Assembly: GCA_951406725.2 (NCBI GenBank)
Contig: OX597826.1
Span: forward strand, 36,270,001 to 36,334,000
Direction of reading: 5' to 3'
Origin: Octopus vulgaris
Taxonomy: Eukaryota
DNA length: 64,000 nt
Shown here piece after piece: positions 1 through 64,000 of the stretch. Position 1 is the stretch's first letter. Each line of letters starts with the position of its first letter. The notes below the pieces were generated by a model that searched no databases, had not been told where the DNA came from, and saw only the letters and a list, made by a program, of their open reading frames with translations. The translations under genes were made by a program, and so were the position numbers.

Positions 1-1002
1 CCGTTATCAAAGTCCAAAAAGAGCTAGAAGCTGCTGATAGGGATCCAACATCAGCAGCTAAATACAAAATGCATGCCCAGGGACCTAGTACCATCAGAAC
101 GCAACTTTGTGCAAAATGTCTGAGAAATAATCAATAAAATCACCAGAAAGTCTATCAGAACCATTGCAAAGAACTTCAAGGTTTCAGAATGCTTTATCAG
201 AAGCGTTGTGCACAAAGACATGCAGTGCAAGTTGTATGTGATGTTGAGAGGTCAGTTAATGTTGGATGGGCTAAAAGGGAATCGTTTGATCCGTGCAAAG
301 CACTTGTTAAACAAGTTAAAACAGCAAGAAGCTGAATGCTTCAGTTTTTCTTTGATGAGAAAATATTTAGGACCAAAAGGTAAACCAATGGAACAGCAGA
401 TATCTGAATGAGGTTTCAACAATCGTCCATACTAATTTCCTAGCAACTGCGATGTCCCTGGCAATTACTAGCAATGAGGGAGCTGCCTCTTCACTTTTTC
501 ACAGGGCTTAAGAGTCAATGCCACCGTCTTCACAGAGGCATTGGAGAAAATTGTGTGACCCTAGAAAGAAAGAATAGGCAATGGAAGACTGTACATGTTC
601 CAACTTCATTGTGTGTCATGTCATTATGACAAGTGAAGATGCATGCCAATCTCCATGATCCTGTTCGCCCAGATACATGGCCCCACAAGCTCAATCTATT
701 AGAGGTATAATAAAGAGAGAGAGAGATGCTAATGAACGCTCCCAATGCACCATACAATCTCTCAAGTCCACCATAACCAGTACTATGTTCAAAATAGATA
801 AAGAGCATCTGATTTGGGCATGTCAACACTTCCGACCCTATACTGAAGCAGCCATTGATGCTAACAGTGGATCCATTGAATAGATGCAATGAAAGGTTTC
901 TTAGTTTGAACCAACTGGTTTTCCAATACAGCTCGTCTTTGATGAGCTATTCACCTTTTTCTAAATTTATACAAATGACCTCAAAATCTGACACACTCTG
1001 TG
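1..1002 (+). mobile_element. Degenerate Tc1/mariner (maT/DD37D-like) transposase relic, 5'-truncated by window edge
   Basis: Frameshifted peptides: RKSIRTIAKNFKVSECFIRSVVHKDM (HTH), ttttctttgatgagaaaatattt (FxDEKxF-like first Asp), and the C-terminus SLKSTITSTMFKIDKEHLIWACQHFRPYTEAAIDANSGSIE. TIR-like tcaaaatctgacacactctg near 981-1000. Confidence 0.75.
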
Positions 1003-1014
1003 TGCATATATATA

Positions 1015-1420
1015 TCATCATCATCATCATCATCATCATTTAGCGTCCGTTCTCCATGCTAGCATGGGTTGGACAGTTCAACTGGGGTCTGTGAAGCTGG
1101 AAGGCTTCATCAGGCCCAGTCAGATCTGGCAGTGTTTCTACGGCTGGATGCCCTTCCTAACGCCAACCACTCCGTGAGTGTAGTGGGTGCTTTTTACGTG
1201 CCACCTGCACAGGTGCCAGACAGAGCTGGCAAACGGCCACGAACAGATGGTGCTTTTACGTGTCACCGGCACGGGGCTAGGCGAGGCTGGCAACGGGCAC
1301 GAACGGATGGTGCTTTTACATGCCACCGACACGGGGGCCAGACAGGGCTGGCAAACGGCCACGAACGGATGGTGCTTTTACGTGTCACCGGCACGGGGGC
1401 CAGGCGAGGCTGGCAACGGA
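1015..1420 (-). mobile_element. RTE-associated retroposon 3' region with (GAT)n tail and ~60-bp internal repeats
   Basis: Minus strand ends aacccatgctagcatggagaacggacgctaaatgatgat. The same sequence family lies directly downstream of the RTE ORF end at 22405-23280. Confidence 0.7.
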
Positions 1421-1427
1421 CACATAC

Positions 1428-1586
1428 GCAGGAGTGGCTGTGTGGTAAGTAGCTTGCTAACCAACCACATGGTTCCGGGTTCAGTCCCACTGCATGGCAT
1501 CTTGGGCAAGTGTCTTCTGCTATAGCCCCGGGCCGACCAATGCCTTGTGAGTGAATTTGGTAGACGGAAACTGAAAGAAGCCTGTC

Positions 1587-1621
<35 letters not shown>

Positions 1622-1845
1622 TGTGTGTGTGTTTGTGTGTCTGTGTTTGTCCCCCTAGCATTGCTTGACAACCGATGTTGGTGTGTTTATGTCCCCGTCA
1701 CTTAACGGTTCTGCAAAAAGAGACCGATAGAATAAGTACTGGGCTTACAAAGAATAAGTCCCGGGGTTGAGTTGCTCCATTAAAGGCGGTGCTCCAGCAT
1801 GACCGCAGTCAAATTACTGAAACAAGTAAAAGAGTAAAAGAGTAA
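1428..1845 (+). mobile_element. tRNA-derived SINE family A (full length)
   Basis: A-box-like tggctgtgtggtaag, B-box-like ggttcagtccc, CORE-like cttgggcaagtgtctt, and tail ccagcatgaccgcagtc...gaaacaagtaaaagagtaaaagagta. About ten related copies in the window. Confidence 0.8.
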
Positions 1846-2212
1846 TATATATAATCTATGACTACAGTGAGCTTCATGCCTTTCTTGGGATTGTAGTCTA
1901 CTCTTAGTTACAATAGCAGCAACATGAATTTCTTCCATCCTTTTGTTCTGTTAAAGTATTTGAGGAAAATCATATTAATGTGTCCAACTAATTAAAATGC
2001 TATTTATTTGTGCAACTGATGATAGCCCTGCATTTGAGTTGATGTAAAGATTGCATTGTTCAATTAAATGGATCCACTTGAAACAGTTGTACTGCATCAC
2101 TTCTTGATATCCTGTTGCTTATTTTGATTATATATATATATATATATATTATTATTATTATTATTAATTAACTGTAGGAGGTGATTATTAATTAATTGTA
2201 GGCTTTTATTTG

Positions 2213-2257
2213 GTACAACATATATTTCGACCCATCAGTCTGGGTCTCTTCAGATAC
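2213..2257 (-). ncRNA. Minimal type-I hammerhead ribozyme-like motif (PLE type)
   Basis: Minus strand: gtat CTGAAGA gaccca-gactga-tgggtc GAAA t-atat-g tt gtac, followed by aataaa. Perfect 6-bp stem II, 4-bp stem I, palindromic mini stem III. Confidence 0.7.
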
Positions 2258-2429
2258 ATTCATAAAGAAGTCTCACCAGAGATTTTTAGTGTTGGCTGGC
2301 TTGTAGTTATATGCCCATCAAGTTGAGCTCTATGCAACATTTAAACACACTAATCGACTTGTACTTATTTGTCCAACTTATTTGTTATTATATACATACA
2401 TACATACATACATACATACATACATACAT

Positions 2430-2481
<52 letters not shown>

Positions 2482-2602
2482 TTGTATAACAAATGATGAA
2501 TAGGTGTTAATTCACTACAGCTGTTTCTAACGAATTTTTTAATTGATTAATGAATTGAGTATATCATTTCAAAAAGCCTGTTTCCTTCAGAGGAAAACAG
2601 TA

Positions 2603-2644
<42 letters not shown>

Positions 2645-2969
2645 ACATATGTTTGTAGATATGTTTATACATTTGTCTGTAGTTATCTATATGTGTGTGA
2701 ATGTGTGCGTGTGTGAGGTCACCAAGTAACTCACTAAACAAGACTCCTTGACTGAGTAGAGGTGCTTGATTGAGTGAATTGGCTTTCTGCCAGAGGTTCA
2801 GTGGTTAAAGTATGGTAAAGGGACAGAAAGAGGTGTCTTGGTGGTGCAGAGATGCATAGCTACACTTGCAGGAAAGGGAGAAATGATCACGGAAACGAGA
2901 TGTAAGCTACAAGTCATCTAAGAATCCATAAGTCAGTCAAAAATATACATTCATATATTTGTCAGTTGA

Positions 2970-3300
2970 GCGTGGGCTGGAAAGTTTATAGGATGACTAT
3001 GAAGGATTGATGCTAGAGCTGTTAAATCTTGGTTCCATAAATTTGAACCCTTCTTACTGCATTGTTTTTTTCCAGGTAAATAGGCATCTGGCTTCAGATG
3101 TGTCTTTCTGGGTAAACGGACATCTGGCTTCAAAGAAGACATCAGCAGCAACTAATGGTGACTTCTCTTGAAAATGGACAAAATTTGGCATCGTAGTGTT
3201 CAGTACCTTCAGAAAAAAGGGTCCAGCCCCCAAGGACATTCATGCTGATATGGTTGCTAAATTAAGGGCTGATGCTGCAGCTTGGTCAACAGTGCAAAAG
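2970..3300 (+). mobile_element. Mariner 5' end and transposase N-terminal fragment
   Basis: MDKIWHRSVQYL/RKKGPAPKDIHADMVAKLRADAAAWSTVQK matches the mariner N-terminal HTH. TIR-like gggctggaaagtttataggatgac. Confidence 0.7.
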
Positions 3301-3309
3301 TGTTACACA

Positions 3310-3750
3310 GATTACTTTTCCTTCTTGGAACGAGGAAATGTTCCACATGAACCTGATACTCTCCCTGAAGATACTTTAGTTAGTAAATTGTCTGAGTAGA
3401 GGAGTTGGTGTAAAATAAGACGCTTTACGATTTTTAACAATAATTTGCAGGATGTTTAAAGATCCATATTACTTACTCGTCTCATGGTTTCTGTGTTTAA
3501 ATCTAGCGATGTCTCAAAAGTTGGTTATCATTAAGCTAGAGATAACAGTTATGTTTAATCCAATCTCCATACGCATTCCTATTAAATCCTTATAAAGTCT
3601 GATTATAATGTGACCTTTTAGATTGTATGGGATTATTATGCCGTCATCTCTATACATTCCAGACCTAACGGAGTGTATCAAAATAAAAAAAAGCACACGC
3701 GATCAGCAAATTCAACTCCATCTTAGCTCCTCATAAAACACCCAAAGAAT
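3310..3750 (-). mobile_element. Penelope-like (Naiad-type) RT fragment
   Basis: GVFMRS*DGVEFADRV resembles DVTMGSYDGAEVCELVG. GMYRDDGIII is the catalytic YRDD motif. Confidence 0.75.
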
Positions 3751-3970
3751 TACCTTGCTTTATACACACACATTCACGTACACACACACATACACACACG
3801 CGCGCATGCACACACACATCCATGCATAATCTGCACGAACAATATAGATGTTTCACCATGAGGTACCATTTATCTGCTTTGGTTTAGATTTGGAAACCTA
3901 ACAGATCTATGAAAAATGTATTTTAGCATACACACGTAAGGACAGGGCAAATACAGAGGTATATGCAGAC

Positions 3971-4153
3971 ATTTCGTCTGCCGCTACGTTCTGAGTTCAA
4001 ATTCCGCCGAGGTCGACTTTACCTTTCATCCTTTCAGGGTCGATTAAATAAGTACCAGTTTCGCACTGGGGTCGATACAATCGACTTAATCCATTTGTCT
4101 GTCCTTGTTTGTCCTCTCTGTGTTTAGCCCCTTGTGGGTAGTAAAGAAATAGG
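3971..4153 (+). mobile_element. SINE family B (Nin-domain-like), 5'-truncated
   Basis: gagttcaaattccgccgaggtcgactttacctttcatcctttcagggtcgattaaataagtaccagt; many related copies in the window. Confidence 0.7.
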
Positions 4154-5870
4154 TATATGCAGACAGACAAACCTGCAATGTAATATGTGTCCAGCAGATA
4201 AAAGGCATATTATATTTAAATGATTGATCCTGTTTTGGCAACTTCAACCTTCTTTTGTTGCCAGTACACTGCTTCTTTGATGACCATTTTTTCTATCACG
4301 TTTTTAGTGTGACTTCTCTTGGGGTTACACGTCGAGTGACTGGCCTTTCTTCTAACGGTCATCCTTTCACTGCCATAGTGCCCCACTTCTGTAAAAAATG
4401 TCTCTCATCAAACAACCGTTTCATATAACCATTTCTCTTTTTGTTTCAAAGACAAAATATGATGTAAAACTTTTATTGATGGTTTTATGGTTCTTTTGGT
4501 AGTTTTTCCTCAGATTTCTTTTTGCCTTTTCTTTTGCAACTCCCGACGAAGCGAATGCATGAATCACGCATTATTGCTGGCTGATTGCCGCCTTGCTGGG
4601 AGTGACTTTCTAAGAAACAAGTGCTGCTTACCTTTAGGGACTACTGTCAAATGCATACATACACAGACACACATATGCATACATACACAGTCATACAAAT
4701 GCATTTAACCATACATGTATGTATGCATGTATATACGTGCATGTGTTTATGAACATTTTTGCGTACGGATATAGAAACACGCAGAATACACACACGTACG
4801 TACATATATCTGTGGGTGGGATATTATGTGTATTCACGCATACACATGCACACACACAGAGGCGTAAGTATGTATAAGTCTATGTTATTGCTGATTTATT
4901 GAGGCATACATTTTCACATAAACGAATGTATATATAATATATATAGTCAATAAATATACGCACAGAAAGAATGAAAGTATGATAGTTAAGGTGGAAGATG
5001 TATTTGGTTGAGTGTTGTTAGCGTAGGATGGCATTAAAATGTTTCTAAAGAATACGAAATGGACTTTTTTTCAATGGTACCGTTGACGAGAAGGATGTCA
5101 AAGATGACGTAAATCAGAGAGGTATTTGGTGAGCTGAAGAATAGAAGAATAAATGGGAGACGAGGATAAAGCTAGAGAATTGGTAAGTGTTTGCGTATGG
5201 ATGAGAGAAAGAGAGAGAGAGATAATGTGTGTGTATTGGGTATGGAACTAGAATGGTGTAGTGGATGATGATGTGAGCGAATTTTACTGTAAATACAGAT
5301 TATAGAATATAGAGAAGTCGGCATTATATATTGGGAAAAGGGGAAAAAATAAAATAGATAATGGATTGTTGTGCTGGCTTTTGTAAGAAGAAAGACAGAG
5401 AAATGATGGATGAAGTGTTATTGGGAGAGAAGCGACGGTGTAGTTGGGTTGTTGGCAGAGCAGTGTCAACGAAGTCTAAGTGATGAAGCGGCCGTGTTGA
5501 AAAACAGAAAACATATTGAATTCAAACAGTTGCAGATATTGAGCCAAATGTTTATCTTCATGAATTTTTATTTGCTGCTAACACTTTCAGAAGGGTTGGA
5601 ATTGTACGAATACAGTGCCAATTTCAAAGTGGATTCTAAACCTACAGGTCACAGAGAATCGTCCATCATAGTTACTTTTTATCCGTTTCCCTCATTAAAG
5701 ATTTATATATATAAAAAAATATAACTAAAACAGCAAAAAATCGCATATTTGGCAGGGAAAGAGAAACTGAAAATTGTTATTTATCTGCTTGTCTCAAACT
5801 CGACATGCTTCATGTAAAAAGGATACAAAATAAACCAATAAAACCATTACTATTTTATCTGCATAAAGTG

Positions 5871-5910
<40 letters not shown>

Positions 5911-5995
5911 CACACATACGCATACATACATACACTCACATATGCACTATCTTCAAGATAGCATGTTAGTACCAGTATATCTATCTATCAATTTA

Positions 5996-6045
<50 letters not shown>

Positions 6046-6158
6046 AATGTATATATATATGCATATATATGTATATATATGTATAAGTATATATATATAT
6101 GTATATATATGTGTGTGTGTATATATATATAAATTGATAGACAAACAGACAGACAGAG

Positions 6159-6191
<33 letters not shown>

Positions 6192-7267
6192 TTTGTGTCA
6201 GTACAGTAAACACGTACATATATGTTTTTGCTGTTGCCACATATATGTGTTGTGTGGTTGATCCAAATGCTAGGACAGACAATCTCCCTCAAATCACGAT
6301 GCATGCACTCATAATATATGAAGGACAGATTGGAGTATGTAATTCCTAATATGAAAAAAAACAAGGATAATAATGGGTGGATCGTAATTTATTCTTAGGA
6401 CCATTCAATCAAGCCTAGCAATTAGAGTATGAATGGTTATTTGAGGGAAATTGACTGTTCTGGGATTTGGATCAACCAAAACACTGTTGACCCCACTTGT
6501 TGAGACCGTAACTCCAAAATTTGCAAATGTTGAATGTAAGACTTTAAACAATTTCGGTGGAAACAATTAAATGAAGATTTAGAACTGTGTATATAACTGA
6601 GGCGGGAACAAAAGCACTTGTTTTGTTTACTCACACGAATAGGTCCGTCTTGATTGTACAGAATCTGCATCACACATGTTGCTGATTGCTATCTAAATTT
6701 TAGAAAGGAAATTTTGCACCAGATGTATCCATCAAGAGAAGTTTATCTTATCCAACTAGAAAACAACTCCTACACCAGCCTGATTATTCCACAATTCACC
6801 AGGTTTGCTGAAGAAATTTTACTTTGTTTCCCCATTATCTAAGAAACTCTCTCCATTTGCACACTGAATCTATCCAATGCTCAGTTGCAATGCACATATC
6901 AACATTCTGGTAAACTACCACCATCACTAGCGAGCTTAAAAAATACCTTCAAATCGAGCATAACAAGAAAATCTTAGCAGCATATAGCACTATATCTAGG
7001 CATCCAAACCAACCACTATAACGCATGCGCCAATGCTAAAGTTACACACATGTAAATTCCATATTACATAGTATATTTACAAAAGAATTGTTTTCCCAAG
7101 AAATTTTTCTTTAAGATTTTCTTTAAACTGGATGCTCTAACAGGTGCAACTTACATTTAGATATTGCTGAGTTACCATCCCTTCCAGGTAAAATAATTCT
7201 CTCTCAACGTTTTTTTAATTTTATTTTCTTACAAAATCTCATACTGTGGAGAGTCATTTTTGAGATC

Positions 7268-7359
7268 AGACCTGATGAATGCTAGAAAGTGTTGCAACGG
7301 TTTGAGCTGAGCTTAGCCAGACAACTTTCTCGTAACATGAAACTTAAATTAATTTGTCT
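7268..7359 (+). ncRNA. Degenerate hammerhead-like motif with long stem II
   Basis: agac CTGATGA atgctagaaagt...actttctcgtaacat GAAA cttaaattaattt gtct. Stem I is agac/gtct; stem III is mismatched. Follows a weak GIY-YIG-like stretch at ~6860-7010. Confidence 0.4.
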
Positions 7360-8096
7360 CAAAGAAGACACTATATGTAAAATATTCATAACTCTCAAAT
7401 ATACTGAGTGTTTTATTTTGCTCAACCAATCAACAGACAGTTCGATATATGTGTGTATGTCTATATACAACTAAAGAGGAATGTTTTTGATTGAAAAACA
7501 ACTTGATATATTTGTGGAGTCTAATGTTTATTATATATTCTTGATTGGCATCCAGAAAGTACAACCGATGGTGGTTTATTCAAGCTTTAAGATAAAGCCC
7601 AGCAATCTGGCTTGAATATTTGAACCTACTATTAAGATCTGCTTGAGATGGTTCTAGAATAAGGGTGGTTAACGATCGAGAAAGATGGTGATAAAAACGA
7701 ATAGTGTAGAGAGGGTTGGCTTGGGGCCAAAACCAAAGTTGGGTGGCTATGGGAGATGTAGGAGGGATGTTAGAGGTCCCTAAAATAAAGTGTAGAATAA
7801 TGCAGTAATTCATATATTTAAGTCGCATTACCAGCCATCACCTCAAATTTTAAATAAGCAGACATTACTGAAATACATAGATACATACATACGTGTGCGT
7901 GCATGTATATGTATGTGCGTGCACACGTCTGTATGTGTGTGTGTGCGTGTGTACGCGCGTGCATGTGTATGTGTTCATACATTAGAAAGGCCTTCATTTA
8001 ATGTAATGTATTGAACAGGGAATAAAAATTGGGTGCTTAATATCATTGATTAACTACAGAGCAGATATACACACACTCTCACAAATATACTCACAC

Positions 8097-8128
<32 letters not shown>

Positions 8129-10549
8129 TTTCTAACTCTGTGTCTCTTTCTCTCTATTTCTCTGTGTCTGTCTTTCTGTCTCTCTCTCTCTCTCACACAC
8201 ACACAGATACACACACACATACATAAATAACTATTTGCAAACGCATTTTAGTTCCTATCTGTGTTTATACGTAAACTGTAAAATAGGTACATTTCTCTCT
8301 CTGTCTCTCTGACTCCATTTCTCTCCCACTCTCCCACTCTTTATCTGCTATCAACATATCTATATCGTTATGCGTAATTGTATACTCACACACACACACA
8401 CACACAAATTTATATATATAACAATATCTAAATAAATACGTATATGTGTGTGTGTATGTTTGTATGCAAAGTATTGAAGTGTGTGTGAGTGTATATATAT
8501 ATAAAAAGTATCTGTGTGTGTGTACACACACTCATAAGTATACATGTATCTACATCCTATATACAAACATGCATGCACAAAAACATATTTACACACGTAG
8601 ACACAGGTATACGCTTACGTATCCTCCATATAACAGCGAGCAAGTGTAATCAATGAAAATATTCCCCATTTCACATAAAGAAAATATCGTGATATTGTGT
8701 TATCATGTCTTGGAAGAAATTAAAAGCTCTGACATATTTAATCCCACTAAACTGAAGCATCTTTGCAGATAGCACTCAGAGGATATCACACCAGAATTCC
8801 CACAAGAATATTATTACATTTCACTATCTTCGGATTAGAAGGAAAAACCTCTTTTAACTGACCAAATAAAACGGTGGTCGGTTTGCTAGCTTCCACTTAA
8901 TGTCTCGGTGGTATTAAGAAGTTTGAATCTCTTCAATACGTTAGATATTATCAGCATATCAAGTGGTCTTTAGCTTTGAAGACTAACATCTGAACTCTCT
9001 TCTGAAGTCAGAATTTTGTTCCTCTGGTATTTGTGTGTTGTGTGAACCTTTGCTGAAATCACCTGCGTATGGTCTTCATTTTCATCCAGCGGAGAAGAAA
9101 TGGTGGGGCAGAAAATCTTTATTTATAGAACTTGCTAATATATAATGTGCTGCAAGTTATTTATCGAATATTTAGCTTGACTGAGATTAAGAATTTCATC
9201 TAGATCGAAATGTGTTCTCCAAAGAATTGGATTATTGATTGTGGAAAGTATATCAAGACTTGGAATATCTGTAGTTTAAACATGACGTTCTTCCCCCAAA
9301 CGTTTTAAATTCAAAGTTTATTTAAAACAAACTACTGAAGACGAGTGTATATGTGAGTGTGTGTATTTATTATACACACACTCACATACACATTACACAC
9401 ATACACACGCAAACACACACACAAACACACATATAAAGCATTAAATAAATACAGATGTGTATCTTCGTTATATTTGTAACTGATGATTTCACATTGCTTT
9501 CAAAATATTCACTAAAAAGTAAGTAAACGTATTAAATCTTGTATTCTTTGATATATGAGATTTGTTAGAATTAGTCATAATGGAAATAGTGAAAAAAAAT
9601 AATCGTCTGAACTTCATGTTTTCTTTGTAAACACAACATTTCAAATGGTTTGGTCTTTATTTAAAATGAAGAACATATATGTCATGGTTTGTTATATGAT
9701 GTGCATCATTAGCAACTAATATCAAGAAAGAGACTGGGCTGCTTTGGTCGTGTAGTGGGAAGACTAAAAACTATTTAGTGTTGGCATTCTGCCCACGATT
9801 CCGAAACCCGAGACCGTGTGGTAGAATACTCAAGAGGTAGAGCTGTCAGGGCACGTGGTGTGGAAGGGTTATTACTTCAAAGAAGAAAAGAAGCAAAGAA
9901 TTTGCTCAAACACTTGACTCAGATGATGGGAGAGAGAGAGGGAGAGAGAGAGAGAGAAGTGTATGGAGAACTGGATAACGAAGTCAAGTAGTTTTTTCAC
10001 TCAGTGTAGAAAATTATTTGGTGGTTTAAATGGACAAGTCTCCGATATTCAAGTGGCAAAAAAATTGTTAGTAGAAGGACACTCAGGAATCGGGATCTCA
10101 ATGCAGCCAAGCCCCCTTAGAGTGTGAGAAGTTAAGGTCGAAGAACTTGCTGTCTGAGAGGAAGGTCTCTTCTTTGACGATCTGCTGTTCAGCTCTTTTG
10201 AAAGTTTTCTTACCACTGCATCATCAATTTTCTGGCATTCTTGATTCCAGATTACATCAAATAAATATTAAGCGATGTTAAAAGTTGTTAAATAATAAAC
10301 ATTTATAAACGTTCTATAAATGATAATGTGATAGTTATCATTTCAAAAGAAATGTTTCTGAAAGAAGGTTAATCAAACTTTAGCTACAGAACTGGGGATT
10401 TGGGGTTTGAAATGAAAGGAGAGTTGAATGAAGTAATACAGCATAATCTAGCCAGATTTTGGGGTTAATCTCGTGATATTTTAATGTACTGTGTTTTTCA
10501 GTGAATTTATTTTATGTTATATTGTAGACATGTATATAGCATTTGTGAA

Positions 10550-10920
10550 AGTAGATCATCCAATACGCATCATTATTTTATATTTGCTTTACACTATGTC
10601 AAATGTTGGATGGACCGTACGTTCTCAGTCAGATTTTACTTATAAATGATTTAGACGACTGAAGAAAAACTTATCACTCATTTCTGCAGTTGGACGTCTT
10701 TCATGGAGCGAAATATCCCACTGCAACAGAAGTTCTAAGTGGCTTTTATCACGAACCCAGCACCTGATAAGTTATATCAACAGTCAGGTTAAAAACCCTC
10801 TCATACCCTTCTTTTCTCTCCATCCATTTGTCAGCAACTCTACAGAGTGTACTGAGTGCACTAGAGACGTTGCTGTGTCATTGATGAGATGTAGGAAATT
10901 CTGTATGTGAAGCGCCTGTT
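10550..10920 (+). mobile_element. Highly decayed PLE endonuclease 3' end with hammerhead-like remnant
   Basis: NVGWTVRS resembles YVGQTxRS. TTGATGA g-atgtagga-aa-ttctgtat-gt GAAG at ~10881-10914. Confidence 0.3.
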
Positions 10921-11879
10921 ATTAGTTCATCAACCACATTATAGAGTGTATGGCTCTTATCATGGAACCCATTCTATAGAGATTGCTTTGTATCATGCAA
11001 GAACATACAATTCCCTTCACTCTAAGTTTTCTCCGTTTAAGGAGAATGAAGAAGAGAAAGTGAAGACTGTGAGAGTATGCGTATGGTACGAGAGGGAGGG
11101 ATAAAGTGATAGGAGTGGAGAGAAATAAAATGGCAAGCAGGTCTGTGATGATTGCCGGTAGAGAGATTGAGTAGGGAAATAACATGAGCGGCATAATGAG
11201 GTAAGTTAGGGTGATCGGAAGAGGGAGTGAGGAAAAAGAGTGGCATGGAAGTGAGGGAAAGGGAGACATGCCAATAGAGAGTAATAGAAGTGAGTGAGTG
11301 AGAGAAAGAGAAAGGAATTAAATGATTGCAGTAAAGATAGATGATGGTTGGAGGTTAAGGGAATAGTAAATATGGACACATACACACGTGTGTGTGTGTA
11401 TTTTTATATCAATGTATGAGCATGTATGTTTGTGTGCTACATTTTACTGGTTTCATTCAATTCTAGGGCTTTGTCTACAATTGTTTAGTCGTTCTTATAT
11501 CTGTACCTGTTGGATAAATTCTTATCTTTCAAATCATTACATTTTTGGAGATAAACAGATAGAAACACACTCCAGCACTGATATTCATCACATGCCACAA
11601 AAGAGACTTCAATCATGAAACTATGAAGAACTCTAATGGCAAGATGATATGTTAACCGTTTTTTGTGTATGTGTGTGTAATGATCAGAGGTTCATATAGC
11701 CGAAAAGAAGTACCCTCTAAAACATTAGAGAAGTAATATTTAGAAGGTTATTTGTTAGGGATGTTAGGGAGTGATCATTGCTTTTGAACCAATAAAGCTC
11801 TTAGCTGTATAGGCGATACGTTACACTCAAATGGCCGGAGGCACATACACTCTCTACAGCTGGAGGTAGAATACGTCGT

Positions 11880-12560
11880 GGTCAGGATTGTATATACTGG
11901 ACACTTTAAGTTCGAAGTTCCCGTCAGTCCTCTTTTGGTTTATATAGAGATGATGATTTAGCCATCTCTGGATCGCTGACGAGAATACCCTAGGTAGGCT
12001 TAGGAAGGACCTTATTCCCATTCTTAACTCCCTTAGACTCAAGTTTACGAGTGAGACCACCTTTACAATTGTTAATTTTTTTAGACGTTACGTTGGACTT
12101 GGGTACCTGTTCATAGAGGCCCTACCGCAAACCAAACGAAAGCTGTTGCACATTAACACAGCCTTCTTCCACCCATCTATCATGTTCAAGAGCCGAGTGA
12201 AGAGTGTCAGTAAAAGGATTTTGAGCCAGTCCTTCAGTAATGAAGTTTTCGATGCTGCAGCACCATCCTATTACAATGCGGTTTTGGCGTTCAGTGGGTT
12301 TAAGGACCAGATATCCTATATGCCAAGTCCTAACACCCACAAAAGAAAGCGCCACAGTAACGTCGTTTGGTTTGTCCCACCCTTCTCACTCAACGTCAAG
12401 AAGAATATTCCTTTGGGAAGGCCATTCCTTTGTAAAGTGTACAAACACTGCACGTAGTCACATAAATATGGGCGTTTGTTTAATAAACATGACCTAAAGG
12501 CTACCTTCAATTGAACGCCCTTAAACCACGAATAGAGGCAGAAATCTGATGAAGGGTTTA
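11880..12560 (+). mobile_element. Penelope-like (Naiad-type) RT C-terminal/thumb fragment
   Basis: GLYRDDDLA (~11937), LDVTLDLGT..RPYRKPNE, HPSIMFKSRVKSVSKRI..NEVFDAAAPSYYNAVLAFSGFK..KRKRHSNVVWFVPPFSLNVK. Truncated ctgatgaagggttt at ~12546. Confidence 0.85.
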
Positions 12561-13225
12561 AAATTGAGTGACCAATGATGGTGGGGCGTCGATACAACTC
12601 TGAAGGTGTAGGGAGTGAGGCTAAGGTGGTGACTAGCAATGGAGGCTGTAGTGGAAGCGTTGACAACCACAAAAACAACAGCACCAAGGAGACACCTGTC
12701 GATAACAATAACAGCGACACCAATTGTAAAGACAGCAGCTGTTACACCAGCAACACGTGAAGCATTATCAGAAGATATGGCAGCGATAGTAGTAGATACA
12801 ACAGCAACAGCAGCACCTGCAATGTGTCTGGGCCGTGACAGCAACAGTGTCCTTTTTGGTGGTAACTGCAGTGCCAGCATCTCGTCCAGCAATAACAACA
12901 ACAACGATAGTGATACCAGCAGCAGCCGCATCCCCGACTTCCTACGCAACCGCTGAGCTTGGATGCGCCCTCATCCATCCGTCGATGCTCTCGGTGTCGG
13001 GGGTTGACCTGCTTTCTCTTCTGCGGGTCTTACGAATAACAAAGGACCACGTTTCGGACTTCTCCCACTACAGGGACGAAGACCGTTCGCTCAACAGCAA
13101 CAGCAACAGCAACATCAGCAGCCGCAACAGCCACAGTAGCTTCAACAACAGCAGCTCCAACGACGGATGCAGCACCAACAACATCATGGGGAGTGATAAT
13201 GACAGCAACAACAGCAGCTGTAATA
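12560..13225. repeat. (CAA/CAG)-rich low-complexity tract
   Basis: Runs of aac/agc triplets produce the overlapping Ser/Asn/Thr-rich ORFs. Confidence 0.6.
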
Positions 13226-13450
13226 CCTATTTCCTTACTGCCCACAAGGGGCTAAACATAGAGGGGACAAACAAGGACAGACATAGGTATTAAGTCGATT
13301 ACATCGACCCCAGTGCGTAACTGGTGCTTAATTTATCGACCCCGAAAGGATGATGGCAAAGTCGACCTCGGCGGAATTTGAACTCACCACGTAACGGCAG
13401 ACGAAATACTGCAAAGCATTTCGCCCGGCGTGCTAACGCTTCTCCCAGCA
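13226..13450 (-). mobile_element. SINE family B, near full length
   Basis: Reverse complement of the 3971-4153 family, including the head gttagcacgccgggcgaaatgc. Confidence 0.8.
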
Positions 13451-13656
13451 GCTGTAATACCGTCAGCAGAGACTTCAGTCACGGAAATATGTCGGAACAG
13501 CAGGCAACACATTCAATATATTTCCTGGGGGGTCGATTTGTTCAACTAAAGGTGGTGCTCCAGTATGGCTGCAGTCAAATGACTGAAACAAATAAAAGGA
13601 TAGAAGAATGCATACATATATATGCATATATGTTTGTGTGTGTGTGTGTGTGCATA

Positions 13657-14960
13657 TAATTGTAAAGACAATGGAGAATGCATACACAGAATAATCGATG
13701 TATTTATTATAATAGTCAATTCATATTGACTACACTCGTTTCGGTTTCTTAAATTCATGTTTATGCAATTAAATTGTATTCTGAATTTGAAAAAGCAAAA
13801 CCCTTCATCAGGACAAAAATTGGCAGCTATTTATTTTCACATCCTAACGGATGGAGAGTTAATTCCAATTGAATTGTAGCATGTGTGCCTTGGATTCTGT
13901 TCTTAAAATAGATAGAAGTTGATTTTGACCTCACTGGACAAGGGATTGGTATAGTTCAGAAGAGCTAGGTCATGTTAATATTCACTCTTTTTGGTGATGC
14001 AAACCAGCTTTTTATAAGTTAACCCCACTTTTACCATTTGTACCATCCATCATCTTCATAATATATACTTCTACGCTCTTATTATTGGTAAAATTATAAA
14101 TCTAAGTGTGTACATATTCGCTAGTTTTATTTATTTATTCACTTATTTTTATTGTAAGAAGTTATATTATTTATTATTCATATACTTATTTACATAATAC
14201 TTGTTCATTTAATTAATTGTATAGAAGTACGATTCTTATGTATCATATATACAATGTTTATTTTGAGTAAAACCATTTAAATACAAAGAAAGTATATTTA
14301 ACTTATTATTGTATCGTTTAAACAGTGTTTATTTTAACTGAATCTATCTAAATTCAATAAATACATATTTAACTTTATGAACAAAGTCTCCTTCCCTTTT
14401 ATTAGTAGTATAATTTATTTACATATATTAGTTGATAGCTTGGGTTCCTACATTATTCGTCTATTGAATTAATAGTGTAGAAGCACAATTCCTAGCTATC
14501 CTAAAGTGTTTAATTTTTAACTAAAGCTATTTTAATTCAACAAAAAAATTATATTTATTTATAATTGAATTATTTACAGTGTCTATTTATTTATATTCAT
14601 TTCAATTTATTAAATGTATATTTAACTCTATGCACAAAACAAAATTCTCTTTCCCCCTTGCTGTTTAATTTGTGTTCTGATGTAAGAATTTGATAAATTT
14701 CCTCTACACAAAGCCACAGAAACCAAGAGGCACATGCTACAATTCAATTGGAATGAACTCACCATGTTAGAATGTGAAACAAAATAGCCGTCAATTTTTG
14801 CCTTGATGAAGGTTTTTGCTTTTACAAATTCGTAATGCAATTCAATTGATTAATATAGATTTAAGTAATAAAACGAAACAACTTAAGGCAATATGAATTT
14901 ACTATTATAATAAATACATTGATCATTCTGTGTTTGCGTTCTCCATTTTCTTTGCATTGT
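13657..14960. repeat. Diverged ~245-bp inverted repeat pair (13657-13900 / 14716-14960), each arm with a hammerhead-like motif
   Basis: Arms align as reverse complements (e.g. caattgaattgtagcatgtg / cacatgctacaattcaattg). Each has (C/T)TGATGA agg(g/t)ttt...aaac GAAA c. Confidence 0.7.
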
Positions 14961-15131
14961 TAAAATTCTTCTCCTATACCGAAATGATGGAAACGTTTAT
15001 AGTGGCAACTGGAATTTCAAAAGTGTAAAGTACTAATATCGAAGAAGAAACAATGATAAACACTCGTACATATACACATGTGGAAAGTCCATTATCATTA
15101 ATTGATATAGAGCACAGATTTATATTTATAG

Positions 15132-15286
<155 letters not shown>

Positions 15287-15294
15287 GGAAATAT

Positions 15295-15510
15295 TAAAAT
15301 TACTAAGTCTCTCTAAAGGATATTACGGCAGCGTTACTGGATATTAATAGTTGTCGCCATACTAATATGGCAGTCTATAAATAAGACTAAAGCTGTCGCT
15401 GATTAGCTCCAAGAGGCCATCGCCTCTAGATAGCTATATGACACACGAACCTGCATCCATTACAACATTCGAACAGGGGAGGTCAGCCGCTTCACCTTGC
15501 TAGTCAGACA
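15295..15510 (-). mobile_element. Structured non-coding domain downstream of the hammerhead (pLTR/retrozyme-like)
   Basis: Homologous to 28085-28238 and 58080-58303, with compensatory changes in three hairpins. Confidence 0.6.
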
Positions 15511-15511
15511 T

Positions 15512-15552
15512 CTGCAGACATGTTTCAGGGTTGTTGCCCTTTATCAATGCAG
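15512..15552 (-). ncRNA. Minimal type-I hammerhead ribozyme, U3-A8 core variant
   Basis: Minus strand: ctgca TTGATAA aggg-caacaa-ccct GAAA c-at-g TC tgcag. Stem I 5 bp, stem II 4 bp, GUC site, palindromic catg stem III. Confidence 0.75.
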
Positions 15553-15720
15553 CGTAGTCAGAACCAGATATATATGTCCATATATGTATATATATAAACA
15601 CACATACATATATCCATATATGTATATGTATATATATATATGTATATATATATATACATATATATACATATATATATATACCCATACATATATATACACG
15701 TACATATATGGATATATATA

Positions 15721-15752
<32 letters not shown>

Positions 15753-15833
15753 CATATAAATATATGGATATATGTATATCTGTGTTTATATATATACATA
15801 TAAGGACATATATATCTGTATATATATATATAT

Positions 15834-16092
15834 AGTGTTGTGTCTGGGGTGTCATTCTCTTTTAGTGTCTTATTTAACACACTCACCAGTTAAGTTTCCT
15901 CTCAATTACTAATTAATCTTTCCTAAAATTTTCGTTCCATCTTGCAACCTTTTCAATAGCCATTGACTATTGAAAATGTTGCAAGAAGCTGCGAAAATTT
16001 TAGAAAAAATTAATAAGTAAATGAGTGGAAACTTAACTGGTTAATGTATTAAATAAGACGCTAAAAGAGAATGACACCCCAGGCACAACACT
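15834..16092. repeat. ~260-bp foldback palindrome
   Basis: agtgttgtgtctggggtgtcattctcttttag ... ctaaaagagaatgacaccccaggcacaacact, centre tcaatagccattgactattga. Related pieces at 16103-16148, 24361-24405 and 25517-25560. Confidence 0.85.
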
Positions 16093-16795
16093 GTATAAAT
16101 GATAAGGCACTAAAAGTGAATGACTCCCTCCAAACACAACAAAATATGTAAAAGTATATATTAATATATATATCCATATGCTTATATGTAAGTGCGTGTG
16201 GTGGGTGTTGTGTGTGTGTTTCTACCAATGTCATTCATTCACAAAGCATTGTTCAGTTAGAGACTATCAAAAAATGACACCTTTCCAAAGTGTCATACCA
16301 TAGAACTGAACCCAGAACCTTGTTGTCACAAGGTGGAAAGTCTTACCTGCATTTATATAACATATAATATACACACTTATATACATTCATATATGTATAT
16401 ATGACTGTATATGTGTATGTATAGGTCTGTAGTATATATGTATGCATCTGCACGTAAATCTATAGATACGTGATTTATATTATTCATACATTGATATATC
16501 CCAGAACACCATCCATCAAAGACAAAAGTACTAAGAAACTAGAAACTCTGTCAGCAGTCCCCACCATTGCTGTTTATAAAAATGCTTATCTTGGAATATT
16601 TATTTTTAAAGGAGAACACCTCTTATGGAGAGCTTCATTTTTTATTCAAATAGTTTCAGTAAAATACACAACACAGCTGCATTCTTTTCTAAAATGTATG
16701 TTTCTGTGTTCTTACCTCTGCGTCTATTTGTATGAGTATTGAAGTGAGCAGACACATATCTACGTATATATATATATGAACATAACTATCTATCT

Positions 16796-16849
<54 letters not shown>

Positions 16850-16851
<2 letters not shown>

Positions 16852-17150
16852 TCAGCAGCAGCAGCATCGTTTGAGTTCATTTTCCTTGCTGGCATGGGTT
16901 GGACGGTTTGACTGGTGTCTGGGAAGCCAGGTGACCTCACCAGGCTTCAATCTGATCTGGCAATGTTTCTGTAGCTGGATGCCCTTCCTAACGCCAACGC
17001 CTCCGAGAGTGTAGTGGGTGCTTTTTACGATCCACCAGCGCAGGAGCCAGTTGGAGCAAGGGGTCTGGAATCGACCACGTTCGGACGGGGCTTTTTACAG
17101 GCCACTGGCATGGGGATCCAATCGGGCGGCACTGGCAATGACTCACGCAT
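16850..17150 (-). mobile_element. RTE-associated 3' region copy (diverged)
   Basis: gcatgggttggacggtttgactgg...ggatgcccttcctaacgccaac, same family as 1015-1420. Confidence 0.7.
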
Positions 17151-17204
17151 GAATGGTGATATATATATATATACACAGACACACACACACACATACATAT
17201 ATAG

Positions 17205-17685
17205 GTGAAGGTGTTGCTGTGTAGTAAGCAACATGGTTCCAGGTTCAGTCCCATAGCATGGCACCTTGGGCAAGTGTCTTCTATCATAATCTCAAAGGTT
17301 TTTGTGAGAAGATTTGGTGGACAGAAACTGAAGGAAACTGATTGTATACATACAAAGACACATACACGCAAAAACACACATATATATATGCATTGTGTCT
17401 ATGTTATATACATGTATGTATGTGTGTGTGTATGTATGTATGTATGTATGTATGTATGTATGTATGTATAGGAGTCTGTGTATCATTTTGTTTGCGTTTG
17501 ATCCTCCATCACTATTTGCAGTTTTGGTGTGCTTATATCCCTGTTCCTTAGTGGTTTGGCAATAAGTACCAAACCAAAATAGGAAATGTAATGGAATTGA
17601 TTCGTTTACCTAAAATTCTTCAGGAGAGGGTCCCAGCATGGCCACAGTCTAATGACTAAAAATAGTAAAAGATAAAAGATAAATG
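17205..17685 (+). mobile_element. SINE family A (diverged)
   Basis: ccaggttcagtcccatagcatggcaccttgggcaagtgtcttct...cccagcatggccacagtctaatgact. Confidence 0.7.
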
Positions 17686-17928
17686 TGTGTATTTGTGTGT
17701 GTGTTTTATAGACACGCACCCATGTATGTCTGAAGAAATAAATGATTTTGTATATACATATTCATATGTGTGTGTATGTGTGTGTGAGTGTATACTTTTC
17801 TCTTTCTCACTTTTCCCATTTCAATCTTCTTTATGCACCATTTTACCTACCCACGTATAAATATGGCAAAGAAATGCAGCTTATTCTACTAAGCCCTACT
17901 CACTTTCTATACAGGTAGACATAAAACA

Positions 17929-18001
<73 letters not shown>

Positions 18002-18149
18002 GATTGTCTCTTATAATATATGCATTATATGTGTTATATACATACGTATATACATCCATATGTGTATATATATATATATAAACATATATATATGTATGTA
18101 TGTATAAATGTATATATGTATGTATATAACATACATATAGTGCATATGT

Positions 18150-18453
18150 GGAGGCGCAATGGCCCAGTGGTTAGGGCAGCGGACTCGCGGTCGTACGATC
18201 GCGGTTTCGATTCCCAGACCGGGCGTTGTGAGTGTTTATTGAGCGAAAACACATAAAAAGCTCCACGTGGCTCTGGCAGGGTGTGGTGGCGATCCCTGCT
18301 GTACTCTTTCGCCACAACTTTCTTTTATTCTTTCTTCTGTTGGCCTGCTCGCTTAGCCAGTGGGGTGGCGTCATTTGAAGACTAAAACAATGCGAACGCA
18401 TTGTGACCAGCGATGTGTAACAACATCTGATGGTCTGGTCGGTCACGTGATAT
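18150..18453 (+). mobile_element. tRNA-derived SINE family C (CpG-rich, young)
   Basis: ggcgcaatggcccagtggttagggcagcggactcgcggtcgtacgatcgcggtttcgattccc (A and B boxes). Garbled second copy at ~20425-20675. Confidence 0.8.
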
Positions 18454-18459
18454 AGTGCA

Positions 18460-18706
18460 TATTATAATAAAGTCTCTGGTGCTGTATTTCACTCTCCCTC
18501 ATATTACCCCTTTCCCAAATTACATGTCTGTTAGTCTCTCCCCTCTCACCATCTTCCAAAACTTTTGTCATGAACCCAGCCAAAATCCCCAATCCATGTT
18601 GCCGTACCAGATGATGGGGCCACACATTGTGATACACATATACTCCAGCAGAGCAATAATAATTTTCCCCTGATGAGCTCCCAATAAAGTGGGAAATGTG
18701 TCAAGG
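18460..18706 (+). mobile_element. Decayed PLE endonuclease 3' end plus CpG-decayed hammerhead
   Basis: LVLYFTLPHITPFPNYMSVSL resembles PVAxHFNLPxH..MSV. ccc CTGATGA gctccc aataaagt gg GAAA tgtg TC aagg at 18667-18706. Confidence 0.5.
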
Positions 18707-18969
18707 CAAACTCCTTAATATTTCTATGTTTGAAGAGAATAGCTACATGTATTTACATCTGTTTAAAAAGACATAACATGTTTTTTGAAACACAGTACCC
18801 CCAGAAGAAATACTATTTCGAATGAATACTACAGTGAATTTGTATTCTTGCGATATATTTACATTATGTATGATACATAGATGGCTATTTTAATCTAATC
18901 TACTGCGCATAACAAATACATATACATGAATAAATATATATGTATATATGTATAAATATATATATACAG

Positions 18970-19160
<191 letters not shown>

Positions 19161-19600
19161 ATACAATACATACACACACACACATACACGCACACATACA
19201 CACATGTTCTCACTCACATACACATATGGAAATATTTAAAATTTCCGCAGTTCATATATACCTAATTTTATCTACTACAGGGAATATATATTTTTTTTCC
19301 TCTGCAATTCTCTTTGAAAGTTGTATTTTTAATCAAGAACTGTGCAACAGGTGTCAGGAAAACTTGAAATAATCTTTCCCACAGGAATTCACACTAATAA
19401 AAATGATACAAACTTATTGGAAAATATCAAATTTCATTTCTTTCCATTTTTTTCATCTTTTTTCTTTATATTCTCATTAGCACCTTTGCTTTTAAGTGTC
19501 TTCTATCATAATCTCGTGTGTAAAGTGTGTCTCTCTATTTATTTGTCTGTATACATCATATGTATGTGTGTGTGTGTGTATATACATAAATGTATGTATA

Positions 19601-19631
<31 letters not shown>

Positions 19632-20759
19632 GTAAATATATGTATGTATGTATATATATATATATGTGTGTGTGTATATATATATATATATATGTGTGTG
19701 TGTATGTATGTATGTATATATATGTGTGTGTGTGTAGGCATGTGCATATCTGTATGCATATATGCATGTATAGATATATGTTGATACATATTTATCAACA
19801 TATATATGCAAGCATACATACACCTGTATATCTATATACCCTGCCACACACATATATATATATAAGACACGCACACACACACACACATACACACACGCAC
19901 ACATATACAAACACAAATATATATATATATATTTCAATTCATACAAGATTGAAAACAATTTCTTTTGAAGTACCAGTGTTTGTTCTTGCTTGCTGTTCTT
20001 GTTGTTCTTTGTCTCCTTATAATTATTATTGTTGTTGTTGTTGCTGTTGTTGTTGTTTCTTATTATTTAATTACTTTATTCTTTTTCTCGAAAAGGAAAA
20101 AAAAAAAGAAGTTCTCCAGCAGTTTCTATGAAATTATTTTGAGAAGATAATAATATTGCAAGTGAAAATAAAAATAAAAAATAAAATCAAATCACGGATA
20201 GGAAGCAAACTCGATTCAATATATAGGTTATTGATATGGGTCGTTAGTTCAACATTGGTGGTTGTGTCAAGTTGTCTTTATTTATTTTGTTCTGTCTGTT
20301 TGTTCCGTTGTTTGTTAAACGGACTATATACATCCATATGTGTATATATTATATATATAAACATATATATATGTATGTATGTATAAATGTATATATGTAT
20401 GATATAAATTATATAGTTATATGTAATGGTGGTGGTTAGGTGGGCATCGCGGTCGTACGATCGCGTTTCGATTCCCAGACCGGGCGTTGTGAGTGTTTAT
20501 TGAGCGAAAACACATAAAGCTGTGGCTCTGGCAGGGTGTGGTGGCGATCCCTGCTGTACTCTTTCTAACTTTCTTTTATTTTCTTCTGTTGGCCTGCTCG
20601 CTTAGCCAGTGGGGTGGCGTCATTTAAAGATGTATTTGAGAAAATGTGCATCGATGTGTAACAACATCTGATATTGGTGTGTATATATATAGACCGGATA
20701 TTAACATATATTATAATGAGCTCTGTTGTATGAACACTGTAAAATTATTTACATGGACC

Positions 20760-21352
20760 AAGAAATTGTATAACATATATCAAAAAATATAACATGACTC
20801 AAGAAATGTATAATGTGTCAAGAAATTATAAACATCAAGAAATGGTATAACATAGACATCAAGAAATGGTATTACATGGATATCAAGAAATGATATAACA
20901 TAGACATCAAGAAATGGTATAACATGGACATCAAGAAATGGTATAACATGGATATCAAGAAATGGTATAACATGGACATCAAGAAATGGTATAACATGGA
21001 TATCAAAAATAGTATAACATGGACATCAAGAAATGGTATAACATGGATATCAAAAATGGTATTACATGGACATCAAGAAATGGTATAACATGGATATCAA
21101 GAAATGGTATAACATGGACATCAAGAAATGGTATAACATGGACATCAAGAAATGGTATAACATAGACATCAAGAAATGGTATTACATGGATATCAAGAAA
21201 TGGTATAACATAGACATCAAGAAATGGTATAACATGGACATCAAGAAATGGTATAACATGGATATCAAGAAATGGTATAACATAGACATCAAGAAATGGT
21301 ATAACATGGACATCAAGAAATGGTATAACATGGATATCAAGAAGTGGTATAC
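20760..21352. repeat. 24-bp minisatellite (catcaagaaatggtataacatgga)n, >20 units
   Basis: Directly visible; gives the MDIKKWYN ORF. Confidence 0.95.
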
Positions 21353-21658
21353 TACAGGGAATATATATTTTTTTTCCTCTGCAATTCTCTTTGAAAGTTG
21401 TATTTTTAATCAAGAACTGTGCAACAGGTGTCAGGAAAACTTGAAATAATCTTTCCCACAGGAATTCACACTAATAAAAATGATACAAACTTATTGGAAA
21501 ATTCATTTCTTCCATATGTTTCATCATTCATCCTTATACCTTTGAAAAGAATCTTTCTTTTTTATTTGGTTTAAGATTCTTTTATATATTCGTGTGTTGG
21601 CGTATTCTGTATGTGTCTATATCATTTATCTTTTGTGTATATAATGTATATATATATG

Positions 21659-21694
<36 letters not shown>

Positions 21695-21894
21695 TATATA
21701 TATATATATGTTGCGTGTTGATATATATATATATATATGTGTGTTATGTATATATATATATTATAGATATATGCATATAATATAGATATATGTTGATACA
21801 TATTTATCAACATATATATCTACATACAATATCTATATACCCTGAAATATTACATGACATGTGAAAGGCACACACACACACACATACACACACG

Positions 21895-22010
21895 CACGCT
21901 GATGGCATAGATCGAGGAAGTGTTTGAAGATCTTCCCAGGGACACAGTGAAGAATGAATGCACAATTTTCCGAGGGTAGCCATCTTGAGGCCATGCTGTA
22001 AACTTGCTTG
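21895..22010 (+). mobile_element. maT/Tc1 transposase C-terminal fragment
   Basis: LMA*IEEVFEDLPRDTVKNECTIFR..LEAML resembles the C-terminal helix seen in the element at 1-1002. Confidence 0.5.
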
Positions 22011-22404
22011 CTGTTCTTGAGTAAATTATTTTGTCCCAGCCATAATCATCTATTTGATAATTTTTCGATTTTTGAAAAATACTTTTTATTTTTGGATTGG
22101 TTATCGTGTTTTCTCTACCTTTTATGCAAAGTAGTTCTCCAGCAGTTTCTATGAAATTATTTTGAGAAGATAATAATATTGCAAGTGAAAATAAAAATAA
22201 AAAATAAAATCAAATCACGGATAGGAAGCAAACTCGATTCAATATATAGGTTATTGATATGGGTCGTTAGTTCAACATTGGTGGTTGTGTCAAGTTGTCT
22301 TTATTTATTTTGTTCTGTCTGTTTGTTCCGTTGTTTGTTAAACGGACTTATACAATTGGATATTGTTTGCTACTACGCAAGGGATTATTGAAGGGTCCAA
22401 ACAC

Positions 22405-23280
22405 AGCAGGCTGTACCAGGCTCCAGTCTGATCTGGCAGTATTTCTACAGCTGGATGCCCTTCCTAACACCAACCACTCCATGAGTGTAGTGGGTGCTTT
22501 TACGTGCCACCGGCACAGGGACCAGAGGAAGCTGGCAACGGCCACAATCGGTTGGTGCTTTTTACATGCCACCAGCAGGGAAGCCAGTCAAGGCGGCGCT
22601 GGCATCGGTTAAGTTCGGTTGGTGCTTTTTACGTGCCATCGGCATGGGTATCACAACTACAATTCCATTTGATTTTTATTTTGATGTTGATGTACTTGCC
22701 TCAATAGGTCTCATCAAGCACAGCAGGTTGCCCTACGATCCAACGTAAGCACAGCAGGTCATTCTACGATCTAGTTATGTGAAGCAGGTGTAGGATACGC
22801 CATGTACTCACTTTATTTGTCTGGTTTTCGCAGTCACAGCATATCTCCAGAGGTCTTGGTCTTTTGATATTGCCTCTGTGAGGCCCAACGTTCGAAGGTC
22901 ATGCTTGATCACCTCATCCTATGTCTTCCTAGGTCTACCTCTACCTCGGATTCCTTCAACCGTTTGAGAGTGGCACTTCTTCACACATCTCCCCTTATCC
23001 ATCCGCAGTACATGACCATACCAGCGCAAACGTCTCTCTTGCACACCACATCCGATGCCTCTTATGTCCAACATTTCTCTCATGGCGCTTATACTCTGCC
23101 ATGTGTCCACACTGACATTACACATCCAGCAGATCATGCTAGCTACATTTCTTTCGAGCCTACGCATGTCCTCCACAGTCATGGCTCATGTTTCACTACC
23201 GTGAAGCATGGCAGTTCGCACATATGCATCGTACAATCTAATTTTCACTCTGAGCGAGACACCCTTTGTCACCAGTAGGG
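22405..23280 (-). mobile_element. RTE-clade LINE 3' fragment (ORF end plus 3' UTR)
   Basis: MTVEDMRRLERN..ERRLRWYGHVLRMDK..VEGIRGRGRPRKT*DEVIKHDLRTLGLTEA..DLWRYAV, then UTR with ggtggcacgtaaaagcacc repeats. Confidence 0.9.
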
Positions 23281-23285
23281 GGTAG

Positions 23286-23712
23286 AATGGATATCAAAAA
23301 TGGTATAACATGGATCAAGAAATGGTATAACATGGTCAAGAAATGGTATGTATATATGTATGGTATTACATGGATATAGATAGTATATGTATAGACATCA
23401 AGAAATGATATAACATAGAGTAGTATGGTATAACATGGACATCAAAGAAATGGTATAAACATCATATCAAGAATGGTATAACATGGACATCAGAAATGGT
23501 ATGTATATAGTATAACATGATATCAAGAAATGGTATAACATGGATATATAATGGACATCAAAAATGGACATCAAGAAATGGTATAACATGGACATCACAT
23601 CGTTTGGACATCAAGAATGGTATAACATAGACATCAATTATTACATGGATACAGATGGTATATAGTCAAGAAATGGTAGAACAGAATGGTATAACAAATG
23701 GTTATATCAAGA
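23286..23712. repeat. Garbled second array of the 24-bp minisatellite
   Basis: Broken aagaaatggtataacatggacatc units. Confidence 0.8.
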
Positions 23713-23834
23713 AATTGTTTTGCATGGCACAGTGTCTGGCCGTATTAGACACATGTAGAAGCTCACAGGCACATACACGCATCAAGACGTTCTTGTAATG
23801 TGTATGTCTGCCTGTGTGTATATGTGTGCAAGTG

Positions 23835-24155
23835 AGGGCGCGTGGCTTAGTGGTTAGGGCATTCGGCTCATGATCGTAAGGTTGTGAGTTCGATTCCCGG
23901 CGACGCGTTGTGTCCTTGAGCAAGACACTTTATTTCACGTTGCTCCAGTCCACTCAGCTGGCAAAAATGAGTTGTACTTGTATTTCAAAGGGTCAGCCTT
24001 GTCACTCTCTGTGTCACGCTGGTTATCCCCGAGAACTACGTTAAGGGTACACGTGTCTGTGGAATGCTCAGCCATTTGCACGTTAATTTCACGAGCAAGC
24101 TGTTCCGTTCATCGTATCAGCTGGGACCCTCGTCGTCATAACCGGCGGAGTCTTT
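23835..24155 (+). mobile_element. tRNA-derived CORE-like SINE family D
   Basis: gggcgcgtggcttagtggttaggg...gagttcgattcccgg...ccttgagcaagacacttt. Duplicated at ~25045-25310. Confidence 0.8.
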
Positions 24156-24708
24156 TTAATATGTGTGCATGTGTATATGTGAGTGCATGTGTGAGATATG
24201 TGTGTGTATGTATGTATAGATATGTGTGTGTAATTGTAGTGTTTAGAATGTTGCAATGACTGAAAGAGGATCAAAACTTTTGCATAGAAGTTACAAAATG
24301 TTTTATATTCTTACACACACACATCAATACACACACACACACATATACAATTATATGTATGAGGCACTAAAAGAGAATGACACTCCCAAGACACAACAGA
24401 ATATGCTTCGACACACGAACACACATAAAGAATCTTACAGTCAGTGCTATCCAAGGAAAAGGCAAAGGCCGATACAGCTTGGCACCTGTGATGACGCAAC
24501 GCATTTCTACAGTCAAGTAAACTGGTGCAACGTGACATAAACTTGCAAGAATACAACACACAGATCTCTCACGGGATTCAAACACCAACCTCGGAACAGT
24601 CAAGCTACAGGATCAAGTACAACCAAGCTGAGCCATCGCCTTCACTTTAATATTTGGTCGTGTTTAACACAGAATATAACTATCATGTGTATATGATGTA
24701 TGTATTCT

Positions 24709-24893
<185 letters not shown>

Positions 24894-25589
24894 TACTGTT
24901 ATTGCTTTTATTTTTTTTTTTGACATTTTTTTTATATCTTTTGTGGTCTGAGTGGTGGTGGTGGTGGTGGTTGGTTATTTTTTTTTTTTTGTCTGTATTT
25001 TTTTTTAATTGTATGTGTATGTGTGTGTGTGTGTATATGTTTTTATCGTAAGGTTGTGAGTTGTCCTTGAGCAAGACACTTTATTTCACGTTGCTCCAGT
25101 CCACTCAGCTGGCAAAAATGAGTTGTACTTGTATTTCAAAGGGTCAGTCAGTCTTGTCACTCTCTGTGTCACGCTGGTTATCCCCGAGAACTACGTTAAG
25201 GGTACACGTGTCTGTGGAATGCTCAGCCATTTGCACGTTAATTTCACGAGCAAGCTGTTCCGTTCATCGTATCAGCTGGGACCCTCGTCGTCATAACCGG
25301 CGGAGTCTTTTTAATATGTGTGCATGTGTATATGTGAGTGCATGTGTGAGATATGTGTGTGTATGTATGTATAGATATGTGTGTGTAATTGTAGTGTTTA
25401 GAATGTTGCAATGACTGAAAGAGGATCAAAACTTTTGCATAGAAGTTACAAAATGTTTTATATTCTTACACACACACATCAATACACACACACACACATA
25501 TACAATTATATGTATGAGGCACTAAAAGAGAATGACACTCCCAAGACACAACAGAATATGCTTCGACACACGAACACACATAAAGAATC

Positions 25590-25797
25590 TTACAGTCAGT
25601 GCTATCCAAGGAAAAGGCAAAGGCCGATACAGCTTGGCACCTGTGATGACGCAACGCATTTCTACAGTCAAGTAAACTGGTGCAACGTGAAATAAACTGT
25701 CTTTCTCAAGAATACAACACACAGTCTGGTCCGGGATTCAAACTCACAACCTCGCGTTCGTAAGCTCGACGCTCTAACCACTGAGCCATGCGCCTTC
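25590..25797 (-). mobile_element. tRNA-derived CORE-like SINE
   Basis: Minus strand: gaaggcgcatggctcagtggttagagcgtcgagcttacgaacgcgaggttgtgagtttgaatcccgg. Relatives at 49224 and 50406. Confidence 0.75.
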
Positions 25798-25806
25798 ACT
25801 TTTATT

Positions 25807-25935
<129 letters not shown>

Positions 25936-26899
25936 CATACTCACACACATATTTACAGAAGAAAGAATACGTTGGAAACAGTTTAATAATTTAATCAGCA
26001 ATTTCGTTTTATTTAATATCAAATTACATCTGTATAAATATATATACATATGTCTGTGTACATACAGATATCATGATAGCAATAAACACTGTCAGAGAGT
26101 CATACAAAAATACCTGCAAACACACACACACACACACACACATGTGCACACTCACATACACTCATGTACATGCACTCCTGTATATACGCATACACAGACA
26201 TAAACGCATATACAAATATTCATAAATACATATAAATGCCTACAAATAAATACACCATCAATTTTAATATAAATATCCTTTACATCAGATCAAATTTGAC
26301 ACCTTTTATTTTTGATTGTCACAATGTAAAGAAATTATAGATCGGATATACCTAAAGATCATCTGATGGTATTGATATATTATCAGTTTGATCAGGAGCT
26401 GCTGTTGTGGTTGCTGTTTTCATATATCAATGTCATCAGGTGATAACATTGATATTTTCACTGTCATGTGTATTTATCCTATCTTATATTTATAGCGTAT
26501 TTGTATGATTATACAGAAAATCTTTTATTGTCTTGTATTACTGAGGTTCTGGGCAAAACCCATGAAAGTTCTACAGGTTTTGCTTGTGAAAATAGAGAAT
26601 TTTAGTTGTAAGTTACTGTTGTGATTGTGGCAGGCAAGTCAGGTTAGAGAACGAGAGAAAAGGATGGAGGAAGTTGTAACAATTGTTAGCTGAGGTGATA
26701 GCAGTGAAAGTATGGGGAAGCACACACACACACACACATATATATACATACAGTTTTTTCAAATTCCCATTCAAACATGTGTATCTCATGTATTCTCAGT
26801 CAAAATGGAGGTGAGTGTACAAACACTTCCATGTGACACACTTGGACAGTTGTGAAGATCTCTTAAGTAATCATTGGTTGCTTTGTTAACTCTCAAATA

Positions 26900-26940
<41 letters not shown>

Positions 26941-27559
26941 CATACATACATACATACATACATACATACATACATACATACATACATACATACATACATA
27001 CATACATACATACATACATACATACATGCCACAGCCTCAAGTCTGAGACATATAAAATTCAATTTATTAACATTTTGTAAAATTCTCTGTAACCTACAGT
27101 TGTTTCAATAGTTATTAAAAATTAAAAACTTGCATCTTGAAATAGCGAGTTAAATATTTCCTCAGGATGAGAATCTGACATAAATCAGAATCACATCTAA
27201 AACTAACGGATGCTGGTCAGCAGACTCGATATGACAAAAGTGCTTGCATGTGCAGTGTGCATGTTAATATTAAAAAAAAAACTGTTATACATTTTTGCCT
27301 CTTGTTTATATTTATGTGTGCGTCAAAATAATTTGCGCTTGTGCGTGTTAATAATAAAAAAGCGTTGCTTGTGTATCATATTTTATTTATATTTCATATG
27401 TGCATATGTGTGTTAATATGTTTGATCATGTGATAGAACTGAAAACGACAAACTTACTACAGTAAAACTTACATCAAATGAGGAAATTTTTAATAATTAT
27501 GTAGATTATTATAACCTGGCACTTATGAAAGCTGGTTAAAAAACACAATTTTAAATATT

Positions 27560-28870
27560 GCAAACCGAACAATAAGTACTGTAATAGGAATAACTTGGAT
27601 AAATTTGGATAAATACTATAAGAAAAATAAGTTTTAAGAAATATACACGAAACAGCAATAAAATGGAATTAGTGAACAAAACTTGAACCAGATGAACAAT
27701 ACTAATACGGAGCAAGTAAATATTAAATTTAATCATAAAAGCAAAGGACCAAAATCTATCTAAAACAGTAATAATTCTGAATACAAAAATGAAATAATAA
27801 ATAAGACAGAAGTCAAGAAAGCAGACGGAACTCAAGACCTTGATAATAATATTCATAAGAATAAGATAAAATAAAAAGGCGTACTCCATTTATAAATGAT
27901 ATTAACCCAGAAATAGATAATTTTAATAAAAATTCTAATAAAGTCAATATTATATGGTTTATAATTCCGTTTGCTAAATAAATTAAGAGTAGTAAAGATT
28001 TTTGCCAACATAACATGGCAGTCCTGGTTTAGGACGAATGTTGCTGTAATTTAGCCCCAGGAGACATCGTCTCCAGATTCCCTCTGTCGTATAGCCAGCT
28101 GGAGACGATGTCTCTTGGGGCTAAATCACAGCAACATTTATCCTAAACAAGGACTGCCATGTTATGATTGGCAAAAATCTACTCTAAAGTACTGTTGCTG
28201 AATATCTCTTGTTGCGAGATTTAAAAATACTAATTTCCAAATTAAGAGTAATTTAATTAAATTCTTTTATAGAGTGGTTTCCAAGTAAGGAAAATAAATA
28301 TAATGAAATAATTAACACAGATTTAGAGAGATTTGGTTTCTCTGTCTCTCTTAATGTTTCTCAGATTATTTTTTCACTGAATAACCAGAATTCGAACTCT
28401 CTCTATAACGGTAGAAATAAATCACATAACAACCTAAATTTTCCAAATTCTAATGAACGTCAAATTAGATCTCACAGTAGGGAAAGGAAGGGGACCCAAG
28501 TATACTACCAATTTAAACATAGAATTATGAAGAGAAAATTTAACGCTAAGGATAAGATTGAACACTAAAGATAAGATTGGTATTGATTACAGATTTATTG
28601 AAAAAGATAAAAATACTCATTGTGATTGTAAATTTAAAGATAAATGTAAGCTTAATAATTTTTGTAGACTGAAAGATGTTGTATATAGATGCAAGATAGA
28701 AAACGATGGACTAAATTACTATGACATTGGATCCACGTCAAATTTTATTGAATGTAGATTCGCCAACCACGAAAACACATCTAGAAACAAAAATAGATCA
28801 AACTCCACCAGTCTTAGTAAATTTATTTGGGAATTAAAGGACAAAAATGGGGATTTATGTTTGATTTGAC
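27560..28870 (+). mobile_element. Penelope-like (Naiad-type) thumb/linker plus GIY-YIG endonuclease fragment
   Basis: NIIWFIIPFAK*IKSN..WFPSKENKYNEIIN. ORF 28558-28869: CDCKFKDKCKLNNFC..VVYRCKI..YDIGSTS..RFANHE..NSTSLSKFIWELK. The 5' boundary is approximate. Confidence 0.85.
27992..28238. mobile_element. 247-bp foldback insertion with ~12-bp target-site duplication
   Basis: aaattaagagta at 27980-27991 and 28239-28250. Inverted arms 27996-28076 / 28099-28180. Confidence 0.85.
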
Positions 28871-30746
28871 ATATTTGTAGGTGGTTTGTCCTTGTCGTTT
28901 ATTTTCACAGAGTATTTCTTCATATGACTTCTGCTGTTTCTGTTTCGCAACCTCACTTCTTGATTTACATGTTTCAGTTCACTGAGCCCTCTCCATACCT
29001 TTCTGTGCTCAAAGCATCGCTCCTCCACTTACACCCAAATGGAAAGTCAGCAAATTGCTGTCTAATGCTGGAACCATAAAAATGCACCAAATGTGTGCTC
29101 TGAAGCCTTTAGCAAATGAGCAGAAAATGCACAGGGTTCTGTATTTAGCTTCTTTAATGTTGGTGCCATGAGAAAAGGCTCCGAGTCAAAGTGGTTAGCA
29201 ACAGGAAGAGCATCCAGTTGTTGAACCCTAGCCAAAATGTCCTGAATGAGCACCAAACAATGTGAACAGAAACTCTTAATAGCACCATAATTTGGACAGT
29301 ATGGAAAATGTATGAAAATGATGATGGTGATGGGGAGGAGGAGGAGGAGGATCATGATGACAATGATGTGGTGACAGCGTTGATGTTGGTGGTGGTGATG
29401 AAGATGATGATCATGACCATGATAACAATGATAGTGATAATAATGCTGATGCTGGCACTGCTGCTGCTGATGACGATGATGATAAAGATGTTGTTGATGA
29501 TGATGATGATGATAATGATGATGACAAGATGATGATAGTGATGATGATGACTGTGAGGATAATGATGGTGAGGATGATGATATTAGTGATTACATTGATA
29601 AGGATGACGGCAATGACTACGACAACAATGGCAACGGTGATGACTGTGATGACAGCAATGATGGTGATGATGACGATTCCATATCGCTTTTAAGCCCTGT
29701 TTTTATCATTCGTATTCTTCTTCTCCAGATGACATATGTCACTTTTACAGAGCCAATGCACCAGTTATAATATATCTCTCGCAGTAAAGCTTTTATATCA
29801 TTAAATATTGTTAAATGTCGTTAAATATTGTTCTTTAACCAATAATTTCTTCGTAGTTTTCCTCTTATTGTGACGGACACTCTCAGCAGAAGAATGTAAG
29901 TCTTTGTGATGGAGTTGAATCTTTTGAGAGGCCACCATATGTGACATTCACATAACATGCATTTCCTTACATGATTCCATTAAATTCCCACCACAGCATG
30001 GCTTCTAAATGCTGGGCTGGCAGGTATTTTGTTTGTTTCTGAATGTATGTAATTGCTCCTGGATGATTATAGATTGTGGAAAAATCTTTCCATTTGCAGG
30101 CCCCCTTTGTATGTATCTTTGCTATGGTTGTCACACACTGTTATTTGTCATAGCAAAACATTACATTCTGCGAAGAATCACAACAAGCAAGATATAAAAT
30201 AATTGTTAGTTGTACCTGTGGATCCAAATACCAGCAACAATAACTACTAGCTTTATTAATATTGCTCCCGGGAATCAGTATTGGATTTGTTTCCCCTCCT
30301 TTCTTCACAGATCACTGAGTCAGTATCCGTGTTGTCATTCAGTATGTTGTTCTCTTTGCAATTTTTTTTTTTTATTATTGTCATCATCAGCATCATATTC
30401 ATCATCATTATTGTTATTAGTTGTTGTAGCAATTGTAAAAATGTCAGCAGGGAGGTAATATTAAGCAATGTTATGTTTTTGTTTCTCTCTTAAATTTTTA
30501 AAGCAAGTTCCTGTTTAGATCCTCTCCTTCCTGTTACCAAACTTTAATTTTGAAATGAACAACAGTGAAAAAAATTATAATGGATGGAGAGAAACAGCAG
30601 CAACAAAAGGCTACATTGATGATGATGATGATGAAGATGGTGGTGGTGGTGGTGGTGGTGGTGGTAGTGGTGGTGGTAATAATAATAGTAATAACAAAAG
30701 GTGAGACTTGGAGTCAACTTGTACAAATACAAAGCAAAAGTCAAAC

Positions 30747-30836
<90 letters not shown>

Positions 30837-31938
30837 TAATAAAATATAACCATCCATAAAATCTACAATAAATGTTATAAGATTAATAAAAACTTAATAA
30901 AAAGAAACATGAAAACTGATTTAATAAAGACTGCAATGTGTACAACTAACACCAATTTTGTGTATTACATGGGATTAATATGCACAAACTATATCATTGA
31001 CATAAAATACAACATTGTACATAAATGAAGTAATCATGTGGGATAAGCAACACTGGCTAAAATTAAGTTTTCAATAGAAAGAAAACAAAAGGAAACAATC
31101 TTGGTAACTACAATTGATATTTGTATTTCATATGAATTCCATGCAATTATTTCACATATAAAATATTGTTTAAATATTGCACACATATGAAAATGAGGTA
31201 GAAATATTTGCTTAAGACAATGAATCAGGATAAAACAGATTTTTATTTATGCATAAAGCATAAGTAAAAGATTTCAGTAGAAACCAGGGATACTTCTTTT
31301 ATATTATATAAATTCCCTGTGTTATTACACATGTGATATATTGTTTAAACAGCTCATGTAAAGAGACAAATTAATTCAGATTGAGAATGTTAGATTAGAT
31401 ACAGTCTGTGAAGTCAGGGATTTCGATTAGAACACTCTCTACATATTCTCAAGTGTACATGAAACTGGAAAATTAAAAAAGAAAGATTCTACATACGTAG
31501 AAAACCGAACTCAATGCTAATCTAGAAAACTGAACTCAATGCTAAAAATAAGATAATAGGTATAAATACACTTGTTAGAAACTCCAACTGCAACATCATA
31601 AGCTGGAAGTTAAGGGAACTGGTGTTTGTGGAAAGAAAACTGATAATGGTCTAAAGTTATCACTGCTAAACTGAATATATCTTCACTATGTGTAACGATA
31701 ACGCAGTATGATAAAAATAGATAAGTACTACAAAATAACAATAGTGGAACTAGAAAAATATATTAGACGTAAACAATGGAAAATAACAAAGAAAAATGTA
31801 AAAACCCAAAACTCTTTGCATTGTTTATAAAAAAGTAATGGAATAAAAACTGGAAACTAAGTGCAGGAAGAGAAAAATATTAGATAAAGGCAAAACAATA
31901 ATGTTATAAAAAGGAACAAAAAAAAAATTAAATATATC

Positions 31939-32146
31939 TTAACCCTTTAACATTTAAACCAGCCATATCCAGCACAAATGTTCTGTTTCATGTTCAAAGT
32001 GGCCTAGTCTGACCTCTCACACCTACTCTACAATGTCATTCTAAAATTAAATAATCACATCATTGTAATCTTGAAGCTTTGAGATAGTGCATGATTAATG
32101 CAAAAGTATTACATTTGGCAGATTAACCAGAAGGCTAAAGGATTAA
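31939..32146. mobile_element. piggyBac-type MITE
   Basis: TTAA-cccttta ... taaagga-TTAA ends. A second diverged copy lies at ~40211-40650. Confidence 0.65.
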
Positions 32147-32956
32147 TGAAAATATTGTAAGGAAAGCAACTCTATTGCTAATAATACTCTGTAAAGCACA
32201 ACAGATGTGAGGCAAATCAGAATAATTCAACAGTAACCAAATGGATTTGGTCTACAAACATTACACTGCCAGAAAGGCAACCCTACTCAACACAGCTCAT
32301 CTCCTATAAAATACAAATTAAGTTCACTAATGAATATAGCTGTTGGTCAAGTTTGATCATGCATTTTTATATATATATGTTGTCGATTGCCTCAAAATGT
32401 GGAGTAGAGGAACAGCCAACAACTGATGAACGGTCATTCTTTATGCTACTTGTCTTGGAACAAAAAGATTAATAGGACTGCTATAGAAGTGCTCTACTGA
32501 AAGAGACAAAAATATCAAACTAAAGTCATTGAACAAACAAAGGCATCTTTTACTTGAATAATTATTTAATAAGATTTCTAAACGATGAACTTTTATTTTA
32601 TTTACATGATATATATTATATATTTTTTATATGCTCCTATATGTATATATATATATTTTATATATTTTTATATACCTTTATATTTTTATATATTACTTTA
32701 TATTATATTTTTACTTTCTAGGTTTTCTTTAAAAAAATGTATTTTTCTGAATCGCTAAAATATTAACTCTAAACTGTGACGAAAAAATTTTTTTTCTCGC
32801 ACCTTATTATTATTATATGCTTGTATGCTTGTACAGATGAATTATGTTCCATCTTGCAGGATGTTTATATGTATATTCTATGATTAAATGTTCGATTTAT
32901 GAAATGATATGCAGATGACCTTGCCTTTGTTTGTTCAATAACTTTAGTTTGATATA

Positions 32957-33011
<55 letters not shown>

Positions 33012-33504
33012 GTAAGTATGTACATATATTTATGTATATATGCATATATATGTTTATATTTAATTTATATTATGTGTGTGTGTGTGTGTGTGTGTATAAG
33101 CAAGCCTAGGCAAGGGCAAGATTGCTCTTAAGGAATATTGGCTATTGTCTATGCAAGGTAGTCTACCTTCTTTATGCCACAGGTGTTTATCCAAGAGAAA
33201 GGTCACTAAACCCAATTAAACTGATATAGCTTGGCACCAGTCGAGGTGCCGATGTTGCTGTCAGAACATAAAGACATGGAATCAATACCACAATACATCA
33301 TCTTATCTGACCCATTAATAATTCTACCAATCCAATACCCTGGCTTGTTTATTTTGTTTTTTATCAAACCCAAAAGTTGACCTCATCAGGACTTGAACTC
33401 AGAATGGAGAGAGGACAAATACTACAAGGTATTTCTATGCTCCAATCCAACAACTCTTCCTCTTCATCACTTTTAGATTTAATACCTCAACTCAAAGCAC
33501 ACAT

Positions 33505-33760
33505 CCTCTCTGCATAGCCTATACAGTAAACATGTTCCCTCTACATACCTCACAGCTTATACAAGAAACATAGCCTCTGTGTCTACCACATAGCCTATAC
33601 AATAAACATACTCTCTGTATATATTACTCAACCTATACAATGACCATACCTCATAGCTTATACAATAACCATACTCTTAGTACATACCACAAAGTCTATA
33701 CAATGACCATACTCTCTTTACATACCATATATATTCTATACAGTAACTACCCAGTATAAC
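33505..33760. repeat. Degenerate ~35-bp minisatellite (catagcctatacaataaacatactctct-like)
   Basis: Recurring agcctatacaat/agcttataca units. Confidence 0.6.
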
Positions 33761-34182
33761 ACAACTCACACAACACTCTACTGAATCACCACCAAACACT
33801 ATAGCACAACAGCATGTACTCCCAACAGTTGCTGTACACTTAATTAACACAACGCATGCTTGTACATAAGAAATAGCAGACATTATATCAACAACAATAA
33901 CATACTACAACCCACACAACACATTATGTATGGAATCAACATGGAAGATTACAACACAACACATACAACAATCAGAGTACAAGAAAATAATTCAACATGT
34001 ACTCTTATGTAAATAAATGGCTAACACCACTTTGAGCTCTACAATGTCAACACCATTTAATATACTACAGCTCACACAACTCATACTGAATAAAATTACT
34101 ATCAAATGCTAGAACACAGCACTCACAATAATCATATTAAAAAAATGCCTCGACATACACTCACAACAATCACCATATAGGT

Positions 34183-34612
34183 GCAGGCATGGCTGTGTGG
34201 TAAAAAGTTTGCCTCTCAACCATGAGGTTCTAGTTTCAATCCCAATGCATGGGTCTTTGGGCAATTGTCTTCTACTATAACCTCAGGGCAATCAAAGCCT
34301 TGTGAGGGGATTGGGTAGACAGAAACTAAAAGAAGCTTCTCATGGCGGTGCCCCAGCATGGCCACAGCTCATGAGCTGAAACTAGAATCAATCAATCAAT
34401 CATATATATTTATGTGTGTGTCCGCATTTGTTCCCCACCACTGCTTGACAACCGGTGTTGGTACATTTACGTCCCTGTAACTTAGAAGTTTGGCAAAAGT
34501 GATTCAAAAGGATTTTAAAAAAAAGTACTGAGGTTGATTTGCACAACTAAAATTCTTTGAGGTGGTGCCCCAGCATGGCCGCAGTCTAATGACTGAAACA
34601 AGTAAAAGAGAG
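34183..34612 (+). mobile_element. SINE family A with nested tail-only insertion at ~34343-34402
   Basis: Family A head and tail, interrupted by ggcggtgccccagcatggccacagctcatgagctgaaactag(aatc)n. Confidence 0.75.
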
Positions 34613-35283
34613 AAGGTATAGTAAAGTATCATAACACGTGTTCTTACATAACCCCTGGCCAATGCTACATCAGCAGCAACTTCCACGCTCAATGGTCAAC
34701 ACTAATGAACATCTCACCACCCACGCACACTTCACAGTCACTGTCAGACGCTGAATCATGCAACATCATATGAAGTACAAACAACAACCAATAAAACAAC
34801 ACAACACACACATTGTATATACTCCACTTAACAGACAAAACATTTAAAATAACACTTGAAAAACCAAAGCAAAAATTCCATGAATAAACGGAAAACAAAC
34901 TTCAAATCCCATAACAAAACATGGCTAATGTACTTTGCAAACAGACTCCTACGATCCCAAAACACAACGTCACATATGTGTCTGGAAGACGGAGGTGTGT
35001 TTAGTAGTGGTTCTGTGGAAACGTAAAATTGCTGGAAAAATATAATACAATCAACAAATATATACATACAAATTAAGTAAATAAACAAACAAATAAAATA
35101 ATGTAAACTGCAATAAATAATCAAATCTTGTGAGTTGCCTGTTTTATTAGAATTGGTCCCTTTTAGAATGGTTTTAATGGAATATTATTAGTTTATTTGA
35201 AACAACGCTTTCAGCTTTGGCAAGAACGTAAAATAAAAATCACTTTATCCTTCTAGTTTCTTTGATCTCGGGAATTGTTTGGT

Positions 35284-35302
35284 CATTATTATTATTATTA
35301 TC

Positions 35303-35355
<53 letters not shown>

Positions 35356-35356
35356 C

Positions 35357-35415
<59 letters not shown>

Positions 35416-35456
35416 CGTTATTCTTCTTCTTCTTCTTCTTCTTATTCTTATTATTA

Positions 35457-35511
<55 letters not shown>

Positions 35512-35551
35512 CGTTATTATTATTGTTGTTGTTGTTATTATTATTGTTATT

Positions 35552-35611
<60 letters not shown>

Positions 35612-35680
35612 GTTATCGTCATTATTGTTATTATTATTATAATCATCATCTTCATCATCATCATCATCATCGTTATTATA
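35284..35680. repeat. (ATT)n compound microsatellite
   Basis: Directly visible. Confidence 0.95.
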
Positions 35681-36394
35681 TTTCGTCTGTTGGGGATTGA
35701 ATCCCATTTTGTAAACGGTGTTTTTTTTCCTGGTTAAATGAGACATCAGCAATGTAGAGTAAGGTGGGCACTTGAGATTGGAATGGTTCAGCAGATTTAG
35801 AAGGAACCTAGGAAGAACTAATGTCCCTTGGTTCAATAAAAAAGAATAAAAAATGCCATACAAATGATTTTTAATTGGTCACCTGGTCATGTAATCAGCA
35901 GAAATGACAGGGGTACAGGGGTAGGTAACCCATTGCAATTCCAATTGAAGTCCAGCCTGCAGTCCATCCCGACTGATTCAACAGTTCACTTCCATCATTG
36001 CCATTAGTATTAACAGTTTTATGTTCATCACTGTTTACAATTTTCTTCCATTAACCATTAAAATGTTGCCATTTATCGGAGAAAAAAACAAGAAATCTAG
36101 AATGACAGAGATGCTCAAACAGTTGCAAGAGATATGATGGCAGGAGGGTTGGGGTAGTAAAGCCCTAAAATCATATGCTACCAGACCAGAGGTAACAGGT
36201 TCAAATGGGTATGTTTCTCAGGTTATTTGGTAAATATTTAAGGAATGAAAATGCAGTGATAGTAGTGGAAGGGCTTAGTTGTTCTTCAAAGCAGAAACTG
36301 CCATCTAGCGGTGATCCAGATAAGATAAATTATAAATTGTTTACCTTGGAATGCATTGAGGTTGTGAGATGTTAGTATAGATAAATGGCTGATA

Positions 36395-38150
36395 GACAGC
36401 AAGCTGGCAGAACTGTTAGCATGCTGGGGAAAATGCTTAGCCACATTTCAGCTGTCTTTACATTCTGGGTTCAAATTCTACCTTGGTCAGCTTTTACATT
36501 GTCAATAAGATAAGCACCAGTAGAGCACTGGGGTTGATGTTATTGACCAGCCCCCACCCAACAACCCCAAAATTACTGGCCTTGTACCAAAATTTGAAAC
36601 CAATATACATAAATGGCAGGGTGGAAATGAGAAGAGAGAAAACCAGAATATGAGAGGAATCAGAGTTTGGGGGAGAAGATGCCAAAAGAAAGAAAGACTA
36701 AGGAATATTTGGGAAGAAGTGGTGATAGCTTATCTCAAGAAGCTGACTTTCAGACAAGGAGAAGGATGTCATTGAAGATGATGATGTGGAGGAGGGTGAC
36801 GATTTTGATGATGATGTTGATGAGGAGGATGATGACAACAATGATGAAGATGGTCATGACAATACTGATGATGATGATGATGATGATTCTTACAATGATG
36901 AAGATGATGAAAATAAGTATGATAAAGAAGACTAAGATGATCGTGACGACAACAATAATAATGGGGACAATGATAAAGATGATGATGATGATGTACGAAG
37001 CCTAGCTGAAAAGTATAGGGCATGAAAAATGGGGAATAACCTTGCAATAAAGTTACTGTTAAAATGGTGAGTTTTGAACAAAAAAATGTTTACTGAAATA
37101 TCAGAGAGTCTTCCAAATGAAGCTGAATTCGAATGTTGCCAAAGTCAATTTTGTCTTTCATCCTTTCAGGGTAAAAAAAAAATAAGAAGAAGAACCAGTT
37201 GAGCATTGAGGTTGATGTAATCGTCTTAGCCCCTCCCCTAAAATTGTTGGCCTTGTGCTCACATTTGAAACCAGTAGTTTAGTTCTAGGACAAAGCAATG
37301 AGCTGCCAGAATCATTAACAAAGTGCTGAGAGGCATTTTGTCTGTCTTTATGTTCTGTGTCTTAATTCCAATGAGGTCGATTAAATAAATACAAGTCAAG
37401 CCCTGGAGTCAATTACATCGACTTATCTTCCCCAACAAAAAAAAAAAAAAAAAGATTGCTGGCCAAAATTCGATCCATTAAATGTAGATCCATGTTTAAT
37501 CAATACTGAAGAATATTGAAGTCCTGACAATCCATGTTTATTTTACAAGATCGTCTGCTGAATCATAGGAATTAAAACCAAATTACCATTAGTTTCAGAA
37601 CAATCAGGAATTTATCTGAAGGATGCCTGGTATATTTTGCAGTTTAGGGAATTGTATAGCAGAAGAATGGCTAATATGTGGAATTGTATAGCAGAAGAAT
37701 GGCTAATATGTGAAATTTGTTGTTATTATTCTTTTAACCATTTGCTGGAAGATTTGGTTGAACACTGGAAATGAAAGCTTTGTGCTATTATTTGTCCTAG
37801 TTCTTAAGATTCTGAGTTCAAATCCTGCTGAGGTCAGTTTTGCTTTTCATCCCTTCAGAGTTAATAAAATAAAGAGCCACTCAAGGACTGTGGGTCAGTG
37901 ATATCAACTAAGTCCTCCTCACAAAATTATTGTTCTGTTACCAAAATTAGGCACCTTATAAACTGGCAGAATTGGTAGAGCATCAAAGGAAAATGCCTTG
38001 CAGTATTTGTTCAGGCTATATAGTCTGTGAGTTCGAATTCCTTTGTGGTCAACTTTGTCTTTCATCCCTCCAGACTTGATCAAATTAAGTACCAGTCATG
38101 TCGTGGGGTTGATTGGGTCAACTAAATCCTTCCTCTCAAAATTGCCGATC
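36395..38150 (+). mobile_element. Cluster of five decayed SINE family B copies (~36395, 37125, 37280, 37805, 37960)
   Basis: Repeated gctggcagaa..ttagc / gagttcaaat / tttcatccttt / aagtaccagt motifs. Confidence 0.6.
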
Positions 38151-40210
38151 AAGTTTCTATATTTGTACAGAAGCCATCCTTAGGCATCAATTCCAAGAAC
38201 TTTCATATTGCTTTCAAATTCCAGCACAGCCATGCTAACACCTTTACATGGATCATTGGAAATAATAACATGTTATGGTTTGTGTTTATCAGGATTGTTT
38301 TGTGGGGGGGGAATTTAATTCCCATCCATCAAACCCAGTTCTTATTTCATTCCCAAATTTCATTCATCGATTTGTATCAAATTCTTAATTCACTGTGAAT
38401 GGGTTGTAAATGGGTCTTTATTAAAATTGAATAAAGTCTCCCATAGTCTTTAGAAGTTTACTGGGGCCTTAACAAAAACTTCATGTTTATGTGTTTTGTT
38501 GATCCCTATCAAAATGTTCAAGTTACCTGGAATGCATAAATCAATATTGTGAGACTTTATTAAAATCGAAAGAGATGTTCCGTAATTTTGGGGAGTTTAA
38601 CTGGACCTTAATAAAAGCTTCGTGTTTATGGATTGCTTCATTAAGTGATTAAACCTTCTGAAGACTCTTCCCATCCAAGTGGATGACTTCAGTTAAACTT
38701 ACATTTTTCTGATAAAGATGAAGCACATCTTCAAGAGAAAGAACCTGGCTACTGATACATCATATTGAGAACTTTCTGATGAAGAACTAACGAAGCTGGC
38801 CAGAGAAAACAAAATCAGTCGGAATCTTACAGTCTCGTTGGGTTGTCCACTTAAGGTAAAAAAAAAAAACACAGATTTTAAAATGACTTCAGACAACCTA
38901 AACTAAAAATAAATATTTCTACTTGTGTTAGTCTTCGATGTTGGACACTTTTGATGTCAGGTCGGAACAAGACTGGAAACGCAACTGTGCTTAATAGGGG
39001 AGTGGCAAGATGGGAAGGGGAGGGAGAGAGAGAGAAAGAGAGAGAGAGAGTAAAAAAGAGTGTGAAAAAATAAACATAATAAAGAGAGAAGTTAAGAGGG
39101 ATAAAGAGAGAAATGAGATGGAAAAAGAAAAAAGTAAGATAGAAAGCAAAAGAAAGAGAGAGGAGGAAGAGGAATGAAGCAATTGAAGACAGAGAAAGAA
39201 GGGGAAGAGAGAGAGGTTTATAATAGAAGGAGAGCAAATGGGGAAGGGCAGGGGGGGAATAAGAGAAAAGATTGTGATAAGAACGAGGAATAGAATGAAG
39301 GAAATTCAATGAGGCAAAGAGAAGGTGGCAAGAATAGAAATAGAAAGAGTTTGTAAAAGAGTGAATGAGAGAGAGAGAGAGAGAATTAAAGAAAGTTAAG
39401 AAGAGAGATTGAGAAAGATTTAAAATTCAATTTGCTAATAATATATTTTTGTGTGTTGAGGAAGGGGTAGTGAGTGGGGAGGTAATTGAATAAAAAAAAA
39501 ACCAACAGTTGAAGATCATCTGTTTGTCAGAATAAATTCTTGCTTTACGAAAGGCCAATTAACTATCTTATTGATGAAATGATTGGACAAACATTGCTTA
39601 ACATGGCGTATAAAAGCCCACCAGACGAGAAATATTTTGGTAACCCATTTAGTTAAAATAAAATAGATAATAACAATAAAAAAAAGACCATCAACAAAGA
39701 ACACTTTAAGAAACTTAAGTAAACATTATTAAAAGACAAAAAAGAGAAAAAAAATTAAAAGCAACGAAAAGATTTGCACTAATTAAAGTTTAGTGAAAAA
39801 AATCCAGCAAAGATCTTGGCATTCAAAGTCAAATATAATTGTTGTATTTTGTTTAGGTTCAAGGTAGGAAAATCTTTTATTTAGGTAGGAAGGTCTTTCA
39901 TTTAGATTTAGGTGAAGGATAAAGGAGAATTCCTGACATTCTAAAATGGCATTAGAACTATAATTGAAGTGAGATGATTTTTAATTTCACAATCAAAACA
40001 TTCTTTGAAGTCATTTGCACTATTGTTATTTAGTTCTTCAAATTCTGTAGTTGATTTTAGCCAATAGAGCTTAAGCCATGCTGAAGCTGCACCTCAAATG
40101 TTCAACAAAGTTAAACAAAATATGGATCTGTTATAGAGATTTTGCACTATTTATTTGGTGGAACTGATTGTCCTGAACCTTGGTTAAAATCTAGCATACA
40201 GTTAGTTTTT

Positions 40211-40650
40211 TAAAAACTTTTACCTATTAAACCAACCATACTTAACCAAAATGTTCTTTCTGTTTATATCCAAAGTGACCAGATCTGACCCCTCACACCT
40301 GCCCTACAATTTCAGTCTAAAAATCAACAATCAACAAGCTTACGGCCATATCATGTTGAAAGCACCGGTTCTTGTCCGATCACCGAAGTTAAGCAATGTT
40401 AGTACTAGTTAGTACTTAGATGGGTGACCGCTTGGGAAACCTAGGTGCAGTAAGTGTAACATATCGTTTTGAATGGCAGTGCCCCAGCATGGCCACAGCT
40501 CATGAGCTGAAACTAAATGAAAATGAAAAAATGAAAATGAATCACATCATTTAAATCCCAAAGCTATGAAATAATGCATGATTAATTTAAACCAATGTGA
40601 ATAAATAAACATTGGATTTGACAGAGTAATCTGAATGCCGAAAGACTAAG
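40211..40650. mobile_element. piggyBac-type MITE interrupted by the 5S chimera
   Basis: Flanks align with 31939-32146 and rejoin at aatca (40329-40333 / 40540-40544). Confidence 0.6.
40338..40455 (+). pseudogene. 5S rRNA: Full-length 5S rRNA-derived copy (head of a retroposed chimera)
   Basis: gcttacggccatatcatgttgaaagcaccggttcttgtccgatcaccgaagttaagcaa...ttagtacttagatgggtgaccgcttgggaaacctaggtgcagtaagt, 118 nt. Solitary, with several substitutions. Confidence 0.9.
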
Positions 40651-42227
40651 CTTATCTTAAACTTGGTTTACTCTCAGTTATTTTCAAATCAAGATTAAAA
40701 TCTAGATTTCATTTCGTATCTTGAACCTACATTAAATATTATGCTACAGTTTATTATCTCGAAACTAAGTTTAAATTTGGATTACAACCAATTGAAAATC
40801 TAGTTAATGGTCAGTTAACTTTCAACTGACATAAAAAGAAAGGTTTATTAGTTGCAATAAATGTAAATCTGAGCCTAAGTCTGGTAACGGTTATTTTTAG
40901 TAAATCTAAGTCAAATACTCAGAATCCAAGAAAAATGTAGAATATTCTAGATTGACCATAATTGTTTTCCTCTCTTATATTTTATATCCCAAAGTTGTTG
41001 CTATTGTTGTTTAAGCATAGGTCAGGTTGATTTAACAGATCTTTGAGGAAACACATTCCATCTACATCCATCTTGTCTTCTTATGTGCAGGAAATTAAGG
41101 AATGTGTTATCCAATGTGTTTTAGTCTAAAATATTAGGTGTCCTTTGAGGGAGGTTTTGTTGCTATTTCTATCAGGTCAAATGACTGCATGATTGCACAG
41201 AGGTGCCCACATTGCTTCATTTCAACAGAATGTGTGAACAAGTGTATTATTGGTGGCAGATTCTCAGAGATCCAGTCACAAGTTCACTGACCTGACCTTC
41301 AAGGAGAAAGAACGACTGGGGTTTATTTGTAACTCAGCACAGAATAAGTATCACAAAGGAATTCATTTGGAAATAAAATCCAAATTTGACCATTTGACCA
41401 CGAGAAGATGATAACAATTCAAACTTTTTAATACATACCATCTTCTGGTTTTAGATGAGGTGACCTTAAGCTTAAATACCAAGTTGACTTTCTTAACATA
41501 TTAGTAGCAGTGTGACTATTGGTGCCGGTATGCAGGTGTTGTATGTGGTTGTTCTTTTGGCATTAGCTGTAGAATTATTGGTGTTTTTTGGCACCAGACT
41601 ACTTGGACTTTACAATGCAAATTGCTTAACACATTCTTAACAGCATTAGTTGCTAAATCATGATTTTTCTATGGGTGGATGCCACTCTTAATGCCAACCA
41701 TTTAACAGAGCTTATATTTTATTTTAAGGACTCATGGCACCAGCAAACAGAATGGAAAAGGTGTTGTCCCAGACGATAGCAAAAGGAGGTGCACTGGAAC
41801 AGACCATCATATATAATTATGTGTAATTAAGCCTTTATACAGTTTGCTCAAGTATTTTCCCTTAGTAATAATCTCCATGAAGGTACAATAGGAGTAGAGA
41901 ACACAAGAAAGGTGAGAAAAAAGAAGAAATTTAAAGCAAGCTGGAGCATCTGAATGAAGGAGATGGCAAGAGTCTGAGAAATGTGTTACATGAGAGCTCA
42001 TCTGTTGGCATATGTAGGTGAGGGACTTTACACCTATTAATCTATTAGTTGAATAGAGAGGGTTGCAGAATAGATTTTTTAAAAATAAACCGAACTTCTT
42101 TTATTGAGGAGATATTTCTATACTCAGTCAGATTCTGAATCAACCTAAAGAATTCTGCCAATACTGCTTAATTTTGTTTCTTACAGGTTCATTTCAAGGT
42201 GTTTCTGACACATTCAGGAAACAGTCA

Positions 42228-42790
42228 TTATTTATTGTCCACAGCGAGCTAAACATAGAGGGGACGAACAAGGACAGATAAAGGGATTAAGTCGATTACA
42301 TCAACCCTAGGGCATAACTGGTACTTATTTAATCGACTCCAAAAAAGATGAAAGGCAAAATTGAATTTGAACCCAGAACTTAATGGCAGACGAAATACTG
42401 CTAAACATTTCGCCCAGCATGCTAACGATTCTGCCAGCTCACCACCCTACATTCATGAAATATTGTCAAAGCTAGCAGAATCTCAAGTTCCCTTCTTTCT
42501 TTTTTTATTATTCTTACATAGACTTTCACAGATTTGTGAAAAGCAGATAATATATATGTTTTAAACATTAGCTAAACCATTTTAACTGCATGAGTGGAAT
42601 ATTGTTTTCAAGTTTTGACACAAGACTAGCCATTTGAGTAGAGGTGGAGGGGGGTGTAAGGCAATTACATTGACCCCAGTGTTCAACTGGTACTTCTTTT
42701 ATCAACCCCAAAAGAATGAAAGGCAAATTCGACCTTGGTGAAATTTGAACTCAAGAAATCATGAAATGCTACCAGGCAGTTTATTGCCTT
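42228..42790 (-). mobile_element. Two SINE family B copies (42228-42447, 42610-42790)
   Basis: aactggtactt..atcgac..gatgaaaggcaaa..aatttgaac motifs. Confidence 0.7.
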
Positions 42791-43836
42791 ATCGTGGAAT
42801 ATTAAAATATATGCTTTTTTTTAATATATTTTAATATTTATTCCACATCATTTGTGGTCCACCTTCATCTAAAACCTTAAGCAGCAGCTTACTGGGATTA
42901 TCTATTAATCCAGGCTAAAAATTACATAAACTTTGTTTGCCAAATCAGGATGCCAAACTAAATATATGTCTATTATAGAATATACAGTTTTGTATATAGA
43001 AGACGATGTTCTATCACCAACAAATATTTCTAAATTTATTCGATCACCAATGAGTTGTGACATTCTTTTACTTCTAATTACACGGAGACGGCAATGTAAA
43101 AGGATTTAGAAATTAGGAATGGTAAACACAGCAATATGTCTTCACATTAGCTGGAATGGAAAGACAAATGTCTATGGGTGTAAAAACTAAATTGACGGAG
43201 CATGAAATGATTGCTAGATGTGATAGATATTGTTAAATCAAAACAAATAGATGACATGGCGCTGATGTGATTTTACAACTGTTTGCAACAGACTCAGAGA
43301 ATCTTGTCTATCGTCTATATTGATTTGTCTGATAAATATTTCTTTAAGATAACTAAACTGAGAGAATTTTTACAGATTTTCCTCTTTTTCTGTGCCTACA
43401 AAATAAGTAAATGAAGAAAAAAAAACAGTAAAAATAAAATAAAAGGTAAAATAAATAAAAATTGTTTTGTTTGTGAAGTAAATGCAGTTGTTATAAAAAA
43501 ACATGACTTTCTGTTTTAAAAACATTGTTTTGTCTTTTGATGATATTTTTTCCCTTAGTTTTATAAATGAGACTGCAGCAGATTATATATTCACTTTCCT
43601 CCCAAGTTAATGCATGTGTGTGTTTGTGATCTGCAAGTGTGTGTGTGTGTGTGTGTGTACATCTCTGTGAAGTGTTATTTATTTGATAAATAGGTGAGCT
43701 GCCATCACTCCATCACTCATACATCAATCTACATGGCACACTATATGTATATTCAGATTTAATGAGACCTAAACACACATTGACATAGATGCATGTATAC
43801 ACACACACACACACACACAGACACACACACACATAT

Positions 43837-43876
<40 letters not shown>

Positions 43877-43971
43877 TCCCCACTTAAACAAGCACATACA
43901 CAAATATGCATATACGTACATAGAAACATATATATACTGGTGCACTGTTGTACCAGTATTCTATATTTTCA

Positions 43972-44022
<51 letters not shown>

Positions 44023-44023
<1 letters not shown>

Positions 44024-44708
44024 ATAAAAGATCAGGGGTAAGACCAAAACAATACGAAGTAAATGCAACGTAAATAAAAAAAAAACAAATATGTGAATTA
44101 ATGTAGACAAGACCCGTTGAGGCAAGTGAGGATCAGAATGGAAATCAATCAATGGAAATTGCAGATGTGTTACCAGTGCCGGTGGCATGTAAGAGAACCT
44201 TCCGTTTCGCGACCGTTGCCAGCACTGCCCCATTTTGTGTCCGTTGCCAGCCTCGCCTGGCCCTTGTGCCGGTGACACATAAAAAGCACCATCCATTCGT
44301 GGCCGTTTGCCAGCTCTGTCTGGCACCTGTGCGGGTGGCACGTAAAAAGCACCTACTACACTCACGGAGTGGTTGGCGTTAGGAAGGGCATCCAGCCGTA
44401 GAAACACTGCCAGATTTGACTGGGCCTGATGAAGCCTTCTGGCTTCACAGACCCCAGTAGAACCGTCCAACCCATGCTAGCATGAAAAACGGACGCTAAA
44501 CGACGATGATGATGATGATGATACCTTGTATTCAATATTTTGGGGTTATGACCCCATTTTCAAGAAATTGATAATGTCAATTTCTCCAAAGTGGGGTCAA
44601 AATATTGAATATAAGGTATGTCTACATTAATTCACATATTTGTTTTCTTGTGATTTACCTTGCATTTACTTCGCATTGTTTTGGCCTTACCCACGATCTT
44701 TTATATAA
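44023..44708. repeat. ~270-bp foldback palindrome interrupted by a retroposon at 44110-44520
   Basis: tataaaagatc..aatatgtgaattaatgtagac | atacctt..aaggtatgtctacattaattcacatatt..gatcttttata. Confidence 0.85.
44110..44520 (+). mobile_element. RTE-associated 3' region with (GAT)n tail
   Basis: Near-identical reverse complement of 1015-1420; ends aaaacggacgctaaacgacgatgatgat. Confidence 0.8.
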
Positions 44709-44751
44709 TATATTCTAAACAATGCTTCACAGTAATTATTCCATAATTATT

Positions 44752-44785
<34 letters not shown>

Positions 44786-44853
44786 TATATATATTAATAA
44801 GGAGTAAATCTTTTTTCTAGCAGGTTGGCACCTTTGTGCACCCTTATGATATA

Positions 44854-44907
<54 letters not shown>

Positions 44908-45827
44908 TATACATATATATACTCCATATAAATATACATGTATATATACCTAAATATACATACATATATATTGATAAATATATATATATTCACATAAACA
45001 TATGCTTACAAAAATATATACATGCACATGCAAACACACACAAACACAAATACATAACTAACCCTAAAAGAACTTCCTAACTTAAAGATATAAAGTTGAC
45101 AATAATAGTGGCATGTGCATGTGTGTGGATGGGTATTTTTGTGTGGTTCTTCTGGGCCTTTCTTTTAAGCATGTGTGCATGTTCGATTGACACTATTATT
45201 TTAAAGCACTTAAGAATAAGAACTGAGTATTTACTGATGCTGAGAGTCTGTAATGGAGATGAGTTTAATTCATTGAGAAGAGCAAGGTGATTGGAAGTTC
45301 ACCTTGATATTCACAACACACACACACACAGACTTGTAATACATACTTACACACACACATACACACACACATATGTATATGTTTGTGTGTCTGTGTTTGT
45401 CCCCACCATCACTTGAAAACCAATGTTGGTGCGTTTACGTCTCCATAACTTAGCGGTTCGGCAAAAAGAGGACGGGTAGAAATGTACTAGGCTTGCAAAG
45501 AATAAGTCCTGGGGTCAATTCTCTTGACTAAAATGGTGGTCCAGCATGGCCACAGCCAAATGTCTGAAACAAGTAAAAGAATAAAAGAATATAAATACAT
45601 ATGTATATTTGTTTATATATATTTATATATATTTATATATACATGTGTGTGTGTGTACATATAAACATACATATATACATAAATACACACACACATACGT
45701 GTATATATATTCTTTTGAAGCCAGTGTAACTTAAAAGAGAGAAGTATAAGTGATCGCATGCATGTTAGTATATACACGGAATTAAATATATGTATTTGTA
45801 TGTACACATTACAATTATAATTGTAAT

Positions 45828-45964
45828 ATCATCATCATCATCATCGTTTAGCGTCCGTTTTCCATGCTAGCATGGGTTGGACGGTGCATGGGTTGGACGG
45901 TGCATGGGTTGGACGGTGCATGGGTTGGACGGTGCATGGGTTGGACGGTGCATGGGTTGGATGG
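45828..45964 (-). mobile_element. RTE tail tip with six tandem 16-bp units (gcatgggttggacggt)
   Basis: Units start at 45870, 45886, 45902, 45918, 45934 and 45950. Confidence 0.85.
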
Positions 45965-46089
45965 AAATATATTAATATTTATAAAGATTGGAATATATAT
46001 TTACGTATACAAAGTTTAAATGTATGTATATTTTCATATGTACTTTGATATTTTGATAGATTTCAGCTAGTATTGACCCAGGCCATGTC

Positions 46090-46462
46090 TAACTTAATAG
46101 CATCACCTGGCAAAGTAGTTCAAATCAGGAATCAGACAACATGGCCCACTCAAGAAGAGAGTTATTGTTTCTGGAGACATATCTGGGTGTAGGAGGTTTA
46201 TCAGGGATTTTTTGAAAGAATTTATCCAAAGACCTCTTGAACTTTATGGGGTCTGTCTCTGCTTTAATGTGTTTGGTGTAATGTTAAAAAGAGTGGGGCC
46301 TATTTAGGTGAAATAATTGTGCCGTATTGTTGTTATGTGATGCAAGTATGATTTATGTTGTCGGCGGATAGCACAGGTTTTAAGTCTTGGGTGTATCTTA
46401 AAGGCAATGCCAGCATCACTTGGGTAATGCTGATGGAATATTTTCCACATCATACAACTGAT
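46090..46462 (-). mobile_element. CR1-clade LINE 3' end
   Basis: MMWKIFHQH..HPRL..HNYFT*IGPTLFNI / KFKRSLDKFFQKIPDKPPTPRYVSRNNNSLLEWA. Confidence 0.75.
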
Positions 46463-46649
46463 ACCACTTGAAATCTATATTTGTGTCTACAAAATTTCAA
46501 TGGATCTATATTTGTATATACACAGATTGAAATATATGTTTGTATGAATAAAGTTTAAATGCATGTGTTTGTATATACACATAATGAAATGTACATTTGT
46601 ATATACAACACTTAAATCCCAAAGAATGTACAGAAATTATTGCTGGATG

Positions 46650-47340
46650 CTATGCAGGCATCTTTACAGTCGAAGATCAAACTGTTCCATCTCCATCACC
46701 TCTGATGCTGGACTCTATAACTACTATGAAATTTACACCAGCAATGCTGCAATGCCACCTTAAGAATAAATGTAATTATGCCTCTCCTGGTCTCGATGGT
46801 GTTACATACCTACTTCTCAAACACGGTGGGTACTTTCTTCTGAACCAACTTTCACTATTCTTTCAATTCTGTCTTGACAATGGTGTTACTTCCCTGGGCA
46901 TGGATACATTGAAACTCCGACGTCTGGCAACTGACTCGGCAGACACCCATAAAGTTATTAACCATCTTACTAACAATAACTCTGAACACCTTTTCAAATT
47001 CCACCTGTTTAACACCCATAGACATGTTTACAAAGTCAAAAAACAGTACAGCTCCCATGACTTTCAGAAACGTTTTTTCACGCTAAGGGTTGCTGAAGTA
47101 TGGAACAAACTGCTGGCATCAGTTGTTAGTTGTCAGAGCACTGCATCCTTCAAAACTTCCATGCTTCCTGAGATTCGCCAACACTACACCTGATTTTCTC
47201 CCCTCCATATACATACAGCCATGTATCTGACTCATACACTGTTCACTTCCCAGACATTTGTACATTACTGCATATGCTTTACACACACTTTTGACAAGTT
47301 GTGGTGCACCTGAGCAATGTACACAATAATTTCATTATAA
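46650..47340 (+). mobile_element. CR1/L2-clade LINE ORF2 derivative with the RT core deleted
   Basis: Pre-RT SPGLDGVTYLLLK..LSLFFQFCLDNGV is joined in frame to the C-terminal LGMDTLKLRRL..RFFTLRVAEVWNKLLASVV..ASFK. Confidence 0.8.
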
Positions 47341-48172
47341 CATTACTATTATAAATGTACGTATATTTATATGATGAAGTATAACTGTATGCATGCTTGT
47401 GTATATACAAAACGAAACATATATATTTATATATACAACTTTTAAATGTATATACATGAATTAGTAGCTGTATCCGTGTTTCAGCTATGTTCAACAAAAC
47501 AACGGAAATAATGAAAATAATGAGTTAAAAAAATGAAAACGAAACATAAAATTAAAATATTTATGATTCCAAAATGCATTTATTTTCTCATTTATTGTTC
47601 TTTGAAGTGAATTCTTCTTCTTCTTTTACAGTTGTCAGTGTTCATCTTTCAACAACGTTGTACTTTTAAGTCCTATTTCTCTATGCTTATCTCTGGTAAT
47701 ACTCTTCAGCTTTTGTTCTCTTTGTCTTCGGTTTTATTGCATTGTTTTAATTCCATTCTTAGTTTTTTTCTATTTGCGAATTCACTTCTTATATTTTCTG
47801 CTCCCATTTTTCTTTTAGATTTATTTATCAGGATCTTGGTTCTTCACTTAATTCTCATCTTATTTTCGTGTTTAGGTATATTTTTGTCTCTTCATCTTTT
47901 GTGATATATTCAGTTCCTGATTATTGCTTTTTCTTGTTATTTTCCATCTTTGGACACAGACTCGATTCTTAGTGCTTCTGCTTTTATTCTTTGTTGTTCA
48001 TTTTCTAGCAATGGCATCATTATAATAGCATGAAGTCCTGTTAAAGATGTCTCTGTCCAAGAATATATTGGAGTCACTCCTCAATATATTGGCTGCTATG
48101 TGATCACTAATTATGGCCTCAAGGTAATTGGAATTTACATATTTATATATGTGTGTGTATGTGAGTATATAT

Positions 48173-48231
<59 letters not shown>

Positions 48232-49223
48232 CATACATACACATACATAAATATTTGTACACATATATATATACGCACACACTACAGTCTCACACACAAT
48301 ACACAGTTATACACATTCACACACACATACATATTTGTTATGAGTGACAGAAGCAGTATTAGTCCAAAGTAGCAATCTATATATAATACTTAAAGCAGTA
48401 CATCGTTGAAAGCTTGCTGAACTGTGCAAACACATTACAAGTTAACATCTCTTATAGATGTATAATACTACAAAACACATGCACATAATGCAGTTGCTGT
48501 CAGCGTGGTGTGATGCAAGATACATATTAGAAAATTCTGGAAATATTGTTTGCAGAGTTATTGTATAACAAAAGGGGAAGCTGCGAATTATTTCTAATTT
48601 TCTGCCTGAAGAATCTCTAAAAGGAAATTCCTTACATGTCCATCTAACATGTAATTCTTTGTAATTCCTATTTGCAAATGAAACATGTGTAATGGAAAAT
48701 AAATAATAACAAAAATTCTCCAACTTCTTGTTTTATGTATCTATATTGCTGTATTTATGTGTGTGTGTGTCCGTGTGTATGTGTGTGTGTGTGAGAGAGA
48801 GAGAGGAAAAAAGAGAAGAAGAGAGGCAGGGAGAGAGAAAATGAGATGAAGACAGTTGACGGAAAGTGTAGTCATTTGAAATTTTATAGCAGTAGTAATT
48901 GCTTGCATTTAAATCCAGTTCTATAACAAGGAACCTAGTTATTGCAAGGGTCAGGTCTTAACCAAATTCATAAATATGTCTACTAAATATTTTCATCTTG
49001 AATTTACTAGTCTTTATTTGTTAAGAATCCTGAGAAATTGTAATTGATTCTGTTTCTAAGAATGGTGAAAACAAATCGCTCTACATGATTTTACATCTCT
49101 GTAGCATCTGAGATCTCCAAAGAATTACCAGACAAAGAGACACCTGCTTTCTTAACCCAGTATGAATGGTAATAGTGTAACAGTGACTTCGTAAAGGTTA
49201 ATTACTTTCCTAATAACAAGTTG

Positions 49224-49530
49224 AAGGCAAATGGCTCAGTGGTTATAGTGTCAGGCTCACAATCATGAGGTAATGAGTTCAATTCCCAGACTGGGCTGTG
49301 TATTGTGCTCTTGAGCAAGACACTTTATTTCATGTTCACTCAGCTGTAGAAATGAGTTGTGACGTCACAGTTTCCAAGCAGTATCGGCCTTTGCCTTTCC
49401 TTTGGATAACATCAGTGGTGTGGAGAGGGGAGGTTGGTATGCATGGGTGACTGCTGGTCACATGGGTGACTTGGAGGGTAACTTCCTAGGTGCAATACCG
49501 TGGTCATTCATGACTGAAGGGGCTCTTTAC
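49224..49530 (+). mobile_element. tRNA-derived CORE-like SINE
   Basis: tggctcagtggttatag..gagttcaattccc..cttgagcaagacacttt. Confidence 0.7.
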
Positions 49531-49639
49531 CAATCACAAATTGTAATAATTTATCTGCCAAGATCCAGGGATTTTAGGCTATAGAATTCAGATACAGATG
49601 TATAAAAGTGGGTTGAGTGAATTTATCATGGATCCAATA

Positions 49640-49890
49640 TTACAGCTTCATTGATTTACCCTCATGTTGCTTTTAATTTAGGGGTTGCAAGTTCCAGAAA
49701 GATGAATTCTTCAAGCCAGGCCAACCAGCAGCAGATCTACGAAAACAAGATCATGAATGTTGGATAACATAGTAAGAGTCTCACTGAGCCACACTTGGGA
49801 ATTCAACCAGAAATTGTAATAAAGGTTGTTTCAGATAGGACCCTATGGATGAAGTGCCTAAGGACTCTACACCCATGACCTTCCCATGAA
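49640..49890 (+). mobile_element. Decayed RTE LINE ORF 3' end
   Basis: ILQARPT..MLDNI / HLGIQPEIVIKVVSDRTLWMKCLRTLHP. Confidence 0.5.
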
Positions 49891-49906
49891 TAGTGGGTGG
49901 ATATGT

Positions 49907-49937
<31 letters not shown>

Positions 49938-50405
49938 ATGCGTAGATGGATGCATGGATGCATGGAATGAAGTAACAAAAATGTGTTGACAATTTCCGAA
50001 TTCACTTTAAAATGATTAATTAAACTAAAACTAGAATTGCAGGAAGAAAATTAGTCTTGTGGTTATTAAGAGTAATGTAAGGAGACCAGATAAGAAGCTG
50101 AGTGGTGTGGGCTTCCATTTTTCATAAAGCAAGGAATTCCTTTTGCTGTGATGTGTTTAATACTCTGTAGTGTGTATAACACTATATGGTATGTATGATA
50201 CTACATGGGACAGGGCTGTTTCTTTCGTAATAATGCTATTGTTTGCATCATGTTTAGTGTGTTTGATGATGGTAGTGTTGGACATTCTTACATGAAATTA
50301 TATTGAAAATATGTTGTGTCTGTATATATAAGTGTGTGTGTGTATACACATAAATATATATACACATGCATATATATTGATATATGTTTGTGTATATGTA
50401 TATAT

Positions 50406-50700
50406 GAAGGCATGTGGCTTAGTGATTAGGGTGTTGCACTCACAATCCAACAATTATGATTTCAATTCCTAGACCAGGTGATGTGTTGTGTTCTTGAGCA
50501 AAACACTTCCTCTCATGCTCCTCTACAATCGTTTCAACACCTGACATAAGATATACCAGACACCTGTTCAGACAACGTGGATTGGATGGAGAGAATGAGC
50601 TAATGTGTAGCACAAGCATTTGATCGCAATAAACAAATCATTTGTGCCGGTTGTTCAGCAAAAGCTGCTTTCTCATATATTGTCTTCAATAGAAGTGTCC
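50406..50700 (+). mobile_element. Decayed tRNA-derived SINE
   Basis: gaaggcatgtggcttagtgattaggg..tttcaattcc..ttcttgagcaaaacact. Confidence 0.6.
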
Positions 50701-50724
50701 ATCATATGTATATATGCTTAAATA

Positions 50725-50916
50725 TATCAATTAATAATGAAGGATACTACTTGTAGCACCAGTATGCTAAAGATAGCAGTCAAAACGACTCAAAATCACA
50801 ATTTTCATATGTACACAAGCTTGAACAAGGACGATTTTGCTGTGGTTTTGAGTGGTTTTGACTGCTATCTTTAGCATGCTGGTGCCACAAGGAGTACCCT
50901 TCATTATTAATTGATA
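50725..50916. repeat. Foldback hairpin with ~75-bp arms
   Basis: tatcaattaataatgaagg..atgctaaagatagcagtcaaaac / gttttgactgctatctttagcat..ccttcattattaattgata. Confidence 0.85.
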
Positions 50917-51714
50917 ATTTTGTCTTTATGGTTCTTTCATGCATGCTAGCCACTGATATTGTAAATTATTAACAATAATACCCCTATACATAATATATAT
51001 ATATATGTGTATATATATCTTTTACTCATTTCAGTCATTAGACTGCAGCCATGCTGGGGCACATCCATGTATCTGTCTGTCTGTCGTCTGTCAGGCAGTC
51101 TCTGTTTGTGTGTGTGTTTGTGCATATGTGTGTCTGTGTGTCAGTGAATCTATAAATAAGTATGAATATGCATGTATACAATGTTATGGAGAGAAAGTGA
51201 ATAAAAAATAGTTTGAAGCGTAAATAATGAATATATCAAAATAATAGTAGACATTACCATGTTTCCATAAACTGTCTGACTTAGCAACAAAAACTAAAGC
51301 CACAAGCTTCACCAGCCAGAATCCAGAATTAAATTAAGGTTGACCTGGTTTCCTTCAAATTAGATTTGCTCGCAATAACAATATCCAAAGATGTCAATAT
51401 TTTGTGAAACTTTAACAGAATTCAGTTCTTCCAAAGTTTTCTGCCATACTACACTGTAAAGGAAATCAACACGAACAGCCATGGCTATATTTGAAGTTCT
51501 CAATATTAGGTGTATGTCTAACCACAAGGCTCAGGTCTTGCTGCCTTGTGGTGGATTGAGAGCTTTAGTGAACCAGAGGAGTGAGAGCTCTTGGTAGGGT
51601 CTCCCCATGCTTGGAGAGATCAAAGGACAGAGGTTAGACTAATACTCTTTCTAGAGGGAAAAATAGGATGACATTGGGTCAGTGCACCTAAGAAGAAAAA
51701 AAGCAAAGTTGCAG

Positions 51715-51930
51715 AAATTTTGGTTTCAATTTTTGGCTCAAGGCCAGCAGCTTTGGGGAACAGGGGTTAAGTTGCTTAAATTGACCCCAGTACTCAACTG
51801 GTATTTATTTTATCGACCCTGAAAGGATGAAAGGCAAAGTCAACATCAACAGAATTTGAACTCAGAACCTTAAAGATGGACGAAATGCCATTAAGCTTTT
51901 TGCCGGACTTGCTAATGAGTCTGCTAGCTT
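51715..51930 (-). mobile_element. SINE family B
   Basis: aactggtatttattttatcgaccctgaaaggatgaaaggcaaagtc..aatttgaactcagaac. Confidence 0.75.
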
Positions 51931-52156
51931 GCAACCTTTCAAGGTTGCAGAAATATTGATGGCAGTCCAAAACCAACAAATCTTGGAAAGGAAAAGATAT
52001 CTCAGATTTGGAAACATTGAAGAAAAGTCATTGATGGCCTCTGATGGATTGGGAGCAAAGGACTTAAGTAAGTAAAACATTAATGAATGTACATTATTTA
52101 CATTATTTACATTATTTACATTCGACGGATATTTGTCCTCATCTTGTTTGTTGTTA

Positions 52157-52200
52157 ACACAACGTTTTGGCTGATATACCCTCCAGCCTTCTTCAGGTGT
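52157..52200 (-). ncRNA. Minimal hammerhead-like motif (G12 lost, probably by CpG decay)
   Basis: Minus strand: acac CTGAAGA a ggctg-gagggtatat-cagcc aAAA cgtt gtgt. AACGTT palindrome; stem I is acac/gtgt. Confidence 0.65.
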
Positions 52201-52299
52201 CTCGGGAAAATTTTGAATATAGAACTCTGCTATTGAATATAGAACTGTATTAATGAATGCATTTGGTGGTAAATATGTAATTCAGTTTAGATCATGGTT

Positions 52300-52530
52300 T
52301 CTTATAGAGATCTCCAAGTTCTTCTGTGGATGTGAAACAGAATCAGAAGAAATCCATTTCTAACAACTAAAGGAATTGGTCTGATTAAATCTCTTCAAGT
52401 CTGGCTTCATGGACAAGGTGACAATGAAACGGGATCGGTGATACTTCATGGTGGCATCGGATTTGGACTATGGCCTCAGACACAGAAATTGCTAAAAGAG
52501 TGATGATGATGATGGTGGTGGTGGTGGTGC
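52300..52530 (+). mobile_element. Decayed RTE-like 3' end with (TGA)n tail
   Basis: KELV*LNLFKSGFMDKVTMKRDR*, followed by gatgat repeats. Confidence 0.4.
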
Positions 52531-52759
52531 ATTATATCTTTTGTCATTTCTAGTTTACAAGTAGAGAAGAGAATACTCATTGCTCACAGACATCATCATC
52601 GTCATTGTCATTGCTGTGATCGCCATTATGCCTACTACCACCATACCCCCAATCATCATCACCATCATCCTCATTACTGTCGTCACCACCATCGTCAGCT
52701 CATGTGCTCACACACACACTCAAGCAAATATATACATGTAGAGAAAAAAGAGATAATGA

Positions 52760-52782
52760 GATAGATAGATAGACAGACAGAC

Positions 52783-52824
<42 letters not shown>

Positions 52825-52942
52825 GTAGATAGATATATATATAGAGAGATAAATGAATGGAGAAATAGAGAAATCGAAGAATGAGAGAGCAAAATGGAGA
52901 GAGGGGGAGAAAGAGACAGATAGATAAATAGATAGGTATATA

Positions 52943-53016
<74 letters not shown>

Positions 53017-53163
53017 AAGAAAGAAAAATAGATAGATAGATAGAGAGAGAGAGATAGAGAGATAAATGGATGGAGAAAAAAGAAATCGAAAGATGAGAGA
53101 GCAAAATGGAAAGAGGGGGAGAGAGAGCAGGGGAAAGAGAGACAGATAGATAAATAGATAGGC

Positions 53164-53218
<55 letters not shown>

Positions 53219-53360
53219 AAAAGTATAGACCGACAGACAGATAGAGAGAGAGAGAGAGAGAAAGTATGAGAGAGAGAATGAGAGAGAATGCATAGAGACA
53301 GAAATAGATAGAGAGATTAGGAAAGATAAAATGACAGGGAAAGAGAGAGAGATAGAGAAA
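52760..53360. repeat. (GATA)n/(GA)n/(TA)n compound tract with internal duplication
   Basis: Directly visible. Confidence 0.9.
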
Positions 53361-54282
53361 GAGATTTATTGAAAGATAATTACTGTAACAAAAAGGAAAA
53401 AAGCTGAAATTGTCAGATGTCAAAGTTGATAGAAGAAAAATTTGGATTCAATCTTTGCCTGCAAATAATTAATGACTTTGATGGATGTGTTCCCTGTTAA
53501 TTACTTAAACGAATCTGTAAAAATATCAGCTGATTGGATCAAGTAACTGGTTCATATTTCAAAACTCCCAGACTATCAACCGATCCCTGGTTACAAGCAA
53601 TCTTCTGTTAAGATGAAACATTTCATAATTAAGTTTTATTCTAGTAAATTGTATTTTGCTACATGTTAATTTTAATTGTTCAAAAAAAAAAATTACCCAA
53701 TCAAAAAAAAAAAAAACATGATTTTAGAGCAAAATTTATTTAAATTTTTAAAAATCCTTAAATTTGCCATAATGACTCACAGAGATTCCATTTATTTATT
53801 TCTCTTCCAAATGGGGGTTTAACCATTATTTTTTTGTCCTGACCCTGGATTGGATAAATAAATTAAGCTTGTTTAGTTTTCTGGTCTGCCATGATTAACA
53901 AGTTAATTAGTGATACTAGCCTAATATTCAATTATTCCTAATATTAATTGCAGCAGAACCTCTATAGGTCCACTACATTTGCTAGAAATGGCAGTGGGTA
54001 TTTCTTTCTCTCTCTCTCTCACTAACATTATAATTTCTTTTTCATCTTCAAAAAAGATTATTTTCAAACAAGTATTTTCCTTTAATTATAAATTTGAGAT
54101 ATCAATGAAACCGGCAAAATATACATTTCTGCCCATTTTGCTAGAAATAACAGTGAAGTCTTCTTCAATCTAAAACTATGATGTTGCTGCTGATGAGGGT
54201 GGTGACTGTGGAGGTGGTGATGAACCTGATGATGGCAATGATAATGACAATGATGTTGATGATGATGATGATGATGTTGATT

Positions 54283-55052
54283 ATTTTATTCTTTTATTTG
54301 TTTCAGTCATTTGACTGTGGCCATGCTGGAGCACTGCCTTTAGTCGAGCAAATCGACCCCAGGACTTAGTCCTTGTAAGCCTAGTACTCATTCTTTTGGT
54401 CTCTCTTGCTAAACTGCTAAGTGACGGGTGGTTGGGATGCTGTTGTTGTTTTGCTGACTTCTGCTGTTAACGATGAAGATGATGATGATGAAGAGGAGGG
54501 AGAGGGGGGAAGGGGGAGGAGGAGACAGAGGATGTTTGATGATGATGATGATGACGATGATGAGAATGATAAGGATGGCAATCATGAAGATGATGATGAT
54601 GATGATGATGATAATGACAACACTGATGATGACAATGATGACGATGGCAATGATAATGATGATGTTGATTCTTTTATTCTTTTATTTGTTTCAGTCATTT
54701 GACTGTGGCCATGCTGGAGCACTGCCTTTAGTCGAGCAAATCGACCCCCAGGATTTAGTCCTTGTAAGCCCAGTACTCATTCTTTTGGTCTCTCTTGCTA
54801 AACTGCTAAGTGACGGGGATGTAAACACACCAGCATCGGTTGTCAAGCAATGTTGGGGGGACAAACACAGACACACAAACATATACATGCATATACATAT
54901 ACCACCAGCTTCTTTCAGTTTCCATCTAACAAATCCACTCACAAGGCTTTGGTTGGCCCAAGGCTATAGTAGAAGACACTTGCCCAAGGTGCCATGCAGT
55001 AGGACTGAACTTGGAACCATGTAATTGGTAAGCAAGCTTCTTACCACACAGC
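54283..55052 (-). mobile_element. SINE family A (54672-55052) plus local duplicate of its 3' end (54283-54428)
   Basis: Near-identical ~145-bp blocks separated by a (GAT)n tract. Confidence 0.8.
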
Positions 55053-55809
55053 CACGATGATGATGATGATGATGATGAAGATGTTGATGATGATGATGAT
55101 GTTGATGAGGATGATGATGATGAGGAGGAGGAGGATGATGATGATGATGTTGATGATGATGATGATGTTGATGATGATGATGATGTTGATGATGATCGTG
55201 ATGATGATGATGATGACAGCGATAATAATGATGATGATGATGACGACGACGATGACGATGACGATGATGATGTTGATGAGGATTATGATGATGATGTTGA
55301 TGATGATGATGATGTTGATGATGATGATGATGTTGATGATGATGATGAAAGAAATTGTGAAGATGACAGGTTCTTCAACTTTTGCTGATGCAATTTCTGA
55401 TACTCCAAACAAAACACACAAAGAAAAAACACACTGCAAAATTATTCATTTTTAAATAGGTGCCAACACTTTTGCATTTACTGCAAATTGTCAGCTGTGG
55501 ATTTGATTACCTTAAAAATTAATCAAGATTATTTTCAATTATCTTCGCTTTCAATTTTTTCAAATCTTATTTGTTTTCCCACGTTGTCATTGCATTTAAT
55601 ACAAATCCGTGATTACTGACGTCTCGTAGAAAGAATTGTTTTCTAAACATGTATTTTATACATACAGTCCCTGGCAAAAATATAACCGATTGTTGATGAC
55701 AATAAACTACAAGAGTAAAAGACGATATGATATTCTGAATTCTTGGAGTTCTTCAGAGAAACAAATAAATCAACACTGCTTAACAAAAACCTTCACAGTA
55801 ACATATACA

Positions 55810-56039
55810 CAGGGTGGACCAAAAGTAGTTTTACAGTTATTCAACTATCTCTTTCATATTCATATATTAACAGTTTAGATCTTAATTATGAAAAAATATG
55901 AAGCCATTATTCTATGCTAATTTAGTTAATTTTGTCAAGCTCATTTTTCAGTTTGTAATATAGAAGTTTAAATGTAATGAAATGTTTTAAAAGAAATTTA
56001 AAGTGCCTGCATGATAACTGTAAACCTACTTTTGGGCCA

Positions 56040-56045
<6 letters not shown>
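55810..56045. mobile_element. Tc1/mariner-type MITE
   Basis: TIRs cagggtggaccaaaagtagttttacagttat / ataactgtaaacctacttttgggccaatgtg in TA-rich context. Confidence 0.6.
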
Positions 56046-56099
<54 letters not shown>

Positions 56100-56101
<2 letters not shown>

Positions 56102-56945
56102 AGGCACAGATGTGACTGTGTGGTAAAAAATTTCCATCATAACCACATGGTTCTAGGTTTAGTTCTACTCTATGGCACCTTGGGCAAATGTATTCTACTA
56201 TAGCTTCGAGCCAACAAAAAACTTGTGAGCGGATTTGGTAGATGGAAATTGAAGGAAGCCCATCGTATGTGTGTGTGTGCATGCACACATGTGTTTGCAT
56301 GTGTGTGTGTGTGTGTGCATGTCACCCCCCCCCACCAGTTGACAACTAGTATTGTTTTGTTTATGTAACCTAGCAGTTTGGCAAAAAAAGAGTGATAGAA
56401 TAAGTACCAGGCTTTAAAGAACAAGGAAGTGACCCTTGTTGGCCTAGACCCTACAAGGTGGTGCCCCAGCATGGCCACAGTCCAATGACTGAAGCAAGTC
56501 AATGATGAAAAATAAGATATACATTTAGATGCCAGCATGGTTGTATGCTAAGAAGTTATTTTCCCAGCCACACATTCCCAAGTTCAATCCCACTGGGTTG
56601 GCCAAAGCCTTGTGAGTGGATTTTTAGACAGCAACTAAAACAAACCTGTTGTGTGTGTATACGTGTATGTGTGTTGTGTGTGCATGTGAGCGCGTGTGTG
56701 TGCTTTTGATTTTGTGCTTGTGTTTGTCCCAACACCACCAATACCACTACCACTATCACTGCTTGACAATTATTGTGGCTTTCTTACAACCCCACACACT
56801 AGTGGTTCAACAAAAGAGACCGATAGAATAAGTATGAAACTTAAAATGAATGCTGGAGTCAATTTGCTGAGTTAAAAGCACTTTGAGATGGTGCCCCAGC
56901 ATGGCTGCACTCCAATGATTGAAGCAAGCAATAAAATAAAAAGAT
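56100..56945 (+). mobile_element. Two tandem decayed SINE family A copies
   Basis: Both end ggtgccccagcatgg..caatga(c/t)tgaagcaag. Confidence 0.7.
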
Positions 56946-57813
56946 ATTATACGTTCAGTCGCTTGTAAAAGTATAAAAGTTTGTAGATGAAAATGAATTA
57001 GAGTTTGTTGATTTATGATGAAGAGTAAATAAAAACTTATATTCTGGAAACAGGTCTCCCTTTGGAGAAATAAATATATACTGAGACAAATGTAGGAGCC
57101 GTTGTTATTAAGTAAATATGGTTTCTAAACATAAATATTATACATACAGGCCCTGGCAAATGAATGAAAGAGTAGAGGAAGAAGATATTGTATTGATTTG
57201 CCATGATGAGTAAAGAGAAAACATGATGTTCTGGACGCTTGTGGTTCTGCAGAAGAGAAGGAATAAAATAAATGCTGAGACCCAAATTGGTAAAAGTGTA
57301 TAGTTTTTATTCTATTTAGGTTTTTGTGTGCAACATATTTGCTTCTATATTTTCGGGCTCTGAAGAAGAATGGTTCTTCAAAGCATAGTATTTTCCTCTT
57401 CTCATTATAAATTAATCACACCTTAATTTAAATTTTATTTATGAAGTTTCATAGATTTAATCCATGGATTAACTTTTGTGGATTAATATTTGAGGATTTG
57501 CTTCTGCTAAAGCAAAGTATCACTGCACCTCATGGATTCTGGATTATATTGAACTGCAAATCCATATTTCCATTGTAACATTCTTGTATGTAATTGGTGC
57601 AAGTATTGCTGTATGTAGCAACAGGCATCAATGTGAAGTGGTTGGGATACTGTAAGTGAGATAAGTCTAAGTGGGAGTATGTGTAGTTTGTGATGAAGAC
57701 AAATAGTGTGAGCAACAGAGCCTCTTATTGTGGATAAGTAATGTTGTTGATATTCCTTTTATTTCTGTATATATACAGATTAAGTGTTACCAAGTGAGTA
57801 AAATGTTCTTTGT

Positions 57814-58303
57814 AGTAAAGATTGTTTGCCAACATAGCATGGCAGTCCTGGTTTAGGACGAATGTTGTTGTAATTTAGCCCCAATCTTTACTGAAAAATA
57901 CTGTTGCTGAATATCTCTCGTTGTGAGATTTAAAAAAACATAGTAATTTTCTAATTTATAGATCGGTGACTAGTTGTTACTTTGAAAACAATATATTTCA
58001 AACAGGAATTTGGCAGCACCACCTCTAGCCGAACAATTATTCTGTGAAGAGAAATAACCCAGAAATTGCGATACACAGATATTGTTTTGACCTGAGTGGG
58101 GGTGCTAGATTCCGTTGTTCGAAAATATAAGAACACAGATCGTGTCATATAGCCAGCTGGAGATGATGTCTCCTGAGGCTAAATTACAGCAACATTCGTC
58201 CTAAACCAGGACTGCCATGTTATGTTGACAAACAATCTTTACTCTAAAGTACTGTTGCTGAATATCTCTTATTGTGAGATTTTAAAATAGTAATTTTCTA
58301 AAA
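57814..58303 (+). mobile_element. Retrozyme/pLTR-like element: inverted 5' arm plus 351-bp direct-repeat unit with hammerhead remnant
   Basis: ctgttgctgaatatctc at 57901 and 58252. Inverted arms 57814-57883 / 58174-58243. tctgtg-aaga..GAAA ttgcga TA cacaga at 58041-58079. Confidence 0.65.
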
Positions 58304-59813
58304 TATTCTTTGCTGAGGAGTTCTAATAAGACTGAAACATATATGGTCTTTTGCCAGTTGGCTTGGAAGATCAGATCCACTCCAATCTACATCATCAATA
58401 TTGTCCCACTATGTCTATCAATTGATCCTACAAGAGTTATTTTCCTTCTTTATAATAATTCTGCTTTAAATATCCCTAGAGGGTTTACTTCAAACACTGA
58501 CTGCATAAATCATTTCAATTAAATATTTTTAAATTCTGTGTACTATATAGAAGATACCCTACTTTGTAGACCCTTCTATATTGACCCTAGAATGACAAAA
58601 TACAAGTCAGCCTTAGCAGGATTTCACTGAAATACTGGACTGCATTCTGCCAATCTTTCTGATAATTCTGCCAATTCCACTTTCCTTATATGACCAAAAA
58701 TTAACCAAAATCTTGATAACTGGGAACTTATGTTTTGGTATTTTCAAAGTGTTGTAAGAGCATGAGACCAAACAAGGCACAAAAAAAAAAAAAAAATCAA
58801 AATGAGTGGTTCATGGGAACTGAACGCACATCAATTTGTATGACTTATCGAAGAAACGCCTACAAGATACAGGTTCAATTCTTGTTAAGTTAATTATTTT
58901 TTACATATTTTTATTTCCATATATAACATATTTTTTTTTACCTTATATCTACTTTTACACCATATATTCTGTCTGTTTGTCCAAACACAGAAGAGAAAAA
59001 AAAAACTCACTTAAAAATGGGAAAAATATATTATGTAAAATTATTGATTTATTTTCATAGCAAATGTTTTAACTTTATCTCCTTTGAAATTCTTCGAAAA
59101 ATATTTTTTTCTTTAATATGATAGCCATTTGTTATGTTTCTAATTACTCTCATTGCTTTTCTCAAGAATTTACCAATTTCTTAAGTACATAACAACAAGA
59201 ACAAAAACATTATGAAGAAAATGTGATAAAATTCACTCCAAAATATTTGTGTAGTTTTTGTCTAGAAAGTTCTGTTGTTTTATTTTTCTTTATATATTTT
59301 TCTTTAGCCTTTATTATTAAATTGTTTTAAGGTACATCAATCATTAGCTGCATTCAAAAAGAAATTAGGCAATTTTTTTCTCAATAAAACAAAAAGCAAA
59401 AAAATTCAAAATTAAAATTTTAAAAAAAACTATTAGTATAACACTTGAAATGTGTGAAAGGCAGTTATTAATTAAAATAGATTAGAAATTCAAATAACAA
59501 AACTATTTATATAATATATATGTAGATAAGTATCTGTGTATATATGTATATATACAAATATATATATATGTGTGAGTGTGTGTGTATGTATATATATATG
59601 TGTGTATATATATAGATATGTGTGAGTATATATATATATATATATATTTATATACACACACACACATGTTCATATCTATATGCAAAAGTATACATACACA
59701 CACGGACATTTAATTTATGCTGGGGTATTATTGAAGTATATGTATAATTATGTACATACAGACATAATTATACATTGTTGCGTATGTCTCTCTGTGAGTG
59801 AATATATAAATAA

Positions 59814-59844
<31 letters not shown>

Positions 59845-60345
59845 TCCCCTTCTCATCATCAACATCATCATTATCACCATCATCATCATTATCATCATCA
59901 TTATCATCATTATCAGTTTACCTTTGTTATTCCATGCAGGCATTTTAGATAGGTTTGGGGCAGGTAATCCAAACACTCCATACTGTGTTACGTAATTCTC
60001 CTTTCAAACTACGATTCTACACAAACCATTACTCAACGTCTCCTTCCTTTTTTGGCAAATGAACATCCCTTATTTTCCTTTGCCTCTTCTTATTCCATTG
60101 ATTATTTTGATGTTGCATTACAATGCTAGTTTCTAAAATTAAAGATACTTCATTCTGCTGCCATACTTAGCTTTAACAATACCTTAAATACAATCTCGTT
60201 AATTTAGCATATTTTCACAAAATTGTTTCACAAAGTACTGAGAAATTTCAGTTCGTCTGCTAATGTTGTTTCATAAAGAATTCTTGTATCTAACAATTCA
60301 CCACAAGGTTCAAGACAAACTTTATAAAAGTAATCAAGCATAATC

Positions 60346-60528
60346 AACATCATCATCATCATCGTTTAACGTCCGCTTTCCATGCTAGCATGGGTTGGAC
60401 AGTTCGACTGGGGTCTGGGAAGCCAGGAAGTTGCACCAGGCCCAGTCTGATCTGGCAGTGTTTCTACAGCTGGATGCCCTTCCTAACACCAAACACCCTG
60501 TGAGTGTAGTGGGTGCTTTTTACGTGCC

Positions 60529-60574
<46 letters not shown>

Positions 60575-60751
60575 GTAATAATAATAATAATAATAATATT
60601 GATAATAAAAAAATAATAATAATAACTACATGAGCAACAGTAATAATAATAATGATGATGACGATAATGATAATAAAAATGATAATAATAACAACTATAA
60701 CCAACAATAAGAATAGTAGTTATAATAATGATGATGATGATGGTGATGATG

Positions 60752-60783
<32 letters not shown>

Positions 60784-61013
60784 GATGATGATGATGACAA
60801 CAACAACTATAATGATAATCCTTTCTGCTATAGGCACAAGGCCTGAAATTTAGGGGAGGGAGATAATCGATTATATCAACTCCCCATACAGACCTGGTAC
60901 TTATTTTATCCTCCCCCAAAAGGATGAAAGGCAAAGTCAAGCTCCAAAGGGATTTGAACTTAGAACATAAAGAGCCAGAAGAAATGCAGCATGTGGCCTT
61001 AGTAACAATAACA

Positions 61014-61047
<34 letters not shown>

Positions 61048-61405
61048 CGACAGCAAAACAGTAATAATAATAATAATTGTTTGTAACTTAGACACAAGGC
61101 CAACAATTTCTTTTGGATGGGGAATAATTGATATGATCAACCGCAAGACTTGATTAATACACTATCTTTATATATACTATTATCATATACTATTATCACT
61201 GTGCTGGTGGCATGTAAATAGCACCCACTACACTCACGTTGTGGTTGACATTAGGAAGGGCATCCAGCTGTAGAAACTCTGCTAAATCAAGATTGGAGCC
61301 TGGTGCAGCCATCTGGTTTGCCAGCCCTCAGTCAAAATCGTCCAACCCATGCTAGCCTGGAAAGTGGACGTTAAACGATGATGATGATGATGATGATGAT
61401 GATCA
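60346..61405. mobile_element. RTE tail copies (60346-60528 minus; 61200-61405 plus) and SINE B remnants (60820-60990 minus)
   Basis: Same diagnostic motifs as the other copies. Confidence 0.7.
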
Positions 61406-61579
61406 TTATATATAATGTATATATAATACACACACACACACACATAAAGATGGATGGATAAGTGGATGGTTGGATGGATTGTTGAATACATGGATGAAGA
61501 GGTGGAAAGAAACCCATATATATACACATTGTCTTAGAAACTATTGTATTAGCTTAATGCTTAAAAGGGAGGGAAAGAT

Positions 61580-62040
61580 GCATAACATTTCGGATGTTAG
61601 TCCTTCATCAATTTAAAGAGAAAAGCATAAGGGAAATGAGAGTAAGGAAATATCTGTGAGAAAGGAGAAGGGGTTAGGAACCAGGTGGGAATACAGTTCT
61701 ATTGGTAGATTTACGAAAAGAAGAGTGAACATGCATTTTCAAGCTTAAGGGTGTATATATGTTTGGGGATGGCCATATGGGGGTGTGGTGAGTGTAATTT
61801 TGTGGAGACAGGGTACATTTGTGTGTGGATATATCCAAGTGTTGAAGGACAGGGACATGGGTTCATAGGGGTGTGAGGGTGTGTAATTGTGAAATCTGTA
61901 TGAAGAAAAGGTAGATGTAAACAGGTGGGAGCAGAAATGAGTGCAAGACAAAAGAGAAAGATGAGAGGAACATGGTAGGAGAGATGGGACTATGTTCAAA
62001 GGTATAGATGTGAGGCTATGTTACATGGAAGGCAGGAATA
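61580..62040 (-). mobile_element. Decayed PLE endonuclease 3' end with hammerhead-like remnant
   Basis: PMSLSFNTWIYPHTNV resembles PVAxHFN..H. TTGATGA a gga-ctaaca-tcc GAAA tgtt at ~61585-61612. Confidence 0.4.
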
Positions 62041-62144
62041 TTGATTAAAGAAGTGAAAGTGAGGGAAAATGTATGGCTTCAAGGAGAAAGGAGAAGTCAG
62101 AGAAAAATAAGAGAAAAATTAATTACAATACAACACTGGCAAGA

Positions 62145-62175
<31 letters not shown>

Positions 62176-62556
62176 GGGAGAGAGAGAAGGAGAGAGAAGC
62201 ATTATAAATTCAGTGAGAGAAGAAAAATTACTTAAAAATTATGCAACATTGGTTGAAAGTCCTGGTACATTACATGCATGGGTTAAAAGACAGGAAAGTG
62301 AATCCTAAGTGTGGTGAGGAACTGGTGAAAGAAATTGAGCTGGGTGTGGCACAAAGAAAGTCAAGAAGAATGTGATAGATGTGTGTGAATGCATCAGAGC
62401 ATGAAGCACTTTTACATGGAAGAAAGAAATAAGAAAAAAAAACAAAAAAAAACCAATAATAATTCTTTTAAAAACTGCAACTTGTAGAAAGGTCAGAGAG
62501 TCCAAGAATGCAGAAGTAATAAATTCCTTAGGGAGAAATAACGATGACACTAGCTA

Positions 62557-62636
<80 letters not shown>

Positions 62637-63439
62637 GTATATGTATATATACATATGTACATACTGATATGCACTCATATTACTATATACATATATAACC
62701 ATATACTCACATATATACTCAAACACATACTGACTGATAGCCACAAACATACACGTGTGCGCGCACACACACACACACACACACATACACACACACTATT
62801 CCACGACACACAGTCCCACAGCACACAGATACTCGTGTGAACCCAATAGAGTCAGAACCCTTCTCGCCCAAACACCAATATACACACATACACATCCACA
62901 TAGAGACACATAAATGCACACACACACATACACACATATATAAACACATAAAACCAGCATTCACATACACACTCGTATTCAACACATTTACACACACACA
63001 TTCAACACACATCTGCTCATATACAATCCTTCACACATTCTCACGGGTCTACTTTTGCAGCAACGCACATCCACCAAATTTGCATATATGCACACGCATG
63101 CACACATATAAACAGCTATGCACGTACACCGCATCCTACATACATCCACCCCTATACACACGCACGCACGTGCATATATTAGTGAGAGTAATTTAGTTTG
63201 AAAGCCAGTCACTTAAGCCAGTGCCATCTAACCATTCATAAATCATTGTCTCAAAAACCACCTTAGACAATACTTCACATAAGCGATCAAGCATGAACCC
63301 AGCTAAGCAGGAGAGAGAGAGGGTGGAGGGGGCGGAGGAGGAGGAAGAGGAGGGCCAGTGGGTAGGTGGGTGGGAAGGGAGGTGTGGAAGGATGGGGAGG
63401 AGAAGAAGAGGAGGAGCATAACATTAACCTTTTTTTTCT

Positions 63440-63681
63440 TTAACTGTTGTGTCTAATAAGTGTCCATGTTGTTGTTGTTGGTGGTGGTGGTGGTCGAAGT
63501 GATGCTGGTGGTGGAGATGGCGTTGTGTTCGAACCAGTTGAGCGGCTACTGCACTGCCATCATCACCATCATTATCAACAACATTACAAATGGTAATGGA
63601 TGATGATGATGTTGATGATGGTGGTGGTATTAGTGAGGCAGAGGAGGAGATGACAATGAGGGTGATGGTCATGTTGATGAC

Positions 63682-63727
<46 letters not shown>

Positions 63728-64000
63728 GTGATGGTTTTGAAGATAAAATGCTGGTGATGATAGTGAAGATAATGATATTCATGATGATGATGATAATGAT
63801 GATAATGATAATGATAATTATAATGATCATGAAGATGTTACTGCAGATCGCAATACTGTTGCTGCCACTACTGCTGCTGCTGCTGCTGCTACTACTGCTT
63901 GCTGCTGATGAGGAGGATTATGATGATGATAATGATTATAATGATGAAGATACTGGTGACAATAGTGATGATGGTGATGATGATGATGATGATGTTGATG
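63440..64000. repeat. (GAT)n/(GGT)n/(GCT)n low-complexity tract
   Basis: Directly visible. Confidence 0.9.

What the first reader, a model, noticed from the sequence alone, without database searches (positions are those of the whole stretch)
57814..58303. 351-bp monomer plus inverted 5' arm: retrozyme/Penelope-style architecture
Seen: the same ~65-bp end segment occurs twice, 351 bp apart, with a hammerhead remnant between (stem I tctgtg/cacaga, core apparently missing CTG) and a 70-bp inverted arm in front. No recognisable coding content. Known: partial tandem plus inverted 5' segment is typical of PLE insertions, and animal retrozyme monomers are a few hundred nt. Inference: reverse transcription of a ~350-nt, possibly circular, template.
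Basis: partly seen in the sequence, partly recalled or inferred. Interest (0 to 1): 0.7.

Follow-up and report, generated by a model that had tools for sequence, protein, structure and literature searches.

The report
Decayed Penelope-pasted hammerhead retrozyme copy
This is one old, broken copy of a roughly 350-base non-coding jumping element with thousands of relatives in this animal genome; the family carries a predicted self-cutting RNA motif, and the back-to-back shape of its insertions indicates that a Penelope-type enzyme likely copied it from both cut DNA strands, probably from a circular RNA.

Summary
Confirmed. Window 57811-58301 is one insertion of a dispersed, non-coding family (1,868 exact hits of a 20-nt motif, control 0) with a 353-nt unit. 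The family majority has an intact type I hammerhead with a palindromic helix III; this copy has lost 6 core bases and is dead. Insertions are two arms joined 5'-to-5': in 76 of 80 two-arm cases with both ends at fixed sites, one arm ends at unit position ~298 and the other at 353 (55-nt Penelope 'tail'), and a 9-13-bp target duplication flanks the whole (54 of 76; shuffled 1.5). Arms read through the ribozyme cut site with no pile-up (58 of 67), tandem units share private variants, and the fold covaries across sister families. Best reading: a non-LTR retrozyme mobilised by a Penelope-like enzyme from two internal start sites; a circular template is likelier than an uncut linear multimer but is not shown. 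No autonomous partner was found; RNA reads look like passive read-through. The scan reported the same architecture earlier for younger sibling families in this genome. New member of a known kind, with useful mechanistic footprints.

The parts
57802..57810 (+). Left target-site duplication (9 bp, one mismatch with the right copy)
   Evidence: Sequence; flanks printed; family-wide test 54 of 76 vs 1.5 shuffled
57811..57883 (-). Short arm without tail: unit positions 226-298, read on the minus strand; its outer end is start site 1 (position ~298)
57882..57883 (.). 5'-to-5' junction of the two arms, 2-nt overlap
   Evidence: L001; overlaps of 1-6 nt in 43 of 76 two-arm insertions
57882..57954 (+). 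Partial upstream unit (positions 285-353, with a 4-nt insertion): the terminal redundancy of the long arm
57955..58301 (+). Complete unit (positions 1-353 less a 6-nt deletion), 94% identical to the family majority over the whole arm
   Evidence: 0.942
58041..58079 (+). Type I hammerhead remnant: stem I intact, 6 nt of CUGAUGA core deleted, predicted cut after 58073
58247..58301 (+). 55-nt 'tail' (positions 299-353) present on one arm only; outer end is start site 2
58302..58310 (+). Right target-site duplication
27989..28243 (.). Second, shorter two-arm copy of the same family (no hammerhead), with an 11-bp target duplication
15244..15614 (-). Copy of sister family B (about 64% identical unit), beside a TA repeat
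   Evidence: (L205)

Best explanation
This is a dead copy of a 353-nt non-coding hammerhead retrozyme family, likely pasted by a Penelope-like reverse transcriptase that extended both cut DNA strands from two internal start sites, probably on a circular RNA. Shown: unit, copy number, hammerhead in the majority, two fixed 3' ends 55 nt apart, one per arm, random 5' ends, tail-out joining, 9-13-bp target duplication round the whole, read-through of the cut site, compensatory pairing between sister families. Inferred: (1) a rare source with two hammerheads is transcribed and cuts itself as a dimeric ribozyme (palindromic helix III); (2) the long stem flanking the ribozyme holds the ends for ligation to a circle; (3) a PLE protein binds the conserved stem-loops at positions ~185-300, nicks AT-rich DNA on both strands about 9-13 bp apart and primes one cDNA at ~298 and the other at 353; (4) each cDNA stops at about 1% per base, sometimes after more than one round; (5) the two cDNA ends are joined through 1-6-nt microhomology. 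The 6-nt core loss in this copy is private decay.
For: Family size: 352 exact hits of a 25-nt core and 1,868 of a 20-nt 3' motif, reversed-pattern controls 0. Majority hammerhead: 6-bp stem I, CUGAUGA, 3-bp stem II, GAAA, 8-nt palindrome; two copies co-fold as the dimeric ribozyme at -29.3 vs 2 x -11.3 kcal/mol. 35 of 49 hammerhead-spanning units in the motif-chosen sample keep the core boxes. 208 of 230 segments end at ~298 (101) or ~353 (107); 1 ends at the cut site. 90 of 91 two-segment clusters are tail-out, none the reverse. 76 of 80 use one end of each kind (binomial p 3e-18). Arm lengths uncorrelated (Spearman -0.07, n 76). Target duplication 54 of 76 vs mean 1.5, max 5 in 200 shuffles. 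No excess of 5' ends at the cut (6 observed, 5.4 expected); 58 of 67 arms pass it; stop rate 0.008, 0.010, 0.0095 per nt before the cut, after it and in the second round. Tandem units of one arm share derived non-CpG variants 10.9/kb vs 3.7 (max 6.9) between arms (35 arms); the two arms of one insertion 3.8/kb vs 1.9 (max 3.67 in 300 shuffles). Circular fold z -7.2; 24 of 76 pairs changed on both sides across families A, B, D, 0 of 500 shuffles as high, slid controls 4-9. PMC11167929 (text parts 1-2 of 4 read): a PLE protein extends both strands from two internal RNA sites that bound the tail. Resident PLEs here show the same tail-out pairs, a 31-nt tail and palindromic hammerheads.
Against: No autonomous PLE sharing the unit was found in 130 PLE loci (about 110 distinct places) of three protein lineages; these are a small part of 6,136-30,321 first-look candidates. 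RNA reads (3 raw runs of a coded organism, about 6% of each read) come equally from both strands, from many diverged copies, follow the 3'-biased genomic profile and show no ends at the cut: no sign of an abundant circle today; library strandedness and selection are unknown. PMC11167929 found hammerhead cleavage dispensable in vitro and uncut RNA the main substrate, so read-through does not prove a circle. Sharing between the two arms is weak (20 of 76 insertions share any variant) and fits one source lineage as well as one molecule; gene conversion was not excluded. Only 1 of 183 arms spans two hammerheads. Covariation rests on 9 related sequences from 3 families and a structure derived from them. 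The tail (55 nt) is longer than the 30-40 bp given in PMC8557442. The sample is weighted to contig C1 and needs an exact 3' motif.
Confidence: 0.8

Rival explanations
1. Same PLE-driven two-strand insertion, but the template is an uncut linear multimer transcribed from one or a few tandem master arrays; the hammerhead is a passenger or acts at another step.
For: PMC11167929: cleavage not needed, unprocessed RNA dominant in vitro. No RNA ends at the cut and no excess over the genomic profile. Shared variants among tandem units also follow from a recently homogenised array.
Against: Longest arm seen is 1,091 nt, about 3 units; stop rate is constant into the second round, so linear daughters are shorter than their source and the lineage needs a way to regrow multimers; four sister families keep the whole unit collinear, with compensatory changes in the stem that would join the cut ends. 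No genome-wide search for long arrays was possible (only 40 of 3,759 candidates scored).
Confidence: 0.3
2. The copies are 5'-truncated terminal repeats (pLTRs) of an autonomous PLE, or local satellites grown from such a repeat by unequal crossover (model in 10.64898/2026.07.22.740005, Discussion read).
For: Tail, inversion and hammerhead are all pLTR traits (PMC8557442, PMC4209133 passages); sister family B shares the U3-A8 core and helix III palindrome with a resident 781-aa PLE.
Against: Arms that extend upstream continue into the previous unit, never into a PLE frame; each multimer is dispersed and has its own target duplication; no PLE examined carries the unit.
Confidence: 0.07
3. A MITE with 79-bp terminal inverted repeats, moved as DNA.
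For: Inverted ends and a 9-bp duplication in this one copy.
Against: The right end lies 55 nt beyond the inverted repeat; inner ends and total length vary freely; either arm can be the longer (25 vs 51 of 76); head-to-tail multimers and a conserved ribozyme fold.
Confidence: 0.01
4. One cDNA folds back and copies itself, making the inverted arm (self-priming), as opposed to two separately primed cDNAs.
For: Junction overlaps of 1-6 nt in 43 of 76; slight sharing of variants between arms; in the window copy the tail-less arm lies wholly within the tailed arm.
Against: Fold-back needs the copied arm to be nested in the first; the tail-less arm reaches further 5' in 51 of 76 and the tailed arm in 25 of 76, with uncorrelated lengths.
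Confidence: 0.05

Closest known systems
Metazoan non-LTR retrozymes (Cervera and de la Pena 2020, PMC7229834, passages seen; mussel 350-390-bp units, axolotl 330/350-bp units)
   Same: Non-coding unit of about 350 nt, GC 41%, type I hammerhead with weak palindromic helix III predicted to work as a dimer, strongly self-paired, target duplication above 4 bp, co-resident PLEs.
   Different: Mostly sub-monomer two-arm insertions rather than long tandems; two fixed 3' ends with a tail; expression as circular RNA and self-cleavage not shown here; this copy has no core. The word 'inverted' has 0 hits in that paper's main text.
EN+ Penelope-like elements: PAc/Poseidon (Frangieh et al. 2024, PMC11167929, parts 1-2 of 4 read) and the PLE architecture in Craig et al. 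2021 (PMC8557442, passages seen)
   Same: Two internal start sites bounding a tail, 5' truncation, partial tandems, inverted truncated copy at the 5' side, AT-rich targets, hammerhead upstream of the start sites.
   Different: No open frame; tail 55 nt rather than 30-40; start sites 173 and 228 nt downstream of the cut; each insertion uses one site of each kind (76 of 80), whereas PAc in vitro showed no difference of start site between strands.
Non-autonomous PLEs of Chlamydomonas (MRC1 in PMC8557442; Chlamys-N4 in PMC9977147, passages seen)
   Same: Non-coding, PLE-mobilised, short 5'-truncated and head-to-tail insertions.
   Different: Those generally match an autonomous family at the 3' end and belong to a clade described as lacking canonical hammerheads; here no matching PLE was found and the hammerhead is conserved.
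Vertebrate non-LTR retrozymes as PLE derivatives (Li, Clavereau, Pollet 2026, 10.64898/2026.07.22.740005; part 1, passages and Discussion read)
   Same: Retrozymes proposed to use PLE machinery.
   Different: Their evidence is co-occurrence and pLTR phylogeny, and tandems are ascribed partly to local amplification; here the evidence is the insertion footprint, and the unit has evolved as its own lineage.

Membership tests
Metazoan non-LTR retrozyme | Type I hammerhead in the repeat unit (family level) | tested here: met
   Majority of 29 copies; 352 exact cores; 35 of 49 units keep core boxes; covarying stem I and C3-G8/U3-A8 swap in sisters
Metazoan non-LTR retrozyme | Intact hammerhead in this copy; two consecutive complete units ('active' criterion of Li et al. 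2026) | tested here: not met
   6-nt core deletion, found in no other held locus; one hammerhead only. The copy is a dead member; 1 of 183 arms spans two
Metazoan non-LTR retrozyme | Non-coding head-to-tail unit of 150-450 bp, GC below 50% | tested here: met
   353 nt, GC 0.41, no long frame, arrays to about 3 units
Metazoan non-LTR retrozyme | Highly self-paired RNA | tested here: met
   Circular fold z -7.2 (antisense -5.8; window copy -3.0); 24 of 76 pairs with double changes
Metazoan non-LTR retrozyme | Target duplication longer than 4 bp | tested here: met
   54 of 76, mostly 9-13 nt including end microhomology
Metazoan non-LTR retrozyme | Expressed as linear and circular monomer RNA | tested here: inconclusive
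   Reads present but look like read-through of genomic copies, both strands, no ends at the cut; library type unknown, organism coded
Metazoan non-LTR retrozyme | Self-cleavage in vitro | not testable with these tools
   Only folding predictions
Penelope-like element (autonomous) | Open frame with RT and GIY-YIG | tested here: not met
   None in the element or joined to 117 sampled loci
Penelope-type insertion footprint | Tail at one end only, between two internal start sites | tested here: met
   Ends at ~298 and 353 in 208 of 230 segments; one of each in 76 of 80
Penelope-type insertion footprint | Inverted 5'-truncated copy at the 5' side and partial tandems | tested here: met
   90 of 91 two-segment clusters tail-out
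Non-autonomous PLE derivative | 3' end homologous to a resident autonomous PLE | tested here: inconclusive
   No match in 130 PLE loci; only a small share of the genome's PLE copies was examined
MITE | Fixed length with symmetrical terminal inverted repeats | tested here: not met
   Asymmetric ends, free inner ends, multimers

The most novel reading that the evidence does not exclude
Each insertion is written by a dimeric Penelope enzyme sitting on one circular retrozyme RNA, with one active site fixed at each of the two start sites, so that every event uses exactly one tailed and one tail-less start; and these circles have been a self-sustaining RNA lineage (families A-D, up to about 37% diverged with the fold conserved) that no longer shares its end with any host PLE.
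Probability: 0.35. Interest if true: 0.7.

Novelty: new member of a known kind. Interest (0 to 1): 0.45.

Why it matters
Which enzyme moves animal retrozymes, and how Penelope elements make their tail and inverted ends, are open questions in the papers read (PMC7229834 names PLEs as candidates; PMC11167929 leaves later steps unvalidated). This family gives countable footprints: one start site per strand in 76 of 80 events, a target duplication round the whole two-arm unit, and unhindered read-through of the ribozyme cut. These make a direct in vitro test possible with a 353-nt RNA. The copy itself is inert and has no evident host role.

Tried and rejected
Rfam: only a 5S rRNA-like copy at gathering level; no hammerhead hit at the element even at E 10. 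A suspected pile-up of 5' ends at the cut site failed the test (6 vs 5.4); a milder excess at positions 160-170 (20 vs 8, uncorrected p 3e-4, best of 223 overlapping windows) may be a stall in the long stem and was not pursued. Search for the autonomous partner: a recalled Pfam accession was not in the library; GIY-YIG, a 574-aa PLE frame and a PLE fragment of the window gave three PLE lineages, none carrying the unit; profile hits near PLEs (L149, L245, L252, L296, L315, L318/L354, L360) were read as separate insertions; two same-strand hammerheads 3.9 kb apart on C2 had no PLE protein match between them. Sequencing-run search: no RNA holder listed on record; no conclusion drawn. Whether this very locus is transcribed stays untested. 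Paper searches: 'hammerhead ribozyme' + 'octopus' gave 4 listed papers, none by title or abstract start on such a family; searches found no title or abstract on strand-coupled start sites; only CC-licensed PMC and bioRxiv are searched, supplements were not opened (those of PMC7229834 and the 2026 preprint may list cephalopod families). Sequence look-up in earlier scan findings: none.

Full report
Observation. The features are present at the stated place. A 73-column direct repeat (86%) starts at 57882 and 58233, 351 apart, and 57805-57883 is a 91% inverted copy of 58174-58252. Stem I of a hammerhead (58041-58046, 58074-58079) is there without a CUGANGA box, and Rfam does not see it. The window lies in a 2.8-Gb animal genome of 227 contigs; that it is octopus-like is my inference from size and repeat content, not a tool result.

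Family. The element has 3,759 first-look candidates, 40 scored, on many contigs. Exact motif counts are 352 for a 25-nt hammerhead core and 1,868 for a 20-nt 3' motif, with reversed controls at 0. Aligning 29 long copies gives a 353-nt unit, GC 0.41, copies 92-97% identical to the majority. I number the unit so that 353 is the common 3' end (window 58301). The majority carries a type I hammerhead at 87-131: 6-bp stem I, CUGAUGA, 3-bp stem II, GAAA, an 8-nt palindrome as helix III, cut after 125. Two copies co-fold into the dimeric form (-29.3 vs 2 x -11.3 kcal/mol), the arrangement described for metazoan hammerheads in PMC4209133 (passages seen). The window copy lacks 6 core bases; no other held locus has that deletion. 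In the motif-chosen sample 35 of 49 hammerhead-spanning units keep the core boxes.

Architecture. To avoid choosing copies by their shape I took 128 loci selected only by an exact 3' motif (91 of the first 100 places, all on C1, and 50 of 58 places), which gave 122 unique clusters. Of 230 segments, 101 end at 288-308, 107 at 341-353 or just beyond, and 1 near the cut. Of 91 two-segment clusters, 90 are minus-then-plus (joined at their 5' ends), none the reverse. Of the 80 with both ends at a fixed site, 76 have one arm ending at ~298 and one at 353; 2 and 2 have like ends (p 3e-18). The other 31 clusters are 24 single arms and 7 with three or four segments. A target duplication of 7 or more matched bases surrounds the whole in 54 of 76 (shuffled pairing: mean 1.5, max 5), so each two-arm unit is one event. 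The window copy fits: duplication at 57802-57810 and 58302-58310, tail-less arm 226-298 on the minus strand, tailed arm 285-353 plus a full unit.

What the arms say about mechanism. Arm lengths are uncorrelated and of similar size (medians 190 and 156); either arm may reach further (25 vs 51 of 76), which excludes fold-back of one cDNA as the rule. This matches PMC11167929 (parts 1-2 of 4 read): a PLE protein nicks and extends both strands and starts at two internal RNA sites that bound the tail. What the genome adds is that the two sites are used one per strand; that paper saw no strand difference in vitro. Resident PLEs behave alike: a young 775-aa family with 76 of 76 scored copies 100% identical over the queried 574 aa shows tail-out pairs and a 31-nt tail.

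Template. A linear monomer cut by the ribozyme would stop all cDNAs at 126. It does not: 6 ends observed vs 5.4 expected, 58 of 67 arms pass, 19 of 183 enter a second round, and the stop rate stays near 1% per base. So the template is a circle or an uncut multimer. Tandem units within an arm share derived non-CpG variants at 10.9/kb against 3.7 between arms (35 arms, which include loci chosen by similarity to the window), and the two arms of an insertion at 3.8 against 1.9 (this test was prompted by earlier finding e1-8662707). The unit folds as a circle at z -7.2, with a long stem (36-92 with 126-183) that would hold the cut ends together. Three sister families exist: B (64%, 2,844 candidates, about 360 nt, in TA repeats, U3-A8 core), C (63%) and D (about 75%). 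Across 9 units of A, B and D, 24 of 76 pairs change on both sides, 16 of them in stem I and its extension; shuffles and slid controls fall short, with the caveat that the sequences are related and the structure was derived from them. I put a circle at about 60%, an uncut multimer at about 30%.

Against. No partner PLE was found: 130 PLE loci of three protein lineages do not carry the unit, although a 781-aa family has the same U3-A8 core and palindrome as family B. RNA reads from three raw runs (1,565-1,954 reads each, about 6% of each run) are split evenly between strands, come from many diverged copies, mirror the 3'-biased genomic profile, include the inversion joints, and show no ends at the cut: passive read-through, with no sign of an abundant circle, in libraries of unknown type from a coded organism that may be another species. 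The family is 3-8% decayed and probably inactive. Transcription of this locus itself was not tested.

Comparison and novelty. It works like, and at family level is, a metazoan non-LTR retrozyme (PMC7229834, passages), with circular expression and cleavage untested; the copy fails the intact-ribozyme criterion. It is not an autonomous PLE and not a MITE. The link of retrozymes to PLEs was proposed in PMC7229834 and argued by phylogeny in 10.64898/2026.07.22.740005 (part 1, passages, Discussion); rolling-circle copying was proposed for PLEs in PMC4209133. Five paper searches showed no title or abstract on this family or on strand-coupled starts; supplements were not seen. This scan's earlier notes describe the same two-arm footprint for younger 359-495-nt families in this genome (unchecked AI notes, not counted as support); a look-up by this sequence found none. 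Verdict: real, a new member of a known kind, an inert copy whose family offers well-counted footprints of the Penelope mechanism. Interest 0.45.

Noticed in passing
window 27989-28243: Second two-arm copy of the same family with an 11-bp target duplication, lying just upstream of decayed PLE protein fragments (28278-28445, 28621-28863).
   Followed up: partly
window 15244-15614 (-): Copy of sister family B (about 360-nt unit, U3-A8 hammerhead, TA-repeat target; 2,844 first-look candidates).
   Followed up: partly
L354:3854-4119, L245:6578-6823; L271-L273: Two further sister families (C with an intact CUGAUGA hammerhead and its own palindrome; D about 75% identical to A).
   Followed up: partly
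L281-L310 (e.g. G000:C2:16702935-16707846): Very young 775-aa PLE family: 76 of 76 scored copies 100% identical over the queried 574 aa, tail-out pairs, 31-nt tail, TA targets, hammerhead-like motif with a CCGAAGA core; likely still active.
   Followed up: partly
L241-L244, L260: 781-aa PLE family with pLTRs carrying a U3-A8 hammerhead and the same helix III palindrome as retrozyme family B; an extra 330-480-aa open frame lies upstream of the main one.
   Followed up: partly
L345-L347: A third young PLE lineage with a 960-aa frame and many protein-identical copies; no hammerhead found by my pattern in its 3' region.
   Followed up: partly
L263:4292-4639: A PLE RT fragment joined directly, same strand, to the 5' end of a family B arm: template switch or nested insertion.
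   Followed up: no
L186:1318-2051: Family A copy with a 154-nt sub-unit (positions 163-325) repeated head to tail three times.
   Followed up: no
window 40338-40456 (+): 5S rRNA-like copy (Rfam 85.5 bits), several mismatched pairs; probably a dispersed pseudogene or SINE head.
   Followed up: no
window 11957-12457 (+), 46588-47193 (+): Frames that look like a decayed PLE fragment and a LINE RT fragment (recalled resemblance, not tested).
   Followed up: no
window 20832-21351: 24-bp tandem repeat, 21.8 copies, 92% matches, open in both directions.
   Followed up: no
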